From the NCBI RefSeq assembly GCF_055900595.2, contig NZ_CM148325.1: DNA of 64,000 bases; one strand, given 5' to 3'. This document shows, piece after piece, positions 1 to 64,000 of the stretch (within the stretch, counting starts at the first letter, position 1; each line of letters starts with the position of its first letter). Below the pieces are notes generated by a model. The model had not been told where the DNA came from, did not search any database, and worked only from the letters and a program-made list of their open reading frames with translations. A program made the position numbers and the translations under genes.

Positions 1-3000
1 TTTTCGATTCCGGCACCAATACCTGCAATATAGAGACGTCCATCCCGTGTCTGCTGCAGCTTCACAGCCCACATGCTGTTCAGGTTCCGGCGCGTGTCCT
101 CCTGAACTTTCTGTATCTGCTCAATGCTGGCATTCCAGGATCCCAGTTTTTTATCCGTGCTCTGTTTGATCTGACTTCCCTTATCATCAACATACTGTCT
201 GATCTGCGCTATCTGTCGGCTGTTCTCCTCCGTGCTCCTGCTTACTGTCTGCCGGATTTCGCTGCCCATCCTGTCAACTTTTCTGTCAACTTCCGCAATG
301 GCCATTGACTGTTCACCGCTCTTTTTCGCCACAACCGTACTTATTTCCGCACTTTTATCATCAACATACTGCCTGACCTGCGCTATCTGTCGGCTGTTCT
401 CCTCCGTGCTCCTGGTTACTGTCTGCCGGATTTCACTGCTCACGCTGTCAACTTTCCTGTCGACTTTCGCAATGGCCAGCGACTGTTCACCGCTCTTTTT
501 CGCCACCAGTTCCGTTATGCTGTTTTCAGACGCCGTGATTTTTTTCGTCACCTCTGCGATATCACGCTCCGCACGCTGCCTCACATCTTTCTCCAGCTGC
601 GTCATTTCGCGGTTAATCTCATTCTCCAGTTGCTCAACTTCAGTGCGCAGTGCAGAGGCATCAATGCGTTCATTGATCTCCCGTCCCAGATGCGTTTTAT
701 TTATCGCCCCCCTGAAAAAATTAAGGTAAGCGGCAGGATCATTACTCGGTTGACCGACTGCCTCCACGAATGCCGATTTACCGACAGTGTTAACACTGCG
801 GATATAAAAGTAATAATCATGGCCCGGCTTAATATTGATACTGGCGGCTATCCAGTACAGCGCCGTGCCAAGATAGCGGGCTGTGGTTTCAACCTGCCTG
901 ATATCGGTAATCCGCGTTTCCGAGAACCAGAACTCAAACTGTACCGTCGGGTCATAAACGGCAAGATGCGGCGTGGCGGTTATCTGAAAATAGCCCGGCG
1001 TCAGCTCAATCCGCGACGGCGCTGCCGGTGCGGCAATCCGGAACGATACCGACGCCGGGTCTCCCTGCTGCCCCCGGGCATTTACCGCCCGGACCGTCAG
1101 CGTGTAACGCCCCAGCGCCAGTTGCCTGAAGCGGTATGTGGTTTCCGTCGTCCGGGCCGTGCTGACCAGCCGCTCACTGCCGTCATCCGCTGCCACGGTC
1201 AGGCGAAGCAGGAAGCTCACGCCCTTCACCACCTTCGGCGTGTCCCAGCGCGCCAGCACCTGATATTCCCCGCTGTCTGCGGTGACTTCTGCGGTCAGGT
1301 GCTGCACCGCTGGCGGCGTGACACCATTCACCGTTCCGCTCTGGTCGCCGTCAAAGTGCGCCCCGTTATCCACGATGGCCTCTTTTTCCGGTACATGCTG
1401 CACGGCAGTGATGGCATACGTGCCGTCGTCGTTCTCACGGATACTCACGCAGCGGAACAGGCGCTGGCGCAGCGTCGGCAGCTTCAGCCCCCACACGCTG
1501 TATTCAGCAACGCCGTCAGGAACACTGCTCACTTTCACCTTCACGCCGTCAGTGACGGACTGAACCTCCACGCTGACCGGATTGCCACTTCCGTCAACCA
1601 GGCTTATCAGCGTGGTACCGGAGGATGGCAGCGTGATTTCACGATCGAGCGTCAGCGTCCGGGTCTGGCTGTTCACCGCCAGCACGCGCCCACCGGTGCT
1701 GATACCGGCATAGTCATCATCACAGATTTCAATGACATCGCCCGGCACATGGCGAAGCCCTTCGGCACCCACGCTGAAGTCCACGGTCTGCGTTTCCAGC
1801 AGCTCCGTTTTAATCAGCCACAGCCCGGCGCGGTGTGCCTGCCCCCGGCTGGTACAGCCAAAGGCATCCATCTTCGTGACGTTACGACCGTAACGGGCAA
1901 TGGCCTGCGTGTCCTCCACAAGCTCTGTCGCCGTCTCCTGGCCGTTATCCGGGTCACTCCAGTTCACCTCAACGGCATTATGGCGGTCCTTCAGGGCGCT
2001 GAAGCTGTAGCGGAACGGCGCGCCATCATCCGGCATCACCACATTACTGCGGTTATAGGTCCACACCTTATCCGACGGTCGGTCCTGCACGAACGTCAGC
2101 GTCTGCCCGTTCCATACCGGCATACAGCGCATCGCCGAGCAGAAATCACTGAGCACATCCCACGCCTTACGCTGCCTGGTCAGCCAGGCATTACAGGTGA
2201 TGCGCGGCTCCGTGCCACCAGAGCCGTCCGGCACCGACTGGTCGCAGTACTGGCCGATGACATACAGCGCCCATTTGTCCACATCCGCTGCGCCAACACG
2301 TTTCCCCATGCCGTAGCGCGGGTGGGTCAGCATATCCCACAGACACCAGGCCGGGTTATCGCTGTATGCCGGTTTAAACGTTCCGTCCCAGATACCGCTG
2401 TATTGCCGCGTCTGCGGGTTATAGTTCGACGGCACCTGCAGAATGCGCCCGCGAAAATGATAATTACGGCTCACCTGCTGGCTGCCGAACTCCTCCGAAT
2501 CCACCTGCACACCGACCAGTGCCGTGTTCGGGTAGCACTGTTTCACATCGATGATTTCGGTGTATGACGACCAGAGCGTTTTGTTCTGCAGCTGGTCTGT
2601 GGTGCTGTCCGGTGTCATCCTGCGCATCCGGATATTGAACGGGCGCGGCGGCAGGTTATCCACCACCACCGAAGCCAGATACTGTGAAGTGGTTTTTCCC
2701 TTAATGGTGATGTCTTTTTCCGTTAACCAGCGACCGTTACGCTGTATCTGAACCAGCAGGCGGACTTCCGACGGATTCCGGTCCCCCTTTGAGGTGGTTT
2801 CCACCAGTGCCTGCACACCGAAGGTCAGGCGCAGACGGTCGATGTTTGCCGACGTGATGGTCCGGGTAATCGGCGTGTCGTACTTCACTTCCGTACCCAG
2901 CACCGTCTCGGAGCCGGAGGATTCAAATCCCTCCGGCGGCGTCTGCTCCTGCTCACCGGCCCGGAACACCACCGTGACGCCGGAGATATTGGTATTCCCC

Positions 3001-3170
3001 TCACTGTCCAGCACCGGCGTACCGTTCAGCAGCACGCTTTTTAATCCATCCACCGGTCCTTGTATCGGCCCTTCGCTGATGACATCGATCACACTCAGCA
3101 ACTGCGTGGACTTCAGGTTGTCCTTCGCTTCGCGCGGGGTATGCCCCTTACTGCTGCCTTTACCCATTCC
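1..3170 (-). CDS. J: tail tip / host specificity protein J (partial; C-terminal part lies beyond window start)
   Basis: Minus-strand start at 3170 translates [34 protein letters not shown], matching lambda J N-terminus; reverse complement of 1-70 encodes [20 protein letters not shown], a J-internal motif; plus-strand ORF 630..2567 is an Arg-rich antisense shadow. Frame continuity over the whole span not checked by hand. Confidence 0.8.
185..526 (-). repeat. tandem direct repeat, 2 copies of ~171 bp, inside J coding region
   Basis: 185-355 and 357-526 are near-identical (e.g. ctatctgtcggctgttctcctccgtgctcctg...caccgctctttttcgccac occurs twice); unit length is a multiple of 3. Confidence 0.8.
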
Positions 3171-3227
3171 TCACGCTCCATAAACGACAAAACCGCCCGG
3201 AGGCGGTTTCACATAAAACGTTTTTCA

Positions 3228-3869
3228 TCAGCGACCAATCACCACAACCTGACCACCATCACCTTCATCTGCTGTGCTGATCTCCTGAGATACCACACGT
3301 GATCCCACGCGCATTTCACCGTACAGAACGGGCAGAACATTGCCCTGGGCAACCATATTATCCAGTGAAGAAGAATAGGTGTTCTGTTTGCCGTTATCCG
3401 TTGTCTGTGTGCGGGGGGTTTTGGGTTTAGGGGCCAGCATCTGTGCAACACCGCCAAGCGTCATACTGGCACCGAGAGAAAACAGCAGATTACTCGCCAT
3501 AATTCCTACCCCCGGCATCCATATAGCAACCGCCATAACAGCCGCCCCCAGCACAGCCTGAAACACACCACCACGTTTGGCTCCCGCCAGACGCGGCACG
3601 ATGTGGATCACGGCACCATTTGCCAGCGGTTCATTAAGACGGGCTGATAATTCGTTTTCGCCTGTATCACGCCCGGCAATACGCACCTGATACCAGCCGT
3701 CGCTCAGTTTCTGACGAAACGCAGGGAGCTGCGTGGCCAGCGCCCGGATGGCTTCGGCTCCCGTTTTCACACGAAGGTCGATGCGGCGGCCAAATCGTTG
3801 CAAATCCCCGTAAAGGCAGATGCGTGCCATGCCCGGTGACGCCAGAGGGAGTGTGTGCGTCGCTGCCAT
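3228..3869 (-). CDS. I: tail assembly protein I
   Basis: 213-aa ORF; position between J and K; C-terminal hydrophobic segment; overlaps K by ~100 bp as in lambda. Confidence 0.8.
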   Translation of the reverse strand: MAATHTLPLASPGMARICLYGDLQRFGRRIDLRVKTGAEAIRALATQLPAFRQKLSDGWYQVRIAGRDTGENELSARLNEPLANGAVIHIVPRLAGAKRGGVFQAVLGAAVMAVAIWMPGVGIMASNLLFSLGASMTLGGVAQMLAPKPKTPRTQTTDNGKQNTYSSSLDNMVAQGNVLPVLYGEMRVGSRVVSQEISTADEGDGGQVVVIGR

Positions 3870-4510
3870 TTGTCGGTATACCTCTCTCGTTTGCTCAGTT
3901 GTTCAGGAATATGGTGCAGCAGCCCGCCGTCGCCGCAGTAAATGGCGGCATGATTCGGCACCGATGAACCAAAACAGCACAGCAGCACGTCGCCGGGCTG
4001 CGCCTCTGTCAGTGCGACACGGTAAAAACCAGTCGCCTCCATATTGTCAAGATAGAGATTCTGACCGTTACGCCACCAGTCATCCCCGCGATGAAAATCC
4101 GGCATCTCAATTCCCGCCAGATGGTAAGCATCCCGGAACAGCGTGTAACAGTCCGTCACCCCGTGCTCAAAGCACCGCCCGGTGAGATGCGGCACACAGC
4201 GGAACTTGTGAATCGCCCCCCGGCAGACCAGCCACCACGGCAAATCACTCTGCACCTGCAGCCGCCGGTCGGCCTCACTCAGCCAGGGCAGACCACCGGG
4301 GTGACTGTGGACCAGTGCCACAATCTCACCCTGCATCTCTGCCTGCAGCCAGTCCTCCGGCGACATCCGGAAATACGCCTCCGGCTCACCGGAGATATTC
4401 ACGCAGGGGAAATATCTTTCCCCCTCCGGCGCTCTCACCACGAAGCCGCACGACTCCGCTGGCGCACATCGCCGGGCGTGCGCCAGAATCGCTGATTCTG
4501 TCTCTGTCAT
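3767..4510 (-). CDS. K: tail assembly protein K (NlpC/P60 plus JAB/MPN-like)
   Basis: ORF 3767..4552; likely start MTETESAILAHARRCAPAESCGFVV; HSHP motif (VALVHSHPGG); lambda K-like. Confidence 0.85.
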   Translation of the reverse strand: MTETESAILAHARRCAPAESCGFVVRAPEGERYFPCVNISGEPEAYFRMSPEDWLQAEMQGEIVALVHSHPGGLPWLSEADRRLQVQSDLPWWLVCRGAIHKFRCVPHLTGRCFEHGVTDCYTLFRDAYHLAGIEMPDFHRGDDWWRNGQNLYLDNMEATGFYRVALTEAQPGDVLLCCFGSSVPNHAAIYCGDGGLLHHIPEQLSKRERYTDKWQRRTHSLWRHRAWHASAFTGICNDLAAASTFV

Positions 4511-4514
4511 GGGA

Positions 4515-5213
4515 TTACTGCGAAAGTTTGTTAATGGAAAGGAAGCCGCCAAAGTTGCCGACGTTATTGCGAAACTTACAGCCGCTCAGGCATTTGCTGC
4601 ATTTATCCTTCGTGATATCGGACGTCGGCTGGTCATATTCATCCGCGACTGCCGGACCGTGATAACCGCACTCATCACCGCGATAGGTCCAGGTGCAGGT
4701 GTTGGCCAGCATGATACGTCCCGGAAAAACAGCGCCATCCGTTTCCGTCGGCGTGGCCAGTACAAAGGTCGCGCTGACCGCTGTCAAATCACTGCACTGC
4801 TCGATGCGCCAGCGGCTGATCACCTCCTGCTCCGGATCGGCGTCACTGTTTCCGTTGACGAAGTTCACCGCATCCAGAAAACGGGCGTAAACCTTACGCC
4901 GGACCACCGTTCCGCCGACCAGACTCTGCATATCTTCCGCCATCCCGGTGACCATACCGTACAGGTTAGAAACCGTCAGCGTGGGGCGCGTACTGGTGCC
5001 TTTGCCATTCAGTTCAAAACCGCTCCCCTGAATGGGATACGGCTGATACTGTCGCACCTGCCAGGTGACCGGCTCACCTTTTTCGTTCTGCTCATTACAG
5101 AAAAAATAACGTTCTCCACCGACCTCTGTCAGGTCGATTTCCCAGAGCACCACGCTGGCCGACTGCTCCGCACGGGTGCATTCATTCAGTGTTTCCTGCC
5201 GGATATCCTGCAT
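4515..5213 (-). CDS. L: minor tail protein L
   Basis: 232-aa ORF, same length as lambda L; C-terminal Cys cluster (CSKCLSGCKF); synteny. Confidence 0.85.
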   Translation of the reverse strand: MQDIRQETLNECTRAEQSASVVLWEIDLTEVGGERYFFCNEQNEKGEPVTWQVRQYQPYPIQGSGFELNGKGTSTRPTLTVSNLYGMVTGMAEDMQSLVGGTVVRRKVYARFLDAVNFVNGNSDADPEQEVISRWRIEQCSDLTAVSATFVLATPTETDGAVFPGRIMLANTCTWTYRGDECGYHGPAVADEYDQPTSDITKDKCSKCLSGCKFRNNVGNFGGFLSINKLSQ

Positions 5214-5542
5214 CAGTTCACCACCTGTTCAAACTCTGCGCTGAACTCAACACGCAGCATACTGACCCGCGACGACCATTTTGCGCAGGTCACCTTTATC
5301 TGCCGCCACTCATAAGGCGGCGTCCACAGAAAGGCTTTCCAGCCCCCGTGCTCTTCCAGAAACGACTCCAGCGCCGTGGCCTCCCAACGGGGGACAGAAA
5401 GCGTCACGCTGTACGTTTTCAGGTTGGCATTCAGCCCGGCAGGCGCTCGCTGGGAATAGCCATCACCAAAGCGCACCTTTCTTACAGAAGGGGCCGAAGC
5501 CACATCCATACCGGGTTTCACTTTCCAGCGGAAGGTTTTCAT
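5213..5542 (-). CDS. M: minor tail protein M
   Basis: 109-aa ORF between L and H; lambda M-like. Confidence 0.85.
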   Translation of the reverse strand: MKTFRWKVKPGMDVASAPSVRKVRFGDGYSQRAPAGLNANLKTYSVTLSVPRWEATALESFLEEHGGWKAFLWTPPYEWRQIKVTCAKWSSRVSMLRVEFSAEFEQVVN

Positions 5543-8118
5543 CGTCCACCTCCGGAGAACAGGCCACCATCGCGCATCTGTGCCTGGATTTCATCACGGG
5601 CACCCTTGCGGGCCATGTCATACACCGCCTTCATCATCTGTGGACCTGGCAGACCATTCGTACCGTCGTTCTGAATCACCACGTTGTTGTTCTGCTCAAA
5701 CCTGATACCCTCTGAACGCCGCATTTGCGCCGGACTTCCGGTGCCACCGACATAACCGCCGGTGGCATAGCCGCGCATCAGCCGGTAGAGATTTCCCACG
5801 CCAATCCGGCTGGTTGCCTCCTTCGTGAAGACAAACTCACCACGGTGAACAATCCCCGCTGGCTCATATTTGCCGCCGGTTCCCGTAAATCCTCCGGTTG
5901 CAAAATGGAATTTCGCCGCAGCGGCCTGAATGGCTGTACCGCCTGACGCGGATGCGCCGCCACCAACAGCCCCGCCAATGGCGCTGCCGATACTCCCGAC
6001 AATCCCCACCATTGCCTGCTTAAGCAGAATTTCTGTCATCATGGACAGCACGGAGCGGGTGAAGCTGCGCCAGTTCTGTTCACTGCCGGTCAGCATCGCC
6101 GCCATATTCTGCGCAATACCATCAAAGGTCTGCGTGGCAGCACTTTTAACCTGCGACATACTGTCCGTGGCGCTCTCTTCCCACTCACTCCAGCCGGACT
6201 TCAGGCCTGCCATCCAGCTCCCGCGAAGCAGGTCTTCAGCCGCCCAGGTCTTTTTCTGCTCTGACATGACGTTATTCAGCGCCAGCGGATTATCGCCATA
6301 CTGTTCCTTCAGGCGCTGTTCCGTGGCTTCCCGTTCTGCCTGCCGGTCAGTCAGCCCCCGGCTTTTCGCATCAATGGCGGCCCGTTTTGCCCGTTGCTGC
6401 TGTGCGAATTTATCCGCCTGCTGCGCCAGCGCGTTCAGGCGCTCCTGATACGTAACCTTGTCGCCAAGTGCAGCCAGCTGGCGTTTGTACTCCAGCGTCT
6501 CATCTTTATGCGCCAGCAGGGATTTCTCCTGTGCAGACAGCTGGCGACGTTGCGCCGCCTCCTCCAGTACCGCGAACTGACTCTCCGCCTTCCACAAATC
6601 CCGGCGCTGCTGGCTGATTTTCTCATTTGCTCCGGCATGCTTCTCCAGCGTCCGGAGTTCAGCCTGAAGCGTCAGCAGGGCAGCATGAGCACTGTCTTCC
6701 TGACGCTCTCCCGCAGACACCTTCACGCCGGACTGTTTCGGCTTTTTCAGCGTCGCTTCATAATCCTTTTTCGCCGCCGCCATCAGCGTGTTGTAATCTG
6801 CCTGCAGGATTTTCCCGTCTTTCAGTGCCTTGTTCAGTTCTTCCTGACGGGCGGTATATTTCTCCAGCGGTGTCTGCAGCCGTTCGTAAGCCTTCTGCGC
6901 CTCTTCGGTATATTTCAGCCGTGATGCCTCAGAGTCGGCCCAGTCCTTTGCTGCCATCTCTCTGGCCTTTTCAAGATCGGCCTGCAACGTGGCGGCTGAA
7001 AGCCCAAGTTGCGCATTCGCTCTGTCCTCCCATGCTCCCCGGAGATTGGCAAGAAATGCTGAGGTTTTACCGCGCCGGTGGCTCCGGCTCTGATACCACT
7101 GCCATTTTTTGTCCGCCTCATCAAAAGCCTTTTCTGCTTTCTCCAGCATTTCCCGGGCAGTGTCCGGGCGACCAATATCCAGCACCGAATCCCACATGGA
7201 TTTGAATGCCCGCGCTGTCCTGTCTGCCCAGGTCTCCAGCGTGCCCATGTTCTCTTTCAGGCGGCGGGTCTGGTCATCAAACCCTTTCGTTGCGGCCTCG
7301 TTCGCCGCCTGCAATGCCCCTGCCTCATCGCCGGAACGCTGCAACTGAGCAACATACGCAATCTGCTCCGCCGTCACGTTATGGAACTGGCGCGCCATCG
7401 CCGTCAGCCCCGACGTCGGGTCTGTGGTCAGCTTCCCGAAGGCTTCAGCGACCTTGTCCACCTCCACGCCGGATGCAGAGGAGAAACGCGCCACACTCTG
7501 GCTGATGGACGCAATCTGAGCCTCACCGCTTACCCCCGCCTTAACCAGTGCGCTGAGTGACTCGCTGGTCTGGTTAAACGTCAGCCCTGCCGCCTGCCCG
7601 GCTCTGGACAGGACCAGCATACGATCTGCCGTCAGACCCGACTGATTGCCGGAAAGGACCAGCGTTTTGTTGAAATCGGACAGGGTTGAGTTGCCCTGAT
7701 ACCAGGCATACGCCAGCGCACCGGTCGCCACCGCCAGCGAGGTGGCCCCGACCATCGGCAGGGTGATCGCACCGGCAAGCCCCCTGAACATGGGGATCAT
7801 CCCGCCGAAGGAGTCCTTCACCTGACCGCCCTGTTGCAGCAGGATCAGCCACGGACTCTGCCCGCCTGCAAGCTGTGTGGCCACGTCGGTGAACTGTGCA
7901 GGCAGCATACGCATGGCGGCTTTATACTGTCCGACGGAAATCCCCGCTTTCTGTGCAGCCAGCGCCTGTCGGCTCAGCGACTGTTCAACGACTGCCGCTG
8001 TTTTTTTCGCATCACTTTCCGTACCGGAAAAATGACGCCTGACTCTGGCCATCTGCTCGTCAAATCTGGCCGCATCCAGACTTAAATCAACGACCAGATC
8101 GCCTACCGGTTCAGCCAT
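5539..8118 (-). CDS. H: tail tape measure protein H
   Basis: 859-aa ORF (lambda H 853 aa); Ala/Gln-rich coiled-coil centre; Gly-rich C-terminal part; synteny. Confidence 0.9.
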   Translation of the reverse strand: MAEPVGDLVVDLSLDAARFDEQMARVRRHFSGTESDAKKTAAVVEQSLSRQALAAQKAGISVGQYKAAMRMLPAQFTDVATQLAGGQSPWLILLQQGGQVKDSFGGMIPMFRGLAGAITLPMVGATSLAVATGALAYAWYQGNSTLSDFNKTLVLSGNQSGLTADRMLVLSRAGQAAGLTFNQTSESLSALVKAGVSGEAQIASISQSVARFSSASGVEVDKVAEAFGKLTTDPTSGLTAMARQFHNVTAEQIAYVAQLQRSGDEAGALQAANEAATKGFDDQTRRLKENMGTLETWADRTARAFKSMWDSVLDIGRPDTAREMLEKAEKAFDEADKKWQWYQSRSHRRGKTSAFLANLRGAWEDRANAQLGLSAATLQADLEKAREMAAKDWADSEASRLKYTEEAQKAYERLQTPLEKYTARQEELNKALKDGKILQADYNTLMAAAKKDYEATLKKPKQSGVKVSAGERQEDSAHAALLTLQAELRTLEKHAGANEKISQQRRDLWKAESQFAVLEEAAQRRQLSAQEKSLLAHKDETLEYKRQLAALGDKVTYQERLNALAQQADKFAQQQRAKRAAIDAKSRGLTDRQAEREATEQRLKEQYGDNPLALNNVMSEQKKTWAAEDLLRGSWMAGLKSGWSEWEESATDSMSQVKSAATQTFDGIAQNMAAMLTGSEQNWRSFTRSVLSMMTEILLKQAMVGIVGSIGSAIGGAVGGGASASGGTAIQAAAAKFHFATGGFTGTGGKYEPAGIVHRGEFVFTKEATSRIGVGNLYRLMRGYATGGYVGGTGSPAQMRRSEGIRFEQNNNVVIQNDGTNGLPGPQMMKAVYDMARKGARDEIQAQMRDGGLFSGGGR

Positions 8119-8545
8119 ACCGGACTCCTCCTGCGATCCCTTCTGATACTGTCATCAGCATTACGTCATCCTCCGTCATGTCCGCCACATCCGTGGATGC
8201 AGGGATAACTTCATTCCCGTCCGGACCAAAGCGGACGCCTCCGGCAAGCCCTGCCGCTTTCTGCATCAGCACATCATCTTCAGGCTCTTCGTCAGCCTCG
8301 CGCCGGTTCAGCAGACTGAAATCCAGCGGATGCATCTCCGGATCGCTGAAAAACAGGCTGAGCACGGTGTACGTCAGCCCGGAAAAGTGCATATCCAACA
8401 GAACATCATGAAAATAATGGGTACTGTAAAAACGGTGCCAGTCGGCATACTCCGTGGATGACATCCCGGCAAGCATGGCACGCCAGTCGGGTCGCCCCAT
8501 CTCACGCGCCAGTTTCAGGGCAAAACTCAGCTCACCGTCGAACAC
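8111..8545 (-). CDS. T: tail assembly chaperone T (T portion of G-T frameshift product)
   Basis: 144-aa ORF overlapping the 3' end of G in the -1 frame; slippery heptamer GGGAAAG on the minus strand at ~8530-8545. Confidence 0.75.
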   Translation of the reverse strand: MFDGELSFALKLAREMGRPDWRAMLAGMSSTEYADWHRFYSTHYFHDVLLDMHFSGLTYTVLSLFFSDPEMHPLDFSLLNRREADEEPEDDVLMQKAAGLAGGVRFGPDGNEVIPASTDVADMTEDDVMLMTVSEGIAGGVRYG

Positions 8546-8949
8546 TTTCCCGCAGAAACAGGCTCTGCAGGCCCGGCGTCCTCTGTCTGTTCAGGGGCAT
8601 TATTCACAACAAACTCATACATACCAGACAGCCGGTACACCACGTTTTCAGCATGAGAAATTGCCTCCGTGGGCCAGGTGGTAAGCACTTCCTGCTCAAT
8701 CTGTTTAACGGCTTCATTCATGGAAGGCAGCTTTGTCTTCTGCGGATGGTTATGCCACAGGGACATCGCCACCACAAAAGCACCGGTTCTGATGGCGTCT
8801 TCCACAGTAAACTTCCGGTTGCTGTCTGACTCCGCCTGTTCTGCCTGCCGTTTCATCAGGGCGAGATGCTCAATACGCTGCAGGGCTGACAGTTCAGAAA
8901 GCGTGACGGTCACACCGTTATGTTCAAATGATTCGGTTTTCAGGAACAT
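8527..8949 (-). CDS. G: tail assembly chaperone G
   Basis: 140-aa ORF (lambda G 140 aa); position between V and H; acidic C-terminus. Confidence 0.85.
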   Translation of the reverse strand: MFLKTESFEHNGVTVTLSELSALQRIEHLALMKRQAEQAESDSNRKFTVEDAIRTGAFVVAMSLWHNHPQKTKLPSMNEAVKQIEQEVLTTWPTEAISHAENVVYRLSGMYEFVVNNAPEQTEDAGPAEPVSAGKCSTVS

Positions 8950-8964
8950 CGCTGACTCTCCGGA

Positions 8965-9735
8965 TTAACTGGCGGTGACGTTGATTTCTGCAACCGCAGC
9001 AAGTTCACCATTACCGGATACGACCGGAATGTTGACCTTGCCTGCAGCAACGCCGTTCACGGTGATGGTCATACCACTGACCGACACGGTGGCTTTTGTT
9101 TTATCCGCAGACACCGCACGGAAGCTCTTGTCGGTTGCGCCTTCCGGCTGGAATGCCACGGTCAGCGTCGTGCTCTTCCCTTTCACCACCGAGGTGCTGG
9201 CAGGCGTCACGGTCATGCCGGTTGCCGCTGTTACCGTGCTGCGATCTTCTGCCATCGACGGACGTCCCACATTGGTGACTTTCACCGTGCGGGTGATCAC
9301 TTCCTTCGCCGTCACCGCCTTACCGATACTGCTGACCCAGCCGCGGAACACATCGATCGTGCCGTTCGGGAAGCGGATTTTATAGGCACGGGTATCACCT
9401 TCATTAAACCACGCCAGCAGCGCCTGCTGCCCCTGCTCTCCGGGCATCCACGCCAGCGTGAAGCTGGTATCTCCGGCAGATTTCTGCCCCTGTCCGGTCG
9501 CGGTCCAGTCCGCATCTTCATCATCGAGATAACTGTCGTCATAGGACTCAGCGGTCAGTTCGCCGGGCGTCAGGTCTTTAACCTTTGCCAGACGCGACCA
9601 GTCATTGTCTGAAAGCGGGTTTGCATAAGGGTCGCCGCTCCCGTTATAAACCCACAGTGTGGTCCCGGCCCCTTTCACCGGTGCCAGAGGATTTGGTGTT
9701 GGCATATCGTCCTCACATTTCATAGGTAATGACAT
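8965..9735 (-). CDS. V: major tail tube protein V (with C-terminal Ig-like domain)
   Basis: 256-aa ORF; synteny; C-terminal Thr/Val-rich Ig-like (Big_2-type) region. Confidence 0.85.
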
Positions 9736-10108
9736 AAGTCAGATCGGCTGAACTCCACAGGCCCGCATCATCGTCGCGCCGGTAGTCATAGCCACTGGCC
9801 ACCATACTGGTGATCAAATCTGACAGTGCCGGGATATCGCTCATCACCGGATAAATCCGGGACTCCATCCACGCATCCAGCTCTGAATCCGGCACCTGAG
9901 CAGGCAGGAAAACTTCAATATGCAGCTCCGCCTGCCAGGTATCGCTGTCCAGCTCTTCGCCCGTGTATTCAGCGCCGGTGAGATAAACGGCAACTGCCGG
10001 AAAATCCGCCTCATCAAAAACAGCGGGGCGACCATCAAAAAACGTCGCCCCGGTGTCATGCTTCTCCAGTGCATCCAGTACGGCTGTACGGATATCAGTA
10101 TTTTTCAT
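9713..10108 (-). CDS. U: tail terminator protein U
   Basis: 131-aa ORF (lambda U 131 aa); synteny. Confidence 0.8.
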
Positions 10109-10680
10109 CGCTTTATTACAATCCTCAGTTGTTGTTTCAGCGCATAGCTCAGTTCTTTTGGCAGACGTTCGCGTCGGATACGGTTAACGTTCTCATCAAA
10201 AGCCTGTTTCAGTGGGGCCGACATCGGAATTTTCACCACCTGAATGGGAAGACGATTACGCTTTTTCCTTCCCTTATCGTCATTGCCCTTCGCATACCTG
10301 GCTTCTGGCAGACGTTGCATAACATGCCAGCGCCCATTATTCAGTCGCTGGATGAATGCCCGCTGATAACGATGCTGACCGGCTTTGAGTATGCTGTTCG
10401 GGCGACGTCCCAGCATCCTGATCCCCAGCTTAATCACAGGAAGATCGCCGCGGTTAACGATAATTTTTGCGTTCGGATTTCTGACCGTAGCCCGTTTCAG
10501 TCTGGATCGCTCTTTAACAAGTTTTCTCGGCACCCGGGTTTCACGGGCGACCTGAGACGAAGACTGATTAATCGCCGTTGTGGCCACGCGGTTAATGGCC
10601 ATTGCTGACGCACCGGGCACCGCCGTTCTGCTGATACGGCTGAGGTTTTCAACGGCCTGCTCAAGACCCTGTATGGCCAT
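10105..10680 (-). CDS. Z: tail completion protein Z
   Basis: 191-aa ORF (lambda Z 192 aa); synteny. Confidence 0.8.
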   Translation of the reverse strand: MAIQGLEQAVENLSRISRTAVPGASAMAINRVATTAINQSSSQVARETRVPRKLVKERSRLKRATVRNPNAKIIVNRGDLPVIKLGIRMLGRRPNSILKAGQHRYQRAFIQRLNNGRWHVMQRLPEARYAKGNDDKGRKKRNRLPIQVVKIPMSAPLKQAFDENVNRIRRERLPKELSYALKQQLRIVIKR

Positions 10681-10691
10681 ACATCCCCCTT

Positions 10692-11054
10692 TCAGCGGCG
10701 ACGATTAACGGCAGGCGGTACGCCCCGCCCAAGCCAGAGATGACAGCTTCCGCCATCATCCGGCGAAATCCGGTCTATCCAGAAGTTTTCCTCACCGATG
10801 GTCAGCGTGTCGCCACGCCGCAGTTGCCGCACATCATCAGTCCGGACAAACAGGGACGGGCTGGAGCCTTCAACGCGCACGCCCTGTCCGGCATAGCTGA
10901 TATTTTCAGGGTCATCAAAAACACCACGTATTACTGCGCCGGGCTGCTCACCGGATGTAATGGTGGCTGACGTTCCCATGTACCCGCGTATCGTTTCATC
11001 AGCCCGGGCAATGGCTGTATCAAAACCGTTATCCCTGATATTAATAACTTTCAT
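10692..11054 (-). CDS. FII: head-tail connector protein FII
   Basis: ORF 10692..11090; probable start MKVINIRDNGF; position after FI. Confidence 0.7.
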   Translation of the reverse strand: MKVINIRDNGFDTAIARADETIRGYMGTSATITSGEQPGAVIRGVFDDPENISYAGQGVRVEGSSPSLFVRTDDVRQLRRGDTLTIGEENFWIDRISPDDGGSCHLWLGRGVPPAVNRRR

Positions 11055-11451
11055 CTGTAACAAGCCCCTCCAGGACAAGTTCCGCAACATTCACTGGATC
11101 AACTCTGACAGTCATACCTGTAACAACAATCTCCATATCACTGTCATCATGCGGATGTTTTCCCGCCACATGCAGGGTTTTGAGTACACGAACAGTGCTC
11201 ATTTCATCCCCGCCAGTGGAGTGGCTATACGTCATCAAATGCCTTTCGTTCTCATCACTCGCCTGGTTTTTGTCCTCTGCTTCCTCTTCCCATTCCGCCA
11301 CCCGCTGCGCTATCTCTGCGGCACTCCCGGATATATCCGGCTCACGCCCCAGAATCCGGGCCAGTTCATCAAGCCGTTTCAGATTTTGCTCTTTCGTTGC
11401 CATATCAGGCCTCTGTGAAAAAAGACACGGGGGCATTTCGCCCCCGCTCAC
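11041..11451 (-). CDS. FI: DNA packaging protein FI
   Basis: 136-aa ORF (lambda FI 132 aa) immediately downstream of E; acidic linker. Confidence 0.7.
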   Translation of the reverse strand: MSGGEMPPCLFSQRPDMATKEQNLKRLDELARILGREPDISGSAAEIAQRVAEWEEEAEDKNQASDENERHLMTYSHSTGGDEMSTVRVLKTLHVAGKHPHDDSDMEIVVTGMTVRVDPVNVAELVLEGLVTDESY

Positions 11452-11454
11452 GGA

Positions 11455-12483
11455 TTATTTCACCTGTACCACCACAAACTCATCCGGGTCCGGCAACACC
11501 ATCAGCGGCGCGGACTGCGTCATGGTAAATTCACGGGCGGGATCCCCCACCGTCAGCCAGTGTTTCGGATAACGGGAAGAGGCCACCACTCCTTCAGACA
11601 ACGCCTGTGCATCCTGAATGGCACCGTAACAACGGATCCCATCTGCAGCAGTATTCCCCAGGACCAGCGTGCCGTCTGGCAGATAACGTTTTTCGGTACC
11701 GTCCTCTGCCACATAAGACGTTTTCGCCACCACAATGGCCAGATCACCGTAATACCCTTTGAAAGACACCACCGCCCCCAGGTCTTTCACTGCCGTTTCG
11801 AGTTGCGAATTTGAACCGCGACGGGTATCCAGTTTTTCGCGGAACAGCTTAAAACCATTCAGCAGACGCCAGACGCTACCGTCCATAATGGCAATATTCA
11901 CAAGGCCGCTGGCCTGGTCGCAGTAGAGGTCAATATCATGCGCAGGATCGAACGTGTCACGATCGTGCTCAGACCATTTTTTACCACTGGCCTGCGTAAT
12001 GTTATTCGCCGGCGATCTGCCAAAATCGACCTCAATTTTCTCGAACTGGTCTCCTTCCATGGTGTATTTGCCATACAGCACGGCATTTACCGCCTGCATT
12101 TCTTCCACCTGGACAATCGCGTACTCTTCCTGTTTGAGGTTATCGGTAATGATACGCAGACGGCGGTAAGCCGGATCGTTCAGTTGAGCCGGATCTTCAC
12201 CAGGAAGGCGCTCAACCGCCTGCCGGGAATTAAATTCGTGTTTCGGCTTGACGTAGCCCGGACGCAAGACGCGGGTTTCACCACCACGATGACGCAGCAC
12301 TTTTCCTTCAACAACCGGGGAGACATAGGCCGCCACCGGCGTTTTTCCGGTAATTTTGTCCAGCATCACCTCTTCGGTATGGAAATTCACCGTACGGCGG
12401 AAAAACAGCTCCAGAAACAGCGCACGAAATTTCACTTTTTGTTCGGTATAACCGAGTAACTGGCGGGTCGTAAACAATCCCAT
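11455..12483 (-). CDS. E: major capsid protein E
   Basis: 342-aa ORF (lambda E 341 aa); position between D and FI. Confidence 0.9.
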   Translation of the reverse strand: MGLFTTRQLLGYTEQKVKFRALFLELFFRRTVNFHTEEVMLDKITGKTPVAAYVSPVVEGKVLRHRGGETRVLRPGYVKPKHEFNSRQAVERLPGEDPAQLNDPAYRRLRIITDNLKQEEYAIVQVEEMQAVNAVLYGKYTMEGDQFEKIEVDFGRSPANNITQASGKKWSEHDRDTFDPAHDIDLYCDQASGLVNIAIMDGSVWRLLNGFKLFREKLDTRRGSNSQLETAVKDLGAVVSFKGYYGDLAIVVAKTSYVAEDGTEKRYLPDGTLVLGNTAADGIRCYGAIQDAQALSEGVVASSRYPKHWLTVGDPAREFTMTQSAPLMVLPDPDEFVVVQVK

Positions 12484-12540
12484 AAATCAGTTCCTTTCAT
12501 TCAGAAATCAGTCAGGCCACCGCGGTGGCCTGATAACGTG

Positions 12541-12888
12541 TTACGGCAGCGCCGCGTGACTCAGGGCACTGCCAGCAAAGGCGTTGGCCTTTTTGTGTTC
12601 ATCCACACTGTCAGGCCAGCGGATTGCCTCCGTCGCAAAAGTCCCCGACTTGTAATACGTCAGCACCGTCTCTGTGCCTTCAAGCGGCAGTACCAGTATG
12701 CCAACCGCACCTCCGGCTTTCTGTCCGTCCCAGACCACCAGTTTCCCGGTGGCTTCATCCAGCATCAGGGGCGTCAGTGCCGGTGTTGCCGAGGAAATCC
12801 CGCTGCTGCCTGTGGCGGTGTGAGCCGGATCATTACCGGCAAAAATACGTACTTCCGCACGCTGTTCAGTGATGGTTTTCGTTACCAT
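12541..12888 (-). CDS. D: head decoration protein D
   Basis: 115-aa ORF (lambda D 110 aa); synteny. Confidence 0.85.
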   Translation of the reverse strand: MVTKTITEQRAEVRIFAGNDPAHTATGSSGISSATPALTPLMLDEATGKLVVWDGQKAGGAVGILVLPLEGTETVLTYYKSGTFATEAIRWPDSVDEHKKANAFAGSALSHAALP

Positions 12889-12924
12889 ATTGTCAAAACC
12901 TCCTATTGATGGTCAGCACTGACT

Positions 12925-14430
12925 TCATGGCATGGCCATGAGCATTTTCACGTCCGCATCACCGTCTGCTGACGTCTGTGGCACGCCACCCTGTACCGCT
13001 GCCGGTGAATGGTTCGCCATGAAATGTTCAAACATGGCGGTTGTGGATGCAGAGACCGGTTCTGCCTTACCTGATCCCGCAGCCAGCACAGCCCGGGCGT
13101 TCTCCACGGTCATTCCCGGGCAGGCAGCCAGCTGTTCAGCCTGCGCCTCAGCCCCTTTTGCCTCATCCAGGGCCATGATCTGATCACGGAGTGATGGTCC
13201 GGCATCCGCCTGCGGTGAAGCTGCCAGGATCGGGCGGGCTTTTTCCACCGTCATCTCCGGCATCGCCGCCAGCGTTGCCGCCAGTTGTTCACGACCTTTC
13301 GCCTCTTCACACGCCATAATGCGATCGGCTTCACTCTGCGCGGATGCCACCGGCTGCTGTGGTGCCGCCGCGGCCAGGATCTCCCGGGCCTGTTCAACGC
13401 TCATGCCCTGTTGTCCCGCCAGCATCGTGGCAAGCTGTTCACGTCCTTTCGCTTCCTTACTCGTCAGGATCCCCATCACTCGCTGGTTCTCCTGCGCGGC
13501 GGCTTCCGTTGCAGTTAATTGCGGCATAGTGCCTCCTGTATCATGTGTGTACAGCGCCGTGGTCATCACACTGATGGCATCCGACGCATTGACTAATTCA
13601 TCCGCCAGCCCGGCCTCAATGCCGGACTGACCTTCAAAAACGGCGGCCTCTGTTCCCGTGACCACATCCACAGACAGCCCGGTATACATCGCCACTTTTT
13701 CGGCAAACATCCGGTGTGCCGCATCAATGCGCTGCTGCATGTCCTGACGCACCTCTTCCGGTAAGGCTTCAAACTGATTGCCATCCACCTTGTGCGCCCC
13801 GGCATAAATCAGCGTGATATCCACACCGGCCTGCGCCAGATGACCGGCATAGCTGAGATGGCTCATCATCACGCCAATGGAGCCGATACGGGATGTCTGG
13901 GTAACCAGCCGTCGGGAGCAGGCCGACGCCAGCAGCATGGCTGCAGAACAGGCCGTGTCATTGCACAGTGCCCAGACCGGCTTCTGCTGACGGAGGCGGT
14001 AAATCATGTCAGCGCAGTCAAACGCGCCTGCGGCCTGCCCGCCCGGACTGTCAATGTCCAGCAGTACGCCCCGGACAGCGGTGTCCGCCATTGCCTGCTG
14101 AAGACAGGCGACAATGCCGTCATAGCCTGTCATTCCGGAAAATGGCCGCATACCACCCAGCCGGTGCACCAGCATGCCGGTCACCGGCAGTACAGCAATA
14201 CCGTTCACCACCCGGTAAACACGGGCCGGTCGTTTACCTCCGGCCATGTACTCGTCCGTTTCAGCCAGCATTCCGGGAGCATCAAGCTGTACCTGCTGTT
14301 GTGGTACCGAAAGACTTGCTGCCCCCATCTCGCGCCCGAGCGCGCAAAAGAAAACCCGCGCATAGGCGGGCTCCAGAAGCAGCGGTTCATTGAATGCTGC
14401 GGCAATAATGTGTGAAAGATTACGTCTCAC
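12925..14430 (-). CDS. C: head maturation protease C / scaffold Nu3 (S49 peptidase family)
   Basis: 501-aa ORF; N-terminal S49/ClpP-like protease region; C-terminal Ala/Glu-rich scaffold-like region with three tandem repeats. Confidence 0.85.
   Translation of the reverse strand: MRRNLSHIIAAAFNEPLLLEPAYARVFFCALGREMGAASLSVPQQQVQLDAPGMLAETDEYMAGGKRPARVYRVVNGIAVLPVTGMLVHRLGGMRPFSGMTGYDGIVACLQQAMADTAVRGVLLDIDSPGGQAAGAFDCADMIYRLRQQKPVWALCNDTACSAAMLLASACSRRLVTQTSRIGSIGVMMSHLSYAGHLAQAGVDITLIYAGAHKVDGNQFEALPEEVRQDMQQRIDAAHRMFAEKVAMYTGLSVDVVTGTEAAVFEGQSGIEAGLADELVNASDAISVMTTALYTHDTGGTMPQLTATEAAAQENQRVMGILTSKEAKGREQLATMLAGQQGMSVEQAREILAAAAPQQPVASAQSEADRIMACEEAKGREQLAATLAAMPEMTVEKARPILAASPQADAGPSLRDQIMALDEAKGAEAQAEQLAACPGMTVENARAVLAAGSGKAEPVSASTTAMFEHFMANHSPAAVQGGVPQTSADGDADVKMLMAMP
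13065..13495 (-). repeat. three in-frame tandem repeats (~45 aa each) in the scaffold part of C/Nu3
   Basis: Protein repeats ...EAKGREQLATMLA...SVEQAREILAAA / ...EAKGREQLAATLA...TVEKARPILAAS / ...EAKGAEAQAEQLA...TVENARAVLAAG; coordinates approximate. Confidence 0.6.
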
Positions 14431-16012
14431 GTGGTGTTGTCTCCTCTTCCGGCCTGCGACTCGCCGCTATCTGCTGCTGATACGCCTGCGCTATCCACAC
14501 CGGACGTGAGAGTCCGGCTTTTTCCCGCTCTGCAGATTCCCTGACCTGCTGGCGGAAAATGTCCTGATAATCCTCACCCATCAGCGCCAGCTCTTTCTCA
14601 TACGTGCTCAGTCCGGCCTCAATGCGCATCACCGATTCCTGGACCTCCTTGAGCCCGTCAATGGCCATTCTTCCGGCTCCAATCCACTCTGCCCGTGACC
14701 AGGATGAACGCGCCTGATAAAAATCAAAACGCGCCCGTGGCGGACGAATAATCCCCCGCAGAAGAGCCTCTTCCAGCCAGCAGGAAAACATCTGCGTGGC
14801 CAGCCGGGCCGCAATAAATTTTCGCCGCCCCATAAAATAGCGCCACGACTCATTGGCGGAGGCGCGGGCACTTGAATAACTGACCTTCGAGTAATCACGG
14901 GACAACTGTTCGTAGGAAACGCCAAGACCGGCGGCGATATACCGCAGCAGCGCCTGTTCAAGCGCAGAAAATCCATTGTCTGAATCCTGCGCAGTCTGTA
15001 GTTTCAGATCATCACCGGGGAAAAGGTGCGGAATTTTGACACCGCCCAGTGTCACGTTATTCGTGTCATACCAGCTGGAAAACTTCTCCAGAATATTAAT
15101 AAGCGGATTATCCTTCTGCTCCTGCGGCGCACCGGCGATATATTCAAAGGCCTTTTCGGTATCAAGTTCACTTTCAATCGTCGCTGCATACATGGCCCTC
15201 ACTATGGCCGACTGAAGCTGTGTTGCCTGCAGGGAATCGAGCATCTTCAGCCGTTCCATGACGCTGTAAAACTGATTAGCCCCACGGGTCTGCCCGTCCT
15301 CCACCGGCTCGAAAATATGCAGCATGGCCGGACGCCCGGTGGGAAGTTCACGCGGGATCCGTTCCCATCGTCCACTACCAGAGAACGGAAAATCATCCTC
15401 ACAGATATGGTACGCGACGGCACGGCCATATCGATCGACCTCCACACCGGCCCGCAGAAAACGGTTCCCCATACCGTGTCCTGGCGTGTCCACCCGTTTC
15501 GGACTCACGGCTTTAAAACGCGTACGGAATAACTGCGTGGTTTCCGTATCCCAGACCGGCTGAACAAAGATTTCGCCGTTAAACGCATGAACGCCCACAC
15601 CTTCACGGATAAATTCCGTGAACGTGCGTTTTCCTTCCACATCGATCTCGCCAGACATCCCTTCGGCGTATTCCGACCAGGCCGCCTCCACCTCATCGAC
15701 AAAGCTTTTTGCTGCGGTCTCCCGCATCCCCAGCCAGCGCCAGTTCGGACGGTAGCTGATCAGAAACATATGCCCGACTATGTGATCCTTATGCAGAGCC
15801 ACCGCATTAGCCGCTATTCCGTTATTGCGCACCAGATCATCTGCCCGGGCATTCCCCAGACGCAACGCGGGCAGCAGGGCCGCATCGACACTCTGTGCCG
15901 GTGGCAACCACTCCTCCATTTGCCCGCCAAATCCTGCGCCGCCCCCGTTGTAGCTGAGACTCTCACGAAGCGGAACGCCGTTCACATCAATCAGGACAGG
16001 CGTTCTTTTCAT
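14420..16012 (-). CDS. B: portal protein B
   Basis: 530-aa ORF (lambda B 533 aa); synteny. Confidence 0.9.
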   Translation of the reverse strand: MKRTPVLIDVNGVPLRESLSYNGGGAGFGGQMEEWLPPAQSVDAALLPALRLGNARADDLVRNNGIAANAVALHKDHIVGHMFLISYRPNWRWLGMRETAAKSFVDEVEAAWSEYAEGMSGEIDVEGKRTFTEFIREGVGVHAFNGEIFVQPVWDTETTQLFRTRFKAVSPKRVDTPGHGMGNRFLRAGVEVDRYGRAVAYHICEDDFPFSGSGRWERIPRELPTGRPAMLHIFEPVEDGQTRGANQFYSVMERLKMLDSLQATQLQSAIVRAMYAATIESELDTEKAFEYIAGAPQEQKDNPLINILEKFSSWYDTNNVTLGGVKIPHLFPGDDLKLQTAQDSDNGFSALEQALLRYIAAGLGVSYEQLSRDYSKVSYSSARASANESWRYFMGRRKFIAARLATQMFSCWLEEALLRGIIRPPRARFDFYQARSSWSRAEWIGAGRMAIDGLKEVQESVMRIEAGLSTYEKELALMGEDYQDIFRQQVRESAEREKAGLSRPVWIAQAYQQQIAASRRPEEETTPRET

Positions 16013-16215
16013 AACCTCACTCCCAGCGGACGACGGCGACGTCGGGTTGTCCCCAGTACCGACTCCGCATCATTGATCGCCCGGTTAAGCTCATCCAGAG
16101 AAGCCGCCGTATATTCAATTCTGCGACCATCTTTCTGGACAGACACCACCCGTTTACCGGTTAATAAATCAAGGCGCGCCTGACGCAGCGCCTGCAGTTC
16201 AGCGACTGTAACCAT
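16009..16215 (-). CDS. W: head-tail joining protein W
   Basis: 68-aa ORF; motif LLTGKRVVSVQKDGRRIEYT resembles lambda W. Confidence 0.8.
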   Translation of the reverse strand: MVTVAELQALRQARLDLLTGKRVVSVQKDGRRIEYTAASLDELNRAINDAESVLGTTRRRRRPLGVRL

Positions 16216-16546
16216 TCACTCCTCCGGACAGCTTCGCTGCCAGTTCTTTAAGGGTTGGCCGGGTCGTCTCTTCTTCCCGGGATTTTGCCAGTACAGCCAG
16301 ATCAAGCTGCCAGCGTTGCACGGACACACGTAATGCCGCGTAGGCATACACCAGGCAGTCCAGCGCTTCGTTACGCCGCTTTTTGTTATCCCACAGCAGA
16401 CGCATCTTTCCTTTTTCCCACTTCTCCACAAGCTCTTCCGCGGCCAGTTGCTGCGCCTCTGTCTGCGAAAAAATCTCCGGATCATCAGGAAAACGGATGG
16501 CATACGACGTGGCTTCATCCGCAGGCGTGGGATCGGCTTTCATACG
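16199..16546 (-). pseudogene. A: terminase large subunit A, C-terminal fragment (gene split by IS insertion)
   Basis: Frame encodes ...YRMKADPTPADEATSYAIRFPDDPEIFSQTEAQQLAAEELVEKW..., continuing the sequence at which the N-terminal fragment stops. Confidence 0.85.
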
Positions 16547-16599
16547 GTAACCGGCTCATTTAAACCGTCTGGTCTGTTTCCTCCGGCTCTACAAAAATA

Positions 16600-17277
16600 A
16601 TGTCCATCATTTTTAATGGACACTATCGTATGAAACACCGGACCTGGATCACTGAAGCTTTACGTCTTCACTTTGAAGAACATTTACCCCGGGTTGTGGC
16701 CGGGCGTCGCCTGGGTGTACCAAAATCAACAGTTTGTAGTATGTTCGTGCGCTTTCGGAGAGCTGGCCTTTCGTGGCCTTTGCCCGCAGGCATGTCGGAG
16801 CAGGAACTTGATGCCTGCCTTTACGGACAATTTTCCACGGTACCAGTCGTACGTCCTGAAAGCACCGTTATATCCGAAGCCCCCGTGGTAAAAAAACGTC
16901 CCCGGCGGCCCAACTTCCCTTATGAGTTTAAAATCGCCTTAGTGGAGCAGTCACTGCAGCCCGGAGCCTGTGTGGCGCAGATCGCCCGGGAAAACGGAAT
17001 CAACGATAACCTGCTCTTCAACTGGCGCCATCAATACCGGAAAGGTGGCCTGCTGCCTTCCGGAAAAAATATGCCGGCACTGCTTCCCGTGACGTTAACG
17101 CCGGAGCCGGATAATAAAATCCCGGCCCCCGCACAGGAACCAGAGCGGATAAATACACCGTCCGACAGTCTGTGTTGTGAGCTGGTTCTGCCGGCCGGAA
17201 CTCTCAGGCTTAAAGGTAAACTGACGCCGGCGTTATTACAGACACTTATCCGCGAAATAAAAGGGAGCAGCCACTGA
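16600..17277 (+). CDS. IS66 accessory protein TnpA (orf1)
   Basis: First ORF of the IS66-type operon; stop overlaps the next start (TGATGA); true start may be an internal Met. Confidence 0.8.
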   Translation: MSIIFNGHYRMKHRTWITEALRLHFEEHLPRVVAGRRLGVPKSTVCSMFVRFRRAGLSWPLPAGMSEQELDACLYGQFSTVPVVRPESTVISEAPVVKKRPRRPNFPYEFKIALVEQSLQPGACVAQIARENGINDNLLFNWRHQYRKGGLLPSGKNMPALLPVTLTPEPDNKIPAPAQEPERINTPSDSLCCELVLPAGTLRLKGKLTPALLQTLIREIKGSSH

Positions 17278-17624
17278 TGATATCTCTCCCTGCAGGTTCG
17301 CGTATCTGGCTGGTTGCAGGTATCACCGATATGCGAAATGGCTTTAACGGCCTGGCATCAAAAGTTCAGAACGTCCTGAAGGATGACCCGTTCTCCGGAC
17401 ACCTGTTCATCTTCCGCGGACGCCGGGGTGACCAGATAAAAGTGTTGTGGGCTGACAGTGACGGACTGTGCCTCTTCACCAAACGCCTGGAGCGGGGCCG
17501 CTTCGTCTGGCCAGTCACCCGTGACGGCAAGGTGCACCTTACTCCGGCTCAGTTATCCATGCTTCTTGAAGGTATCAACTGGAAGCACCCGAAACGAACG
17601 GAACGCGCTGGAATCCGCATATAA
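17277..17624 (+). CDS. IS66 accessory protein TnpB (orf2)
   Basis: 115-aa ORF, typical IS66 Orf2 size and position. Confidence 0.85.
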   Translation: MISLPAGSRIWLVAGITDMRNGFNGLASKVQNVLKDDPFSGHLFIFRGRRGDQIKVLWADSDGLCLFTKRLERGRFVWPVTRDGKVHLTPAQLSMLLEGINWKHPKRTERAGIRI

Positions 17625-17643
17625 CCCGTTGTAAAGTGAGGAT

Positions 17644-19215
17644 ATGGACACCTCACTTGCTCATGAGAACGCCCGCCTGCGGGCACTGTTGCAGACGCAA
17701 CAGGACACCATCCGCCAGATGGCTGAATACAACCGCCTGCTCTCACAGCGGGTGGCGGCTTATGCTTCCGAAATCAACCGGCTGAAGGCGCTGGTTGCGA
17801 AACTGCAACGTATGCAGTTCGGTAAAAGCTCAGAAAAACTTCGTGCAAAAACCGAACGGCAGATACAGGAAGCACAGGAGCGAATCAGCGCACTTCAGGA
17901 AGAAATGGCGGAAACGCTGGGTGAGCAATATGACCCGGTACTGCCATCCGCCCTGCGCCAGTCTTCAGCCCGTAAACCGTTACCGGCCTCACTTCCCCGT
18001 GAAACCCGGGTTATCCGGCCGGAAGAGGAATGCTGTCCTGCCTGTGGTGGTGAACTCAGTTCTCTGGGATGTGATGTGTCAGAGCAACTGGAGCTTATCA
18101 GCAGCGCCTTTAAGGTTATCGAAACACAACGTCCGAAACAGGCCTGTTGCCGGTGCGACCATATCGTGCAGGCACCAGTACCTTCAAAACCCATTGCACG
18201 CAGTTATGCCGGAGCGGGGCTTCTGGCCCATGTTGTCACCGGGAAATATGCAGACCATCTGCCGTTATACCGCCAGTCAGAAATATACCGTCGTCAGGGA
18301 GTGGAGCTGAGCCGTGCCACACTGGGGCGCTGGACAGGTGCTGTTGCTGAACTGCTGGAGCCGCTGTATGACGTCCTGCGCCAGTATGTGCTGATGCCCG
18401 GTAAAGTCCATGCTGATGATATCCCCGTCCCGGTCCAGGAGCCGGGCAGCGGTAAAACCCGGACAGCCCGGCTGTGGGTCTACGTCCGTGATGACCGTAA
18501 CGCCGGTTCACAGATGCCCCCGGCGGTCTGGTTCGCGTACAGTCCGGACCGGAAAGGTATCCATCCACAAAATCACCTGGCCGGTTACAGCGGTGTGCTT
18601 CAGGCCGATGCTTACGGTGGTTACCGGGCGTTATACGAATCCGGCAGAATAACGGAAGCCGCGTGTATGGCTCATGCCCGGAGAAAAATCCACGATGTGC
18701 ATGCAAGAGCGCCCACCTACATCACCACGGAAGCCCTGCAGCGTATCGGTGAACTGTATGCCATCGAGGCAGAGGTCCGGGGCTGTTCAGCAGAACAGCG
18801 TCTGGCGGCAAGAAAAGCCAGAGCCGCGCCACTGATGCAGTCACTGTATGACTGGATACAGCAACAGATGAAAACACTGTCGCGTCACTCAGATACGGCA
18901 AAAGCGTTCGCATACCTGCTGAAACAGTGGGATGCACTGAACGTGTACTGCAGTAATGGCTGGGTGGAAATCGACAACAACATCGCAGAGAACGCCTTAC
19001 GGGGAGTGGCCGTAGGCCGGAAAAACTGGATGTTCGCGGGTTCCGACAGCGGTGGTGAACATGCGGCGGTGTTGTACTCGCTGATCGGCACATGCCGTCT
19101 GAACAATGTGGAGCCAGAAAAGTGGCTGCGTTACGTCATTGAACATATCCAGGACTGGCCGGCAAACCGGGTACGCGATCTGTTGCCCTGGAAAGTTGAT
19201 CTGAGCTCTCAGTAA
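17644..19215 (+). CDS. IS66-family transposase TnpC (orf3)
   Basis: 523-aa ORF; N-terminal leucine-zipper-like region, CxxC...CxxC zinc motif (CCPACGG...CCRCDH), DDE-type core. Confidence 0.9.
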
Positions 19216-19241
19216 ATATCAATACGGTTCTGACGAGTCGC

Positions 19242-20834
19242 TTACTTCATACGGGCATAGAGAATTTCTTTTGCGGTGTCCGTCCCCACTTCACACAGAT
19301 ACACGCCCCGCTGATTGCGGGTTTTTGGCATGGTGATCACCGGCTTGCCATAGACAGATGCGCCTTTTACCGGCAGCACCCGGAAAACACCGTGTTTTTT
19401 TGACCTCTGATAAACGATTTCGCCATCGATCCCCCCGATGTCCCAGCAGACACGGGAAATGGTCATTTCGGTTCCGTCTGCATGGCGGTATTTTTTGTTG
19501 ATCGCTGCATCCACACGTAACAGCGTCTCTTCCTCATCGGGACGTCCCATAATAATGATTTTATCCACCAGAAAGGCTTCCTCTCCCGGAGCCCATCCCC
19601 AGACATACATCTCAAAACGGTTTCGCTGCGAGTCAATGCCCGCCGTCAGATAAACCACCCGGGCAGGCACCGCCGCCGTGTAACGCACAACCTTATCCAT
19701 CAGTACCTGGTGATCGAGTTTTTCGCCCACGGCCTCTTCCCAGGTCTCGCCCAGCGTGGTGTTCACAAAGGTTTTCAGGCCGTTGGGATCTTTCAGTGCA
19801 TCCAGCCAGTCATAGACTATCTGTACCCAGGTGGTGAACGGACTGTACGCCGTCCAGATATGGAAAGTGATGGAGCGCGGCGGCGGAATTTCATCACCCC
19901 GGGCGCTGAAAAACATCAGGCCGTCACGGGTCCACATGCCCGTGTTTTCAGAGATCCACCGCCCGTTACTCTGGTCAAGCTCAGACTGATGGATCACACA
20001 GCCATGATGCTCACAAAGGTAGAAAACGCTTTCGGGGCTGTCCTTCTCCCATTTAAGGCCAAAAGGCGTGGATTCATCGCCAAATTTCAGATACTGCTCC
20101 TCCCCACAGTGCGGGCAGGGCACATAAAAACGCATGAAATGTGCCGACTCGTTAGCGGCTTTTTCGATCTGGCAGGAGCCTTTGATTTTAGGCGTCGAGC
20201 CGCGAATGGATTTTGGCCATACAGAGCCCTCAATACGCTTATCCCCCAGCAGGGTTGGCGAGCCCTCTTTTTCAACATCAGGTTCAAACGATGAGAGTTC
20301 GTCATAGCAGACCACGTCCACGGATTTTTCACGGTAGTTTTTTGCTGCCGCACCACCCAGGCACCAGAAGCCCACACCCGATGAAAAGCGTTTCAGCGTG
20401 AGAGTATTGTCACGATGTTTACGCCCCAGCCATGGAGAAAGGTCTTTCAGACATGGCACATCCCGAATCGTCGCCTCCACGTGAGACTTCATAAAATCTT
20501 CAGCGGCAGAATCCGTGGGCTGAAAAAGCAGACTGTTTCGGGATTTATGCTCAATAAAATACCCGACCACCCCCAGCAACATCTTTGTATAACCAACACG
20601 GGCAGATTTAATCAGGTTAACAGTGCGAATCAGATCGTTGCCCATACAGTTCATGATGGCGATCTGGAACGGCAGCGTTTTCCATTCTCCCTCACCATAT
20701 GAAGATTCTTTAGGCAGATAATAATTTTGATCAGCCCATTCAACTGCCGTCACCGGCAATGCCCTTATCAGGGGCTGTAATGCTGTTGTGACAGCACTCA
20801 TCATATTATTCAGTTGTTGCTCTGATATATTCAT
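19242..20834 (-). pseudogene. A: terminase large subunit A, N-terminal fragment (truncated by IS66 insertion)
   Basis: Starts MNISEQQLNN..., contains TAVEWADQNYYLPKES and KNYREKSVDV (Walker-like) as in lambda gpA; the stop codon lies inside the IS end. Confidence 0.9.
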
Positions 20835-21315
20835 CGAGTAAATCCGGTAATTTATCCCCTGCCCGCGCACACTGATTTGCCCCCTTCGCAATAAGGGTTT
20901 TCAGATGGTCAAGATGGCGCGGTGTTAAATCAGGAAACTGTCGTTGCATGGATAAAGGGATGGAATCAAGCGTACTGGATAACGCCATTGCCAGCTTGCT
21001 GAGGGCAAAAATACAGAACCCGGTGTCAATAAGTTTTCCTTTTGACACCTCATTTTTTAACTGCTGTGTAACAGCCTGTTCTGCTGTCAGTTCCCATCTG
21101 GCAATAAGCAATTTCTCCTCATAGTCGTCTTCGCTATCGCCATCAGGCACATCGTTTTTACTTCTTCTCAGATACGATATGTAAAAATCACGCCAGGCAT
21201 CCAGATCCAGTTGCCCTCGCTTATTCGATATCGGGGCACCCGGCAATTTCTGCAGTCTGCGAAGCTGGCGATCGGTCAGACTCAAATGCCTGGCAACTTC
21301 AGTCTGCGTAGCCAC
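20806..21315 (-). CDS. nu1: terminase small subunit Nu1
   Basis: 169-aa ORF; N-terminal HTH (MATQTEVARHLSLTDRQLRRL); overlaps start of A; cos immediately upstream. Confidence 0.8.
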   Translation of the reverse strand: MATQTEVARHLSLTDRQLRRLQKLPGAPISNKRGQLDLDAWRDFYISYLRRSKNDVPDGDSEDDYEEKLLIARWELTAEQAVTQQLKNEVSKGKLIDTGFCIFALSKLAMALSSTLDSIPLSMQRQFPDLTPRHLDHLKTLIAKGANQCARAGDKLPDLLDEYIRATTE

Positions 21316-21379
21316 TGTTCACCTCGCAAAAAATCTCCCCTCATGCGTTTTAAACATGCATCTTGCGAGCAACTTTATG

Positions 21380-21545
21380 CAAACGCACGCATATGTCCGG
21401 TTTGTTTGTACATTTTTTGCACATGTCCGGTTCGCAGAAAGCATGTTTTTATATTTTTCATATAGTTAACTTGCAGAGAAACCGGACATGGATCCCGGAA
21501 AATTTTCATAAATAGCGAAAACGCGCGAGGTCGACGCCCCGTAAC
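21380..21545 (-). promoter_or_regulatory. cos region (cosB-like terminase binding repeats and cosN)
   Basis: Repeated ATGTCCGGTT elements at ~21395, ~21421 and inverted at ~21482; 21528-21540 reverse complement GGGGCGTCGACCT resembles lambda cohesive end GGGCGGCGACCT. Confidence 0.7.
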
Positions 21546-21690
21546 CTGTTGGATCGCCGGAAAGGACCCGAAAAAAACGAGAATAATTATCACTTACAGC
21601 AAGAATCGAATCTGATCTATTCTGATGCTTGCTATTATGTGCCGGCACAAGTGCGTCGTTTACCGTCATTTCACACAGAGGCATCATCAA

Positions 21691-21942
21691 ATGAAAATCA
21701 GAAATATTCTCGCTATCTCCCTTGCAACATCATCCTTCAGTTGCCTGGCATTTAAACCCTCGCCCAATGTGCTACCAGGACCAACGAATCAACTAACTGC
21801 GGTAGAAAGTAAAATTATCGGACATTTTTATGCCCCACACAGTGCATTACCCGGAACAACCATCACAGGGACATGTGACGCCTCCCCCATTCCGGGATGC
21901 ACCTGTCCGTTTTGTACTATGCTGCGTAGCCAAAACCGATAA
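21691..21942 (+). CDS. small secreted cysteine-containing protein (hypothetical moron)
   Basis: Start MKIRNILAISLATSSFSCLA (signal-peptide-like) preceded by AGAGG RBS; mature part has CDASPIPGCTCPFC cluster; opposite strand to late operon. Confidence 0.5.
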   Translation: MKIRNILAISLATSSFSCLAFKPSPNVLPGPTNQLTAVESKIIGHFYAPHSALPGTTITGTCDASPIPGCTCPFCTMLRSQNR

Positions 21943-22306
21943 CATCCGCATTTACCTGGTATTCCATGATGAGTTCACGCAGCGACTGATAGAGTAAGGA
22001 AAGATGGTTAGCAAAAGCAAAGGCGCATTGCCGCCGCATGCTGCAGGCATTGCAACAGACGAGAGCAGGTATTTTTGACCAGTTGGAAAACTGCCAGCAT
22101 ACTTTGCCCGAGCATATCGCCATCTCATCGGAAACCAGTGCAACTCTTATTCATCGGGTTACACCAGAGAAAAAGAAGAAATGAACAGTGAGGCGTTGTG
22201 TGGCATACAACGCCTTCTTCCATCATTTCTCGTCAGCCATGACAAAAATATAACCGCTGGCTCTTTCATTTTTCTCCTGCTTCCAGCCCCTCTCTACCTG
22301 GAAGCA

Positions 22307-22633
22307 TCAGGGACGTGATGGCGTAAAGATAAATTGTCTCTTCACTCCCTGACGGGGACTATTCTTTTCAAATCTCCATTTCGCCATGGCCTTCACCACT
22401 TCATCACGAAACAAATTATGAGGCTCTGAGCGGAGAAAAACGATCCGTGTCACAGTCCCGTCAGCACCAATATCGAACTTAACCTCAACCAGCCCCTTGA
22501 TATAATTTGCTGCAGCATATTCCGGATATCGTGGATACACCGTCACTAATTGCCGGGGCTCATCAGCTTTTTGCTGCGAGCATCCCACTGCCAGGGCAGA
22601 TAACAGAAAAAGTAGTGAAAGGCGTCTTTTCAT
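22307..22633 (-). CDS. lipoprotein with TonB C-terminal-like domain
   Basis: Start MKRRLSLLFLLSALAVGCSQ (lipobox AVGC) with AGGA RBS; body YPEYAAANYIKGLVEVKFDIGADGTVTRIVFLRSEPHNLFRDEVVKAMAKWRFE aligns with host TonB C-terminus in this same window ([54 protein letters not shown]). Confidence 0.7.
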   Translation of the reverse strand: MKRRLSLLFLLSALAVGCSQQKADEPRQLVTVYPRYPEYAAANYIKGLVEVKFDIGADGTVTRIVFLRSEPHNLFRDEVVKAMAKWRFEKNSPRQGVKRQFIFTPSRP

Positions 22634-23265
22634 TTTTATTCCTACGGGTCTTATTCTGACAATATATCCTGTGTTCCAGACTGCCATATCACCACATCCT
22701 GTGCCATTATCTGACTCACATTACATACATCGCATCAGGATACAGTAGTAGCACTTTCTGTAATACAGCTTCCGGTTTCTTCCACCATCGCACCGGACTG
22801 GCGAGCATGAGGGACAAACCCGCGAACCATAAACGCGGTAAAAACCCGGTGTGCATCGTTTTTGATTATTCCCGCACACTCGCGCAGAAGGAGTTCCCCG
22901 TCGGGCTACGGTCATGGTTAATGCGGGAATACAGCGACGATACAGCGCATGATGTGTCAGGCTTGAATACCTTTATCCGTTAAAAGGGATATCAGTTAAG
23001 TTATCCCGTGTAGGGTATAAGCCATTATCAAAGCCACTCTGTAGGGAGTGGCTTTTGTAATGGCAATAAAAAAGCCCCGCGAATGCGAGGCTAAATCCAG
23101 GTATTTTTAATGACTGGCTCTTATCTCAACGCAGCCCCTTACCGCGCGCCAGATGCTCAATATCAAGCATCAGCAATGAGATGTTTAATCTGGATTCACT
23201 CCAGAAGTGATCACCACCCTGTCTACAGAGCCAGATGTGAAGGATGATGAGTAAAATTATCGCTA

Positions 23266-23748
23266 TCATCGAAGGCATTGCGTCCTGATGTATTCCTGAA
23301 GCGTTCTCAGTGCTGTCTGGTCGCGGATAATTCCGTCCCGGATACCGAGAACGTTTCGTCCAGCAACTGGAGAGAGTTCGACGGTGGCATCATTGCCCAT
23401 GCCGGAGGCGCTGGAGGTTTCGGCTGAGGATGGCACAGGGCATTTTCCTTTGACGAGCACCCTGCCACCATTATCAAGCTTGCGCCGAAGAGCATCATTT
23501 TCAGCTTTCGCATCAGCTAACTCCTTCGTGTATTTTGCATCGAGCGCAGCAACATCACGCTGACGCTGCTGCATGTCAGCGATGGTGGCGGTCGCCTGCT
23601 TCAGCTCACTGACTTTTTTATCACGTTGTTCTTTGTAGGCTATGGCGTTATCACGGTAATGATTGACCGCCAACGACAGGCAGACGATGATGCAGATAAC
23701 CAGAGCATAAATAATCGCGGCGACTCTGCTCACTGATCTATCCCCCAA
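23266..23748 (-). CDS. Rz: spanin inner-membrane subunit Rz
   Basis: N-terminal TM segment [28 protein letters not shown] and [24 protein letters not shown] match lambda Rz; start uncertain. Confidence 0.9.
23307..23513 (-). CDS. Rz1: spanin outer-membrane lipoprotein Rz1 (embedded in Rz, +1 frame)
   Basis: [21 protein letters not shown] lipobox and Pro-rich [13 protein letters not shown], like lambda Rz1. Confidence 0.85.
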
Positions 23749-24263
23749 CAGGCTAATGCGCTTTCCTGGTCACGACGAATAACCTGTCCATAGCAGTTAT
23801 TTGAACGGATACGGCAGTCACGCCCACCATCCTTTATCCACCAGCGAATCGCCTCGCAGGCGCCTTTTCGATCACCGGCATTAAGCCGCTTATAAAACGT
23901 CGACGGGAAACACTTACCGGGGCCAATGTTATAGGGACAGAATGACGCAATACCCGCTTTCTGTGGTTCGGTCAGAGGTACTTTAATATTGCGCTCCACC
24001 CATGCCAGTGCCTTATCACGTTCAATAGCGTTAACCTGGTCGCATTTTTCCTTCGACAGCTTCATTCCGGGAAAAACGGGTTTTCCATCCACCATCGTGG
24101 CACCCCGACAGATGGTCCAGATGCCGGACCCATCGCGGTATGCCGTTGTGTGGTTACCCTCTTTTTCGTCCAGAAACTGATCAAGTATCTGAGGAGCAGA
24201 TGCGCCAGCACCAATCAGCGCCAGAACGGCAGCCGACAGGCCGTATCTGATTTTTGCGTTCAT
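23730..24263 (-). CDS. R: SAR endolysin (T4-lysozyme-like, GH24)
   Basis: N-terminal weakly hydrophobic Gly/Ala-rich segment [16 protein letters not shown]; catalytic E..D..T spacing ([24 protein letters not shown]). Confidence 0.85.
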
Positions 24264-24386
24264 GTATATTTATCAGGATCTAAAGGTTTATAACCCTGGA
24301 TATATCAGGTATATAATCCAGTACCAGCATGTCTCATAAACATACCCGTTCAGGAAAACCAAACGACAACAGATGAGGCTTCAGAA

Positions 24387-24764
24387 ATGAACAGTAAAGA
24401 AAATTTGCGCAGTAGATTTTTGCAACTAATGACAGAAAAAGTTAAATCAGCGCTACTTCCACTTATGGTGGATAATAACGAAGCAACGAGCAGCATCCTT
24501 GCAGACCCTTACGGTAAACTCTCGCATAAAACGCTGGATATTATTATGAGTGCATTAACACCCCGTATGCTTCAACACCTGAAACAAGATATTAACGCAT
24601 GGGTGAATGAAGAATTGAGCCCCCCCTGTTCATGGGACAGACATTATGCATGGCAGCAAAAAATGAGGATTTTCAATTCATTATCACTAAAGTTCAGAGA
24701 ACCGAAACAGCGTCCCTTCCCTCTGGAATCAGACAAAAAACAACCTGATCCCACAGGCCCGTAA
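24387..24764 (+). CDS. hypothetical protein inserted between holin and endolysin on the opposite strand
   Basis: 125-aa ORF; position analogous to ydfR between essQ and rrrQ in the K-12 Qin prophage (sequence similarity not verified). Confidence 0.5.
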   Translation: MNSKENLRSRFLQLMTEKVKSALLPLMVDNNEATSSILADPYGKLSHKTLDIIMSALTPRMLQHLKQDINAWVNEELSPPCSWDRHYAWQQKMRIFNSLSLKFREPKQRPFPLESDKKQPDPTGP

Positions 24765-24920
24765 TATTTTGAATACCGTGATTATTGATATCACAATGAA
24801 AGCTATTCCGCACAGTTATGCCCTGCTCCCCACGGGGCATGCCTCATGAAACGTTCCGGGCGTTTCATGTTCCCGGATTTTGTTAAAAGGTATATTATCC
24901 CCTCACTCCCGGGATATTCG

Positions 24921-25193
24921 TCATATTTCTTTTGGTGCCTTTTTCGCAATCTCAGCCACAGCATGTGCCGTAGCCGGAACATTACCGGCATTAGTTCGTT
25001 CCAGAATTTCGAGCAATATGCGGGTTCGTTTTTCCTGCTCCCGTTTGTTAAGGCGATAAGTAAGAACGCCAAGAATGATACTGAACGCCACGCCGATAAT
25101 AAATCCCCAATCCTGCAGTGACAGGCTGGCAAAGAACGCAACAAGTCCTGCGCTGCCGTATGCAGCGTTACTGTATCGTTCGTCCATTCTCAT
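24921..25193 (-). CDS. S: class II holin (phage-21 S-like pinholin) with dual-start motif
   Basis: Starts MRMDERY (Met1-Arg-Met3); two TM segments (GLVAFFASL / GFIIGVAFSIILGVLTY); charged C-terminus; paired with a SAR endolysin. Confidence 0.8.
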   Translation of the reverse strand: MRMDERYSNAAYGSAGLVAFFASLSLQDWGFIIGVAFSIILGVLTYRLNKREQEKRTRILLEILERTNAGNVPATAHAVAEIAKKAPKEI

Positions 25194-25529
25194 AGTCCCT
25201 CACCTCCGCCATCCGACATTACGGACGGCAGCAAGTCAGAATCTCGTTATAAAAAAGCCGCACGAAGAGGCTGTTTGTTCAGGTATTTTATCCAGTGCGC
25301 CGTAAAACCCCGACCTTCAGGGTGTGGAGGATGTCAACATCAATAACTGACATTCTGCCCAAAGCTCCCGAAGATTCCCTTTGCACAATTTCACTGACCG
25401 GATCTCAGCACAAGCCACAGGGAATGGTCAGTGTGACGCTCTCTGTGGCCCCTCCTGAAAAGCCCTGTGGTTTAATCGCGACGGACCTGGCGCGGATATG
25501 AAGCAGGCCGTGAGCACGAGCCTGGAAAT

Positions 25530-25608
25530 TTAGTGCCGACTACCGGAATTGAAGTGGTGGCCTGATGGTTACAACTAAACTGTTCTGCCGACTGAGGTAA
25601 GTCGGCAC
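25530..25608 (-). other. tRNA-like element, degenerate (possible pseudo-tRNA)
   Basis: Starts directly after the CCA of the adjacent tRNA; ends are inverted complements (GTGCCGAC...GTCGGCAC) but no canonical T-arm or D-arm could be folded by eye. Confidence 0.3.
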
Positions 25609-25685
25609 TGGACCGCCACCGGGGACTCGAACCTCGCACACTCAACTTAAAGGGTTGACGCTCTTTCCTGATGAGCTAGTGGCGG
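25609..25685 (-). tRNA. tRNA, identity uncertain (anticodon loop CCUUUAA)
   Basis: Acceptor CCGCCAC/GTGGCGG, D-arm GCTC..GAGC, anticodon stem TCAAC/GTTGA, T-loop TTCGAGT, 3' CCA encoded; position 33 is C rather than U. Confidence 0.65.
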
Positions 25686-25687
25686 TT

Positions 25688-25762
25688 GGTGGCCCTTGCT
25701 GGATTTGAACCAGCGACCTGGCGATTATGAGTCGCTCGCTCTCACCACTGAGCTAAAGGGCC
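25688..25762 (-). tRNA. ileZ: tRNA-Ile2 (CAU anticodon; ileX/ileZ-like)
   Basis: Reverse complement GGCCCTTTAGCTCAGTGGTGAGAGCGAGCGACTCATAATCGCCAGGTCGCTGGTTCAAATCCAGCAAGGGCCACCA is a near-match to E. coli ileX; T-arm GCTGG-TTCAAAT-CCAGC. Confidence 0.85.
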
Positions 25763-25880
25763 GGGCGCAGGATAATAACGTTACGAAATCAATGTTGCAA
25801 GCATTCAAAAATCACCTGGTTAAAAATCACCCTTAGCTCCTCCACCAGCGCATTCACCATGTCTATCCGAGATAAGTGGC

Positions 25881-25908
25881 ACAAAAAAACCCGCTTGTGG
25901 GCGGGTTT
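25881..25908 (-). terminator. tR'-like intrinsic terminator downstream of late promoter
   Basis: Minus strand AACCCGCCCACAAGCGGGTT hairpin followed by a T-run. Confidence 0.75.
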
Positions 25909-25952
25909 TGTTTGCTTTTGCCATCACGTACAAAATCGGCAAAATATCAGAT

Positions 25953-25989
25953 TTGCATGAAATATATGCCTTTCAATCTACTTTTGCAA
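25953..25989 (-). promoter_or_regulatory. late promoter pR'-like (sigma70)
   Basis: Minus strand TTGCAA (-35; 25984-25989), 17-bp spacer, TATATT (-10; 25961-25966), just downstream of Q. Confidence 0.6.
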
Positions 25990-26668
25990 CACTTTGCTTT
26001 GAAAATGCCGCCTTTTGTTTTGAACGTGTTCTCATTACAAACAATAAAGCCTCACTATCCAGTCGTTGAAAAATGTGTTTCATTGCAACCCAGTGACGAG
26101 TAAATGTTTTGGACCAGTTTTTAGTTGTCACTCCCGCCAGTAATGCCAGCTCCTGGTATTCATAACCTTCCCCACCAAAAAGTTCTGCTTTTACTGCCTG
26201 CGCCGCCAGCCAGATTAATTTTTTCAGGCGTTCCTGCGTTTTCCCTGCAATTTTTCTGGTACCTGATTGAGTATTAAATTCATTCCACGCCCACTGTGTT
26301 ATCGCGATCTGATATTCCCAACAAATACTCCCGCTGTAACTCCACAACAACCAGGCTTTATGATGTTCTTCAAGAGACAGAACAGCCCGCCGCCACGATG
26401 ATGTCGAAAACTCAACCGGGCTGACCAGGGCAATTGATGAGCCTTTCGCCAGTGATTGTTTTCCCGGGATTGGTGGATTATCCCGCGTAATCATTTTTCC
26501 GGTCACTTCATCTCGGTACCGGATTTTTTTACGCCTGTAACGCCCTGTATCGAACATGGCATTCTCCTGCCAGGCTTCAAGCTGACCTTTTGTTGCCCCA
26601 CTCAAATCAGCGGTGGCGATAATGAGCTCCTCACGCACAAACTGTAAATACTGGTTATTCATGCGCAC
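25973..26668 (-). CDS. Q: late antiterminator Q-like protein
   Basis: 231-aa ORF immediately upstream of pR'/tR' and downstream of rusA; canonical Q position. Confidence 0.7.
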   Translation of the reverse strand: MRMNNQYLQFVREELIIATADLSGATKGQLEAWQENAMFDTGRYRRKKIRYRDEVTGKMITRDNPPIPGKQSLAKGSSIALVSPVEFSTSSWRRAVLSLEEHHKAWLLWSYSGSICWEYQIAITQWAWNEFNTQSGTRKIAGKTQERLKKLIWLAAQAVKAELFGGEGYEYQELALLAGVTTKNWSKTFTRHWVAMKHIFQRLDSEALLFVMRTRSKQKAAFSKQSVAKVD

Positions 26669-27024
26669 TCCAGTTCTGTGATTTTTATCCCCAGCCGCCC
26701 ACCAGGAACGAGCTGACCGCGCACAATATTGATTTCATCAAACTGCTCGTCGTCTATGATAAGTCCGGCATGCGTCAGCGCATCCAGTGGTGCTTTCAGG
26801 ATATTGTCCAAGTCACGACGGCGCTTATCCGGTGGCTCTGCAATAATCTTTATCGCCAGCCTTCCGGACAGGTTTAATTTCAGCCGCTGCTGGCGAACAA
26901 TTAGCGCCACATCACGGCGATAACGCTTTCCGGCCTCCGAGATGAAATACGTATTGCCATGACGTCGCCAGTAGGTATTCACCGTCGGCGGGTAAGGCAA
27001 AACAAATTCTATGCGTTCAGTCAT
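26659..27024 (-). CDS. rusA: Holliday junction resolvase RusA
   Basis: 121-aa ORF; motif PDKRRRDLDNILKAPLDALTHAG and C-terminal GGRLGIKITE match RusA. Confidence 0.9.
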   Translation of the reverse strand: MTERIEFVLPYPPTVNTYWRRHGNTYFISEAGKRYRRDVALIVRQQRLKLNLSGRLAIKIIAEPPDKRRRDLDNILKAPLDALTHAGLIIDDEQFDEINIVRGQLVPGGRLGIKITELECA

Positions 27025-28083
27025 TCATGCTTTCCACTTCAGGACACCCGAATTTCTCGCGTGCATTAAAAAACGAATCAGCAACAACAGCTGGCTGCCG
27101 TGTTTTTCTTCAAAATCTTTTACCCCGGCGTGCAGTTCGTTATGACATTTACGGCACAGCGGAATAACAAACAAATCATCAGCCTTTGTTCCCATCCCTC
27201 CCAGTCCATGATCAATGATGTGATGCGGATCATCTGCCTGATTACCGCACGTCATGCATTTCTGCGTTTTTACCCAGCGCGTGTATACAGGCATCTCTTC
27301 CCGTTGTGGTTTCTTGCGCTGGAGATATTGGGCCGGAGAATCCGGATCCACGACAATGCTGACCACCGTCTTTTCCTGTGGTGGGTTCTGTTGATGGTGA
27401 GCGTGAGGTGGTAGCGCAATATTTTTTGTGCGCTGCTTCAGTATGCTGGTGGCGGTCTGCTCTCCCGGTATGATGTCGCTTTCGCGGCACACCGAGCGGA
27501 TTTTTTCCGCACGTAACCCCAGCGAACGACGTAATACTGCCTCCGGAAGCGCGTCCGCCACCTGATTGCAGACCGCCCACCAGGACAATTCTGCCAGCGA
27601 TAATTCCCGCTCCTGCGTGCCATTCATTGCATGGCGTATGACGTCAATCATCCATGCTGACAGGTTTTGACAGGCAAGTTGCCCGAGTGATTCGGATGTC
27701 TGGTCACGCAGCTGGTTGTCGCAGTGCCAGCACAACACCATTGCGCCTGCACCATAACGATGTATAACGATTTCACTATGGTGATAATCGCCGTGTGGCC
27801 ACTGGCAGGATTTAACATTGCGTAACAGCCAGTCAGACAGCGCACCAGCACCACCAGCAGCACGAATCACCCGTTCGTTACTGAAAAATGGCAGTAATGA
27901 GTTATCTTCCGCCAGCGGCTGGCGGACTGCAGGAACGACCCCGGACGGCAGATTACGCATGCTTTTCGGTTCCGGCTCCACCAGTACACGCCCCTGCATA
28001 AACAAAGGCATCGCATCAGGACCGGGCCTGAAAAGTACAATCCCCAGACGGTGAGCAATTTCAGGAGTCACTAATACCCTCAC
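27025..28083 (-). CDS. DUF968-like protein with C-terminal HNH/zinc-ribbon-like motif
   Basis: ORF 27025..28179; likely GTG start at 28083 after GGAGG RBS; C-terminus CMTCGNQADDPHHIIDHG...CRKCHNELHAG. Confidence 0.6.
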   Translation of the reverse strand: MRVLVTPEIAHRLGIVLFRPGPDAMPLFMQGRVLVEPEPKSMRNLPSGVVPAVRQPLAEDNSLLPFFSNERVIRAAGGAGALSDWLLRNVKSCQWPHGDYHHSEIVIHRYGAGAMVLCWHCDNQLRDQTSESLGQLACQNLSAWMIDVIRHAMNGTQERELSLAELSWWAVCNQVADALPEAVLRRSLGLRAEKIRSVCRESDIIPGEQTATSILKQRTKNIALPPHAHHQQNPPQEKTVVSIVVDPDSPAQYLQRKKPQREEMPVYTRWVKTQKCMTCGNQADDPHHIIDHGLGGMGTKADDLFVIPLCRKCHNELHAGVKDFEEKHGSQLLLLIRFLMHARNSGVLKWKA

Positions 28084-28084
28084 G

Positions 28085-28363
28085 TTACCTCCAGATCCGT
28101 TGCTGGTACGTGCGGGATGGACGCGGTGGGCGTTCGGAATAAGGGAGCCTGACGGAGATGATCCAGTACAGGCGGTCAAGGCTTAGGTCTTTCTGAAACT
28201 CGTAACCACGTCTGCGGTAGTTCTGAATTAGCCACTCTGCCTGTTCTTCAGTACATGGATCATGCCGGAACCAGTCAGATTTGAATGCGTGTGAATACTG
28301 CCCGTGCGTGCAGGCAAGAACGGGCGAATTATCAGAATTGTAATATTTTACGTTGCGTGCCAT
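28085..28363 (-). CDS. hypothetical nin-region protein
   Basis: 92-aa ORF; stop abuts the next start (TAACGTG). Confidence 0.5.
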   Translation of the reverse strand: MARNVKYYNSDNSPVLACTHGQYSHAFKSDWFRHDPCTEEQAEWLIQNYRRRGYEFQKDLSLDRLYWIISVRLPYSERPPRPSRTYQQRIWR

Positions 28364-28507
28364 CGGTTTTCTCCGGTGGCACGGTGTTACTCAGCGGGAG
28401 TTCAGCCCCGCGCAAGATTGTAGATGAGTTTATTCTTCTGAAAAAGCAGAAAAGCCAGCTTTTATTCCGATCTCTTTCAATGCCTGTAATGAAGTGACAA
28501 ACTCACC

Positions 28508-28680
28508 TTAGCGCAAGATAAATCCGTCCGTCACTCGGGCATCCACAAAATTAATTAACGCAGCCCCATTTTTTTGCAAACACACAATGCGGTAATGACT
28601 AACAATATTTCCATTTTCAACGCACACAGCATAGAGGCCATCTTCACAAAAAATTTTACGCAGTTCTTCGATGTTCATCA
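28508..28680 (-). CDS. hypothetical small protein (57 aa)
   Basis: Hand-translated: MMNIEELRKIFCEDGLYAVCVENGNIVSHYRIVCLQKNGAALINFVDARVTDGFILR; below the ORF-track size cutoff. Confidence 0.4.
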
Positions 28681-28795
28681 TCAGAATCCTTCCGGATAAT
28701 TAGCTCTCCCCTTTAAGGGACCATCCCTCTTATCCCTGCGCGCTACTTAAGTATTTTTGATTCTATTCCGGCACCGTCCAGAACTTCAAACGTGT

Positions 28796-28829
28796 TAAAA
28801 ATAAAAACAAAAACCCGCCGAAGCGGGTT
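28796..28829 (-). terminator. intrinsic terminator downstream of hok
   Basis: AACCCGCTTCGGCGGGTT hairpin followed by T-rich run on the minus strand. Confidence 0.75.
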
Positions 28830-28897
28830 AAGTGTGGGTGCATTGAGGATGCCTGACTCATCAGAGGTGGCGAGGGATTTCTCCCTCGCCTGGTCTC

Positions 28898-29053
28898 TTA
28901 CTCCTCAGGTTCGTAAGCTGTGAAGACAGCGACCTCCGTCTGGCCGGTTCGGATTCGTACCTCGCAGAGGTCTTTCCTCGTTACCAGTGCCGTCACAATG
29001 ACGGTAATACAGATGACGATCAGGGCGACTAACATCGCCTTTTGCTGCTTCAT
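28898..29053 (-). CDS. hok: Hok/Gef-family type I toxin (in-frame upstream extension to 29110 is mok-like)
   Basis: MKQQKAMLVALIVICITVIVTALVTRKDLCEVRIRTGQTEVAVFTAYEPEE resembles Hok (single TM, conserved C...EVA.F.AYE); inverted repeat GGCGAGGGATTTCTCCCTCGCC in the 3' region. Confidence 0.85.
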   Translation of the reverse strand: MKQQKAMLVALIVICITVIVTALVTRKDLCEVRIRTGQTEVAVFTAYEPEE

Positions 29054-29264
29054 AGCCTGCTTCTCCTTGCCTTTCGGCACGTAAGAGGCTAACCTAGATT
29101 TGCCGTTCATAGATTGAGCCTCAGATTAATGTTAAGCGTCTTGCCGGACGCGTAATGTTAACTGGGGCTTTTCTCTATCTGCCTTTTGGGGTTCATGCCT
29201 GAGACAGATAGCCTCAAGCACCCGCTGCAATTCTACTTAACTCTCCTTTTCCCGCAAACCGTTT

Positions 29265-29348
29265 TTATCCCCAGCGGCAAATCGAATACACCACCAGCGC
29301 CACCGCCATCGCAATTCCTACCGTTGTGAATGCTTCAGGCCAGCTCAT
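29265..29348 (-). CDS. small hydrophobic peptide (27 aa), start overlaps upstream stop (TAATG)
   Basis: Hand-translated: MSWPEAFTTVGIAMAVALVVYSICRWG; single predicted TM helix. Confidence 0.3.
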   Translation of the reverse strand: MSWPEAFTTVGIAMAVALVVYSICRWG

Positions 29349-29608
29349 TATCTCACCTCCAGTCTCCATACCGCCTGACCAATCCGGCTGGCATGGGTAT
29401 CTTTGGATACTGTTCCGTCTTTAGCCATCTCCATAAGAATTTTGCGCAAATCTGCCGAACGCCATTCTTCATCAGGAAATTCCTTCTCCATTGCCAACCG
29501 CAGATTCCAGGTTGCCATCCTGAATGGATATTCCCCGCCGAGAGCTTTATCTTGCAGGGCAGCCCGGGAACGCATCACCTGCAAAACCTTCTCTTTTACA
29601 TTCATCAT
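29348..29608 (-). CDS. hypothetical phage protein
   Basis: 86-aa ORF in a co-directional gene string. Confidence 0.5.
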   Translation of the reverse strand: MMNVKEKVLQVMRSRAALQDKALGGEYPFRMATWNLRLAMEKEFPDEEWRSADLRKILMEMAKDGTVSKDTHASRIGQAVWRLEVR

Positions 29609-30285
29609 TTCGCCTCCTGCGGCGGTTCTGGTATCGGCATCCAGTGGGTTACTTTCGATGCCGGTTCTTCCCCATCGTCAGTAACTGCCCACCATTTGTT
29701 TCTCGACCAATCGTAATACCCTTCGAAGGTATTGCACTCAGTCCAGCCGTAAGACTTACCCCAACACCAAACATACTGTTTATCGTTCGGCATTCGCTCA
29801 CTACAGCTTATCCAACTATCCGGAGTTACCGGAGAGTTGCCACCGGGAATATTTTCCGGAATATTTTGTTGTGCGTTTTGTGGTTGTTCGTATTTACCAT
29901 GAAGCATGGCGGCGCGGCAGGCGTTCCAGCCAGCTGTTCGCCCAAGCGCGTAAACTTCAGATGGCTCAAGATAATCAATGTCATGCCCGTCCTCATCGTC
30001 GTTCTCAGGTAATGCAGCAGGTACTACCGGTACTGGCGGAGCGGCGTAGACTTCAATAATCCCATTATCAATAGGCCATTCTCCATCCTTGAGATAGTCA
30101 CTTGTGCCGTCAACTTGCTGTTCAGCAATGTGGAATGCACCAACTGGCTCTGCCTCAAGCGAGGCCAGCGCAATCCGCGCCAGTTCTTCCGCTTCTTCTG
30201 CTGGCAGTACAACGTTGCTACCAGGTCCGTATGTTTCGCGCCACTGTTTGATTGTCAGCAGTCGCTCTTTGGTTATAGTGGTCAT
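29605..30285 (-). CDS. DUF551-like phage protein
   Basis: 226-aa ORF; Trp/Cys-rich C-terminus ending THWMPIPEPP. Confidence 0.55.
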   Translation of the reverse strand: MTTITKERLLTIKQWRETYGPGSNVVLPAEEAEELARIALASLEAEPVGAFHIAEQQVDGTSDYLKDGEWPIDNGIIEVYAAPPVPVVPAALPENDDEDGHDIDYLEPSEVYALGRTAGWNACRAAMLHGKYEQPQNAQQNIPENIPGGNSPVTPDSWISCSERMPNDKQYVWCWGKSYGWTECNTFEGYYDWSRNKWWAVTDDGEEPASKVTHWMPIPEPPQEAK

Positions 30286-30491
30286 TTATTAATCCTCAAA
30301 ACTTTATGCCCGGGTGCAAAAGCACGCGTTTTGTCTTTGCTTATTCGCCAGCCATCCTTACGCGCCTCTTTTGCACAGCCAGTCCATGACGTACCGATAT
30401 ATTCACCGAAGTCTGGCGTTTGATATTTACCATTTGTACACTGGCGACAATCACAATAGAGATGCATGGTGTAACTTGCGGCAATAGCCAT
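30282..30491 (-). CDS. hypothetical Cys-rich small protein
   Basis: 69-aa ORF; CDCRQCTNGK...C motif. Confidence 0.45.
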   Translation of the reverse strand: MAIAASYTMHLYCDCRQCTNGKYQTPDFGEYIGTSWTGCAKEARKDGWRISKDKTRAFAPGHKVLRINK

Positions 30492-30492
30492 A

Positions 30493-30852
30493 TCAGTCTC
30501 CTTTGATGCCAGTGTTTACAACCTGACAAGCCTCTTTGAGCACCCAGTCAACAGCGTCTTGCCATGCTCCGGTTTCGACTGGCGGATTCTCACGCTTAAC
30601 CTGTTCATAGAAGCGCACTGCTTTAATCAATCCTTCTGGTGTCAGTGGCGCAGGCGGTGCAGTGAATAACGCCTGAATTTCATAGTTCGGCCTGTCGTTG
30701 CAATCCTCTTTTGTCGGTACATATTTCCAGTCACCAACCCACATCTTCTCCTGAAAGTCCGTAACGCCTTTTTTCACGTAGCGATATCGCCATGCAACTG
30801 GTTTTGCCTGCCCTGCCGTTTCATGCCCTTCCTGATAATTAATCTCGCTCAT
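30493..30852 (-). CDS. hypothetical phage protein
   Basis: 119-aa ORF in the co-directional gene string. Confidence 0.5.
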   Translation of the reverse strand: MSEINYQEGHETAGQAKPVAWRYRYVKKGVTDFQEKMWVGDWKYVPTKEDCNDRPNYEIQALFTAPPAPLTPEGLIKAVRFYEQVKRENPPVETGAWQDAVDWVLKEACQVVNTGIKGD

Positions 30853-31017
30853 TCATCACCCCACTCATCACAATATGCTTCGACCGGATTTTTTCCTGCT
30901 TCATAATCATCACGCCATGCTTCAGCATCAGCAGCACTGCCACCACGTAACTCTGCATAGTCCATTAACAGTTCATGCCATTCTTCAAAACTGACGTTGT
31001 ATTTAGTTGAACCAAAA

Positions 31018-31200
31018 TCAGCCATTTTGCTCTTCCTCTTCGTCTTTTATTTCGTGATATGAGTAATTGCAGTAGTTAAAGAAAATTTCTTTTGCTTCGT
31101 CATGAATTTCATCAGGTGTTGCGTCATCGTCCACTTCGAATACATCCTCAAAATCTCCACCAGCTATTCCAGTTTCAATAATTATTTTGAACTTTCGCAT
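31018..31200 (-). CDS. hypothetical acidic small protein
   Basis: 60-aa ORF, highly acidic. Confidence 0.4.
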   Translation of the reverse strand: MRKFKIIIETGIAGGDFEDVFEVDDDATPDEIHDEAKEIFFNYCNYSYHEIKDEEEEQNG

Positions 31201-31293
31201 TTCACTACCGCCCTTTCGGGTGGCCTCCTGCTGTTCTGAAGGTGCAGAAATCCCTCCGGTTAAGGATTAAATTTTTAACAGTGCTAAATTTAA

Positions 31294-31650
31294 TTATTCA
31301 GTTCTGGATTTTGTCACCCTGCGTATCCGCGCTTTCGCGTTACGCTCAATCTGAATTAGCTTTTCTATATTTTTTCGCCTTTCCCGTTCCTCCTGGCGCA
31401 AGAGCCTTACATCATCTGCCAGTCTGGTTTCTCTTTTCGCCACAGAGAGCATCCAGTCAAATGGCTCCACAACTGCACCGCAGATTTTACAGCGGACCTG
31501 ACGCTCTTTTTCGTCAACGCGGACAGAGGCGTGATGACAATATGGTCTTTCCGATGGCTCATAAAGAAAATTAACCTGATTACGTGGGTCATCCTCTTTT
31601 ACCGGAAATAAAACAATATTACTTAACTCATCTTCTGGTTTTATTTCCAT
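31294..31650 (-). CDS. hypothetical protein with putative zinc-binding motif
   Basis: 118-aa ORF; CHH...CKIC; basic C-terminus. Confidence 0.5.
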   Translation of the reverse strand: MEIKPEDELSNIVLFPVKEDDPRNQVNFLYEPSERPYCHHASVRVDEKERQVRCKICGAVVEPFDWMLSVAKRETRLADDVRLLRQEERERRKNIEKLIQIERNAKARIRRVTKSRTE

Positions 31651-31703
31651 GCTCCTCTCCTTTGATGCGAATGCCAGCGATAATTGAAGCCTGATAGCTA
31701 ATT

Positions 31704-32159
31704 TTACTCACAGCCCCCCTGATAATTTCCCTGATAAAACGCCAGCACGCGCTGCATAACTTCGCTCTTCCTGCACTCGCAACAGATTATGTTCTGACGC
31801 CTGTCGTAGCGGCGTATTTCTCCGTCTGGTAATGACCAGATAAGGTCAGGATCAACCACAACCGGTTTTTTCACCTTTTCCCTTGATAGTTTTTTGCGGG
31901 CGTTTTGCCAGTCTTTACGCGCCTGCTCAGACGGGAATAATCCGTAGCCTGAATTGTATACATCACCACTGGCAACCAGCTCTCTGGCAAGAACGCTCAG
32001 CAGATATCTTGTCGCACCTGTTTTCGCTTCCAGTTGTCGTAACGTCTCGCGCCCGCTCTGTCGCACGAGTTCGACAACCTGCCTCTTAATTTTTTCCCGC
32101 TCTTCCTGTGTAAATACTTTTTTCACAAGTCCTCCTGAAAAATCTCCTTCACAATTCAT
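31704..32159 (-). CDS. hypothetical phage protein (ren/nin position)
   Basis: 151-aa ORF directly downstream of the P-like gene. Confidence 0.5.
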   Translation of the reverse strand: MNCEGDFSGGLVKKVFTQEEREKIKRQVVELVRQSGRETLRQLEAKTGATRYLLSVLARELVASGDVYNSGYGLFPSEQARKDWQNARKKLSREKVKKPVVVDPDLIWSLPDGEIRRYDRRQNIICCECRKSEVMQRVLAFYQGNYQGGCE

Positions 32160-32821
32160 ACAAAACCAGCCGCTTTCCGGCGTTCATACTCCTGTTTCAG
32201 CAACTCAATTGGCGTTGGTCCCGACGGGCGTTTGGGGGCAGCCAGTTGTCGCCGGACTGGCGGAACGCTGAGGCCCATACCAACATGCTTTGACCATTTC
32301 GTCAGTTGCCGTTCTGCAAACCGTTTTAACTCCCCTTCGGTCATCTGGCGTTCAATCCCCTTTGAACGCATCTCGAGGCATATGTGATACAGCACAGGCT
32401 GAGACCACGGGTATTTATCGCTTCCGTCGTATCGCCAGGACTCATTGCGCCAGCGTCGGTACTCCTCCATCACAGCCCCCACCGTCAGACCGAATGGATT
32501 GGCCCCGCTTTCCGGAATCAGTGCCACAAACTCAGCCAGGTCAGGAGGCCATGTTTCACCCGCCCGGCAGCGGTCCATGCACTGGCGGCAGACCTGCCGG
32601 ATTTGCTGCTCAGTCATCGCGCCAATCTGTGCAATCCAGAGCTTCGAAGGTGCGGCCCCGTTCTTCCGGGTCCAGCGGTCCGAATAAACCTCCCCCATGA
32701 GTTCCCACAGCTTCCAGGCTGTTTCCGTCGCTGATAAATCCGTTTTCACGTTCCCACTGCTCACGTGCTGCCCGAATTTCCTGAACTGCCCGTGATGCGG
32801 TGCCACCTGGTGCTGCTGCAT
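32156..32821 (-). CDS. P: replication protein P-like (helicase loader)
   Basis: Segments AMTEQQIRQVCRQC...WPPDLAEFVALI and DKYPWSQP align with lambda P; position after O. Confidence 0.75.
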   Translation of the reverse strand: MQQHQVAPHHGQFRKFGQHVSSGNVKTDLSATETAWKLWELMGEVYSDRWTRKNGAAPSKLWIAQIGAMTEQQIRQVCRQCMDRCRAGETWPPDLAEFVALIPESGANPFGLTVGAVMEEYRRWRNESWRYDGSDKYPWSQPVLYHICLEMRSKGIERQMTEGELKRFAERQLTKWSKHVGMGLSVPPVRRQLAAPKRPSGPTPIELLKQEYERRKAAGFV

Positions 32822-33650
32822 GGTTCACCCCCTTGCTGACTGGTTTAACCTGCGCCCTGACGTGATTTACGTGACGGGCGAATTTCTGCTCCCACTGAAC
32901 CTGTGTGAACACTTTCCCCTCCGCCATCCAGTAATCCCGGAAGGCGGCAAGTTCAGCAGGTGTAAATTCCGGTTCCGGCAAAGCCGCTCCCCACAACGCA
33001 GCCCGCCGTCGAAAATCCAGCGACGGATGCCAGCCATCGGTCATCGGAAATTTTCCGATGGGTTCGCTCAGGCCATCCAGGAATACAGGGGGGGCTGCCT
33101 GTAACGACAAAACTTCCTGCTCACTGATCGGAGCACTCTCGCGTGTGTTATGTGTGGGGTTTAGATCTTTGGGTTCCTTTGGGTTCCGTGATCCGTTTTT
33201 GGGTGTCTTTGATGGAAAATTTGGGTGTTTTTGGTTATTTTCCATGCAGCTAAGAGTTCCGTTTTTGGGTCTGTTTTGTGCTGAAACATAACCATTTTCG
33301 GTACTGTTTTTATTAACAGCACCAATTTTACCCTCCTTTAAAGACTCCCGTTTTTGGGTGTATTCAGGCTCTGCAACGCTTTCTTCTACACCGATAAGTC
33401 GGTACACCACGATTTGCTTTGTTCGGCCTTTTCTCTCACCGGTATCAACAATTAACCCAATCTCCATCAGGTGTCGTAAGCTGTCCTGCACAGTCTTTTT
33501 GTTCAGTTCCGTTACTTCTGCCAGTGCAGATACAGACGGGTATGCACACAAATCGGCACCGCACATATCAGCAAGCCAGGTCAATACTGACTTACTGGAT
33601 GAACTGCCGGTTTTCACCTTTTTAGCCCATCGTAGTGCATCGATGCTCAT
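32610..33650 (-). CDS. O: replication initiator O-like protein (origin-binding; iterons inside gene)
   Basis: ORF 32610..33725 with likely start MSIDALRWAKK; N-terminal HTH; internal iteron array; 3' ~210 bp overlaps P in another frame. Confidence 0.75.
   Translation of the reverse strand: MSIDALRWAKKVKTGSSSSKSVLTWLADMCGADLCAYPSVSALAEVTELNKKTVQDSLRHLMEIGLIVDTGERKGRTKQIVVYRLIGVEESVAEPEYTQKRESLKEGKIGAVNKNSTENGYVSAQNRPKNGTLSCMENNQKHPNFPSKTPKNGSRNPKEPKDLNPTHNTRESAPISEQEVLSLQAAPPVFLDGLSEPIGKFPMTDGWHPSLDFRRRAALWGAALPEPEFTPAELAAFRDYWMAEGKVFTQVQWEQKFARHVNHVRAQVKPVSKGVNHAAAPGGTASRAVQEIRAAREQWERENGFISDGNSLEAVGTHGGGLFGPLDPEERGRTFEALDCTDWRDD
33150..33370. repeat. origin-like iteron array plus AT-rich segment inside the O gene
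   Basis: Repeated TTTGGGT(G/T) motifs (tttgggttcc, cgtttttgggtgtc, aatttgggtgtttttgg, cgtttttgggtctg, cccgtttttgggtgt) followed by AT-rich ttttattaacagcaccaatttt. Confidence 0.7.
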
Positions 33651-34173
33651 ACGAACTCCTGGCAGACATTTGTTTATCTGCAAAGTAATATTGATATTGC
33701 TGACGATACGCATGCTTGAAAGCAATAGCTTTTTCTATAAGCTCGTCAGTCTCACGTTCCACAACAGATGGATCCGCAAAAAGCAGCCCGGACTCCACCA
33801 CATCGCCATATTCTTTGTTTAACCCGGCGATCATGTACGTAATGCTTTTTCCGTCAGTAATTTCACAATACAACCTGAAATCGCTGATCCGGATAGCCTC
33901 CATAATTGCCGGAATCAGCGCCGTGAATTTTTCCCGCTTATCCCTGGTGTCGATAGCTTTCCAGCGTTCGAATATCTTCACCCGGTTAACGCCCAGCGCC
34001 CGTTGATCAACCTCGCCATCATTAAACGTGACGCGTTGAACATCGATGTTCGGGCGTTCTTTCAGAGCCCAGAATGCTTCCGTGATTAATATCGTCGCCT
34101 GCTCCTGTGTCATTCCTGGTCGGCATACCCAGGCATCCAGAGCCTCACAAACCTGTTCAGGGGTGATTTTCAT
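33622..34173 (-). CDS. hypothetical early-operon protein at the cII position
   Basis: 183-aa ORF between the cro-like gene and O. Confidence 0.5.
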   Translation of the reverse strand: MKITPEQVCEALDAWVCRPGMTQEQATILITEAFWALKERPNIDVQRVTFNDGEVDQRALGVNRVKIFERWKAIDTRDKREKFTALIPAIMEAIRISDFRLYCEITDGKSITYMIAGLNKEYGDVVESGLLFADPSVVERETDELIEKAIAFKHAYRQQYQYYFADKQMSARSSYEHRCTTMG

Positions 34174-34384
34174 TGTTCAACCGCCCCGCCCGCTTCGTCT
34201 TACGATATTCGTCATAAACTTTGGGGTCGTACTGAAGTTCCCCGCCAGATGCCTCTTGCAGGCGCATCGCGCGACCTTCAGGAACCAGTTCTCCCCATTG
34301 AGAAACAGCAGATGGATCAACACCAGCAGCTTTCGCTACTTTGGCTTTCGTCCCATAAAAATTAATTACGTCTGATTTAAACAT
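34157..34384 (-). CDS. Cro-like / YdaS-type HTH protein
   Basis: Short HTH protein (GTKAKVAKAAGVDPSAVSQW) transcribed divergently from the repressor; start could be 34411. Confidence 0.7.
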   Translation of the reverse strand: MFKSDVINFYGTKAKVAKAAGVDPSAVSQWGELVPEGRAMRLQEASGGELQYDPKVYDEYRKTKRAGRLNNENHP

Positions 34385-34461
34385 CACCCCTCCAAAGTTG
34401 AGTTTTCTCAATGGTAATCACTCAAGGAATCTCAAGCCAAGGGTTATTAAGATATCTAAAT
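34385..34461. promoter_or_regulatory. immunity-region divergent promoter/operator (pR/pRM-like)
   Basis: 77-bp intergenic between divergent cro-like and repressor genes; palindrome TTGAGTTTTCTCAA at ~34397-34410. Confidence 0.6.
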
Positions 34462-34869
34462 ATGAACGAGAAAACTTTAGGTCAACGAATTAGAGAAAGA
34501 CGCAAACAGGTTGGTTTAAGTCAAAACGATTTAAGCAAAGCTGCTGGCGTATCTGGCTCATCAATTTCACTATGGGAAAGCGACCATACAGCCCCGCGCG
34601 GGCAAAATTTGCATCGCCTGGCTGAGGTATTGCAATGTTCACCAACTTGGATACTGTTTGGTGACGAGGATAAAACACCAGATCCACCAGTTGCACTCAA
34701 CAGCGCCTTAGACTTATCGGAAGATGAGTTGGAGATGTTGCGATTGTATCGCGCACTTCCAAAATCAGAGCAGCAAGCACAAATCAGCGAACTCCGTGCC
34801 CGCGTTGAGAATTTTAATCGCCTATTCACCGAGCTACTAGAAGCTCGCAAACGTAACAAACATCAATAA
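34462..34869 (+). CDS. CI-like repressor (XRE-family HTH, no peptidase domain)
   Basis: Start MNEKTLGQRIRERRKQVGLSQNDLSKAAGVSGSSISLWE (HTH_XRE signature); divergent from the cro-like gene. Confidence 0.8.
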   Translation: MNEKTLGQRIRERRKQVGLSQNDLSKAAGVSGSSISLWESDHTAPRGQNLHRLAEVLQCSPTWILFGDEDKTPDPPVALNSALDLSEDELEMLRLYRALPKSEQQAQISELRARVENFNRLFTELLEARKRNKHQ

Positions 34870-35120
34870 CCCCCCTTCACAAATTTTAAAGCCTTACATT
34901 TCAATGTATTGGCTTTATTTTGCATTAAATATTGAGTTTTCTAATCAAAACACTTGACCAATTTTCATGAGAAAACTAAATTACCATCCATCAAGACACC
35001 GCACGGTGTTCTCAGCAAACAGTTCCGCTACCCCGGCGTTAAGGGGAAACAGAGGATTTCTCAGTGGGCGAAGTCAAACATCAGAATGGAAGGCATCCCG
35101 GGATCGGCAAAGAAGCAGCA

Positions 35121-35420
35121 ATGGCGCTTTATATTGACATCAGCGCCATTGCCGGACAGGTAAGAATTATCAGAGCGGTAACTAAGCGGTATGTGCCTTT
35201 ACTTCAGAAAGGCTCCGGTGATTACACCGAAGATATTGTCAACGATTTCCTCATCGAATTGCGAGGACTCATCTTCAGTTACAAGGTGACCACAATTTTT
35301 GCAGATGGCTCCCGCGAAACTGTCAGAGCCCTGCGGCTTAAAGGATGTGTCGAAGACTTCGCCACCACATTCTGGGCAAGAAAACTTGATTGTATTCATA
35401 ACCAATTTCCTCTCGGGTAA
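35121..35420 (+). CDS. hypothetical protein downstream of repressor (rex/sieB position)
   Basis: ORF 35064..35420 with probable start MALYIDISAI; overlapped on the opposite strand by the zinc-ribbon ORF; only one may be real. Confidence 0.4.
   Translation: MALYIDISAIAGQVRIIRAVTKRYVPLLQKGSGDYTEDIVNDFLIELRGLIFSYKVTTIFADGSRETVRALRLKGCVEDFATTFWARKLDCIHNQFPLG
35199..35405 (-). CDS. zinc-ribbon small protein (antisense to 35121..35420)
   Basis: 68 aa with CPECGG...CKNCGH four-Cys zinc-ribbon motif. Confidence 0.45.
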   Translation of the reverse strand: MVMNTIKFSCPECGGEVFDTSFKPQGSDSFAGAICKNCGHLVTEDESSQFDEEIVDNIFGVITGAFLK

Positions 35421-36208
35421 CAGACCCCTCAGAGGATACCACCTCGCCTGACGTGGTTAAAAGCAGGCACACAACACGAAAGCGCACGGCGAGGTAGCTG
35501 GTTCATATATAGCCTGTCGTTAAATTTTCGTCGACCGTGCGCTTCCGGTTGTGGCACTCCGCGAAATGGCGCGGCGGTAAGCATGGCGGGGTTCCCTTCC
35601 CCTTGAGGACACCGGGTTGTCAGGTTGACCATGCGCCTGAGTGACAACCCCGCTGCAACGCCCTCTGTTATCAATTTTCTGGTGACGTTTGGCGGTATCA
35701 GTTTTACTCCGTGACTGCTCTGCCGCCCTTTTTAAAGTGAATTTTGTGATGTGGTGAATGCGGCTCAGCGCACGCGGAACAGTTAAAACCAAAAACAGAG
35801 TTATGGGTGGATTCTCTGTATCCGGCGTTAATTGTTAACTGGTTAACGTCACCTGGAGGCACCTGGCACCGCATCAACAAAGTTCACTTCGGTGATGAAA
35901 GGTAAGAGAAAATGTTGAATGTAGCTATTGAAAACCAGTACGGGTGGAATTATAGTGCACCTGCACCTCATAAAACGGGTGCCGGGCGTGGAAACCCGAA
36001 AGTTACTCGAGCGCATAACCGCGCCGAAGCGGTTTTTTTATGCGTAATGCACAGCCACATTCAGATAATGGTGGGGCGTGCAGGGCAGCTGCAAGGCTGG
36101 CCGGGTTCTCGAGTGACCGGTATTTCCACCCCTGTACGTCTCGCCACCCTTATGGTCGTGGAAAGCCTCGGTGGTGAGTTAATTAACTTAACACTTGAGG
36201 ATGCCATC

Positions 36209-36760
36209 ATGGCTACTACCCTTACCCTTTCTCACCCTGACGTAACCATTGAAAATGGTCGCGCTGTCACTACGTCTATTGCGATCGCAGAATTCTTCGG
36301 CAAGCAGCATCACCATGTTGTTCAAAAAATAGAGGCCCTCGAATGTTCTGAACGCTTTTTAACCAGCAACTTTTCGCGGGTTAAATTCGAGCACCGTGGC
36401 AATACCTACAATGCCTACCAAATCACCAAAAACGGCTTCGTTTTCCTGGTGATGGGCTTCACCGGCAAAAAGGCCGCTGCATTCAAGGAAGCCTACATTG
36501 CCGAGTTCGACCGCATGGAGGAAGAACTGCGCCGGAATAACACCACACCCGCTGACAAAATAATCCCGGGTGATGGCCGCACCCTGGTTATCCGCTTCGA
36601 CGAACACGGCTACATCAAATTCACCGAAACCGTTCCTGATGGCGCACTGGTCTGTACTCTGGATACTTTCCGTTTTTATCTGGAAAAGCAGGGATGGACT
36701 CTCATAAACCGGGGCGCAATTAAAAATATGACCGTCGAGCAGTTGCTGAGTATTAAATAG
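36209..36760 (+). CDS. Rha-family phage regulatory protein
   Basis: ORF 35912..36760; probable start MATTLTLSHPDV; motif TTSIAIAEFFGKQHHHVVQKIEAL typical of Rha. Confidence 0.7.
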   Translation: MATTLTLSHPDVTIENGRAVTTSIAIAEFFGKQHHHVVQKIEALECSERFLTSNFSRVKFEHRGNTYNAYQITKNGFVFLVMGFTGKKAAAFKEAYIAEFDRMEEELRRNNTTPADKIIPGDGRTLVIRFDEHGYIKFTETVPDGALVCTLDTFRFYLEKQGWTLINRGAIKNMTVEQLLSIK

Positions 36761-36805
36761 TTTTCTGGAATTTCCTTCATATCACAAATTATTAAGGAGA
36801 TTATT

Positions 36806-37027
36806 ATGATTGCTCATCACTTCGGAACCGATGAAATACCACGCCAGTGCGTCACTCCCGGCGATTACGTTATTTACGAAGGCCGGACATATGTTGCATC
36901 GGCAAACAATATCGAAAAGCAAAAACTTTATATCCGTGATTTCACTACAAAAACATGCATTACTGACCGCATGATTAAAGTCTTCCTCGGTCGTGATGGT
37001 TTACCTGTAAAGGCGGAGGCATGGTGA
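36806..37027 (+). CDS. hypothetical small protein
   Basis: 73-aa ORF preceded by AAGGAG RBS. Confidence 0.5.
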
Positions 37028-37146
37028 GCTGTAATAAATAACTGACCCAATACGACATTCAGCTTAATAAATACATAAGGGTCGATTCTTATATGCCAGC
37101 AATGGCAGGGATTCGCACAACCTTAAAACAGCAATGAGGTTTATCA

Positions 37147-39600
37147 ATGAGCACTGATAAAGAAACTTTTGCGCTATATTGCGAAGCTAAAAATGACAAA
37201 GTCAGAAAACGCCTTGGGATTAAAGGTGGTTTTTACTGGACTACAGCAAAAAAATTATCTGTTGCCATCTCCCGCTGCATTACCGCAATGGATGATAACG
37301 ATTATGATGAAGACGACTTTAAAAAACCTGTTCGCGTCCATTTGCCCGTTGTTGATGACCTTCCACCGGAAGGCGTGTTTGATACCGAATTCTGTAACCG
37401 GTATGAAAAAGGCGGCGAAGATGGCATCACAATGATATTTATCGCGCCTCCGCCATCCGCGCAGGACAAACCAGCCAGCACTGACAACACCAATGTTAAT
37501 GGCGAAGACATGACTGAGATTGAGGAGAATATGCTTCTGCCGGTTTCAGGTCAGATTCTGCCTGTTCGCTGGCTGGCGCAACACAGCGGCGAAAAACCAG
37601 TAACGCACGTTTCGCGGGATGAACTGCGCTCATTACATAACGCACAGGAAGAAAAACTTCCCGCCGTTACCGCGCTGGCCATCTCAAATAAAGCAGCGCA
37701 ACTCGAACCGCTGGAGATTCGGGATTTGTACAAACTGGTGCGGGACACTGACAAAGTTTTTCCCGCCCCCGTAAATTCAGACCTGGGACTGATGACCTCC
37801 TTCATCGAAGCATACCTGGACGCTGACTACACTGATCGTGGTCTGCTTACAAAAGAGTGGATGAAAGGAAATCGTGTTTCTCGCATCAGTCGCACACCAT
37901 CCGGCGCTAACGCTGGCGGCGGTATTCTTACCGATCGCGGCGAAGGTTTTGTGCATGATAATGCGTCAATGGCATTCGATGTTGCTACAGGAAAACTGGC
38001 TCGTTCGATGGATGTGGATATTTACAACATGCATCCTTCACATACCAGACGTGTTAACGAAATTATCGCAGAAAATGATCCCTGTTTCTCCGTCTTCCTT
38101 AAGGCTTTTCTGAACATGCCAGGCGGGATGGATTATTCCCGCGCCATCGTGGTTGCCTCCGTGAAAGAAGCACCGGTTGGTATAGAGGCTATGCCCCACC
38201 GCGTCACCGAATACCTGAATAAAGTGCTGACCGAAACCGATCATGCCAACCCTGATCCGGAAATCGTGGATATTGCCTGCGGTCGTTCCTCTGCCCCAAT
38301 GCCGCAGCGTGTAACAGAAGAAGGAAAACAGGATGATGAAGAAAAACCGCAACCGTCTGGCGCAATGGCAGATGAACAGCCAACGACTGAAACAGTGGAA
38401 CCGGATACAACTGAACATCATCCGGACACGCAGCCGCTGGATGCTCAGCCGCAGGTGAATTCTGTTGATGCGAAATATCAGAAACTGCGGGCAGAACTCC
38501 ATGAATCCCGGAAAAACATTCCGCCCCAAAATCCTGTCGACGAAGACAAATTGCTGGCAACCTCTGGCGGAGAATTTGCTGAAGGGATTAGCGACCCGAA
38601 TGATCCGAAATGGGTGAAGGGGATTGAAACCCGCGATTCTGTGAACCAGAACCAGCAAGAATCGGAACAGAACGACCAGAAAGCGGAAAAAAACAGCCAA
38701 AATGCGTTACAAAACGAGCCAGAAACGAAACAATCCGAACCAGTAGCGCAACAGGAACCGGAAAAAGTCTGCACCATCTGCGGTCAGAGCGGTGTCGGCA
38801 ACTGTCCTGATTGTGGCGTGGTGATGGGCGACGCAACATACCAGGAAATGTTCGATGAAGATAATCAGCCTGAAGTTCAGGAAAATGATCCAGAGGAAAT
38901 GGAAGGCTCTGCGCATCAGAACAAGGAGAACTCTGGCGGCAATCAGCATCATGCCAGCGATAGTGAAACTGGCGAGACGGCAAATCCCTTAATTAAGATA
39001 ACCAGTCATCACAAATATAAGTCCACAAGCAAAACGTGGTATCACCTGATGATCGACCTTGAAACAATGGGAACCAACACCAATGCACCCATAGTAGTTA
39101 TTGGTGCGGTTTTCTTCGACCCGGAAACAGGGGAAATCGGGCCGGTATTTTATATCGTTATCAGCCTGACTGACGCAATGAATACAGGGGCTGTTCCTGA
39201 TGGTGGCACCATCGAATGGTGGCTGAAGCAGTCCAGCGAAGCCAGAGCTGCCATTTTAACTGACCAGGTAAAAATGAAAGATGCCCTTTTGCGTTTTCGG
39301 GAATTCGTCAATGAACACTCTGATGAAAAATTCGTTCAGGTGTGGGGTAATGGCGCAACGTTCGATAACGCAATTTTGCGCACCTCATACGAACGTCTGG
39401 ACATCCCCTGTCCGTGGCATTACAGCAACGATCGTGATGTACGCACAATCGTTGAGATGGGGAAAATCACAGACTTCAATGCCAGAAGCGTAATTCCATT
39501 CGAAGGCGTGCGCCATAATGCTCTGGATGACGCTCTTCACCAGGCAAAATACGTAACAGCCGCTATACAAAAACTGATCCCGAATCAGGCTGATTTTTAA
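37147..39600 (+). CDS. RecE-like N-terminal region fused to C-terminal DEDDh 3'-5' exonuclease domain
   Basis: 817-aa ORF; N-terminal ~590 aa recalled as similar to the non-catalytic part of Rac RecE ([17 protein letters not shown]...); C-terminus has Exo I (MIDLETMG), Exo II ([12 protein letters not shown]), Exo III (HNALDDALH) motifs. Confidence 0.7.
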
Positions 39601-39664
39601 TGTTCAACCCCGGTCGTCGCCCACCGGCTATAGTGGCGGCGACCATGATTAGCGAACGACGCTC

Positions 39665-39913
39665 ATGGCAAGACTTATTCTGCTCACTGAGTGGGCAAAA
39701 GAGGAATTCAGTGAACCGGTCCCTAGTCCGGGTACGTTAAGTAAATACGCTAAAGCCGGAATGATATTTCCTCTCCCCAAAAAAGTAGGAAGGCACTGGC
39801 GAGTGGATCCACGCGCTCGCTTTGTCGGAATGGTAAACAAGCCGGAGGTGATCGCCACAGATCACCCTGCTTTGAAGAGGATACTGGAAGATGGCGCGCC
39901 CGCGAAAATATAA
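39665..39913 (+). CDS. xis: excisionase (Xis)
   Basis: 82-aa ORF overlapping the int start; motif resembles lambda Xis. Confidence 0.75.
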   Translation: MARLILLTEWAKEEFSEPVPSPGTLSKYAKAGMIFPLPKKVGRHWRVDPRARFVGMVNKPEVIATDHPALKRILEDGAPAKI

Positions 39914-41021
39914 AACCGATGTTCCGGGTTTATCTCCGTATTTTGACAAAAGAAATAACAAAGTTTACTGGCGTTACAGGCATCCCATCACAGGTAAAAA
40001 TCATGGACTCGGCAGTATTGACCAGAAACTGGCGGAAACCATTGCAGCAGAAGCGAACAGCCGTCTTGCCAGACAACAAATGGAGCAAATGCTCAGTCTG
40101 CAGGAGAAAATTATTAGTGATACCGGCGGCGCATCAACCGTTTCCATTTTTCTGAATAATTACAGAAAAATTCAACAGGAAAGATATGAGAACGGAGAGA
40201 TCAAACTCAGCACGCTGAAGCAAAAAGCGGCTCCTCTCAGGGTGTTTGATGAACGTTTTGGAGCCAGGCCGCTAGATGCCATAACCGTAAAAGATGTGGT
40301 ATCGGTGCTGGAAGAATACAAGGCAAAGGGACATAACAGAATGGGACAAATTTTCAGGAAGGTATTGATCGATGTTTTCCGGGAGGCTCAACAAACGGGT
40401 GATGTTCCGCCAGGCTTTAACCCGGCTGAATCGGCAAAAAAACCGCAAGTGCGGATATCAAGACAGCGACTGACTTTTGATGAGTGGATGATGATTTATA
40501 ACGCAGCGGAAAAGGATGGTTACTTTTTACAGCGCGGCATGCTGCTGGCACTGATGACGGGCCAGCGTCTTTCGGATATTTGCAAAATGCAGTTTTCGGA
40601 TATCCGGGATGGTTACCTTCATGTCGAACAGCAAAAAACAGGAGCCCGGATAGCCATTCCTCTGGCTCTGCGTTGCGACAAATTAAATCTTACCCTGGGT
40701 GACGTGGTGTCATCCTGTCGTGATTACATCCTTAGTCCGTGGTTATTGCACCATCATCACGCTAAGGGGATGGGTAAGCGCGGCGGGATGGTTAAACCAG
40801 CAACATTAACAGTCGCATTTAAAAAAGCCCGGGATTCTGTGGATTACAACTGGCGTGCTAATGGCACGCCACCCTCTTTCCATGAGCAAAGATCTTTATC
40901 AGAACGATTGTTCAGAGAACAGGGAATTGATACCAAAATTTTGCTGGGCCATTCGAATCAAAAAATGACCGATATTTACAACGACGCACGCGGTAAAGAG
41001 TGGAAAAAACTGGTTATTTGA
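39891..41021 (+). CDS. int: tyrosine integrase (lambda Int family)
   Basis: 376-aa ORF; N-terminal arm-binding-like region; C-terminal catalytic region (...LLGHSNQKMTDIY) ; att junction immediately downstream. Confidence 0.9.
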   Translation: MARPRKYKTDVPGLSPYFDKRNNKVYWRYRHPITGKNHGLGSIDQKLAETIAAEANSRLARQQMEQMLSLQEKIISDTGGASTVSIFLNNYRKIQQERYENGEIKLSTLKQKAAPLRVFDERFGARPLDAITVKDVVSVLEEYKAKGHNRMGQIFRKVLIDVFREAQQTGDVPPGFNPAESAKKPQVRISRQRLTFDEWMMIYNAAEKDGYFLQRGMLLALMTGQRLSDICKMQFSDIRDGYLHVEQQKTGARIAIPLALRCDKLNLTLGDVVSSCRDYILSPWLLHHHHAKGMGKRGGMVKPATLTVAFKKARDSVDYNWRANGTPPSFHEQRSLSERLFREQGIDTKILLGHSNQKMTDIYNDARGKEWKKLVI

Positions 41022-41066
41022 TAACCAGTTTTGCAGAAGAGTTTTGCAGAGGTTTTGCAGAGAAAA
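40995..41066. promoter_or_regulatory. prophage attachment junction next to ompW
   Basis: Perfect palindrome AAACTGGTTAT-TTG-ATAACCAGTTT spanning the int stop; three tandem TTTTGCAGA(A/G)G repeats; ompW stop at 41067. Confidence 0.55.
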
Positions 41067-41705
41067 TTAGAAGCGGTATCCGGCAGAGAACATAAACACC
41101 CACGGATCCAGTCGTACCGCGTCTTTCACGGGGGTTCCATTAAATTTATAGCTGGCGGTGGTGTCGATATCCATGTACCAGACTGACATGTTCACCAACC
41201 AGTCACGGTTAATCAGATAATCAACCCCCACCTGCCCGGCAGCTCCCCAGGAGTCTTTCAGACTGAGATCGGAAAGTCCCGCCTCTTTGCCATGATCGTT
41301 GAATCCATTATCAAAGAAGGTGGTGTAGTTAATACCTGCCCCAACGTAAGGACGGAATTTGCTGCTGGCATCACCAAAATACCACTGCGCCATCAGTGTT
41401 GGCGGCAGATGATGAACGGTTGCAATATCGCCGGTCGCCCGGGTGCCGATTTTATGGCGGAACGGCGTCGCTGCCAGCAATTCCACACCAATGTTATCGG
41501 TCGCCATATAAGTAAACGTCAGGCCCAGTTGCGTGTTATTGGTCACGCTGAATCCACCCAGACTTCCTAACGTACCACCAGCACCTTCTGTTGGACGTAC
41601 GGTTGCAGAACCTGCACGCATAAAAAATTCGCCTGCTTCATGCGCAAAGGCACTGCCAGAGAGAAGAGTTGTTACTGCCAAAGCCGCCACTGTTAACTTT
41701 TTCAT
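41067..41705 (-). CDS. ompW: outer membrane protein W
   Basis: 212-aa product MKKLTVAALAVTTLLSGSAFA...SAGYRF (C-terminal Phe); ORF-track start extended upstream. Confidence 0.95.
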   Translation of the reverse strand: MKKLTVAALAVTTLLSGSAFAHEAGEFFMRAGSATVRPTEGAGGTLGSLGGFSVTNNTQLGLTFTYMATDNIGVELLAATPFRHKIGTRATGDIATVHHLPPTLMAQWYFGDASSKFRPYVGAGINYTTFFDNGFNDHGKEAGLSDLSLKDSWGAAGQVGVDYLINRDWLVNMSVWYMDIDTTASYKFNGTPVKDAVRLDPWVFMFSAGYRF

Positions 41706-42061
41706 ATCCGCTCCGTCGTTATGGTTATAAAAACGTGACGAATATACCCACATTGGAGTAACAAATGATCCTACATAGATCACATTACATATGATAATTC
41801 ACCCTTTATTGATCTGGATTAATTTAGAAGTTGCACTGGAAATCCTGGTTAATGTGATTTAAATCAATTTTTAAATATTTTCGCTACGCAAATATTAACT
41901 CGCTCGCCACTTGCAGCGGTTTGCCCACGCCTGAAGGCCAGCAATTACCTCCGCTTTACAAAGATATGCTTTTCCATACAAGACCTGATGCTGCCACCCG
42001 AGGCTTAACCAGGGTACAATTGCCCGCTAATTAACACCTGCATAAAACTCAAGGAGAGTGC

Positions 42062-42805
42062 ATGTCTATCACGGCGCAGTCCGTATACCGTGACACCGGA
42101 AATTTCTTCCGTAATCAATTTATGACCATTCTGTTGGTATCGTTGCTATGTGCGTTTATCACAGTGGTGTTAGGGCATGTTTTCTCACCCAGTGATGCAC
42201 AGCTTGCACAGCTCAATGACGGCGTGCCCGTTAGCGGCAGTAGTGGGTTGTTCGACCTGGTGCAGAATATGTCACCGGAACAGCAACAAATTTTGCTGCA
42301 GGCTTCAGCGGCGTCCACTTTTTCAGGATTAATCGGTAACGCCATTCTCGCCGGAGGCGTAATATTAATTATCCAGCTGGTGTCTGCGGGTCAGAGAGTC
42401 AGTGCGCTTCGAGCTATTGGTGCCAGTGCGCCGATATTGCCAAAGTTATTTATTCTGATTTTTCTGACTACCCTTTTAGTACAGATTGGCATCATGCTGG
42501 TGGTCGTTCCGGGAATTATCATGGCCATTTTACTGGCTCTGGCACCGGTGATGTTGGTACAGGACAAAATGGGCATTTTTGCCTCGATGCGCAGCAGTAT
42601 GCGGCTGACATGGGCGAATATGCGTCTGGTGGCACCCGCGGTACTGAGCTTGTTGCTGGCAAAAACACTATTGCTACTTTTTGCCTCTTCTTTTGCCGCA
42701 TTAACCCCGGAAATTGGTGCCGTACTGGCGAACACCTTGAGCAATCTGATTTCAGCCGTACTGCTCATCTATCTGTTCCGCCTGTATATGTTGATTCGCC
42801 AATAA
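42062..42805 (+). CDS. yciC: inner membrane protein YciC
   Basis: 247-aa polytopic membrane protein; conserved ompW-yciCBA-tonB synteny. Confidence 0.9.
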
Positions 42806-42834
42806 CCTTAAGCATTTGATTACGGAATCGTAAA

Positions 42835-43374
42835 ATGAAGCAGTTTCTTGATTTTTTACCGCTGGTTGTTTTTTTCGCGTTTTACAAGATTTATGACATC
42901 TATGCGGCTACTGCGGCGCTGATCGTCGCCACGGCGATTGTGCTTATATATAGCTGGGTTCGCTTTCGTAAGGTTGAGAAGATGGCCCTGATCACTTTTG
43001 TTCTGGTGGTCGTCTTCGGTGGCTTGACGCTGTTCTTCCACAATGATGAGTTTATTAAATGGAAGGTTACTGTCATTTATGCCCTGTTTGCAGGTGCCCT
43101 GTTAGTCAGCCAATGGGTGATGAAAAAGCCGCTAATTCAGCGGATGCTGGGTAAAGAACTCACGCTGCCGCAACCGGTATGGTCGAAGCTGAATCTGGCC
43201 TGGGCTGTTTTCTTTATCCTTTGCGGTCTGGCAAACATCTACATCGCATTCTGGCTGCCGCAAAATATTTGGGTCAACTTTAAAGTGTTTGGCCTGACCG
43301 CTCTTACCTTAATCTTCACATTGTTAAGCGGTATCTATATCTACCGCCACATGCCGCAGGAAGATAAATCCTAA
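42835..43374 (+). CDS. yciB: intracellular septation protein YciB
   Basis: 179-aa membrane protein; synteny. Confidence 0.9.
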
Positions 43375-43478
43375 CCAGACTGCCAGTCCTTCGGGGCTGG
43401 CACTGTATCTCCTCTGTTCTCCTCAGGAAAATCATAGTAGCATCGCGCCTGTGATTTTCCTTTTAAGTCGGTTTTACC

Positions 43479-43877
43479 ATGTCTACAACACATAACGTCC
43501 CTCAGGGCGATCTTGTTTTACGTACTTTAGCCATGCCCGCCGATACCAATGCCAATGGTGACATCTTTGGTGGTTGGTTAATGTCACAAATGGATATTGG
43601 CGGCGCTATTCTGGCGAAAGAAATTGCGCACGGTCGCGTAGTGACCGTGCGGGTTGAAGGAATGACTTTCTTACGACCGGTTGCGGTCGGCGATGTGGTG
43701 TGCTGCTATGCACGCTGTGTCCAGAAAGGGACGACATCGGTCAGCATTAATATTGAAGTGTGGGTGAAAAAAGTCGCGTCTGAACCCATCGGGCAACGCT
43801 ATAAAGCGACAGAAGCATTATTTAAGTATGTCGCGGTTGATCCTGAAGGAAAACCTCGCGCCTTACCTGTTGAGTAA
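43479..43877 (+). CDS. yciA: acyl-CoA thioesterase YciA
   Basis: 132-aa hotdog-fold protein; synteny. Confidence 0.9.
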   Translation: MSTTHNVPQGDLVLRTLAMPADTNANGDIFGGWLMSQMDIGGAILAKEIAHGRVVTVRVEGMTFLRPVAVGDVVCCYARCVQKGTTSVSINIEVWVKKVASEPIGQRYKATEALFKYVAVDPEGKPRALPVE

Positions 43878-43883
43878 TAGTCA

Positions 43884-43907
43884 AAAGCCTCCGGTCGGAG
43901 GCTTTTG
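43884..43907. terminator. bidirectional intrinsic terminator between yciA and tonB
   Basis: AAAAGCCTCCGGTCGGAGGCTTTT hairpin flanked by A/T runs. Confidence 0.8.
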
Positions 43908-43916
43908 ACTTTCTGC

Positions 43917-44636
43917 TTACTGAATTTCGGTGGTGCCGTTAATTTTAAACAGGATATTCACCACAATCCCACTGCCTGGCTTACCCGGCTCATAACGCCA
44001 TCTGCGCATCGCATTTTTCACCTCACGCTCAAACATGTTCGCAGGCTTGGCTGAGAGGATTTGCACGTTATCCACGCGACCATCCGGCGTGACATCAAAT
44101 TTAACTTTAACCTGCCCTTCAATGCGCAATGCCTGTGCTCGTGCCGGATACTGCGGCTGATTGCGACTTAATGCGCGTGGTCCTGAAGCCACACTTGTAA
44201 CCGGCTTGCTGGTTGCAGCCGTCGCCGTACTTGATGTCGGGCGCGCGGGTGCCGTATTTTCAAACGGTGATGCCGGACGCGATTCTACGGGTTTGACATC
44301 GCGTTTTGGCTGCTCCTGTACCTTTTTCACCGGCTTCGGTTTTGGCTTAGGTTTCGGCTTAGGCTTTTCAATGACCACCGGTGCTTCTTTTGGCGGTTCA
44401 GGGATCGGCTCAGGTTCCGGTTCTGGCTCTACCACCGGCTCCGGTGGCGGCTGAACGGCTTGTGGCGGTTCGAGATCCGCAGGCGCAACCATCGTGACAG
44501 AAATTGGCTGCGCAGGCGCAGGTAGTTCAATAACCTGATGTACCGAGGTATAGAGCAGACCCGCCACAACAGCACCATGAATGCAGACCGAAAGTAACGT
44601 CGGCCAGGGGAAGCGGCGAGGTAAATCAAGGGTCAT
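43917..44636 (-). CDS. tonB: TonB energy transducer
   Basis: 239-aa product [21 protein letters not shown]..., Pro-rich (EP)n/(KP)n spacer, conserved C-terminal domain. Confidence 0.95.
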
Positions 44637-44859
44637 TGAAGTCATAATCATTTCAGTAGAAAAACCAGGCCTCGATTTTAAATGCAAATAGCAATCATAT
44701 TCAATAAGGCAAGACGATCAGGATCAGTGAAAATGTCATTTTTGGCGTAATTGACCTTACTTTATGCATGGTCTTAACAAAGACATCATCTTTCCGTTGC
44801 AGATCTTCGCCCTTTCAAATAACGTACTTTACAACTTTCCCGAACAAGGAGTTGTGCCC

Positions 44860-45156
44860 GTGTTGTATGTTATTTACGCTCAAGACAAAGCTGATAGCCT
44901 CGAAAAACGCCTTTCCGTTCGTCCGGCACATTTAGCACGTTTACAGTTACTGCATGATGAAGGTCGATTGTTGACCGCCGGTCCAATGCCAGCAGTAGAC
45001 AGTAACGATCCAGGGGCTGCGGGATTTACTGGCTCAACCGTTATTGCTGAATTTGAATCGCTGGAAGCAGCTCAGGCCTGGGCCGATGCTGACCCGTACG
45101 TAGCGGCAGGAGTCTATGAACACGTTTCAGTGAAACCATTTAAGAAAGTGTTCTGA
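44860..45156 (+). CDS. yciI: YciI-like protein
   Basis: 98 aa from GTG start (M)LYVIYAQDK...; synteny. Confidence 0.85.
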
Positions 45157-45456
45157 ATAGAGATTCAATATTTAAGGGCACGGTTTTAGCAACCGTGTTC
45201 TAGTTTGGCCTTTCCTTATAGGTCGGTCAGTGCATTCACCCCCACAAGCAGATAATAACTTTATCTGTATTTCTTTATATGATGTGAGCATATTCAGGAA
45301 AAATGCCCTTTCCTGACGCAGAGTTGCTCACTCAAAACCTTTGATTACTTCAGATAAAGTCATCTACTATTGTTTAACACATTCACGCGCTGCATGTATG
45401 TTCAGAAAATGTGCACGTTGAGATAATTAAACAAAATTGTGGTTACAGAGGTATCA

Positions 45457-46710
45457 GTGAGTCACTGGACTACATTCAAACAAACAGCAACAAATTTATG
45501 GGTGACCCTACGGCACGACATTCTCGCGCTGGCCGTCTTTTTAAATGGATTGCTCATTTTTAAAACAATCTATGGTATGTCGGTCAATTTGCTTGATATT
45601 TTCCATATCAAAGCCTTTTCAGAGTTAGATCTCTCCTTGCTGGCAAATGCCCCACTCTTTATGCTCGGCGTCTTTCTTGTCCTCAACTCCATTGGCTTAC
45701 TGTTCCGGGCAAAGCTCGCATGGGCAATCAGTATCATTTTGTTGTTGATAGCGCTAATTTACACCCTGCATTTTTATCCCTGGCTGAAATTTAGTATTGG
45801 ATTTTGCATTTTTACGCTGGTGTTTTTGCTGATACTGCGCAAAGACTTCTCCCACAGTAGCGCCGCAGCCGGGACAATTTTCGCATTTATTAGTTTCACG
45901 ACGTTACTGTTTTACTCCACCTACGGTGCGCTTTATTTAAGCGAAGGTTTTAATCCGCGAATAGAAAGTTTGATGACCGCGTTCTATTTTTCGATAGAAA
46001 CCATGTCAACCGTCGGCTATGGCGATGTTGTCCCTGTTTCTGAATCAGCACGATTGTTCACTATTTCGGTCATTATTTCCGGCATTACCGTTTTTGCCAC
46101 CTCCATGACTTCAATTTTTGGTCCGCTTATCCGCGGGGGATTCAACAAACTTGTAAAAGGAAACAATCATACAATGCATCGTAAAGATCATTTTATTGTT
46201 TGCGGGCATTCGATTCTCGCCATCAATACGATTCTGCAACTGAATCAACGCGGACAAAATGTAACGGTTATCAGCAACTTGCCTGAAGATGATATTAAGC
46301 AACTTGAGCAACGCTTAGGTGATAACGCTGATGTTATCCCCGGTGACAGTAATGACAGTTCAGTATTAAAGAAAGCAGGAATCGATCGATGCCGGGCCAT
46401 TCTGGCGCTGAGTGATAACGATGCTGATAACGCGTTTGTTGTACTATCGGCAAAAGATATGAGCAGTGATGTCAAAACAGTTCTCGCCGTCAGTGATAGC
46501 AAAAACCTTAATAAGATTAAGATGGTACATCCGGATATTATTCTCTCGCCGCAACTGTTTGGCAGCGAAATTCTGGCGCGGGTCTTAAATGGTGAAGAGA
46601 TTAATAATGATATGCTCGTTTCAATGTTGTTGAACTCCGGTCATGGCATTTTCAGCGATAACGATGAACAAGAAACGAAAACTGACAGCAAAGAATCGGC
46701 GCAAAAATAG
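45457..46710 (+). CDS. kch: voltage-gated potassium channel Kch
   Basis: Probable GTG start giving (M)SHWTTFKQT...; selectivity filter TVGYGD; RCK/TrkA-N domain. Confidence 0.9.
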   Translation: MSHWTTFKQTATNLWVTLRHDILALAVFLNGLLIFKTIYGMSVNLLDIFHIKAFSELDLSLLANAPLFMLGVFLVLNSIGLLFRAKLAWAISIILLLIALIYTLHFYPWLKFSIGFCIFTLVFLLILRKDFSHSSAAAGTIFAFISFTTLLFYSTYGALYLSEGFNPRIESLMTAFYFSIETMSTVGYGDVVPVSESARLFTISVIISGITVFATSMTSIFGPLIRGGFNKLVKGNNHTMHRKDHFIVCGHSILAINTILQLNQRGQNVTVISNLPEDDIKQLEQRLGDNADVIPGDSNDSSVLKKAGIDRCRAILALSDNDADNAFVVLSAKDMSSDVKTVLAVSDSKNLNKIKMVHPDIILSPQLFGSEILARVLNGEEINNDMLVSMLLNSGHGIFSDNDEQETKTDSKESAQK

Positions 46711-46764
46711 AGTTTGAAGACGAAAGGGCAAACTTATTGGGCACCGCAATGGTGCCCAGAACAT

Positions 46765-46938
46765 TTAGATATTGTAGATCGCAAACAATAACGAGTTACG
46801 CTGTTTGTTTAGAATGCACTTCCTGATGCTGTGGATACGCATATTTCGGCGCGACTGCCCCTCAAGCCAACGCGATTTACGTCGGCTAGCCTGACGCTGC
46901 ATGCGCCAGCGCCCCACTTCCGTTCTACTCCGCTTCAT
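46765..46938 (-). CDS. yciY: small protein YciY
   Basis: 57-aa basic protein MKRSRTEVGRWRMQRQASRRKSRW... between kch and cls; ORF-track start extended upstream. Confidence 0.75.
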   Translation of the reverse strand: MKRSRTEVGRWRMQRQASRRKSRWLEGQSRRNMRIHSIRKCILNKQRNSLLFAIYNI

Positions 46939-47080
46939 GTTAACTACTCTATGCAATAACAGAATGGTCATTATACCCCCGACCCCGACGCTGACCAGTG
47001 CTTTTCCCGCGTTTTTATTTGCCAGATGAATCCATATGCGTAAACTCATAACAATGCGCTTTCAAAAGGATTTCTAATCT

Positions 47081-48905
<1,825 letters not shown>

Positions 48906-48926
48906 ATAATCGCTTTCGGCGTGAAA

Positions 48927-48950
48927 AAGGGCTGACAATTGTCAGCCCTT
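48927..48950. terminator. bidirectional intrinsic terminator between yciU and oppF
   Basis: AAGGGCTGACAATTGTCAGCCCTT hairpin followed by T-rich run. Confidence 0.8.
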
Positions 48951-48957
48951 ATTTTGT

Positions 48958-49962
48958 TTAAAGCGGATCGACTTTCAGGCAAGACACGGCGTGTCTGAAA
49001 CTCCCCTCCAGCACAGGACGTGTTTTGGCACACTCTGGACCGGCAATCGGGCAACGGGTACGGAAAACACAACCGGAAGGCGGGTTGATCGGCGACGGTA
49101 ATTCCCCTTCCAGTAACTGGATGGTTTTGTTCTTCTCCAGATCCGGATCAGGTATGGGGACTGCCGACATCAATGCCCTGGTGTAAGGATGTAGTGGATT
49201 GTGATAGACCTCATCATAGGTCCCCAGTTCTACCGCATGGCCGAGATACATCACCAGCACACGATCGGAAATGTGTTTTACCACGGCCAGGTCGTGAGCG
49301 ATAAAAATTAATGACAATCCCATCTCGCGTTGCAGCTGCTGGAGCAGGTTGACCACCTGCGCCTGAATTGACACGTCCAGCGCCGACACCGGCTCATCAC
49401 AGATAATCAGCTTCGGTTCAAGAATAAGAGCACGAGCAATCCCGATACGCTGGCACTGCCCACCAGAGAACTCATGCGGATAGCGGTTAATCAGGTTAGG
49501 CAATAACCCGACTTTCAGCATCATCGCCTTCACGCGCTCGCGAACTTCCTGGCGTGACATTTTCGGATGATAAGTACGCAGTGGTTCAGCGATGATCTCG
49601 CCGATGGTCATACGCGGGTTAAGCGATGCCAATGGATCCTGGAAAATCATCTGAATATCACTGCGAACGGCACGCCATTCATCGGGCTTCATGCCCAGCA
49701 ACTCTTTACCTAACCAGGCAACATGACCGTCGGTCGCTTTAACCAGGCCAATGATGGCGCGAGCAAAGGTGGACTTACCGCATCCCGACTCCCCTACCAC
49801 ACCTAATGTTTCCCCTTCATACAGGCGAAGAGTTACACCATCTACGGCTTTGAGCGTTTTCGGCGGTTGCCAGAACCACTGTTTGCCATCTTTGATTTCA
49901 AAGTGCACTTTCAAATCGGCGATTTCGAGGAGGACTTTTCTTCCTTCGGTTACAGCATTCAT
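48958..49962 (-). CDS. oppF: oligopeptide ABC transporter ATP-binding protein OppF
   Basis: 334 aa; Walker A GESGCGKS, ABC signature LSGGQ, Walker B. Confidence 0.95.
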   Translation of the reverse strand: MNAVTEGRKVLLEIADLKVHFEIKDGKQWFWQPPKTLKAVDGVTLRLYEGETLGVVGESGCGKSTFARAIIGLVKATDGHVAWLGKELLGMKPDEWRAVRSDIQMIFQDPLASLNPRMTIGEIIAEPLRTYHPKMSRQEVRERVKAMMLKVGLLPNLINRYPHEFSGGQCQRIGIARALILEPKLIICDEPVSALDVSIQAQVVNLLQQLQREMGLSLIFIAHDLAVVKHISDRVLVMYLGHAVELGTYDEVYHNPLHPYTRALMSAVPIPDPDLEKNKTIQLLEGELPSPINPPSGCVFRTRCPIAGPECAKTRPVLEGSFRHAVSCLKVDPL

Positions 49963-50972
49963 AACAGTTCCTCCACCGGTTTAAAGCAAGCACGCAGACG
50001 GCCAAGCGTAAACTCTTCCAGCGGCGGTGCGCTACTACAAATTTCCATCGCATGCGGACAACGTGGCTGGAACGGGCAACCTTTCGGTAATCGCAACAGG
50101 TTTGGCGGATTACCCGGGATGGTCAACATTGTTTCACCTTCAGCATCGAGACGCGGCACCGCGTTGAGTAAACCGATAGAATAAGGATGAACGGGTTGAT
50201 AAAAGACATCGCGCGCGTTGCCATATTCCATCGTGCGCCCGGCGTACATTACCAGCACTTTGTCGCAGATCCCTGCCACCACGCCAAGATCGTGGGTGAT
50301 CATAATGATGGCGGTATTAAATTCCCGCTTCAGTTCATTCAATAGCGTCATGATCTGCGCCTGTACGGTGACGTCCAGCGCAGTAGTGGGTTCATCAGCA
50401 ATCAGCAGCTTAGGTCGACATAGCAATGCCATCGCAATCATGACTCTTTGACGCATGCCGCCAGAAAATTCATGCGGAAACATCTTCATGCGTTTACGCG
50501 CTTCCGGCATTTTTACCGCATCGAGCATCCGCACCGACTCTTCAAACGCCTCAGATTTGCTCATGTTCTTATGCAACATCAGCACTTCCATCAACTGCTC
50601 ACCGACGCGCATATAGGGATTCAACGAAGTCATCGGATCCTGAAAAATCATTGAGATTTGTTCAGCACGCAGTTTATTGAGTTCACGCTCTGGCAAATTG
50701 AGGATTTCACGCCCATTGAAGGTTGCCGAGCCGCCAATACGCCCATTGGCAGCCAGCAGGCCCATCAACGCAAATGCAGTTTGCGATTTACCCGAACCAG
50801 ACTCACCGACAATGCCCAGCGTTTCCCCGGCACGTAGAGAAAAATTCAAATCATTGACCGCCGTGACGTCGCCGTCCGGGGTACTAAAGGTGACACGCAA
50901 ATCTTTCACGTTCAGCAGTGCGTCAGCCTGTTGTTGTGCGAGCGGCACAGTTGCAGTTTCAATTACGCTCAT
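49959..50972 (-). CDS. oppD: oligopeptide ABC transporter ATP-binding protein OppD
   Basis: 337 aa; Walker A GESGSGKS, ABC signature FSGGMRQR. Confidence 0.95.
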   Translation of the reverse strand: MSVIETATVPLAQQQADALLNVKDLRVTFSTPDGDVTAVNDLNFSLRAGETLGIVGESGSGKSQTAFALMGLLAANGRIGGSATFNGREILNLPERELNKLRAEQISMIFQDPMTSLNPYMRVGEQLMEVLMLHKNMSKSEAFEESVRMLDAVKMPEARKRMKMFPHEFSGGMRQRVMIAMALLCRPKLLIADEPTTALDVTVQAQIMTLLNELKREFNTAIIMITHDLGVVAGICDKVLVMYAGRTMEYGNARDVFYQPVHPYSIGLLNAVPRLDAEGETMLTIPGNPPNLLRLPKGCPFQPRCPHAMEICSSAPPLEEFTLGRLRACFKPVEELL

Positions 50973-50983
50973 GGCTGCACTCC

Positions 50984-51892
50984 TTAACGATCTTTCGGGT
51001 CGAGGGCATCACGCAAGCCATCGCCGATAAAGTTGAAACAAAATAGCGTCACCACGAGGAATCCCGCTGGGAACAACAGTAACCATGGAGAGACTTCCAT
51101 CGAGTTCGCGCCATCACTCAGCAATGCGCCCCAGCTGCTTAACGGCTCTTGCGTCCCCAACCCCAGGAAGCTAAGGAAAGATTCAAAGAGGATCATGCTG
51201 GGCACCAGTAGCGATGCGTAGACCACCACCACACCGAGTACGTTCGGTACAATGTGGCGAATAACAATGCCCGGCGTCGATACACCGCCAACTTGTGCCG
51301 CCTCAATAAACTCTTTACGCTTCAGACTCAGGGTTTGCCCACGCACAATACGAGCCATATCCAGCCAGGAAACCATGCCAATCGCCACGAAAATCAGCAG
51401 GATGTTTTGACCGAAAAAGGTCACCAGCAAAATGACGAAGAACATGAATGGGAAGGAGTTGAGGATTTCCAGCAGACGCATCATTACCGAATCCACTTTA
51501 CCGCCCAGATAACCGGAAAGCGAACCATAAAGTGTCCCCACGACCACTGCCACCAGTGCCGCAGCAACACCGACCATGAGTGAGATACGCCCGCCAATCG
51601 CAACACGCACAAGCAGGTCGCGACCGGATGAGTCAGTACCAAAGTAGTGACCGGACTCCATATCTGGGGCGCTGGACATCATCGCCCAGTCAGTATCGTC
51701 ATAGGCAAACTGCGAAAGCATCGGTGCCAGGATTACAAATAACGCGATTAGCACCAGCACTATCAGACTGGCAACCGCCGCACGGTTATGCATAAAACGT
51801 CGACGTGCGTCCTGCCACAAGCTGCGCCCTTCGACCTCCAGCTTTTCACTGAAATTTTCCAGCGTCTCGCTGTTTTTCTTACTTAACATCAT
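50984..51892 (-). CDS. oppC: oligopeptide ABC transporter permease OppC
   Basis: 302-aa permease; operon position. Confidence 0.95.
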   Translation of the reverse strand: MMLSKKNSETLENFSEKLEVEGRSLWQDARRRFMHNRAAVASLIVLVLIALFVILAPMLSQFAYDDTDWAMMSSAPDMESGHYFGTDSSGRDLLVRVAIGGRISLMVGVAAALVAVVVGTLYGSLSGYLGGKVDSVMMRLLEILNSFPFMFFVILLVTFFGQNILLIFVAIGMVSWLDMARIVRGQTLSLKRKEFIEAAQVGGVSTPGIVIRHIVPNVLGVVVVYASLLVPSMILFESFLSFLGLGTQEPLSSWGALLSDGANSMEVSPWLLLFPAGFLVVTLFCFNFIGDGLRDALDPKDR

Positions 51893-51906
51893 CGCGAGCT
51901 CCAGTA

Positions 51907-52827
51907 TCAGTAACGGATTTTCGGGTCGATAACCGCATATAGCACATCGACAATGGCATTAAACAAAATGGTTAACGCGCCAACCAGAATGGTCAGACTT
52001 AACACTAAGGAATAGTCACGATTCAATGCGCCATTAACGAACAATTGCCCAATCCCCGGTAAACCATAAATGGTTTCGATGACCATAGAACCGGTAATAA
52101 TGCCGACAAATGCAGGGCCCATATAGGAGAGCACGGGTAACAGAGCAGGTTTTAATGCGTGGCGTAAAATGATCCGCCGCATAGGTAACCCTTTCGCCCG
52201 GGCAGTACGAATAAAGTTGGAGTGTAATACTTCAATCATAGAGCCACGGGTAATACGCGCAATACTGGCGATATAGGCGAGTGACAACGCCACCATTGGC
52301 AGTATCATGAATTTAAGCGCACCACCATTCCAGCCACCGCCCGGCAGCCAATGCAAAATGATCGCAAATATCATGACTAATAATGGCGCAACCACAAAAC
52401 TGGGGATAACAACCCCGGTCATTGCCAGCCCCATCACGGTATAGTCCCATTTGGTGTTTTGTTTTAATGCGGCAATAACGCCAGCACTAACACCCAGTAT
52501 TACCGCAAGGAAAAATGCTGCGGCTCCCAGTTTGGCAGAAACGGGAAAACTGGATGCAACCAGGTCGTTGACCGAATAATCTTTATATTTAAACGATGGA
52601 CCGAAATCGCCATGCGCCAGTTGTTTCAGGTAGCTGAAATACTGTGTCATGATCGGATCATTAAGATGATATTTCGCTTCGATATTGGCCATCACTTCTG
52701 GCGGTAAAGTACGTTCGCCGGTAAAAGGGCTTCCCGGCGCGAGGCGCATCATGAAGAACGAAATAGTAATAAGAATAAATAGCGTCGGAATCGCTTCCAG
52801 ACAGCGACGTAGAATAAATTTTAACAT
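51907..52827 (-). CDS. oppB: oligopeptide ABC transporter permease OppB
   Basis: 306-aa permease; operon position. Confidence 0.95.
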   Translation of the reverse strand: MLKFILRRCLEAIPTLFILITISFFMMRLAPGSPFTGERTLPPEVMANIEAKYHLNDPIMTQYFSYLKQLAHGDFGPSFKYKDYSVNDLVASSFPVSAKLGAAAFFLAVILGVSAGVIAALKQNTKWDYTVMGLAMTGVVIPSFVVAPLLVMIFAIILHWLPGGGWNGGALKFMILPMVALSLAYIASIARITRGSMIEVLHSNFIRTARAKGLPMRRIILRHALKPALLPVLSYMGPAFVGIITGSMVIETIYGLPGIGQLFVNGALNRDYSLVLSLTILVGALTILFNAIVDVLYAVIDPKIRY

Positions 52828-52912
52828 TGCCCTACCTTCTGGCCTGTGCCTTCTGTAATGCGATAAAAATCAGACACCGTGGAGCAGGACACTCCTGCCC
52901 CACGTATTGCCA

Positions 52913-54544
52913 TTAGTGCTTCACAATGTACATATTCCGGGTGTAGGTATTATCCAGCGGATCTTTGCCGGTATAGCCACCAACCCACGGTTTCACCAGA
53001 CGCGCATTCACGTAGTAATAAACAGGAACAATGGCCGAATCCTTATCCAGCTGTTGTTCTGCTTTAGTGTACAGAGCTGTGCGCTGCGCCTCGTCAGTCG
53101 CTTTCAGCGTTTCCGCCATAATGCTGTCAAAGGCCGGGCTCTTATAATGCGCGGTATTCATCGAGCTGTTCGACAGCATGGTGTTCAGGAAGGAAGTTGG
53201 TTCGTTGTAGTCTGCGCACCAGCCTGCACGGGCCACATCAAAAGTGCCCTGGTGACGGGTGTCGAGGAACGTTTTCCACTCCTGGTTAACCAGTTTGACG
53301 TTTACACCAATGTTTTTCTTCCACAATGAAGAGGCAGCAATCGCCAGCTTTTTATGCAGATCGGAGGTGTTATACAACAGGTTGATGGTCAACGGTTTGT
53401 CTGCGGTATAACCCGCTTCAGCCAGCAGTTTTTTCGCTTCTTCGTTACGTTTTTCCTGGCTCCAGCCAAACCATTCCGGCTGAGTCAATTTTGCGCCATC
53501 AGTATACGGTGGAGTGTAACCATAGGCGGGCATGTCGCCCTGCGCTTTCACTTTATTAACAATGATATCGCGGTCCATACCCAGTTTCAGTGCGGTACGC
53601 ACACGTACATCGTTGAATGGCGGTTTCTGGTTGTTAATTTCGTAATAATAAGTGCACAGGTATGGATCAACGTGAACTTCGTCCGGGATCTCTTTTTTCA
53701 GCTTCTGGAACAATTCGATCGGCATGTTGTTATAAGTCATGTCGATTTCACCACTACGGTAGCGGTTGACATCGGTAACTTCAGAAGCAATAGGCAAATA
53801 GGTTACCTGGTTAATAACGGTTTTCGCGTTGTTCCAGTAGGTTGGGCTGCGTTCAAGAACGATTCGTTCGTTTACGACCCAATCTTTTAAGGTATAGGCA
53901 CCGTTGGTGATGATATTACCAGGCTGGGTCCATTTTTCGCCGAATTTCTCGATAGCGGCTTTTGGCACCGGTGAAGTTGATGGGTGAACAAGTAATTTAT
54001 AGAAGTACGGAACAGGTTCACTTAAGGTGACTTCTAATGTGTGATCATCAATAGCTTTCACGCCGAGATCGGTAATCGGTTTTTTCCCTTCAAGAATTTC
54101 ATCAATACCGGCGATATGCCCATATTGCAGATAACTGGCATACGGAGAAGCGGTGTTTGGATCAACAGAACGTTGCCAGCTATACACAAAGTCTTGTGCT
54201 GTGACTGGCGTGCCATCAGACCATTTCGCATCTTTACGCAAATGGAAGGTCCAGACTTTCGCGTCTTTATTATCCCAGGATTCAGCGACGCCAGGTGCCG
54301 GATGACCGTCAAGATCGCTGACCAGTAAGCCTTCAAACAGGTCTCGGCTGATATTAGACTCCGGAACACCTTCAATTTTATGCGGATCCAATGACTGAAC
54401 TTCTGAACCATTGTTACGTACCAGCGTTTGTTTTTCCGCCAGTGTGACGCCTGCGGGTACATCAGCTGCCAGCGCGACATTCCCTGCCATAAGCGCAGCC
54501 AGAACGCCAGCTGCTACTAAACTTCTCTTGGTGATGTTGGTCAT
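52913..54544 (-). CDS. oppA: periplasmic oligopeptide-binding protein OppA
   Basis: 543 aa starting MTNITKRSLVAAGVLAALMAGNVALA (signal peptide); family 5 solute-binding protein. Confidence 0.95.
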   Translation of the reverse strand: MTNITKRSLVAAGVLAALMAGNVALAADVPAGVTLAEKQTLVRNNGSEVQSLDPHKIEGVPESNISRDLFEGLLVSDLDGHPAPGVAESWDNKDAKVWTFHLRKDAKWSDGTPVTAQDFVYSWQRSVDPNTASPYASYLQYGHIAGIDEILEGKKPITDLGVKAIDDHTLEVTLSEPVPYFYKLLVHPSTSPVPKAAIEKFGEKWTQPGNIITNGAYTLKDWVVNERIVLERSPTYWNNAKTVINQVTYLPIASEVTDVNRYRSGEIDMTYNNMPIELFQKLKKEIPDEVHVDPYLCTYYYEINNQKPPFNDVRVRTALKLGMDRDIIVNKVKAQGDMPAYGYTPPYTDGAKLTQPEWFGWSQEKRNEEAKKLLAEAGYTADKPLTINLLYNTSDLHKKLAIAASSLWKKNIGVNVKLVNQEWKTFLDTRHQGTFDVARAGWCADYNEPTSFLNTMLSNSSMNTAHYKSPAFDSIMAETLKATDEAQRTALYTKAEQQLDKDSAIVPVYYYVNARLVKPWVGGYTGKDPLDNTYTRNMYIVKH

Positions 54545-55279
54545 TGTTTTTTGGACTCCCTCATTATAATTACTGGTATTAACCAGCATGTGTAATCCCG
54601 GATTGGGACCCTGCACAGGCTCGGAGACTTTCTGCTGTCAGGTTACTTTATCGTTACGGATTGCTATCACCGACTTTATTTATTCTGGTGATTCAGACGA
54701 TCACCTTATGTCGATTCGTACTGTGTCTCCCCTGTCGAGACACATTATTCTTTTGCGACGCTCTTTAATTGTTAATTATTCTCATTACCAATAAAAATCG
54801 CCTGGCGGTTGGTCGGAAAGTACCAAATGCGCTTCTTACTCGCCAATACATTTTGCAAAATTGTTAAGCAATTCTCTTTTATTGACCGTATCAGAATCTA
54901 TAGCTTGTATCCATGTCTTAACAAACATCTTTCAATTCAATCAAATAGAGATTGGTTAAGCATGTCTATCTTTTCTGATTACAGTTCCAGTAGTGAAATG
55001 CACAATAATTTAACAATTGATTGTTATTTAGCACTTTCCTCTACCAAAGGCAGTGGAATTACTAATATCATTTCAATTATTCTTCAGCAAGCCCAGGATT
55101 ATGATGTGGCGAAAATAACATGATGGTGAGGCGAAGCAGTTAAGGAAATCCTTATAAATAACTGTAATTTCAGAGGAATATTCTGACCTATTCCTTTTGC
55201 TTTTGATAACTGCGCGGGAACAAAGTAAAAATAATGACGATAAAACGGAGCATGTCAGCTCCGTTTCATTTGAAAGGAA

Positions 55280-55927
55280 TTAATTAAGCAGGCCGGGGAA
55301 AATCCCCTTAATACCAGTAACGATAAATTCAATCCCCAACGCCATCAGCAATAGCCCCATAATACGCGTAATCACGTTGATGCCGGTCTGGCGTAAAACC
55401 CGTACCAGCCACGGTGCCATGCGGAACAATCCCCAGCAGCATAAAGCAAACAATGCAATAGCCACAAAGAAACCAAACAGATAGCTAATACTGTGATAAC
55501 GCGTACCCCAGACGATGGTGGAACTAATCGCCCCTGGCCCCGCCATCAACGGCAACGCCAATGGCACTACACCAATGCTTTCACGTACCGCGGTTTCTGA
55601 TTTTTCTTGCTTGTTCTGTTTATCCTCGCCGAGCTTGCCGCTGATCATCGACATCGCAATCGTCACCACCAGGATGCCACCGGCGATACGGAACGAATCA
55701 ATTGATATACCAAAAAGCTGTAGAATCGTGTCGCCGAGAAAAAGCGAGATCCACAAGATAATGGCCACAGACAGGTTGGCTGTAAGGTTCGTTTTGTTTC
55801 GCGCTGCCGCTGTCTGATAACTGGTCATGCTGATAAAGACGGGAATAATCCCAACCGGGTTGACCAGCGCAAATAACCCGATGAAAAATTTGAAGTAAAC
55901 GGGAAAATCAAAAAGGGTCTGAATCAC
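55280..55927 (-). CDS. ychE: MarC-family inner membrane protein YchE
   Basis: 215-aa polytopic membrane protein between oppA and adhE. Confidence 0.9.
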   Translation of the reverse strand: MIQTLFDFPVYFKFFIGLFALVNPVGIIPVFISMTSYQTAAARNKTNLTANLSVAIILWISLFLGDTILQLFGISIDSFRIAGGILVVTIAMSMISGKLGEDKQNKQEKSETAVRESIGVVPLALPLMAGPGAISSTIVWGTRYHSISYLFGFFVAIALFALCCWGLFRMAPWLVRVLRQTGINVITRIMGLLLMALGIEFIVTGIKGIFPGLLN

Positions 55928-56403
55928 GGTTAGCTCCGAAGCAAAAGCCGGATAATGTTAGCCATAAAAAGGTTAAAAAGACGCGCTGACAATACGCCTT
56001 TTAACCGCATTTTTCACCTCCTAACTACTTAAAATTGCTATCATTCGTTATTGTTATCTAGTTGTACAAAACATGCTAATGTAACCAACAAACCATACTA
56101 CAATTTATTAACTGTTAGCTATAATGGCGAAAAGCGATGCTGAAAGGTGTCAGCTTCGCAAAAATTTGATTTGGATCACGTAATCAGTACCCAGAAGTGA
56201 GTAATCTTGCTTACGCCACCTGGAAGTGACGCATTAGAGATAAATAGCTCTAATGTTTAAACTCTTTTAGTAAATCACAGTGAGTGTGAGCGCGAGTAAG
56301 CTTTTGATTTTCATCGGTTAAGCAAATCATCACCGCACTGACTATACTCTCGTATTCGAGCAGATGATTTACTAAAAAAGTTTAACATTATCAGGAGAGC
56401 ATT

Positions 56404-59079
56404 ATGGCTGTTACTAATGTCGCTGAACTTAACGCACTCGTAGAGCGTGTAAAAAAAGCCCAGCGTGAATATGCCAGTTTCACTCAAGAGCAAGTAGACA
56501 AAATCTTCCGCGCCGCCGCCCTGGCAGCTGCAGATGCTCGAATCCCACTCGCGAAAATGGCCGTTGCCGAATCCGGCATGGGTATCGTCGAAGATAAAGT
56601 AATCAAAAACCACTTTGCTTCTGAATATATCTACAACGCCTATAAAGATGAAAAAACCTGTGGTGTTCTGTCTGAAGACGACACTTTTGGTACCATCACT
56701 ATCGCTGAACCAATCGGTATTATTTGCGGTATCGTTCCGACTACTAACCCGACTTCAACGGCTATCTTCAAATCGCTGATCAGCCTGAAGACCCGTAACG
56801 CCATTATCTTCTCCCCGCACCCGCGTGCAAAAGATGCAACCAACAAAGCTGCAGATATTGTTCTGCAGGCTGCTATCGCTGCTGGTGCGCCGAAAGACCT
56901 GATTGGCTGGATCGATCAACCTTCTGTTGAACTGTCTAACGCGCTGATGCACCACCCAGACATCAACCTGATCCTCGCGACCGGTGGTCCGGGTATGGTT
57001 AAAGCCGCATACAGCTCCGGTAAACCAGCTATCGGCGTAGGCGCGGGTAACACTCCAGTCGTTATCGATGAAACTGCTGATATCAAACGTGCAGTTGCAT
57101 CTGTACTGATGTCTAAAACCTTCGACAACGGCGTAATCTGTGCTTCTGAACAATCTGTTGTTGTAGTTGACTCTGTTTATGACGCGGTACGTGAGCGTTT
57201 CGCTACCCACGGCGGTTACATACTGCAGGGCAAAGAGCTGAAAGCAGTTCAGGACGTTATCCTGAAAAACGGCGCACTGAACGCAGCTATCGTTGGTCAG
57301 CCAGCCTATAAAATTGCTGAACTGGCAGGCTTCTCTGTACCAGAAAATACCAAGATTCTGATCGGTGAAGTGACCGTTGTTGATGAAAGCGAACCGTTCG
57401 CACATGAAAAACTGTCCCCGACTCTGGCAATGTACCGTGCTAAAGATTTCGAAGACGCGGTAGAAAAAGCAGAGAAACTGGTTGCTATGGGCGGCATCGG
57501 TCATACCTCTTGCCTGTACACTGACCAGGATAACCAACCGGCTCGCGTTGCCTACTTCGGTCAGAAAATGAAAACGGCCCGTATTCTGATCAACACCCCG
57601 GCGTCTCAGGGTGGTATCGGTGACCTGTATAACTTCAAACTCGCACCTTCCCTGACTCTGGGTTGTGGTTCCTGGGGTGGTAACTCCATCTCTGAAAACG
57701 TTGGTCCGAAACACCTGATCAACAAGAAAACCGTTGCTAAGCGAGCTGAAAACATGTTGTGGCACAAACTTCCGAAATCTATCTACTTCCGCCGTGGCTC
57801 TCTGCCAATCGCGCTGGATGAAGTGATTACTGATGGCCACAAACGTGCGCTCATCGTGACTGACCGCTTCCTGTTCAACAATGGTTATGCTGATCAGATC
57901 ACTTCCGTACTGAAAGCAGCAGGCGTTGAAACTGAAGTCTTCTTCGAAGTAGAAGCTGACCCGACCCTGAGCATCGTTCGTAAAGGTGCAGAACTGGCAA
58001 ACTCCTTCAAACCAGACGTGATTATCGCGCTGGGTGGTGGTTCCCCGATGGATGCCGCGAAGATCATGTGGGTCATGTACGAGCATCCAGAAACTCACTT
58101 CGAAGAACTGGCGCTGCGCTTTATGGATATCCGTAAACGTATCTACAAGTTCCCGAAAATGGGCGTGAAAGCGAAAATGATCGCTGTCACCACCACTTCT
58201 GGTACAGGTTCTGAAGTCACTCCGTTTGCGGTTGTAACTGACGACGCTACTGGTCAGAAATATCCGCTGGCAGACTATGCGCTGACCCCGGATATGGCGA
58301 TTGTCGATGCCAACCTGGTTATGGACATGCCGAAGTCCCTGTGTGCTTTCGGTGGTCTGGACGCAGTAACTCACGCCATGGAAGCTTATGTTTCTGTACT
58401 GGCATCTGAGTTCTCTGATGGTCAGGCACTGCAGGCACTGAAACTGCTGAAAGAATATCTGCCAGCGTCCTACCACGAAGGATCTAAAAATCCGGTAGCG
58501 CGTGAACGTGTTCACAGTGCAGCAACTATCGCTGGTATCGCGTTTGCGAACGCCTTCCTGGGTGTATGTCACTCAATGGCGCACAAACTGGGTTCCCAGT
58601 TCCATATTCCGCACGGTCTGGCAAACGCCCTGCTGATTTGTAACGTTATTCGCTACAACGCGAATGACAACCCGACCAAGCAGACTGCATTCAGCCAGTA
58701 TGACCGTCCGCAGGCTCGCCGTCGTTATGCTGAAATTGCTGACCACCTGGGTCTGAGCGCACCGGGCGACCGTACTGCTGCTAAGATCGAGAAACTGCTG
58801 GCATGGCTGGAAACGCTGAAAGCTGAACTGGGTATTCCGAAATCTATCCGTGAAGCTGGCGTTCAGGAAGCAGACTTCCTGGCGAATGTGGATAAACTGT
58901 CTGAAGATGCATTCGATGACCAGTGCACCGGCGCTAACCCGCGTTACCCACTGATCTCCGAGCTGAAACAGATTCTGCTGGATACCTACTACGGTCGTGA
59001 TTATGTAGAAGGTGAAACTGTAGCGAAAAAAGAAGCCGCTCCGGCTAAAGCTGAGAAAAAAGCGAAGAAATCCGCTTAA
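56404..59079 (+). CDS. adhE: bifunctional aldehyde/alcohol dehydrogenase AdhE
   Basis: 891-aa ORF starting [26 protein letters not shown]; ALDH and Fe-ADH domains. Confidence 0.97.
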
Positions 59080-59103
59080 TAAGTAGCACTGTCTGGCAAC
59101 ATA

Positions 59104-59131
59104 AACGGTCCCTTCTGGGGCCGTTTTTTTG
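59104..59131 (+). terminator. adhE intrinsic terminator
   Basis: ACGGTCCCTTCTGGGGCCGT hairpin followed by TTTTTTT. Confidence 0.75.
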
Positions 59132-59381
59132 TTTTACCCAAAGCAACTTTCCCATAAACCGACAGCATTTGCCTTCATCATATTTACGGCGATGTATAAC
59201 GCCTACACACAGCGATATTGTACTTTACGGGTCACAAGTCAACGTCACTGTAAAAGCGATCTGTGAGGGGTATAGTGGCGTTAAAGAACTGTCGAGAAGG
59301 GTATATACACCGGATGAAGTGCGTAAAATGAACTGACAGGATAAAAGCGCTCTGCTCACCCTGTCAGTAAAGAAATTCTTA

Positions 59382-59999
59382 TTAATCGTGGCGATGCCTT
59401 TCCTGAATAGCCGTTAATGAGCCGACTTCTAACGCCTCTTTATAGTGTTTGCGGCATACAGAAACGTAGCGTTCATTACCACCAATAACCACCTGCTCAC
59501 CTTCGTTATAAGGTCTGCCTGCTTGATCAAGACGCAGCACCATGCTTGCTTTACGGCCACAAAAACAGATGGTTTTTAATTCAACCAGTTTGTCGGACCA
59601 TGCCAGTAAGTATTGGCTGCCAACAAATAATTCACCTCGAAAATCGGTACGTAAACCATAACAAAGTACGGGTATATCGAGTTGATCTACAACCTCCGAT
59701 AATTCATATACTTGTTGTCTGGTTAAAAACTGGCATTCATCAACCAGTACGCAATGAATTGCCTGCTGTTCATGTTCCGCACGAATCTCATCAAATAATG
59801 ATGAATTTTGGTTAAATAATTTTGCAGGCGATGACAAACCTATACGCGAGCTGACTTTCCCGGCACCAAAGCGATCATCAATTTCTGCCGTATATACGAC
59901 AGTGCGCATGCCGCGTTCCTGGTAATTGTATGAAGATTGCAACAATGCTGTAGACTTACCCGCATTCATTGCGGAATAGTAGAAATATAGCTGTGCCAT
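59382..59999 (-). CDS. tdk: thymidine kinase
   Basis: 205 aa; Walker A MNAGKST; C-terminal zinc Cys pairs. Confidence 0.95.
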
Positions 60000-60602
60000 C
60001 AGCCACAGGCCCTCAATGATATGAATTAAAGTTGGCTGGAGTTTATCATAATTCGTCAGTTTTTCAGCTCAACAGTATGCATAGAAGTGGTATATGCGTT
60101 CTCCCTTACGAAGCCTTCCATAATCCTTCTGAGCTATCATTACAACTGCCTCGCTTGTTATAAGCGGGTAAATGACTGCTGGTAACTATTCACAATCTTT
60201 AACCTGTTGCGCAAGTAATAGCCCTCTGTTGACCTCCTGGAGATAGTGCAATACTAAGTCCCTGCTCTTATTGCGACTGTTCTACTTTTCATCATTCGCT
60301 TAATAGGGAATTCTCGTAAACACGACTAATACAGAAGACTGAAAGGTCGTCAGCCTACGATAATCTCCCCATAAAATGTGACATGAATCAGGAAGTTTTA
60401 ACCTCACGTGCTGCGAAATCATCGGCGCAAATAGGGCTATATGCCGCGTCTTTTCTGGCTAATTTTATGAAAAGATATTTATTGGCGGCACAAAATAAAG
60501 AACAATTTTGAATTCCTTACATTCCTGGCTATTGCACAACTGAATTTAAGGCTCTATTATTACCTCAACAAACCACCCCAATATAAGTTTGAGATTACTA
60601 CA

Positions 60603-61016
60603 ATGAGCGAAGCACTTAAAATTCTGAACAACATCCGTACTCTTCGTGCGCAGGCAAGAGAATGTACACTTGAAACGCTGGAAGAAATGCTGGAAAAATT
60701 AGAAGTTGTTGTTAACGAACGTCGCGAAGAAGAAAGCGCGGCTGCTGCTGAAGTTGAAGAGCGCACTCGTAAACTGCAGCAATATCGCGAAATGCTGATC
60801 GCTGACGGTATTGACCCGAACGAACTGCTGAATAGCCTTGCTGCCGTTAAATCTGGCACCAAAGCTAAACGCGCTCAGCGTCCGGCAAAATACAGCTACG
60901 TTGACGAAAACGGCGAAACTAAAACCTGGACTGGCCAGGGTCGTACTCCAGCTGTAATCAAAAAAGCAATGGATGAGCAAGGTAAATCCCTCGACGATTT
61001 CCTGATCAAGCAATAA
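60603..61016 (+). CDS. hns: nucleoid-associated protein H-NS
   Basis: 137 aa [20 protein letters not shown]...TWTGQGRTP... Confidence 0.97.
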
Positions 61017-61039
61017 TCTTTTGTAGATGACACTTGCTT

Positions 61040-61068
61040 AAAATCCCGCCATTGGCGGGATTTTTTAT
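61040..61068 (+). terminator. hns intrinsic terminator
   Basis: AAATCCCGCCATTGGCGGGATTTTTTATT. Confidence 0.85.
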
Positions 61069-61103
61069 TGTCCGGTTTAAGACAATTTAATAAGAATAAG
61101 CTA

Positions 61104-61137
61104 TAAAAAAACGGCGTCGATTGCTCAACGCCGTTTC
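61104..61137 (-). terminator. galU intrinsic terminator
   Basis: Minus strand CGAAACGGCGTTGAGCAATCGACGCCGTTTTTTT. Confidence 0.8.
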
Positions 61138-61159
61138 GTGGATAACACCGATACGGAAG

Positions 61160-62068
61160 TTACTTCTTAATGCCCATCTCTTCTTCAAGCCAGGCTTTAA
61201 ATTCCGTGCCAAGGGTGTTATGACGAATACCGTATTCAACGAAGGCCTGCATGTAACCTAATTTATTACCGCAGTCATGGCTCTTCCCTTTCATATGATA
61301 GGCTTCCACCGTTTCTTTTTCGATCAGCATATCAATTGCGTCGGTGAGCTGAATTTCATCACCAGCACCCGGAGGGGTTTTTGCCAGCAACGGCCAAATA
61401 TCCGCGCTAAGAACGTAACGACCCACAATAGCGAGATTAGACGGCGCAACATCCGCTTTTGGTTTTTCAACCACGCCAACCATCGGTACGCTTTCACCCG
61501 GCGCTAATTCAACGCCTTTGCAATCCACAACGCCATATGCGGTCACATCAGCAACCGGTTCAACCATGATCTGGCTATGACCCGTTTCATCAAAGCGGCG
61601 GATCATCTCTGCCAGGTTATCCTGTGACAAATCGGATTCATATTCATCCAGAATAACGTCAGGCAAAATAACAGCCACAGGTTCATCACCCACTACCGGG
61701 TGAGCACACAATACCGCGTGTCCCAGGCCTTTCGCCAGCCCCTGACGAACTTGCATAATAGTCACGTGCGGCGGACAAATAGACTGCACTTCATCAAGCA
61801 GTTGACGTTTTACACGTTTTTCCAGCATTGCTTCCAGTTCAAAACTGGTATCAAAGTGGTTTTCAATAGAGTTTTTAGATGAGTGAGTAACCAGCACAAT
61901 TTCAGTAATGCCAGCCGCAATACATTCATTCACGACGTATTGAATTAATGGCTTATCGACAAGTGGCAGCATCTCTTTCGGGATGGCTTTCGTCGCCGGC
62001 AACATCCTGGTTCCTAATCCCGCAACGGGGATAACGGCTTTTTTGACTTTCGTATTAATGGCAGCCAT
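61160..62068 (-). CDS. galU: UTP--glucose-1-phosphate uridylyltransferase GalU
   Basis: 302 aa starting [35 protein letters not shown]. Confidence 0.97.
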
Positions 62069-62269
62069 TTAAATTCTCCTGGACTGTTCGTGTTTTGAAC
62101 GTGTTCATATTTCTGTATCGCATCCCAGTATATCAGCACCCCGAAGGGGCTAAGTTATGAAAAGGAGGCGAGTTAGCATAATTAAGACAATTACTTATAC
62201 GAATGGCGACGATAGTACCACCAGCCGACATTAGCAGGTAATGCAAATTTAGCCCGCGTTATCGTTTGC

Positions 62270-63283
62270 TCATTCTGCAGACAACATCAAGCGAAGCCGA
62301 CCACCGGTTCCCCATATTTGGCATTGCCAGGCATCGCATCGCTGGCTCAATTGATTCAAATAAGCGTTACCTAAAGTGCCTAACGGAACACCATTACTGA
62401 TTTGCACCTGGTGTTCGCCAGTATTTAACGTCGCATTCAGACCCGCAGAAACCAGAATGAGATTTTTCAGTTCGCGATGATAATAGCCAACTAATAGCGG
62501 AAACTGCCCCGGCAGATTGGCCTGACGGAGTAAATGGTTTACCTGCTTCAATAACGCGCCCAACTCTGGCAACCGTTGATTTTGATGTGCAAGCTGTTCC
62601 TGTAATAATCCGTTAAACAATGCGCGTAATAACAAGGCAGCAAGTACGCCATTATGTCCAGCTCTGGTGACATCAAGGCAATAAAATGCAAGATCGTTTT
62701 CCGAAAGTGCGGCAATATCAAGCACCAGGCCGGGTTTGTCCGCGGCAACCAATTGACGATAATTAACCCGGCAATGGGAAATCACCTGCTGAACCGGCGG
62801 TTGCAATTCCTGTAATAATTTCGCCGCTGCGGCAGGGTTATCAACCATTGCATCCCAGTCGCGAAAAAGCCTCTCCTCTTCCTCAACGCGGGAATTAAAC
62901 ATGCTGGGATAGAGACAGGCAAAAACCATCTCGCGCAAGCGATTCAGATCTTTAACTGGTTTCAGCAAAACATCTTCAACGCCCAGACGTAACGCTTTGG
63001 CAATATCTGCCATATTTTCAGTGGCAGATATCACCAGAACCGGTGTCTGGTCACCTCTGTTGCGTATATGTTCCAGCAGTTTAAGCCCGTTCATTCGTGG
63101 CATCGCGATATCACATATCATCAGGTCTGGAGTGAAACCTCCCAGCAACTCAAGGGCATCCACCCCATCAGCCGCCAGTACCGTTGTCGCTCCCAATGAG
63201 GAAAACCACGAATCCAGAAGCGAGCGAAATACCTGCTCATCTTCAACAATGAGAATCTGTTTTCCGACCAATGGCTGCGTCAT
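62270..63283 (-). CDS. rssB: RpoS proteolysis adaptor / response regulator RssB
   Basis: 337 aa; N-terminal receiver domain (LIVEDEQVFRSLL...D), PP2C-like C-terminal domain. Confidence 0.95.
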   Translation of the reverse strand: MTQPLVGKQILIVEDEQVFRSLLDSWFSSLGATTVLAADGVDALELLGGFTPDLMICDIAMPRMNGLKLLEHIRNRGDQTPVLVISATENMADIAKALRLGVEDVLLKPVKDLNRLREMVFACLYPSMFNSRVEEEERLFRDWDAMVDNPAAAAKLLQELQPPVQQVISHCRVNYRQLVAADKPGLVLDIAALSENDLAFYCLDVTRAGHNGVLAALLLRALFNGLLQEQLAHQNQRLPELGALLKQVNHLLRQANLPGQFPLLVGYYHRELKNLILVSAGLNATLNTGEHQVQISNGVPLGTLGNAYLNQLSQRCDAWQCQIWGTGGRLRLMLSAE

Positions 63284-63374
63284 GTTCTCTCCCCTGACTG
63301 GCTTTACTCAATAGTGGCATGCTATTGCCACCTGCGCCTGTCAGAATTAACTTAAGTGTAGATAAAAATTCTGG

Positions 63375-64000
63375 TCAAATGTTGGTGCGTACCAACGGCA
63401 AAAGTTCGTCCATTTTCTTTTCCACTGCCAGCTGCCCAGCCGCAATGGCAGCGTGCGCGCGATGGAAATCAAGCGTAGATATTTGCGGGCAAACAGGTTG
63501 AATCAGAATATCGGGCGGATCACCTGCCATGCGGTTCCTTTTAAGGCGGTTCTCCAGCACCTGGATAGAAGTGGTCATAATCTCTGTTGCCGTTGGCGCT
63601 GTCACCGCCCGACGTGTCGTTATGCTGCCCAACCTTTCTTTCAGACGCGCATGCCACGGCAGAGAATCACCATTCTCGCTATTTTCTTCACTGACATTAA
63701 AGGAGAGCAGATCTTGTTGCATCAAATGAGCATCGTGCTGCAGGTCGACCGCTATCACAATATCAGCACCCAATGCACGCGTGAGCGAAATAGGAATTGG
63801 GTTAACTACTGCCCCATCAACCAGCCAGTAGCCGTTATGCGCAACGGGTGCCATTAGTCCTGGAATACTGCATGATGCACGAATAGCAAGATGGAGATCG
63901 CCTTCAGTAAACCATAATTCGCGCCCAGTACTTAAATTGGTGGCAACAGCCGCGAAGCGACGGGAACAATTTTCGATCTCTGTTTCCGGCATTATTTCGC
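63375..64000 (-). CDS. rssA: patatin-like phospholipase RssA (partial; N-terminus beyond window end)
   Basis: Minus-strand frame open to the window edge; C-terminal 205 aa present; position upstream of rssB. Confidence 0.85.
   Translation of the reverse strand, partial: EIMPETEIENCSRRFAAVATNLSTGRELWFTEGDLHLAIRASCSIPGLMAPVAHNGYWLVDGAVVNPIPISLTRALGADIVIAVDLQHDAHLMQQDLLSFNVSEENSENGDSLPWHARLKERLGSITTRRAVTAPTATEIMTTSIQVLENRLKRNRMAGDPPDILIQPVCPQISTLDFHRAHAAIAAGQLAVEKKMDELLPLVRTNI

What the first reader, a model, noticed from the sequence alone, without database searches (positions are those of the whole stretch)
29348..32159. Block of eight small uncharacterised genes replacing the nin/ren region
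Between P and the hok locus lie eight co-directional, tightly packed ORFs of 60-226 aa, several with overlapping stop/start codons. Apart from one DUF551-like protein and two with Cys-rich putative zinc motifs I recognise none of them. Early-operon moron blocks like this often hold anti-defence or host-takeover functions.
Basis: inference. Interest (0 to 1): 0.3.

Follow-up and report, generated by a model that had tools for sequence, protein, structure and literature searches.

The report
Lambdoid prophage early accessory gene cassettes
The eight small genes are real, but they are an ordinary, widely shared set of swappable accessory genes in the early operon of an E. coli lambda-like prophage; the first is a distant relative of lambda's ren gene, and the functions of the rest are still untested.

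Summary
Eight co-directional genes lie on the minus strand between replication gene P and the hok/sok locus. They are 94.7% coding, four junctions overlap by 4-8 nt, and no promoter- or terminator-like site lies among them. All eight exact proteins are already in public databases on 25 to over 1000 contigs. All eight hit PHROG families and three hit Pfam DUFs (DUF977, DUF7167, DUF551). dN/dS of about 0.02-0.5 shows purifying selection on g1-g6.

The first gene is a remote homologue of lambda Ren (hhalign 95%, E 2e-8), so ren is retained, not replaced. The genes do not look like self-contained morons; they look like operon-embedded cassettes. Homology breakpoints with relatives fall at gene boundaries. 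The same cassettes (g2, g3, g4, g8) also sit in the leftward exo-xis region of Stx phages. No gene hits a defence model (PADLOC), NCBIfam or a solved structure, and no anti-defence library was available to test against.

g2 is a CHCC zinc ribbon followed by a 55-residue helix. g4 has homologues at 52-59% identity in virulent Ackermannviridae.

Side observation: the 93-nt g2-g3 spacer is a portable junction sequence found in 29% of complete E. coli genomes.

Overall this is ordinary and of low interest.

The parts
31704..32126 (-). g1: DUF977 / Ren-like protein. 140 aa from GTG 32126; the alternative 151-aa ORF starts at ATG 32159 and overlaps the P stop codon. It has an N-terminal winged-helix region and a conserved C-terminal motif, PYDRxxNxICxECRNSEVMQRVLAFY.
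   Evidence: Pfam DUF977 E 3.9e-30. phrog_142 'Ren-like exclusion protein' E 2.7e-45. hhalign of the DUF977 alignment against lambda Ren: 95.3%, E 2.2e-8. BLASTP of the C-terminal motif against Ren: 55% identity. Start-site evidence. dN/dS 0.07-0.12.
31294..31650 (-). g2: 118-aa basic protein with a CHCC zinc ribbon (C38, H40, C54, C57) followed by a single helix of about 55 residues. The helix ends in the near-invariant sequence NIEKLIQIERNAKARIRR.
   Evidence: phrog_1621 E 1.4e-55. The family spans Enterobacterales and keeps the invariant ligands. AF2 model has pLDDT 80, with 94-97 on the helix. The best fold match is the TFIIB N-terminal zinc ribbon, which is not significant (E 0.27). Distant paralogues keep the motifs. 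dN/dS 0-0.13.
31201..31293 (-). g2-g3 spacer, a portable intergenic junction sequence. In order it contains an AU-rich stretch with stop codons in all three frames, hairpin 1, AGGAGG, hairpin 2 with a GAAA loop, and then the start codon 5-10 nt further on.
   Evidence: It recurs at other gene junctions in ArgO145 and Rac-SA53. Its 20-mer core occurs in at least 120 IMG/VR contigs, with 7 downstream and 8 upstream gene clusters. It is present in 1583 of 5426 complete E. coli genomes and is never annotated. There is no Rfam match. Covariation is not significant.
31018..31200 (-). g3: 60-aa acidic protein (pI 4.06) of family DUF7167.
   Evidence: Pfam DUF7167 E 2.4e-14. phrog_1997 E 2e-30. Present next to g4 in all seven related loci examined, including the ArgO145 exo-xis region. 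Weak 40%-identity hits in large Enterococcus and Pseudomonas phages. dN/dS 0.02-0.2.
30849..31025 (-). g4: 58-aa acidic protein (pI 4.05) with the conserved motif FxEWH...GSAADAxAWRxDYxxGKxPxxAxxDEWG.
   Evidence: phrog_519 E 2.4e-22, matching the C-terminal part of that profile. Found in 201 phage records, 182 of them below 60% identity; the listed rows of that group are mostly 52-59% identical and from virulent Ackermannviridae (Vi01_151c, CBA120 orf183, Menlow gp173). dN/dS 0.03-0.46.
30493..30852 (-). g5: 119-aa protein. Its first 16 codons are shared with the Ea22-like gene of phage ArgO145, and its last 35 residues match part of the PHROG that holds lambda Ea22.
   Evidence: phrog_660 E 4.7e-45; phrog_250 (lambda Ea22's PHROG) E 1.2e-10 for residues 84-118. 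The blastn breakpoint at 30804-30832 lies inside the 5' end of g5. No Pfam hit. dN/dS 0.12-0.53.
30282..30491 (-). g6: 69-aa basic protein with an invariant YCDCxxC and a mostly conserved APGHK, a possible CCCH metal site.
   Evidence: phrog_926 E 6.6e-37. The family is narrow: 47 clusters from Enterobacteriaceae, Kosakonia and Pantoea. The AF2 model is only moderately confident (pLDDT 69, alpha/beta). No fold match and no PDB sequence match.
29605..30285 (-). g7: 226-aa acidic protein with a variable N-terminal module and a C-terminal DUF551 domain (residues 157-223).
   Evidence: Pfam DUF551 E 1.1e-15, 58.6 bits against a cut-off of 22. phrog_60 E 1.6e-60. No Pfam Ead_Ea22 hit. Identical protein on 372 contigs. 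Relatives in the same slot are only 33-37% identical.
29348..29608 (-). g8: 86-aa basic protein, named 'eaa protein' in public annotation.
   Evidence: phrog_2814 E 2.2e-52. The name comes from NCBI and UniRef. Found in 102 phage records, mostly near the left (int-proximal) end of Stx2a phages, and also in P1/SJ46-type phages. No Pfam domain.
32156..32617 (-). Upstream flank: replication protein P. These are the PGAP-equivalent coordinates; a longer ORF runs to 32821.
   Evidence: Pfam Phage_lambda_P E 2.1e-14. PGAP annotation of the 99.4% identical locus.
28898..29223 (-). Downstream flank: the hokD/mok/sok type I toxin-antitoxin locus.
   Evidence: Rfam sok 112 bits at 29048-29223. hokD annotated in the near-identical locus. 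A strong terminator-like hairpin lies at 28829-28812.

Best explanation
The block is the nin-type delayed-early accessory segment of a Rac/Qin-like lambdoid prophage of E. coli.

Shown:
- The eight genes are real and, for g1-g6, under purifying selection.
- They lie co-directionally between P and hok/Q, with no promoter-like or terminator-like signals among them.
- Four junctions overlap by 4-8 nt.
- The segment is a string of individually exchangeable cassettes. Homology with relatives breaks at gene boundaries, and g2, g3, g4 and g8 also occur in the leftward exo-xis region of Stx phages.
- g1 is a remote homologue of lambda Ren.
- g3 is DUF7167 and g7 carries DUF551.
- g2 has a conserved CHCC motif and is predicted to be a zinc ribbon followed by a long helix.
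- g4 is also conserved in virulent Ackermannviridae.

Inferred:
- The genes are transcribed only on lytic development, as part of the rightward early operon (cro-like, ydaT, O-like, P, g1-g8, hok region, rusA, Q).
- They are translated partly by coupling.
- They are dispensable for plaque formation, as lambda's ren and nin genes are.
- They act as small binders or regulators of host or phage macromolecules early in infection. g1 would be a replication-associated wHTH factor that guards against Rex-type exclusion. The others would tune host physiology or the lysis-lysogeny outcome, as exo-xis genes do.
For: - ORF layout and packing.
- The same eight genes are annotated in a 99.4% identical E. 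coli GF4 prophage, flanked by Cro/CI, YdaT, a DnaT-like O and P upstream, and by hokD, rem, DUF968, RusA and Q downstream.
- No promoter-like site on the minus strand inside the block and no terminator before 28829.
- PHROG and Pfam assignments.
- Exact proteins on 25 to over 1000 contigs.
- dN/dS well below 1 for g1-g6.
- Breakpoints at about 29348-29370, 30266-30282, 30804-30832, 31250-31301, 31678-31715 and 32130-32141.
- Variable inserts in the same slot in relatives (DUF1627, DUF4406, SAM methyltransferase, DUF4014, Ea22-like).
- Cassettes in the ArgO145 exo-xis region.
- Ren homology.
- Lambda's ren and nin genes are delayed-early, non-essential and polar on Q: PMC10695390.
- Exo-xis genes affect lysogenisation and induction: PMC10834534, and abstracts listed.
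Against: - No expression data were examined, so co-transcription from pR is inferred from layout and a crude consensus scan.
- No member of any of the eight families has a tested function. Lambda Ren is the only characterised relative, and it is remote (25% identity).
- Fold searches for g2 and g6 gave no significant match. The other six proteins were not modelled.
- g7 and g8 had no divergent orthologues among the fetched loci, so selection on them was not measured.
- The wHTH assignment for g8 is a guess from sequence pattern only.
Confidence: 0.75

Rival explanations
1. Anti-defence island: several of the eight proteins are dedicated inhibitors of host anti-phage systems, made early to disarm immunity.
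For: - They are early-operon, small, variable, cassette-like genes.
- g1 is homologous to Ren, whose known phenotype is escape from RexAB exclusion (the phenotype is from my own knowledge).
- g3, g4 and g7 are strongly acidic (pI 4.06, 4.05 and 4.35), as many DNA-mimic or protein-mimic inhibitors are.
- The g4 family is shared with virulent Ackermannviridae, which argues for a host-directed rather than lysogeny-specific role.
Against: - No similarity to any characterised inhibitor was found, but no anti-defence library was available.
- PADLOC (defence systems only) and NCBIfam gave nothing.
- An apparent link to a retron 'blocker' (YdaW) collapsed, because K-12 YdaW is DUF1627, not DUF977.
- Acidity and small size are weak predictors.
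Confidence: 0.2
2. Developmental modulators of the exo-xis type: the proteins bias the lysis-lysogeny decision, prophage induction or host cell cycle, as reported for Ea22, Orf63, Orf61, Orf60a, Ea8.5 and Orf73 of lambda and Stx phages.
For: - g2, g3, g4 and g8 are found at high identity inside the exo-xis region of Stx phages, next to Ea22-like genes.
- g5 shares its first 16 codons with an Ea22-like gene and its last 35 residues with lambda Ea22's PHROG.
- DUF551 is the C-terminal domain of Ea22 variant V2 (PMC10834534).
- The DUF551 protein YfdS is part of a K-12 gene set that inhibits replication initiation when over-supplied (PMC4776307).
Against: - None of the eight matches lambda Ea22, Ea8.5, Orf61, Orf63 or Orf60a by BLASTP.
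- g7 does not hit Pfam Ead_Ea22.
- g4's presence in strictly virulent phages does not fit a lysogeny-specific role.
- No phenotype data exist for these families.
Confidence: 0.3
3. Prophage-expressed morons or defence genes that benefit the lysogen, such as superinfection exclusion.
For: The prophage carries other lysogen-active elements nearby: hok/sok, and DicF, isrK and C4 RNAs. phrog_142 carries the label 'exclusion protein'.
Against: - No promoter-like site on the coding strand and no terminator inside the block.
- Tight coupling to the lytic replication genes.
- No PADLOC hit.
- Ren counters exclusion rather than causing it (own knowledge).
Confidence: 0.05
4. Decaying, functionless ORFs of a cryptic prophage.
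For: The neighbouring rem gene is a pseudogene in the near-identical locus. g2 is disrupted in one relative, L002.
Against: - dN/dS of 0.02-0.5 for g1-g6.
- Intact reading frames conserved across genera, with invariant metal ligands.
- Identical proteins on hundreds of contigs.
Confidence: 0.03

Closest known systems
Lambda ren-nin region (ren, ninB-ninI) of the pR operon
   Same: Same position between the replication genes and Q. Same 'chain of interlinked genes' layout with overlapping stop and start codons. The lambda genes are delayed-early and non-essential (PMC10695390). The first gene is a Ren homologue.
   Different: None of g2-g8 is similar to any lambda Nin protein. A hok/sok locus is inserted before the DUF968-RusA-Q part. 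g1 is about 45 residues longer than Ren and belongs to Pfam DUF977, which lambda Ren does not hit.
Exo-xis (ea) region of lambda and Stx phages (Ea22, Ea8.5, Orf60a/61/63/73)
   Same: The g2, g3, g4 and g8 cassettes occur there at 90-98% identity. The two regions also share DUF551 and Ea22 N-terminal segments. Both hold small early genes of mostly unknown mechanism.
   Different: Different operon (pL versus pR). No homology to the characterised lambda exo-xis proteins.
Rac-type prophage lygF (DUF977) locus, e.g. phage Rac-SA53 and Rac of E. coli 442/2
   Same: Same replication module (ydaS/T/U/V-like) followed by DUF977, with 84-92% identical g1.
   Different: Those phages carry an extra DUF1627 gene (ydaW) before DUF977, and a different set of downstream cassettes.
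Hairpin-bridged ribosome-binding sites of phage T4 genes 38 and 25 (recalled from memory; a lead only)
   Same: In the g2-g3 linker a stable hairpin lies between a strong AGGAGG and the start codon, which follows 5-10 nt after the hairpin.
   Different: Not tested. Covariation is not significant. The element is also a recombination joint shared by many different gene pairs.

Membership tests
Lambda Ren / PHROG 142 'Ren-like exclusion protein' (g1) | Sequence homology to lambda Ren | tested here: met
   Both g1 and Ren hit phrog_142 (E 2.7e-45 and 1.6e-41). hhalign of the DUF977 profile against Ren gives 95.3%, E 2.2e-8 over 87 columns. The C-terminal motif NxxxxECRxSxxMxRVLAxY is shared.
Lambda Ren / PHROG 142 'Ren-like exclusion protein' (g1) | Gene sits immediately downstream of replication gene P in the pR operon | tested here: met
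   g1 follows P with a 29-nt gap, or a 4-nt overlap for the longer ORF. Lambda ren overlaps P by 4 nt.
Lambda Ren / PHROG 142 'Ren-like exclusion protein' (g1) | Confers resistance of the phage to RexAB exclusion | not testable with these tools
   This needs a plating assay of ren-minus lambda complemented with g1 on rex+ lysogens.
Pfam DUF977 (g1) | Score above the Pfam gathering cut-off | tested here: met
   105.1 bits against a cut-off of 22.1.
Pfam DUF551 (g7) | Score above the Pfam gathering cut-off | tested here: met
   58.6 bits against a cut-off of 22, residues 157-223.
Pfam DUF7167 (g3) | Score above the Pfam gathering cut-off | tested here: met
   53.6 bits against a cut-off of 24.4.
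Ead/Ea22 family, Pfam PF13935 (g5, g7) | Match to the Ead_Ea22 N-terminal/coiled-coil profile | tested here: not met
   No PF13935 hit at E<=1 for g5 or g7, whereas lambda Ea22 scores E 1.1e-28. g5 shares only its first 16 codons and a 35-residue C-terminal stretch with phrog_250.
Lambda Nin proteins (NinB-NinI) | Sequence similarity to any lambda Nin protein | tested here: not met
   BLASTP of g1-g8 against all lambda early proteins gave only the g1-Ren match. No Nin Pfam families were hit.
Moron (autonomous unit inside a phage operon) | Own promoter and terminator flanking the gene(s) | tested here: not met
   No sigma-70-like site on the minus strand within 29348-32159 and no terminator-like site before 28829. 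This was a consensus scan only, so weak signals could be missed.
Known anti-phage defence systems (PADLOC) | Match to any defence-system protein model | tested here: not met
   No family at E<=0.1 for any of the eight proteins.
Known anti-defence proteins (Acr, Ocr, Ard, Gad, Tad and others) | Homology to a characterised inhibitor | not testable with these tools
   No anti-defence profile library is offered. Pfam, PHROG and PDB searches returned no such name.
TraR/DksA-like zinc-finger RNAP binders, e.g. lambda Orf73 (considered for g2) | zf-dskA_traR domain with a coiled coil N-terminal to a C4 finger | tested here: not met
   No such Pfam hit. g2 has CHCC ligands, and its zinc ribbon lies N-terminal to a single long helix. 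Fold search found no DksA or TraR match.

The most novel reading that the evidence does not exclude
At least one of g2-g8 founds an unrecognised family of host-takeover or anti-defence proteins. The best candidates are g4, a 58-aa acidic protein conserved in both lambdoid prophages and virulent Ackermannviridae, and g2, a CHCC zinc ribbon with a near-invariant basic helix. In this reading the block is a true cassette array whose standardised 93-nt junction sequence (three-frame stop, hairpins and RBS) both drives cassette exchange and sets translation of the incoming gene.
Probability: 0.3. Interest if true: 0.5.

Novelty: already known. Interest (0 to 1): 0.2.

Why it matters
As it stands, very little. 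The region is a routine example of lambdoid mosaicism built from catalogued 'known unknown' families, and identical proteins are annotated in hundreds of E. coli genomes.

Its practical value is as a short, well-delimited list of abundant early phage genes for functional screens:
- a Ren homologue;
- a zinc-ribbon-plus-helix protein spread across Enterobacterales;
- a tiny acidic protein shared by temperate and virulent phages.

It also yields a conserved, unannotated junction sequence present in about 29% of complete E. coli genomes, which may explain how such cassettes are swapped and expressed.

Tried and rejected
1. Retron-blocker link. A screen reported Rac ydaW as a retron-Sen2 toxin blocker, and I first took YdaW to be DUF977. 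K-12 YdaW is DUF1627 plus a wHTH, and the DUF977 gene is the neighbouring lygF, so I dropped the link.
2. g7 as an Ea22-family protein. Some phage records annotate it that way, but there is no Pfam Ead_Ea22 hit.
3. g5 and the N-terminus of g7 as paralogues, because both hit phrog_660. They show no pairwise similarity, so that PHROG is composite.
4. PDB sequence searches for all eight proteins gave nothing credible. The TPR hit for g8 is a sum of four non-significant repeats.
5. Fold searches found no significant match: g2 against PDB and BFVD, g6 against PDB. The afdb50 library was unavailable. The g6 model has only pLDDT 69.
6. NCBIfam and PADLOC gave no hits.
7. A literature search by RefSeq protein accession found nothing.
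8. K-12 homologues that might carry phenotype data: none by tblastn in part of Rac, Qin, CPS-53 or e14. g7 against YfdS is only marginal (E 0.017).
9. Plus-strand ORFs: five of six have no PHROG hit. The sixth (29524-30012) hits phrog_23547 and is antisense to g7, so it is probably a shadow ORF.
10. The g2-g3 spacer as a structured RNA. The single-sequence fold z-score is -0.48, there is no Rfam hit, and covariation over 36 variants is not above shuffles. The structure is unproven.
11. g3 and g4 as an obligate pair. They are adjacent in all seven related loci examined, but the Ackermannviridae g4 homologues have no g3 neighbour.


Full report
**Observation**

The interval 29348-32159 is filled by eight ORFs on the minus strand:

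| Gene | Coordinates | Length |
|---|---|---|
| g1 | 31704-32159 | 151-aa ORF |
| g2 | 31294-31650 | 118 aa |
| g3 | 31018-31200 | 60 aa |
| g4 | 30849-31025 | 58 aa |
| g5 | 30493-30852 | 119 aa |
| g6 | 30282-30491 | 69 aa |
| g7 | 29605-30285 | 226 aa |
| g8 | 29348-29608 | 86 aa |

Four internal junctions overlap: g3/g4 by 8 nt, and g4/g5, g6/g7 and g7/g8 by 4 nt each. g5-g6 is separated by 1 nt. The only real spacers are 53 nt (g1-g2) and 93 nt (g2-g3).

The ATG at 32159 overlaps the P stop codon, but the conserved start of g1 is almost certainly the GTG at 32126. That GTG is preceded by AGGAGG. Homologues align from residue 12/13. DNA homology with relatives that have a different upstream gene begins at about 32135-32141.

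The genes are not chance ORFs:
- All eight exact protein sequences are in the public collection, on 25 to over 1000 contigs.
- All eight hit PHROG families at E 2e-22 to 2e-60.
- PGAP annotates the same eight genes in a 99.4% identical locus of E. coli GF4.
- Pairwise dN/dS against relatives is 0.02-0.5, mostly about 0.1, for g1-g6.

Plus-strand ORFs have no family support. The one exception is a probable shadow ORF antisense to g7.

**Context**

The near-identical GF4 locus and the family scans show a Rac/Qin-like lambdoid prophage. The gene order is:
- a cI-like repressor on the plus strand;
- on the minus strand, Cro/CI, a YdaT-family protein, a DnaT-like O analogue and P;
- the eight genes;
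- hokD/sok (Rfam sok at 29048-29223), rem, DUF968 (YdfU), RusA and Q.

A consensus scan finds no promoter-like site on the minus strand inside the block, and no terminator-like site until 28829-28812, after hok. The layout is that of lambda's ren-nin segment. That segment is a chain of interlinked, delayed-early, non-essential genes whose knock-down is polar on Q (PMC10695390).

**What the genes are**

*g1* is Pfam DUF977 (E 3.9e-30) and PHROG 142 'Ren-like exclusion protein'. Lambda Ren hits the same PHROG (E 1.6e-41) but not DUF977. An alignment of diverse DUF977 proteins shows two features: an N-terminal winged-helix-like region, and a near-invariant C-terminal motif, PYDRxxNxICxECRNSEVMQRVLAFY. 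Profile comparison with lambda Ren gives 95.3% probability, E 2.2e-8, over 87 columns covering both parts. So ren is retained in divergent form, at the same place after P.

Public phage records call this gene lygF or 'Ren-like exclusion protein'. K-12 YdaW, which a screen reported as a retron-toxin blocker, is a different, DUF1627 protein. That result therefore does not transfer to g1.

*g2* belongs to a family found across Enterobacterales. C38, H40, C54, C57 and the C-terminal NIEKLIQIERNAKARIRR are invariant or nearly so. AlphaFold (pLDDT 80) predicts a small zinc ribbon followed by one 55-residue helix at pLDDT 94-97. Foldseek finds only a non-significant TFIIB-type ribbon match (E 0.27) and nothing in BFVD. 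Distant paralogues (27-29% identity) that keep all these motifs occupy the g8 slot in other prophages.

*g3* is DUF7167 and is acidic.

*g4* is also acidic. It hits 201 phage records by tblastn, of which 182 are below 60% identity. The listed rows of that group are mostly 52-59% identical homologues in virulent Ackermannviridae such as Vi01, CBA120 and Menlow, in a cluster of small genes next to the major capsid gene.

*g5* has no Pfam domain. Its first 16 codons are shared with the Ea22-like gene of phage ArgO145, and its last 35 residues match the PHROG that holds lambda Ea22.

*g6* has an invariant YCDCxxC in a narrow family. Its model is of moderate confidence (pLDDT 69) and has no fold match.

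*g7* carries a C-terminal DUF551 but does not hit Ead_Ea22.

*g8* is the 'eaa protein' of public annotation. It occurs in 102 phage records, mostly at the int-proximal end of Stx2a phages.

None of the eight hits NCBIfam, PADLOC or any solved structure by sequence. None of g2-g8 resembles any lambda early protein.

**Mosaic nature**

Only 2 of 5426 complete E. coli genomes carry the whole arrangement, but 5180 carry pieces of the 3.9-kb query, which also included P and hok.

In four related prophages the slot between the replication genes and hokD holds DUF977 and the g3-g4-g5-g6 core. It also holds different extras: DUF1627, DUF4406, a SAM methyltransferase, DUF4014 and Ea22-like fragments. 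Homology breakpoints fall at gene boundaries.

In Stx phage ArgO145, g2, g3 and g4 lie in the leftward exo-xis region next to Ea22-like genes. The cassette pool is therefore shared between the two early operons. This is classical lambdoid mosaicism, not a special island.

**How it most likely works**

Shown: the genes are real and (g1-g6) selected, embedded in the operon, and exchangeable; g1 is homologous to Ren.

Inferred: they are expressed only in lytic development from pR, partly by translational coupling. Like lambda's ren and nin genes, they are dispensable. They act as small binders or regulators of host or phage macromolecules.

For g1 the best guess is a replication-associated wHTH protein that prevents Rex-type exclusion. 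Lambda Ren interacts with Rex proteins in a two-hybrid assay and is thought to be replication-linked (bioRxiv 10.1101/2021.04.19.439022). The ren phenotype itself comes from my own knowledge of Toothman and Herskowitz 1980.

For the rest there are two overlapping possibilities, and the evidence does not decide between them:
- Exo-xis-type tuning of development, confidence about 0.3.
- Anti-defence or host takeover, confidence about 0.2.

A role as lysogen-expressed morons or as junk is unlikely.

**Side observation**

The 93-nt g2-g3 spacer (31201-31293) is a portable junction sequence. It recurs between other gene pairs in ArgO145 and Rac-SA53.

- *Abundance.* Its 20-mer core is in at least 120 IMG/VR contigs. 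The spacer itself is in 1583 of 5426 complete E. coli genomes, in up to 5 copies, and is never annotated.
- *Layout.* It starts with stop codons in all three frames (CTGAATAATTAAATTTAG). Two hairpins follow, with AGGAGG between them; the second hairpin is CCGCCC-GAAA-GGGCGG. A start codon lies 5-10 nt after the second hairpin.
- *Flanking genes.* The upstream genes fall into 8 clusters and the downstream genes into 7.
- *Structure.* Some variants carry compensatory changes, but covariation over 36 distinct variants is not above the shuffled controls. The single-sequence fold is unremarkable, and there is no Rfam match.
- *Reading.* It looks like a recombination joint that also supplies the stop signal and the ribosome-binding site for whichever cassettes it joins. 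A hairpin-bridged RBS is possible but untested.

**Verdict**

The block is an ordinary, already catalogued lambdoid accessory-cassette segment. Its first gene is a Ren homologue, and the functions of the others remain unknown.

Interest is 0.2. The most novel reading still open is that g4 or g2 founds a new host-directed family and that the junction sequence is functional. I give that a probability of about 0.3 and moderate interest if true.

Noticed in passing
window 31201-31293 (minus strand); also L008 5006-5103, L009 2978-3065, L016-L135: The g2-g3 spacer is a conserved portable junction sequence: three-frame stop, hairpin, AGGAGG, GAAA-loop hairpin, then a start codon 5-10 nt later. It joins at least 8 different upstream and 7 different downstream gene clusters. 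It is present in at least 120 IMG/VR contigs and in 1583 of 5426 complete E. coli genomes, is never annotated, and has no Rfam match. Covariation is not significant.
   Followed up: partly
window 30849-31025; L011 3001-3195 (Vi01_151c); L012 2974-3180 (Menlow gp173): The 58-aa acidic protein g4 has 52-59% identical homologues in many virulent Ackermannviridae genomes (Salmonella, Klebsiella, E. coli, Serratia, Shigella phages), just downstream of the major capsid gene. Its family therefore crosses the temperate/virulent divide.
   Followed up: partly
L007 1823-2218 and L002 3345-3740 (the slot of g8 in other prophages); VT2-Sakai/933W-type Stx phages: Distant paralogues of g2 (27-29% identity) keep the CHCC ligands, the PF motif and the KL..E.NAK.R.R helix. 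This suggests a wider superfamily of zinc-ribbon-plus-helix proteins in lambdoid accessory regions.
   Followed up: partly
window 35677-35728, 35963-36039, 36064-36151 (plus strand): Rfam finds DicF, isrK and C4 antisense RNAs in the leftward early region. These are a Qin-like dicF locus and a P1/P7-type C4/isrK antirepressor-control module.
   Followed up: no
window 25609-25762 (minus strand): Two tRNA genes lie just downstream of the Q antiterminator gene: tRNA-Lys(UUU) and a CAT-anticodon tRNA. ARAGORN calls the second Met; PGAP calls it Ile in the near-identical genome.
   Followed up: no
window 28508-28681 and 28085-28363 (minus strand): The rem homologue between hok and DUF968 is truncated, and it is annotated as a pseudogene with an internal stop in the 99.4% identical GF4 locus. 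The adjacent 92-aa ORF matches phrog_1212, of unknown function.
   Followed up: no
window 29524-30012 (plus strand): A 162-aa ORF antisense to g7 hits phrog_23547 (E 2.9e-9). It is most likely a shadow ORF that has been mis-called in some phage genomes.
   Followed up: no
window 32610-33725 / 32156-32821 (minus strand): The longest ORFs for the O-like and P genes overlap by about 200 nt. PGAP in the near-identical genome uses shorter forms (P = 153 aa). The mechanical ORF list therefore overstates the length of both genes.
   Followed up: no
L010 4753-5313 (E. coli K-12 ydaW): K-12 YdaW is a DUF1627 protein with an N-terminal wHTH, not DUF977. Some phage records label DUF977 proteins 'YdaW family', which invites wrong transfer of the published retron-blocker phenotype.
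   Followed up: yes

What the first reader, a model, noticed from the sequence alone, without database searches (positions are those of the whole stretch)
32610..33370. O-like initiator with internal iterons and an unusually long overlap with the P-like gene
The iteron-like TTTGGGT(G/T) array plus AT-rich segment lies inside the O-like gene, as in ori-lambda. The O reading frame stays open ~210 bp into the P-like gene in a different frame. In lambda O and P abut without overlap, so this may be a true overlap, a fused or extended O C-terminus, or a frameshift sequencing error.
Basis: seen in the sequence. Interest (0 to 1): 0.35.

Follow-up and report, generated by a model that had tools for sequence, protein, structure and literature searches.

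The report
Overlapping phage initiator and helicase-loader genes
In this E. coli prophage the replication-initiator gene carries its own origin repeats, and its last 212 bases also encode, in another reading frame, the start of the helicase-loader gene; the overlap is conserved across many enterobacteria and standard annotation removes it by shortening the loader.

Summary
Both observations are real. All genes lie on the minus strand.

**Genes.** The initiator is 32610-33650 (346 aa). It has an O-like HTH N-domain, a linker, a DnaT-like domain and a 68-aa tail. The lambda-P-like loader ORF is 32156-32821 (221 aa). It starts 212 nt before the initiator's stop, in the +1 frame.

**Origin.** The linker holds six ACCCAAA-core repeats at 33168-33360 in 35-40% GC DNA. 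These repeats occur only in loci with this initiator N-domain (48/48, against about 50 loci with none).

**Overlap.** It is not a sequencing error or a pseudogene.
- An overlap of about 185-227 nt in the same frame relation is present in all 22 related loci examined, from at least 10 genera.
- The loader ATG is always present and is preceded by GGAGG, or a close variant, in 19 of 20 loci.
- Each frame's wobble positions lose variability inside the overlap.
- Each ORF stays open far more often than chance allows.
- The overlapped loader residues 26-67 form three confident helices of the lambda-P domain II fold.

RefSeq's 153-aa loader, which starts at Met69, is very probably truncated.

**Pattern.** Structured segments alternate with disordered ones: the initiator's helix lies over the loader's disordered N-terminus, and the loader's domain II lies over the initiator's acidic disordered tail.

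**Verdict.** This is a known type of replication module with a long dual-coding overlap that I did not find described. No expression data were available.

The parts
32610..33650 (-). Initiator gene ('O-like'), 346 aa plus stop. It has an N-terminal HTH domain, a linker containing the iterons, a DnaT-like domain and a 68-aa tail.
   Evidence: ORF. Pfam DnaT PF17948 scores 63.3 bits (cut-off 25) at residues 201-267. HTH_36 scores 20.8 bits, below its cut-off. PHROG 'replication initiation O-like' families match residues 1-169. RefSeq annotates the same 346-aa CDS in the 99.9% identical E. coli GF4 locus.
33168..33360 (-). Origin-like segment inside the initiator's linker-coding region. It has three long iterons (CACCCAAAAACGG on the coding strand) at 33193-33205, 33259-33271 and 33348-33360. 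It has three short copies (ACCCAAA) at 33168-33174, 33178-33184 and 33220-33226. The DNA is AT-rich, most so at about 33272-33347.
   Evidence: clustering, P about 1e-15; GC 35-40%. The motif is present in 48/48 loci with this initiator N-domain type and absent from about 50 loci with other N-domains that share the same P module. Citrobacter locus L020, which has a diverged homolog of this N-domain, has CCCAAAAACGG(GA) 4-6 times at the same place.
32817..33071 (-). DnaT-like C-terminal domain of the initiator (residues 194-278).
   Evidence: NCBIfam DnaT model positions 82-166 of 179 match, E 1e-26. PDB DnaT chains 6aep, 9zbt and 4ou6 match, E 1e-19 to 3e-20.
32610..32821 (-). Dual-coding overlap of 212 nt. 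It encodes initiator tail residues 277-346 plus the stop, and in the +1 frame P residues 1-70 plus two bases of codon 71.
   Evidence: The overlap is 200-224 nt, always +1, in 20 loci, and about 227 and 185 nt in two more distant loci. Evidence comes from dN/dS patterns, ORF-openness simulations and wobble-site suppression in 62 haplotypes.
32156..32821 (-). Lambda-P-like helicase-loader gene, full form, 221 aa plus stop. The ATG is at 32821-32819.
   Evidence: Pfam Phage_lambda_P scores 54 bits (cut-off 26). PHROG 109 'P-like helicase loader' aligns residues 19-220 to profile positions 22-235 of 236. The AF2 model has pLDDT 87 with helices from residue 26. Foldseek top hits are lambda P chains of 9oa1, probability 1.0, over 200-220 columns.
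32826..32834 (-). Shine-Dalgarno-like AAGGGGGTG, 4 nt upstream of the P ATG, inside initiator codons Lys-Gly-Val.
   Evidence: Read from the sequence. GGAGG, or a close variant (GAGG, GGGGG, AGGGG), lies at the equivalent place, about 5-10 nt before the ATG, in 19 of the 20 loci. L019 has only GGGAG about 9 nt upstream.
32696..32698 (-). In-frame ATG of P Met42. It is an alternative or secondary start, and is the one RefSeq uses for 180-181-aa homologs in other genera.
   Evidence: It is present in all 20 loci. However, it lies inside predicted helix 26-46, and the conserved residues A35-W36-x-L38-W39 lie upstream of it.
32615..32617 (-). ATG of P Met69 in the ATGACTGA junction. This is the start chosen by RefSeq/PGAP (153-aa P) and is probably not the main start.
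   Evidence: annotation. The ATG is missing in L017, L020 and L022. Starting here would remove three helices of domain II.

Best explanation
This is the replication module of a lambdoid (Rac/PPompW-like) E. coli prophage. It follows the lambda O/P plan, but with a genuinely dual-coding junction.

**How the module most likely works (inferred by homology).**
- The initiator's N-terminal HTH domain binds the six ACCCAAA-core iterons, which lie in the part of its own gene that encodes the inter-domain linker.
- The neighbouring AT-rich DNA melts.
- The initiator's C-terminal part (DnaT-like domain, a conserved helix and an acidic disordered tail) recruits the P-like loader carrying host DnaB.

**The junction (supported by comparative evidence).**
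- The loader is translated from its own Shine-Dalgarno and ATG at 32821, which lies 212 nt inside the initiator gene in the +1 frame.
- Across the overlap the two proteins take turns at being constrained.
- In the first half, the initiator's helix (ASRAVQEIRAAREQWEREN) is conserved. It lies over the loader's variable, disordered N-terminus, the counterpart of lambda P domain I.
- In the second half, the loader's strongly conserved first three helices of domain II lie over the initiator's poorly conserved, disordered but persistently acidic tail.

**Modularity.** The tail-plus-P unit travels as one block beneath many different initiator N-domains. The overlap therefore physically links the initiator's C-terminus to its loader.

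**Not shown.** No expression data were available. The tail's partner is inferred.
For: **Conservation of the arrangement.**
- It is conserved in 20 loci from Escherichia, Citrobacter, Klebsiella, Pluralibacter, Phytobacter, Pectobacterium, Prodigiosinella, Samsonia and others. The overlap is 200-224 nt and always +1.
- It is also present where P is only 40-43% identical.

**Start site.**
- The P ATG (Met1) is in 20/20 loci. GGAGG or a close variant lies about 5-10 nt upstream in 19/20.
- The initiator residues at that ATG vary only as [H/N/D][A/V/E], which is exactly what keeping xAT-Gxx allows.

**Substitution patterns (Nei-Gojobori).**
- For P residues 36-69, P-frame dN/dS is 0.07-0.15, like the P body (0.08-0.10). 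The initiator frame there has pN/pS of 1.4-2.9, with synonymous change crushed (pS 0.013 against 0.26 outside the overlap).
- For P residues 1-35, the initiator frame is the more constrained one (pN/pS 0.17-0.72, against 0.49-0.87 for P).

**Polymorphism in 62 haplotypes.**
- The variable fraction of initiator wobble sites is 0.56 outside the overlap, 0.29 in its first half (p=0.009) and 0.11 in its second half (p=5e-6).
- For P wobble sites it is 0.57 outside, 0.23 in the first half (p=3e-4) and 0.38 in the second half (p=0.058).

**ORF openness under synonymous-codon resampling.**
- Given the P protein, the initiator frame stays open in only 1-11% of simulations per lineage (product over 12 lineages 3e-17).
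- Given the initiator protein, the P frame stays open in 20-57% (product 2e-5).
- For the second half alone, the initiator frame stays open in 10-35% (product 9e-9). The tail there is more acidic than chance (Stouffer Z -5.4).

**Structure and homology of P.**
- The AF2 model shows residues 1-25 disordered and helices at 26-46, 48-54, 60-67, 71-86 and 95-105, with pLDDT above 90.
- Foldseek aligns the model to full-length lambda P in 9oa1.
- Distant P relatives (20-40% identity) share residues about 25-105.
- In lambda P, domain I is a disordered lasso and domain II (about 30-119) is a folded domain that assembles the loader ensemble (PMC12661323).

**Tail as a module.**
- The tail is kept in two loci with no detectable DnaT domain: L019, whose N-domain is Phage_rep_O, and L022, whose type is unknown.
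- A DnaT-type initiator paired with a classical lambda-type P (phage TL-2011b) has a short tail and only a 29-nt overlap.

**Origin.**
Against: - There are no ribosome-profiling, proteomic or genetic data, so use of the Met1 start is inferred.
- RefSeq/PGAP annotates a 153-aa P here and 180-181-aa forms in other genera.
- BLASTP against lambda P aligns only from residue 86, and the Pfam match starts at residue 60. N-terminal homology to lambda P therefore rests on profile and fold evidence.
- P residues 1-35 evolve almost neutrally at the amino-acid level (pN/pS 0.5-0.87).
- Constraint from the initiator frame on the second half of the overlap is only marginal in the polymorphism test (p=0.058).
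- The 12 'lineages' multiplied in the simulations are not fully independent.
- The single-chain AF2 model of tail, linker and P left most of the tail at pLDDT 32-40. No pairwise-error output was available, so binding of the tail to P is untested.
- Iteron binding and origin activity are inferred from pattern and co-variation only.
Confidence: 0.8

Rival explanations
1. The RefSeq annotation is right. P starts at Met69 (ATG 32617) in an ATGACTGA stop/start junction, giving an 8-nt overlap and translational coupling. The 68 upstream codons of the P frame are an untranslated accident of the initiator's sequence.
For: - PGAP calls a 153-aa 'replication protein P' here and in many E. coli genomes.
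- The ATG..TGA junction is present in most loci.
- Given the initiator protein, the +1 frame stays open by chance in 20-57% of simulations per lineage.
Against: - The Met69 ATG is absent in L017, L020 and L022.
- P-frame residues 36-68 have dN/dS of 0.07-0.15, while the initiator frame there shows pN/pS above 1.
- Initiator wobble sites are 2-5-fold less variable in the overlap.
- Residues 26-67 form three confident helices of a domain shared with lambda P and with relatives at 20-40% identity.
- An ATG is conserved at Met1 in 20/20 loci, with a GGAGG-like Shine-Dalgarno in 19/20.
Confidence: 0.05
2. P starts at the invariant Met42 (ATG 32698), giving an 89-nt overlap. This matches RefSeq's 180-181-aa homologs in Citrobacter, Klebsiella and Salmonella. 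Alternatively, Met1 and Met42 are both used, giving two isoforms.
For: - This ATG is present in all 20 loci.
- Many database proteins of 177-181 aa start here.
- Some loci have a GGAGG/GGGAGG-like sequence upstream of it.
- P residues 1-35 are poorly conserved.
Against: - Met42 lies in the middle of predicted helix 26-46, which has pLDDT above 90.
- Conserved P-frame residues (A35-W36-x-L38-W39) lie upstream of it, where the initiator frame is variable.
- Initiator wobble sites are already suppressed in the first half of the overlap (p=0.009).
- The Shine-Dalgarno at Met1 is closer to consensus and more widely conserved.
- Met is also a normal conserved core residue, so its invariance does not require a start function.
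Confidence: 0.12
3. The long initiator reading frame is an artefact: a frameshift sequencing error, or a recent mutation that removed an ancestral stop (a pseudogene-like extension).
Against: - The same junction occurs in 906 complete E. coli genomes at 80% or more coverage, in 80 viral contigs and in 22 diverged loci.
- The initiator stop sits 11-19 codons before the WPPDL motif in every locus.
- The tail carries conserved motifs (TASRAVQ.I.AA...W.R; EPLDPEER; D..DW.DD).
- Chance openness of the frame is 3e-17 over 12 lineages.
Confidence: 0.01
4. The overlap serves programmed +1 ribosomal frameshifting, which would make an initiator-loader fusion protein, rather than (or as well as) independent initiation of P.
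For: - P is in the +1 frame of the initiator.
- Shine-Dalgarno-like sequences inside genes can stimulate +1 shifts (established for prfB; from my own knowledge).
- PHROG 15931 (482 positions) matches both proteins, and fused database entries exist (P0058).
Against: - There is no conserved slippery or hungry-codon site, and no in-frame stop next to the Shine-Dalgarno.
- The conserved element is an ATG at correct Shine-Dalgarno spacing.
- RNA folding around the site is unremarkable (z = -0.9).
- The fused database entries are singletons (one member sequence each).
Confidence: 0.02

Closest known systems
Bacteriophage lambda O-P-ori-lambda replication module
   Same: - Gene order is cro, (cII-position gene), initiator, loader.
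- The origin iterons and an AT-rich segment lie inside the initiator gene, in the linker between the DNA-binding N-domain and the C-terminal domain (for lambda; here).
- The loader belongs to Pfam Phage_lambda_P and has the lambda P fold, including domain II.
- The initiator's C-terminus and the loader are exchanged together as a module.
   Different: - The initiator is not a Phage_rep_O family member by Pfam, and its C-terminal half is DnaT-like rather than the lambda O C-domain.
- The iteron is ACCCAAAAACGG-like. There are 3 long and 3 short copies with irregular spacing, against lambda's four 18-bp repeats.
- The O/P overlap is 212 nt in the +1 frame, against 4 nt (ATGA) in lambda.
DopC/DopE pair and its lambdoid relatives (Brezellec et al. 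2017, PMC5509034)
   Same: The two-gene architecture is the same: an HTH_36 N-domain plus a DnaT C-terminal motif protein, followed by a Phage_lambda_P-domain protein.
   Different: - DopCE is a chromosomal, domesticated pair, reported to lack iterons.
- The pair here is prophage-borne and has iterons.
- That paper does not mention any gene overlap: the word 'overlap' occurs 0 times.
Phage TL-2011b initiator / P pair (NC_019445 gp12/gp13)
   Same: The initiator has a near-identical DnaT-like domain (about 85% nucleotide identity over window 32855-33162) and is followed by a P-family loader.
   Different: - The initiator ends 29 aa after the DnaT domain.
- The loader is the classical lambda type (Pfam positions 2-162, 188 bits).
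- The overlap is only 29 nt.
- This shows that the long overlap belongs to the tail-plus-P subfamily and not to DnaT-type initiators in general.
Long same-strand overlapping (overprinted) genes of viruses
   Same: - Two frames are both under selection.
- Synonymous variation is suppressed.
- An ordered segment in one frame is paired with a disordered segment in the other.
- Long overlaps are regarded as under-annotated in prokaryotes (abstract of PMC9927249).
   Different: - Here the overlap joins the ends of two adjacent genes with known functions that work in the same pathway. It is not a novel ORF nested inside a gene.
- Which frame is the younger can be inferred only for the second half. 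P domain II is ancient, so the initiator's acidic tail is the overprinted part there.

Membership tests
Lambda O initiator family (Pfam PF04492 Phage_rep_O) | Significant match to the Phage_rep_O N-terminal domain model. | tested here: not met
   No PF04492 hit at E<=0.01. Only HTH_36 at 20.8 bits (cut-off 25) and weaker HTH models match. PHROG 'replication initiation O-like' profiles 391, 678, 8540 and 345 do match residues 1-169 at E 5e-12 to 1e-7. The protein is therefore O-like in function and possibly in fold, but not a Pfam family member. Locus L019 shows a true Phage_rep_O domain attached to the same tail and P.
Iteron-type origin embedded in the initiator gene (ori-lambda type) | A cluster of at least 4 direct repeats, more than chance, in the linker-coding part of the initiator gene. 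| tested here: met
   Six ACCCAAA-core copies lie in 193 bp, three of them extended to 13 nt. Poisson P is about 1e-15. They encode residues about 97-161, between the HTH and DnaT-like domains.
Iteron-type origin embedded in the initiator gene (ori-lambda type) | Adjacent AT-rich (unwinding) segment. | tested here: met
   GC is 35-40% at 33160-33340, against 55-63% in the flanks. Here the AT-richest stretch lies between the first iteron and the remaining ones, not strictly to one side as in lambda.
Iteron-type origin embedded in the initiator gene (ori-lambda type) | Repeats co-vary with the initiator's DNA-binding domain (specificity pairing). | tested here: met
   48/48 loci with this N-domain carry 2-4 CCCAAAAACGG copies. 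About 50 loci with other N-domains and a P module of 95% or more identity carry none. Some other N-domain types carry their own repeats, for example TGTCACGAC x5 and AAACAGGGA x4.
Iteron-type origin embedded in the initiator gene (ori-lambda type) | Initiator binds the repeats, and the fragment supports O/P-dependent replication. | not testable with these tools
   This needs EMSA or footprinting and a plasmid replication assay.
DnaT C-terminal domain (Pfam PF17948 / NCBIfam NF002770) | Match above the Pfam gathering score, and similarity to solved DnaT structures. | tested here: met
   PF17948 scores 63.3 bits (cut-off 25) at residues 201-267. PDB chains 6aep, 9zbt and 4ou6 match at E 3e-20 to 5e-19. 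The protein is not an equivalog of DnaT itself: NF002770 scores 93.5 bits against a cut-off of 201.
Lambda P helicase loader (Pfam PF06992) | Match above the gathering score. | tested here: met
   54 bits against a cut-off of 26, residues 60-188 matching profile positions 32-161. PHROG 109 'P-like helicase loader' gives E 4e-59 for residues 19-220.
Lambda P helicase loader (Pfam PF06992) | Four-part lambda P architecture: disordered N-terminal lasso, folded domains II and III, and a C-terminal lasso helix. | tested here: met
   The AF2 model (pLDDT 87) has residues 1-25 disordered, helical domains at 26-105 and 114-181, and a C-terminal helix at 204-217. Foldseek aligns it to lambda P chains 9oa1_Z, Y and V at probability 1.0 over 200-220 columns. 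The lambda P domain scheme is from PMC12661323.
Lambda P helicase loader (Pfam PF06992) | Binds and loads host DnaB. | not testable with these tools
   Inferred from homology only.
Genuine dual-coding (overlapping) gene pair | Both ORFs stay open across diverged relatives more often than chance. | tested here: met
   Both ORFs are open in 20/20 loci. Chance products over 12 lineages are 3e-17 for the initiator frame and 2e-5 for the P frame. For the second half alone the product is 9e-9.
Genuine dual-coding (overlapping) gene pair | Conserved start codon with a ribosome-binding site for the internal gene. | tested here: met
   The ATG is present in 20/20 loci. GGAGG or a close variant lies about 5-10 nt upstream in 19/20; L019 has only GGGAG.
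Genuine dual-coding (overlapping) gene pair | Synonymous-site variability of each frame is suppressed within the overlap. | tested here: met
   Initiator wobble sites: 0.56 outside against 0.20 in the overlap (p=7e-6). P wobble sites: 0.57 outside against 0.30 (p=3e-4). For P in the second half alone the test is marginal (p=0.058).
Genuine dual-coding (overlapping) gene pair | Direct evidence that both products are made from the overlap. | not testable with these tools
   No ribosome-profiling or proteomic data were available. Literature searches found none for this locus.

The most novel reading that the evidence does not exclude
The 212-nt overlap may be more than compact packing. It may encode, in two frames of the same DNA, the two elements that dock the initiator to its loader.

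- On one side are the initiator's conserved helix and its acidic disordered tail.
- On the other side are the loader's N-terminal lasso and the first helices of domain II.
- If so, recombination in these highly mosaic phages could never separate a matched initiator-loader interface.
- Ribosomes translating the initiator through the loader's start site could also set the O:P ratio.

This would be a case of interacting partner surfaces that are co-encoded by overprinting.
Probability: 0.2. Interest if true: 0.7.

Novelty: new variant of a known kind. Interest (0 to 1): 0.5.

Why it matters
**Annotation.** RefSeq/PGAP names a 153-aa 'replication protein P' here, and 180-181-aa forms in other genera. 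That removes 41-68 residues, up to three helices of domain II, from a protein present in about a quarter of complete E. coli genomes (1343 of 5426 have a match). One metagenome gene caller dropped the initiator gene altogether. Structural, biochemical or synthetic work based on those entries would use a truncated loader.

**Biology.** Well-supported long same-strand overlaps between two genes of known function are few in bacteria and their phages. This one is old, since P identity falls to 40% while the overlap is kept. It shows a clear alternation of ordered and disordered segments in the two frames. It also ties the initiator's C-terminus to its loader as one unit that recombination cannot split, beneath at least six different initiator N-domains.

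**Testability.** Single-base changes can be silent in one frame and disruptive in the other. That gives a tractable way to study how overlapping genes evolve and how initiator-loader specificity is maintained in mosaic phages.

**Known parts.** The origin itself (iterons plus AT-rich DNA inside the initiator gene) is an ordinary member of a known kind. The HTH_36 plus DnaT_C / P architecture has been described before (PMC5509034).

Tried and rejected
- **BLASTP of the 221-aa P against lambda P** aligned only residues 86-193. Phmmer against PDB sequences aligned residues 72-194. Pairwise sequence comparison therefore could not show N-terminal homology. Profile evidence (PHROG 109), distant homologs and fold evidence were needed.
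- **NCBIfam** has no model that matches P.
- **A single-chain AF2 model** of initiator tail, (GGGS)7 linker and P, built on a 15-row paired alignment, was meant to test docking of the tail on P. It gave pLDDT 63.8. Only the helix AVQEIRAAREQWEREN was confident and the rest of the tail scored 32-40. No pairwise-error or contact output was available, so the test is inconclusive.
- **Promoter and terminator scan** of 31900-34600 found no internal promoter for P, and nothing above shuffle expectation.
- **RNA folding around the P start** was unremarkable (z = -0.9). There is no support for a frameshift stimulator or a regulatory hairpin.
- **PHROG 15931** (482 positions) matches both proteins with overlapping profile ranges. 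I judged it a mixed or fused cluster and did not use it as evidence.
- **Six literature searches** found no description of this overlap. The library covers open-access papers only, so absence is not proof.
- **Locus L106** (P 31% identical) was too short to show the upstream gene. The outer phylogenetic limit of the overlap was therefore not fixed.
- **The sequencing-error or pseudogene reading** was considered and rejected on the comparative data.
Full report
**What is there**

The region is the early-right operon of a lambdoid prophage, read on the minus strand.
- A cI/DicA-like repressor lies at 34411-34869 (+).
- A Cro/YdaS-like gene lies at about 34157-34384 (-).
- A YdaT-family gene lies at 33622-34173 (-).
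- The initiator gene is 32610-33650 (-) and the P-like gene is 32156-32821 (-).

The window is 99.9% identical to E. coli GF4 (NZ_CP172217) and about 96% identical to the 'PPompW' prophages of STEC. Of 5426 complete E. coli genomes, 1343 have a match to this 1.65-kb segment, and 906 cover at least 80% of it.

**The initiator**

The 346-aa product has four parts.
- The N-terminal HTH region scores below Pfam's cut-off for HTH_36 (20.8 against 25). It matches PHROG 'replication initiation O-like' families over residues 1-169.
- A low-complexity linker follows.
- A DnaT-like domain covers residues 194-278 (Pfam PF17948 at 63 bits; solved DnaT structures at E about 1e-19 to 3e-20).
- A 68-residue tail ends the protein.

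There is no Pfam Phage_rep_O hit. 'O-like' is therefore a fair functional label but not family membership. The same two-gene architecture (HTH_36 plus DnaT C-terminal motif, then a P-domain protein) was described for DopC/DopE and its lambdoid relatives (PMC5509034).

**The origin**

On the coding strand the linker-coding DNA contains CACCCAAAAACGG three times. In plus-strand coordinates these are at 33348-33360, 33259-33271 (1 mismatch) and 33193-33205. The core ACCCAAA occurs three more times, at 33220, 33178 and 33168.
- Six of the nine TTTGGGT heptamers in the 64 kb window fall within 206 bp (P about 1e-15).
- GC drops to 35-40% across the segment.

The strongest evidence that these are iterons is co-variation across about 100 related loci that share a nearly identical P module.
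- All 48 loci with this initiator N-domain carry 2-4 copies of CCCAAAAACGG.
- All loci with other N-domains carry none.
- Some other N-domain types carry their own repeats in the same place.
- A diverged Citrobacter homolog of this N-domain (L020) has CCCAAAAACGG(GA) 4-6 times.

This is the lambda arrangement, and it is ordinary. Binding and origin activity are inferred.

**The overlap is real**

The initiator's TGA is at 32612-32610. The P-frame ORF opens at ATG 32821, so the two share 212 nt, with P in the +1 frame.

Public annotation avoids the overlap.
- RefSeq starts P at Met69 (ATGACTGA junction, 153 aa).
- A DDBJ record starts it at Met82 (140 aa).
- RefSeq uses Met42 (180-181 aa) in other genera.
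- Some NCBI records do carry the 221-aa form.

I collected 20 loci from Escherichia, Citrobacter, Klebsiella, Pluralibacter, Phytobacter, Pectobacterium, Prodigiosinella, Samsonia and others, plus 80 close viral contigs.
- Every locus has the overlap, at 200-224 nt and always +1.
- Two further loci whose P is only 40-43% identical have it too, at about 227 and 185 nt.
- Sequencing error and pseudogene are excluded.

**Where P starts**

- The Met1 ATG is present in 20/20 loci. GGAGG or a close variant (GAGG, GGGGG, AGGGG) lies about 5-10 nt upstream in 19 of them. It is AAGGGGGTG here, at 32826-32834.
- The initiator residues across that ATG vary only as [H/N/D][A/V/E]. That is exactly what preserving xAT-Gxx permits.
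- The Met69 ATG is missing in three loci.
- Met42 is invariant, but it sits inside a predicted helix, and conserved P-frame residues (A35-W36-x-L38-W39) lie upstream of it.

**Both frames are under selection, and they alternate**

*Pairwise Nei-Gojobori counts.*
- In the second half of the overlap (P residues 36-69), the P frame has dN/dS of 0.07-0.15, like the rest of P (0.08-0.10).
- In that same half, the initiator frame has pN/pS of 1.4-2.9, because its synonymous sites (P codon position 2) hardly change. Its pS is 0.013, against 0.26 in the non-overlapped initiator.
- In the first half (P residues 1-35, initiator residues 277-311), the initiator frame is the more constrained one (pN/pS 0.17-0.72, against 0.49-0.87 for P).

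*Polymorphism among 62 haplotypes.*

| Wobble sites | Outside overlap | First half | Second half |
|---|---|---|---|
| Initiator frame | 0.56 | 0.29 (p=0.009) | 0.11 (p=5e-6) |
| P frame | 0.57 | 0.23 (p=3e-4) | 0.38 (p=0.058) |

Values are the fraction of wobble sites that vary.

*Resampling of synonymous codons.*
- With the P protein held fixed, the initiator frame stays open in only 1-11% of trials per lineage (product over 12 diverged lineages 3e-17).
- With the initiator protein held fixed, the P frame stays open in 20-57% of trials (product 2e-5).
- For the second half alone, the initiator frame stays open in 10-35% of trials (product 9e-9).
- The tail there is more acidic than the P sequence would give by chance (Stouffer Z -5.4).
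- The lineages are not fully independent, so these products overstate significance. The direction is consistent in every lineage.

**Structure explains the alternation**

The AF2 model of the 221-aa P (46-row alignment, mean pLDDT 87) has the following parts.
- Residues 1-25 are disordered.
- A helical domain covers 26-105, with helices at 26-46, 48-54, 60-67, 71-86 and 95-105 and pLDDT above 90.
- A second domain covers 114-181.
- A C-terminal helix covers 204-217.

[quoted passage not shown] The model matches the four-domain scheme of lambda P: disordered N-terminal lasso, ensemble-forming domain II at about 30-119, then domains III and IV (PMC12661323).

Relatives with only 20-40% identity share residues about 25-105, with the motif W..M.EIY...W....G..P...W......LT..Q...........WPP.L.EF. 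P domain II is therefore ancient. Starting at Met69 would delete three of its five helices.

In the tail-linker-P model, the initiator segment AVQEIRAAREQWEREN is a confident helix (pLDDT 79-89) and the rest of the tail is disordered (32-40). So the initiator's helix lies over P's disordered lasso, and P's folded helices lie over the initiator's disordered acidic tail.

**Modularity**

The tail-plus-P block sits beneath at least six initiator N-domain types. These include HTH_36-like, DUF1376, Phage_rep_O (L019) and several unnamed types. Two of the 20 loci (L019 and L022) keep the tail with no detectable DnaT domain.

In phage TL-2011b, a DnaT-type initiator is paired with a classical lambda-type P. 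It has a short tail and a 29-nt overlap. The long overlap is therefore a property of this tail and P subfamily.

In lambda, the C-terminal part of O is the P-binding part, and N-terminal fragments of P interfere with O (PMC6022878). It is therefore plausible, but untested, that the overlapped DNA encodes the two docking partners.

**Verdict**

- The finding is confirmed, and the 'true overlap' reading is supported.
- The origin is an ordinary member of a known kind.
- The conserved dual-coding junction of about 200 nt between initiator and loader is a variant I did not find described in the searched literature. It is hidden by current RefSeq annotation.
- The main gap is the lack of expression data. 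The frame-specific point mutations listed under next steps would settle it.

Noticed in passing
window 33622-33650: The initiator ATG (33650) lies 29 nt inside the end of the upstream YdaT-family gene (33622-34173, minus strand). This is a second, shorter out-of-frame overlap in the same operon. RefSeq annotates it the same way in E. coli GF4.
   Followed up: no
window 35677-35728 (+), 35963-36039 (+), 36064-36151 (+): Rfam matches above gathering score to DicF antisense RNA, the isrK Hfq-binding sRNA and C4 antisense RNA. They lie just beyond the repressor gene. This is consistent with a Qin/Rac-like (dicA-dicC-dicF) immunity region.
   Followed up: no
window 29048-29223 (-): A full-length match to the sok antitoxin RNA of a hok/sok-type toxin-antitoxin locus (112 bits against a gathering score of 59). 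It lies downstream of the replication genes.
   Followed up: no
window 25609-25762 (-): Two adjacent tRNA genes, tRNA-Lys (UUU) and tRNA-Met (CAU), one base apart.
   Followed up: no
L104 1681-2727 and 2501-3199: In a metagenome contig whose P is 40% identical, the collection's gene caller called P but left the whole 348-aa DnaT-type initiator ORF uncalled. This left a 720-nt 'empty' gap. The likely cause is the 227-nt overlap.
   Followed up: partly
L107 (phage TL-2011b, NC_019445) 1152-2724: The DnaT-like domain of this phage's initiator is about 85% identical in DNA to the window's, but it is joined to a different N-domain, a short tail and a classical lambda-type P. This indicates a recombination joint right at the end of the DnaT domain.
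   Followed up: partly
L008/L006, L010/L014, L019 (initiator genes): Other initiator N-domain types carry their own internal repeat sets at the equivalent linker position: TGTCACGAC x5 (in L008; L006 shows 3 copies of a related 9-mer), GGAAGGGAA x3 and AAACAGGGA x4. These are presumably their own iterons.
   Followed up: partly
window 32156-32250 (P C-terminus): The P C-terminus has the motif GPTPAQLL..EY.RRKAAG, conserved across genera and predicted as a helix after a disordered stretch. [quoted passage not shown]
   Followed up: no

What the first reader, a model, noticed from the sequence alone, without database searches (positions are those of the whole stretch)
35121..35420. Overlapping antisense ORF pair at the rex/sieB position
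Immediately downstream of the repressor, a plus-strand 100-aa ORF (MALYIDISAIAGQV...) is almost fully overlapped on the minus strand by a 68-aa ORF with a clear four-Cys zinc-ribbon motif (CPECGG...CKNCGH). Both look protein-like, so one is a shadow or this is a true antisense gene pair. This is the slot where lambdoid phages carry superinfection-exclusion or abortive-infection genes (rexAB, sieB).
Basis: seen in the sequence. Interest (0 to 1): 0.45.

Follow-up and report, generated by a model that had tools for sequence, protein, structure and literature searches.

The report
Antisense overlapping prophage gene pair
About 200 bases of a lambdoid prophage seem to encode two proteins, one on each DNA strand; both frames stay intact and under selection in nine prophage lineages, which makes a disputed phenomenon testable in E. 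coli.

Summary
A plus-strand ORF (35121-35420, 99 aa; 118 aa from GTG 35064) fully contains a minus-strand 66-aa four-Cys zinc-ribbon ORF (35399-35199), with codons exactly in register. In one sequence this is not beyond chance (P about 0.2-0.3).

Comparison across lineages changes that. Both ORFs are open in all nine deep lineages found (E. coli, Klebsiella, Citrobacter, Enterobacter, Serratia-type, one metagenomic). Each has its own Shine-Dalgarno and start.

Substitution counts on a tree show protein-level purifying selection in both frames:
- Codon periodicity switches frame exactly at the zinc-ribbon stop codon.
- Sites synonymous in one frame evolve slower than neutral and change conservatively in the other frame.
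- Plus-frame stops are avoided: 0 seen against 6-11 expected.

The most likely reading is a true antisense gene pair. The plus ORF is the promoter-proximal gene of the DicA-repressed dicBF-type early operon, where Qin carries ydfA-ydfB. The zinc-ribbon gene is a nested, opposite-strand cassette with promoter-like and terminator-like elements, oriented like sieB in Rac.

It is not a rex or sieB homologue. Neither protein's function is known. Expression is untested. NCBI and phage annotators each annotate only one strand.

The parts
34465..34869 (+). DicA-like helix-turn-helix repressor gene (context)
   Evidence: ORF list. PGAP calls the 99.7%-identical copy a 'helix-turn-helix domain-containing protein'. 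Phage records name it dicA or 'regulator for DicB'.
34954..34982 (+). PdicB-type sigma-70 promoter-like site (TTGACC-17-TAAATT) for the early-left (dicBF-type) operon
   Evidence: Promoter scan, 9 of 12 matches. It aligns with the K-12 dicA-ydfA intergenic region, TTGACC included. [quoted passage not shown] Activity here is inferred.
34990..35063 (+). 5' leader shared with the K-12 ydfA leader. It includes the hairpin CCCC-N8-GGGG (35031-35046) and the Shine-Dalgarno AGAGGA (35051-35056).
   Evidence: Nearly invariant alignment to K-12. AGAGGA sits 7 nt before GTG 35064, at the position of the ydfA Shine-Dalgarno.
35064..35420 (+). Plus-strand ORF: 118 aa from GTG 35064, or 99 aa from ATG 35121. 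Family phrog_21318. Predicted fold alpha-alpha-beta-beta-alpha.
   Evidence: (205 bits). Open in all nine lineages. Codon periodicity and conservative replacements. AlphaFold2 pLDDT 82, pTM 0.67.
35199..35399 (-). Minus-strand ORF: 66-aa C4 zinc-ribbon protein with an acidic C-terminal tail (NCBIfam NF047912, ECs_2282 family). Fully nested in the plus ORF, codons in register.
   Evidence: (57.1 bits, cut-off 37). Four invariant Cys. Minus-frame periodicity in the overlap. PGAP annotation.
35104..35155 (-). Terminator-like hairpin for the zinc-ribbon transcript: 11-13 bp stem (35116-35128 with 35142-35155), then CUUCUUUGCC on the minus strand. The same DNA holds the plus ORF ATG and codons 1-11.
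   Evidence: RNAfold finds it in most lineages. The six core pairs are paired in nearly all of the 22 distinct sequences. One pair is G.U on the minus RNA in 10 of 22, which is an A x C mismatch on the plus RNA. One pair shows UA-to-CG compensation. Covariation support is modest (16-18 of 500 shuffles). Function is inferred.
35406..35414 (-). Shine-Dalgarno of the zinc-ribbon gene (GAGAGGAAA, 8 nt before the ATG)
   Evidence: Read from the sequence. Every lineage has a Shine-Dalgarno at this place, e.g. AAGGAGGT in the Klebsiella/Citrobacter lineage.
35409..35468 (-). Conserved upstream region of the zinc-ribbon gene:
- inverted repeat CCTCT...AGAGG (35409-35435)
- extended -10-like TGGTATCCT (35433-35441)
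- -35-like TTAACC (35455-35460, 16-nt spacer)
- inverted repeats GCCTG-N13-CAGGC and CCAC-N10-GTGG
   Evidence: This block stays alignable between lineages whose flanks are unalignable. The hairpin stem differs between lineages: CCUCU/AGAGG against UCUUGG/CCAAGA. It is below the threshold of the promoter scan. The promoter role is inferred.
35677..35728 (+). DicF sRNA, downstream in the same plus-strand transcription unit (context)
   Evidence: Rfam RF00039, 76.7 bits, E = 2.3e-16. DicF is processed from the polycistronic dicBF transcript in K-12 (PMC5069750).

Best explanation
Both ORFs are real protein-coding genes that share about 200 bp of DNA on opposite strands.

The plus ORF (99-118 aa, phrog_21318) is the promoter-proximal gene of the early operon that the DicA-like repressor keeps off. 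It is made when the prophage is derepressed. This is inferred from homology of the promoter and leader to K-12 PdicB/ydfA.

The 66-aa zinc-ribbon gene (ECs_2282 family) is a self-contained cassette nested inside it on the other strand. It has its own Shine-Dalgarno, a promoter-like element upstream and a terminator-like hairpin that coincides with the plus ORF start. It is oriented like sieB in Rac. I infer that it is transcribed from its own promoter while the early operon is repressed.

When the early promoter fires, convergent transcription and fully complementary RNAs should shut the zinc-ribbon gene off. The two proteins would then be made in alternative prophage states.

Shown: conservation, dual purifying selection, translation signals, gene order. 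Inferred: which promoter is active when, the interference between the strands, and any function. My best guess is a small acidic zinc-ribbon protein that binds a host or phage factor in the lysogen, and an early accessory protein with a fold that matches nothing known.
For: 1. Both ORFs are open in every deep lineage found.
- E. coli subclades, Klebsiella/Citrobacter, K. michiganensis, C. freundii, Enterobacter, two Serratia-type loci and metagenomic L117.
- This holds down to about 37% (plus) and about 58% (minus) amino-acid identity.

2. Homology between lineages begins at the plus ORF Shine-Dalgarno and ATG. It ends just past the zinc-ribbon Shine-Dalgarno and upstream element. Four lineages have strong plus Shine-Dalgarno sequences (AGGAG, GGAGG, AGAGGTG) 4-8 nt before an ATG.

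3. Parsimony events per plus codon position:
- 26/30/60 in codons 12-26, outside the zinc-ribbon ORF (p = 1e-4).
- 147/37/92 inside it.
- So the dominant frame switches at the minus stop codon.

4. Rates per mutational opportunity, using only sequences ascertained through the zinc ribbon:
- neutral proxy 0.586
- minus-synonymous/plus-nonsynonymous 0.333 (p = 6e-4)
- plus-synonymous/minus-nonsynonymous 0.222 (p = 9e-8)
- nonsynonymous in both 0.134, close to the product of the two constraints

5. Replacements at sites silent in the other frame are more conservative than random mutations:
- plus frame, BLOSUM62 0.67 against 0.06, P = 4e-4
- minus frame, 0.57 against 0.00, P = 0.004
- the same test on the minus frame outside the ORF is null, P = 0.82

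6. Plus-frame stops in codons 28-91: none seen, 6.2-10.7 expected (P = 0.002 to 2e-5).

7. In the unsaturated pair L107/L108, 'synonymous' distance in the overlap is 0.13 (minus frame) and 0.10 (plus frame). It is 0.47-0.79 in two neighbouring genes and 0.68 in the non-overlapped part of the plus ORF.

8. The four Cys codons are invariant. The Thr/Ala codons opposite them are fourfold degenerate, yet their third base never varies. C11 is kept through TGT/TGC, which changes the plus residue T/A.

9. AlphaFold2 gives the plus protein pLDDT 82 and pTM 0.67 from 13 sequences.

10. The plus ORF always runs with the early operon. It follows the repressor in most lineages and follows cro in L086 and L087.

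11. Different pipelines annotate each strand as a gene on its own: PGAP and GenBank phage records.
Against: - There are no transcription or translation data for either strand. No paper in the held library mentions ECs2282.
- Both families are tiny: 7 cluster representatives for the plus protein and 17 hits for the zinc ribbon. Neither has an annotated function or a fold match.
- The zinc-ribbon model is poor (pLDDT 52).
- Natural E. coli alleles carry nonsense mutations in the zinc-ribbon ORF: E14* in 7 loci and in O145 strain RM10425, E44* in one locus. One allele has a 2-nt insertion that breaks both ORFs. So neither gene is indispensable to the host.
- The rate tests use parsimony on a neighbour-joining tree with long branches. 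The neutral proxy comes from only 25 codons.
- My Nei-Gojobori/OLGenie-style pairwise ratios are biased. The control region gives dNN/dNS of about 0.4 with no ORF there.
- The plus start is ambiguous in the E. coli clade: weak Shine-Dalgarno and a strong hairpin over ATG 35121, or GTG 35064 with a poorly conserved 19-aa extension.
- The promoter for the minus gene is below the scan threshold. Its putative -10 overlaps a conserved hairpin, so the real transcription start is unknown.
Confidence: 0.72

Rival explanations
1. Only the zinc-ribbon ORF is a gene, as RefSeq mostly annotates it. The plus ORF is a shadow ORF in the in-register antisense frame. It stays open because the zinc-ribbon gene happens to lack TTA, CTA and TCA codons. 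Its N-terminal part is conserved as the 3' UTR and terminator of the zinc-ribbon gene.
For: - The in-register antisense frame is open by chance in 22-28% of codon re-drawings.
- The zinc-ribbon protein is the more conserved of the two (about 58% against about 37% identity at the deepest comparison).
- Minus-frame periodicity dominates in the overlap.
- A terminator-like hairpin lies in the plus N-terminal region.
- NCBIfam has a curated model for the zinc ribbon only.
Against: - Plus-frame stops: 0 seen against 6-11 expected, in sequences ascertained through the zinc ribbon.
- If the lineages were independent, all seven tested being open would have P about 8e-6.
- Codons 12-26, between the hairpin and the minus stop, show plus-frame periodicity 26/30/60.
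- Minus-synonymous sites evolve at about 0.57 of the neutral proxy. Their changes are conservative in the plus protein (P = 4e-4), while the control is null.
- A Shine-Dalgarno and ATG sit at the homology boundary in four lineages.
- The plus protein gives a confident AlphaFold2 model.
Confidence: 0.14
2. Only the plus ORF is a gene, as GenBank phage records annotate it. The zinc-ribbon ORF is its shadow.
For: - Phage annotators call only the plus ORF.
- Natural nonsense alleles occur in the zinc-ribbon frame and none in the plus frame.
- The plus ORF runs with the operon in every context.
- The AlphaFold2 model of the zinc ribbon is poor.
Against: - Four Cys in a CxxC...CxxC arrangement are invariant in every lineage. 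The fourfold-degenerate plus third positions opposite them never vary.
- Plus-synonymous sites in the overlap evolve at 0.38 of the neutral proxy (p = 9e-8), with conservative minus replacements (P = 0.004).
- Variability is highest at minus codon position 3 (147, against 37 and 92).
- A Shine-Dalgarno is kept in all lineages and the stop position is fixed at codon 67.
- Only 3 shallow nonsense events were seen, against roughly 13-15 stop-creating changes expected at the neutral proxy rate (my calculation from the opportunities).
Confidence: 0.06
3. The conservation is at the nucleic-acid level, for example a cis-antisense RNA regulator of the dicBF-type operon or a structured leader. Neither ORF, or only one, is translated. 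The protein-like patterns are by-products.
For: - Conserved hairpins lie at both ends of the block.
- The block sits in the 5' part of a transcript that is processed to yield DicF.
- Convergent promoters would give an antisense RNA whether or not it is translated.
Against: - Rfam finds no family in 35064-35470 at E up to 1.
- Three-base periodicity that switches frame at a stop codon, and BLOSUM-conservative replacements in each frame with a null control, are protein-level signals.
- Stop avoidance in both frames has no RNA-level explanation.
Confidence: 0.04
4. One reading: the locus is a superinfection-exclusion or abortive-infection module of the rexAB or sieB kind.
For: - The zinc-ribbon gene is embedded antisense in the early-left operon like sieB in Rac.
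- It lies next to a SieB-family gene in L093.
- There are weak sub-threshold similarities to Lar-type restriction-alleviation zinc ribbons (TIGR03655, E = 0.01) and to PADLOC PDC-M14A (E = 0.0015).
Against: - No significant match to Rex, SieB or any defence model.
- The pair is outside the rex slot.
- The protein has no predicted membrane segment like those of SieB or RexB. It is a 66-aa acidic soluble-looking protein (read from the sequence).
- Nothing has been tested by phage challenge.
Confidence: 0.15

Closest known systems
Antisense (antiparallel) overlapping protein-coding genes of E. coli O157:H7 and Pseudomonas aeruginosa (oloz0137, oloz4542, oloz5029, laoB, pop; PMC9927249, PMC5810103, PMC7103648, PMC8850804)
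   Same: Two protein-coding frames on opposite strands with a long overlap. One of the two is excluded by standard annotation. Evidence includes purifying selection in the second frame.
   Different: - Those cases are young ORFs, restricted to Escherichia/Shigella or one species, inside widely distributed 'mother' genes that elsewhere lack the overlapping ORF (PMC9927249).
- Here neither frame was found without the other in any of nine lineages spanning several genera.
- The pair travels as a roughly 350-nt mobile cassette in prophage early regions.
- Those cases have ribosome-profiling and mutant data. This one has none.
sieB of Rac, lambda and P22 (superinfection exclusion gene embedded in the early-left operon)
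   Same: A gene on the strand opposite to the early-left operon, near the repressor (K-12 Rac). In L093 a SieB-family gene and the zinc-ribbon gene are neighbours on the same strand.
   Different: No sequence similarity. In Rac, sieB overlaps ydaF by only 4 bp at the 3' ends, not by a full nested overlap. SieB is about 160 aa with hydrophobic segments; this protein is 66 aa and acidic.
ydfA-ydfB (Qin) and ydaF-ydaG (Rac): promoter-proximal small genes of the dicBF-type operon
   Same: Same slot, and the same promoter and 5' leader up to the Shine-Dalgarno. Small proteins of unknown function upstream of ydfC-dicF-dicB (PMC5069750).
   Different: No sequence similarity: the plus ORF matches no NCBIfam or Pfam family, DUF1391 included. 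No antisense gene is annotated under ydfA-ydfB in K-12.
Phage morons (autonomous promoter-gene-terminator insertions expressed from the prophage). The concept is recalled from the literature (Hendrix and colleagues), not read here.
   Same: The zinc-ribbon gene has promoter-like and terminator-like elements of its own. It occurs in different operon contexts, after the repressor or after cro.
   Different: Morons normally sit between genes. This one lies entirely inside another conserved coding frame, and its terminator-like hairpin overlaps that gene's start codon.
Lar-family restriction alleviation zinc-ribbon proteins (TIGR03655, phrog_6422)
   Same: A small prophage-encoded CxxC...CxxC protein in the early region.
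   Different: Score 16.2 against a curated cut-off of 39.6. The similarity is confined to the Cys motifs. Not a member.

Membership tests
NCBIfam NF047912 (ECs_2282 family putative zinc-binding protein) | Whole-protein HMM score at or above the curated cut-off (37 bits) | tested here: met
   57.1 bits, E = 1.2e-15, residues 4-56 on profile positions 1-53 of 60. PGAP gives this name to the identical protein.
NCBIfam NF047912 (ECs_2282 family putative zinc-binding protein) | Four Cys as CxxC...CxxC (putative zinc site) | tested here: met
   C8, C11, C33 and C36 are invariant in all homologues. Zinc binding itself cannot be tested here.
PHROGs phrog_21318 (unknown function) | Full-length HMM match of the plus ORF product | tested here: met
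   205.1 bits, E = 2.2e-61, residues 20-117 on profile positions 1-98 of 99.
Antisense overlapping protein-coding gene pair | Both frames open and conserved in divergent relatives | tested here: met
   Nine lineages have both ORFs intact. Plus-frame stops: 0 seen against 6-11 expected.
Antisense overlapping protein-coding gene pair | Protein-level purifying selection in each frame at sites silent in the other | tested here: met
   Rates are 0.57 and 0.38 of the neutral proxy (p = 6e-4 and 9e-8). Replacements are conservative (P = 4e-4 and 0.004) and the control is null. Comparison with neighbouring genes agrees.
Antisense overlapping protein-coding gene pair | Transcription and translation of both strands | not testable with these tools
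   No expression data can be reached. Only Shine-Dalgarno, promoter-like and terminator-like signals are available.
lambda RexA/RexB | Sequence homology to RexA or RexB | tested here: not met
   No Rex hit in Pfam, NCBIfam, PHROGs or PADLOC for either ORF.
lambda RexA/RexB | Location between the repressor gene and the early-left promoter, on the repressor strand (recalled from lambda genetics) | tested here: not met
   The pair lies downstream of the PdicB-type promoter and leader. In relatives, toxin-antitoxin cargo fills the slot before that promoter.
SieB (PF14163) | Sequence homology to SieB | tested here: not met
   No PF14163 or SieB hit. A genuine SieB gene is a separate neighbour in L093.
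SieB (PF14163) | Gene embedded antisense in the early-left operon near the repressor | tested here: met
   The zinc-ribbon ORF has the same orientation relative to the operon as sieB in K-12 Rac. This is a resemblance in layout only.
Lar family (TIGR03655) | HMM score at or above the cut-off (39.6 bits) | tested here: not met
   16.2 bits, E = 0.01.
YdfA/YdaF (DUF1391), positional equivalents | Sequence homology | tested here: not met
   The plus ORF has no NCBIfam hit at E up to 1 and no significant Pfam hit. Only the promoter and leader are homologous.

The most novel reading that the evidence does not exclude
The pair is an old, obligately co-inherited sense/antisense coding unit. Its two strands are read in alternative prophage states: the zinc-ribbon protein in the repressed prophage, the plus protein after derepression. 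Convergent transcription acts as the switch. The two products act on the same process or on each other, like a toxin-antitoxin pair or an inhibitor and its anti-inhibitor written on one piece of DNA. This would be the first well-supported antisense dual-coding regulatory module in a temperate phage.
Probability: 0.2. Interest if true: 0.88.

Novelty: new variant of a known kind. Interest (0 to 1): 0.68.

Why it matters
Whether long antisense ORFs in prokaryotes encode functional proteins is disputed. Annotation pipelines forbid such overlaps. The known bacterial cases are young, narrowly distributed and weakly constrained.

This pair differs in several ways:
- It has comparative evidence for selection on both frames.
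- It has internal negative controls.
- It spans several enterobacterial genera.
- It sits in 17% of complete E. coli genomes, O157:H7 included, so it is easy to manipulate.
- Single-base mutations exist that stop one frame and are silent in the other. One of them occurs naturally.

It also exposes an annotation problem: RefSeq and GenBank phage records each report one strand, and RefSeq is inconsistent between genomes.

If the strand-per-lifestyle reading holds, it adds a compact regulatory design to the immunity regions of temperate phages, directly upstream of the toxic dicF/dicB/kil functions.

Tried and rejected
- Pairwise Nei-Gojobori/OLGenie-style ratios gave dNN/dSN 0.39 and dNN/dNS 0.23. 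The non-overlapped control region also gave dNN/dNS of about 0.4 with no ORF there. I therefore did not rely on them and switched to tree-based event counts with kappa-weighted opportunities and an internal control.
- PDB sequence searches found nothing significant for either protein.
- PADLOC, Pfam and NCBIfam gave no functional lead beyond the family names.
- The genome-contig scan returned only three generic zinc-ribbon hits in Bacteroidota, Rhizobium and Alistipes (42-45% over about 40 residues). I treated these as unrelated.
- Viral-contig scans for the distant plus homologues P0044 and P0045 found nothing. The metagenome scan recovered one P0044-like locus (L117) and none like P0045.
- A literature search for ECs2282 returned no papers.
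- Rfam found no family within the pair.
- Covariation in the hairpin at the plus start is only modest, because its core is fixed by coding constraints.
- I considered a nut-like or boxA-like reading of the conserved 35-nt element. I dropped it for lack of any test.
Full report
**The observation**

The window has a plus-strand ORF from ATG 35121 to the stop at 35418-35420. It is 99 aa, and the same frame is open from GTG 35064 (118 aa). On the minus strand there is an ORF listed from TTG 35405 (68 aa). Its likely start is ATG 35399 (66 aa, MNTIKFSCPECGG...CKNCGH...), 8 nt after GAGAGGAAA, and it ends at 35199.

The minus ORF lies wholly inside the plus ORF. The codons are in register: plus position 1 faces minus position 3. 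This is the frame in which shadow ORFs are most frequent. I re-drew synonymous codons from the window's own usage. The opposite frame then stays open in 28% of draws given the zinc-ribbon protein and 22% given the plus protein.

**Context**

The region is a Qin/dicB-type immunity region, with these parts:
- A cro-like gene and a YdaT-like gene on the minus strand.
- A DicA-like repressor at 34465-34869 on the plus strand.
- A promoter-like site at 34954-34982.
- The ORF pair.
- DicF at 35677-35728 (Rfam 76.7 bits).
- A dicB remnant.
- An isrK/C4-RNA/Rha cassette, then kil and an exonuclease gene.

Window 34952-35055 aligns almost base for base with the K-12 dicA-ydfA intergenic region. The alignment includes TTGACC and the whole ydfA leader, and the window's AGAGGA-N7-GTG sits at the place of the ydfA Shine-Dalgarno and ATG. 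[quoted passage not shown]

So the plus ORF occupies the promoter-proximal slot of the early-left operon, not the rex slot. In relatives, the space between the repressor and this promoter carries HigB- or ParE-type toxin-antitoxin cargo, and the pair lies beyond it.

**How the databases treat the locus**

- The zinc-ribbon ORF is NCBIfam NF047912, 'ECs_2282 family putative zinc-binding protein' (57.1 bits, cut-off 37). PGAP annotates it in most RefSeq genomes.
- The plus ORF is phrog_21318 (205 bits). It is the CDS annotated in GenBank phage records.
- RefSeq is itself inconsistent. In strain CRE78 both ORFs are intact and PGAP annotates the plus ORF. In O145 RM10425 the zinc ribbon carries E14* and the plus ORF is annotated. 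In RM9975 a 2-nt insertion breaks both.
- No paper in the held library mentions ECs2282.
- The pair is present in 936 of 5,426 complete E. coli genomes, at 1,399 places.

**Relatives**

I collected about 130 loci by protein, peptide-pattern and exact-protein look-ups. They fall into nine deep lineages:
- E. coli, with several subclades.
- Klebsiella variicola and Citrobacter amalonaticus.
- K. michiganensis.
- C. freundii.
- Enterobacter.
- Two Serratia-type loci.
- A metagenomic locus, L117.

Both ORFs are open in every lineage. At the deepest comparison the plus proteins are about 35-37% identical and the zinc ribbons about 58% (my count from the sequence). A profile search of 1.84 billion cluster representatives found only 7 for the plus family, so neither family was seen without the other.

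The plus ORF always runs with the early operon. It comes after the repressor in most lineages and after cro in L086 and L087.

**Module boundaries**

In a DNA alignment of 14 representatives, similarity between lineages starts at the plus ORF start. It ends about 65 nt beyond the zinc-ribbon ATG.
- At the left edge, four lineages have strong Shine-Dalgarno sequences 4-8 nt before an ATG: ACAGGAGCAGAAATG, AGGAGAGGAAATG, CAGAGGTGAAAAATG and ACGGAGGCAGGAAAAATG. In Enterobacter the frame is fused to a 32-aa extension.
- At the right edge, every lineage keeps a Shine-Dalgarno for the zinc-ribbon gene, AAGGAGGT in Klebsiella/Citrobacter. Most keep a block with TGGTATC(C/T)T (like an extended -10), a -35-like hexamer 16 nt upstream, and inverted repeats.

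A hairpin covers plus codons 1-11 (35116-35155). On the minus RNA it is followed by a U-rich run, which on the plus strand is the purine-rich Shine-Dalgarno and spacer. Its six core pairs are paired in nearly all of the 22 distinct sequences. One pair is G.U on the minus RNA in 10 of the 22, which would be an A x C mismatch on the plus RNA. One pair shows UA-to-CG compensation. This fits a terminator or 3'-end hairpin for the zinc-ribbon transcript. The covariation statistics are modest (16-18 of 500 shuffles), and the function is inferred.

**Selection tests**

My first attempt used pairwise ratios in the style of OLGenie. It gave values below 1 for both frames, but so did the control region that has no minus ORF, so I set it aside.

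I then built a neighbour-joining tree of 45 unique 279-nt cores and reconstructed changes by parsimony. I counted each change by its effect in both frames against transition-weighted opportunities.

Changes per plus codon position:
- Codons 2-26, outside the zinc-ribbon ORF: 47/42/89. Codons 12-26, which lie clear of the hairpin, give 26/30/60 (p = 1e-4).
- Inside the overlap: 147/37/92.

So the dominant frame switches at the zinc-ribbon stop codon.

Some loci had been found through the plus protein. I therefore repeated everything on the 39 sequences ascertained through the zinc ribbon only.

| Class of change | Rate per opportunity | Test against neutral proxy |
|---|---|---|
| Neutral proxy (plus-synonymous, outside the overlap) | 0.586 | - |
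| Silent in minus, replacing in plus | 0.333 | p = 6e-4 |
| Silent in plus, replacing in minus | 0.222 | p = 9e-8 |
| Replacing in both | 0.134 | close to the product of the two constraints |

Changes silent in the minus frame are more conservative in the plus protein than random mutations of that class (mean BLOSUM62 0.67 against 0.06, P = 4e-4). The converse holds for the minus protein (0.57 against 0.00, P = 0.004). The same test on the minus frame outside its ORF is null (P = 0.82). Restricting to single-hit codons does not change this.

Stop-creating changes in the plus frame (codons 28-91): none were seen. The expectation is 10.7 if only the minus frame were selected, or 6.2 at the observed constrained rates (P = 2e-5 and 0.002).

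The zinc-ribbon frame shows three shallow nonsense events in E. coli. At the neutral proxy rate, the stop-creating opportunities imply roughly 13-15 (my calculation).

An independent check uses the unsaturated pair L107/L108. 'Synonymous' distance in the overlap is 0.13 (minus frame) and 0.10 (plus frame). It is 0.47 and 0.79 in the neighbouring YfdP and DUF2303 genes, and 0.68 in the non-overlapped part of the plus ORF.

The four Cys codons never change their first two bases, although the Thr and Ala codons opposite them are fourfold degenerate. C11 alternates TGT/TGC, which changes the plus residue T/A.

**Structure and function**

- AlphaFold2 models the plus protein with pLDDT 82 and pTM 0.67 from 13 sequences. 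The fold is helix-helix-strand-strand-helix, most confident in the overlapped part.
- The zinc ribbon is poorly modelled (pLDDT 52).
- Sequence searches of the PDB are empty.
- Neither protein matches Rex, SieB, Lar (16.2 bits against a cut-off of 39.6) or a PADLOC model at significance.

Function is therefore unknown. What the sequence shows for the zinc-ribbon protein is an N-terminal C4 knuckle pair, then a strongly acidic tail with a hydrophobic end.

**Interpretation**

The best-supported reading is a genuine antisense gene pair (confidence 0.72). The plus gene belongs to the repressed early operon. The zinc-ribbon gene is a nested cassette on the other strand, laid out like sieB in Rac, and in L093 it is adjacent to a SieB-family gene.

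From the convergent arrangement I infer that the two are expressed in alternative states and that early transcription suppresses the zinc-ribbon gene. That step is not shown.

The rivals are:
- The plus ORF is a shadow of the zinc-ribbon gene (0.14).
- The zinc-ribbon ORF is a shadow of the plus gene (0.06).
- The constraint is at the RNA level only (0.04).

A sieB-like exclusion role is a functional hypothesis that is compatible with the pair but untested (0.15).

**Comparison with known cases**

Published bacterial antisense overlapping genes are young and narrowly distributed ORFs. They lie inside widespread mother genes that elsewhere lack the overlapping ORF (PMC9927249). Here the two frames are co-extensive as far as relatives can be found, and the unit is a small mobile cassette in prophage early regions. 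I therefore class it as a new variant of a known kind.

**Weaknesses**

- There are no expression data.
- Both families are small.
- The tests use parsimony on long branches, with a neutral proxy of only 25 codons.
- The plus start in the E. coli clade is ambiguous.
- The minus promoter is unverified.

Noticed in passing
window 35677-35728 (+); dicB remnant at about 35807-35881: A complete DicF sRNA (Rfam 76.7 bits) is followed only by a fragment of dicB. PGAP marks it as a pseudo-CDS in the 99.7%-identical strain Ch1. So this prophage keeps DicF but has lost DicB.
   Followed up: partly
window 35950-36760 (+): An isrK RNA (35963-36039, 67 bits), a weak c4-a1b1 target match (35950-36002), a C4 antisense RNA (36064-36151, 74 bits) and a Rha-family regulator CDS ending at 36760. 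This is a P1/P7 immI-like or Salmonella isrK-type antirepressor cassette, sitting where dicB-ydfD sit in Qin.
   Followed up: no
window 35421-35470, compared with L002, L109 and L110: ydfC lies between the ORF pair and dicF in most relatives. It is absent from the window: the conserved element after the pair joins directly to the dicF leader.
   Followed up: partly
L097 2057-2721; L099 2031-2509; L101 2228-2705: In relatives the space between the repressor gene and the PdicB-type promoter, which is the true rex-like slot, carries toxin-antitoxin cargo (HigB with an HTH antitoxin; ParE with PaaA2). It is empty in the window.
   Followed up: no
L093 3094-3489 (-); L080, L094, L118 and L121 likewise: In the Enterobacter lineage the plus ORF is fused to a 32-aa N-terminal extension with its own CxxC motif (NKCKSCGYVE). 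The usual Shine-Dalgarno and ATG are missing there.
   Followed up: no
window 35409-35468: A conserved block upstream of the zinc-ribbon gene has two overlapping inverted repeats (GCCTG-N13-CAGGC and CCAC-N10-GTGG). These lie between the -35-like and -10-like hexamers. A hairpin abuts the Shine-Dalgarno, and its stem sequence differs between lineages. This could be an operator or an RNA switch; it is unexplained.
   Followed up: partly
window 35031-35046 (+): The hairpin CCCC-GGCGTTAA-GGGG in the early-operon leader is conserved between the window and the K-12 ydfA leader. Its function is unknown.
   Followed up: no
window 37147-39600 (+): The 817-aa exonuclease VIII-like ORF carries a long acidic, low-complexity middle region. 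It also has a zinc-ribbon-like insert ([16 protein letters not shown]).
   Followed up: no
L113 (NZ_CP028432.1), L114 (NZ_CP031343.1), L115 (NZ_CP166186.1): RefSeq annotation of this locus is inconsistent. It gives the zinc-ribbon CDS in most genomes and the plus-strand 99-aa CDS in others, even when both ORFs are intact. One copy has a 2-nt insertion that disrupts both frames.
   Followed up: yes
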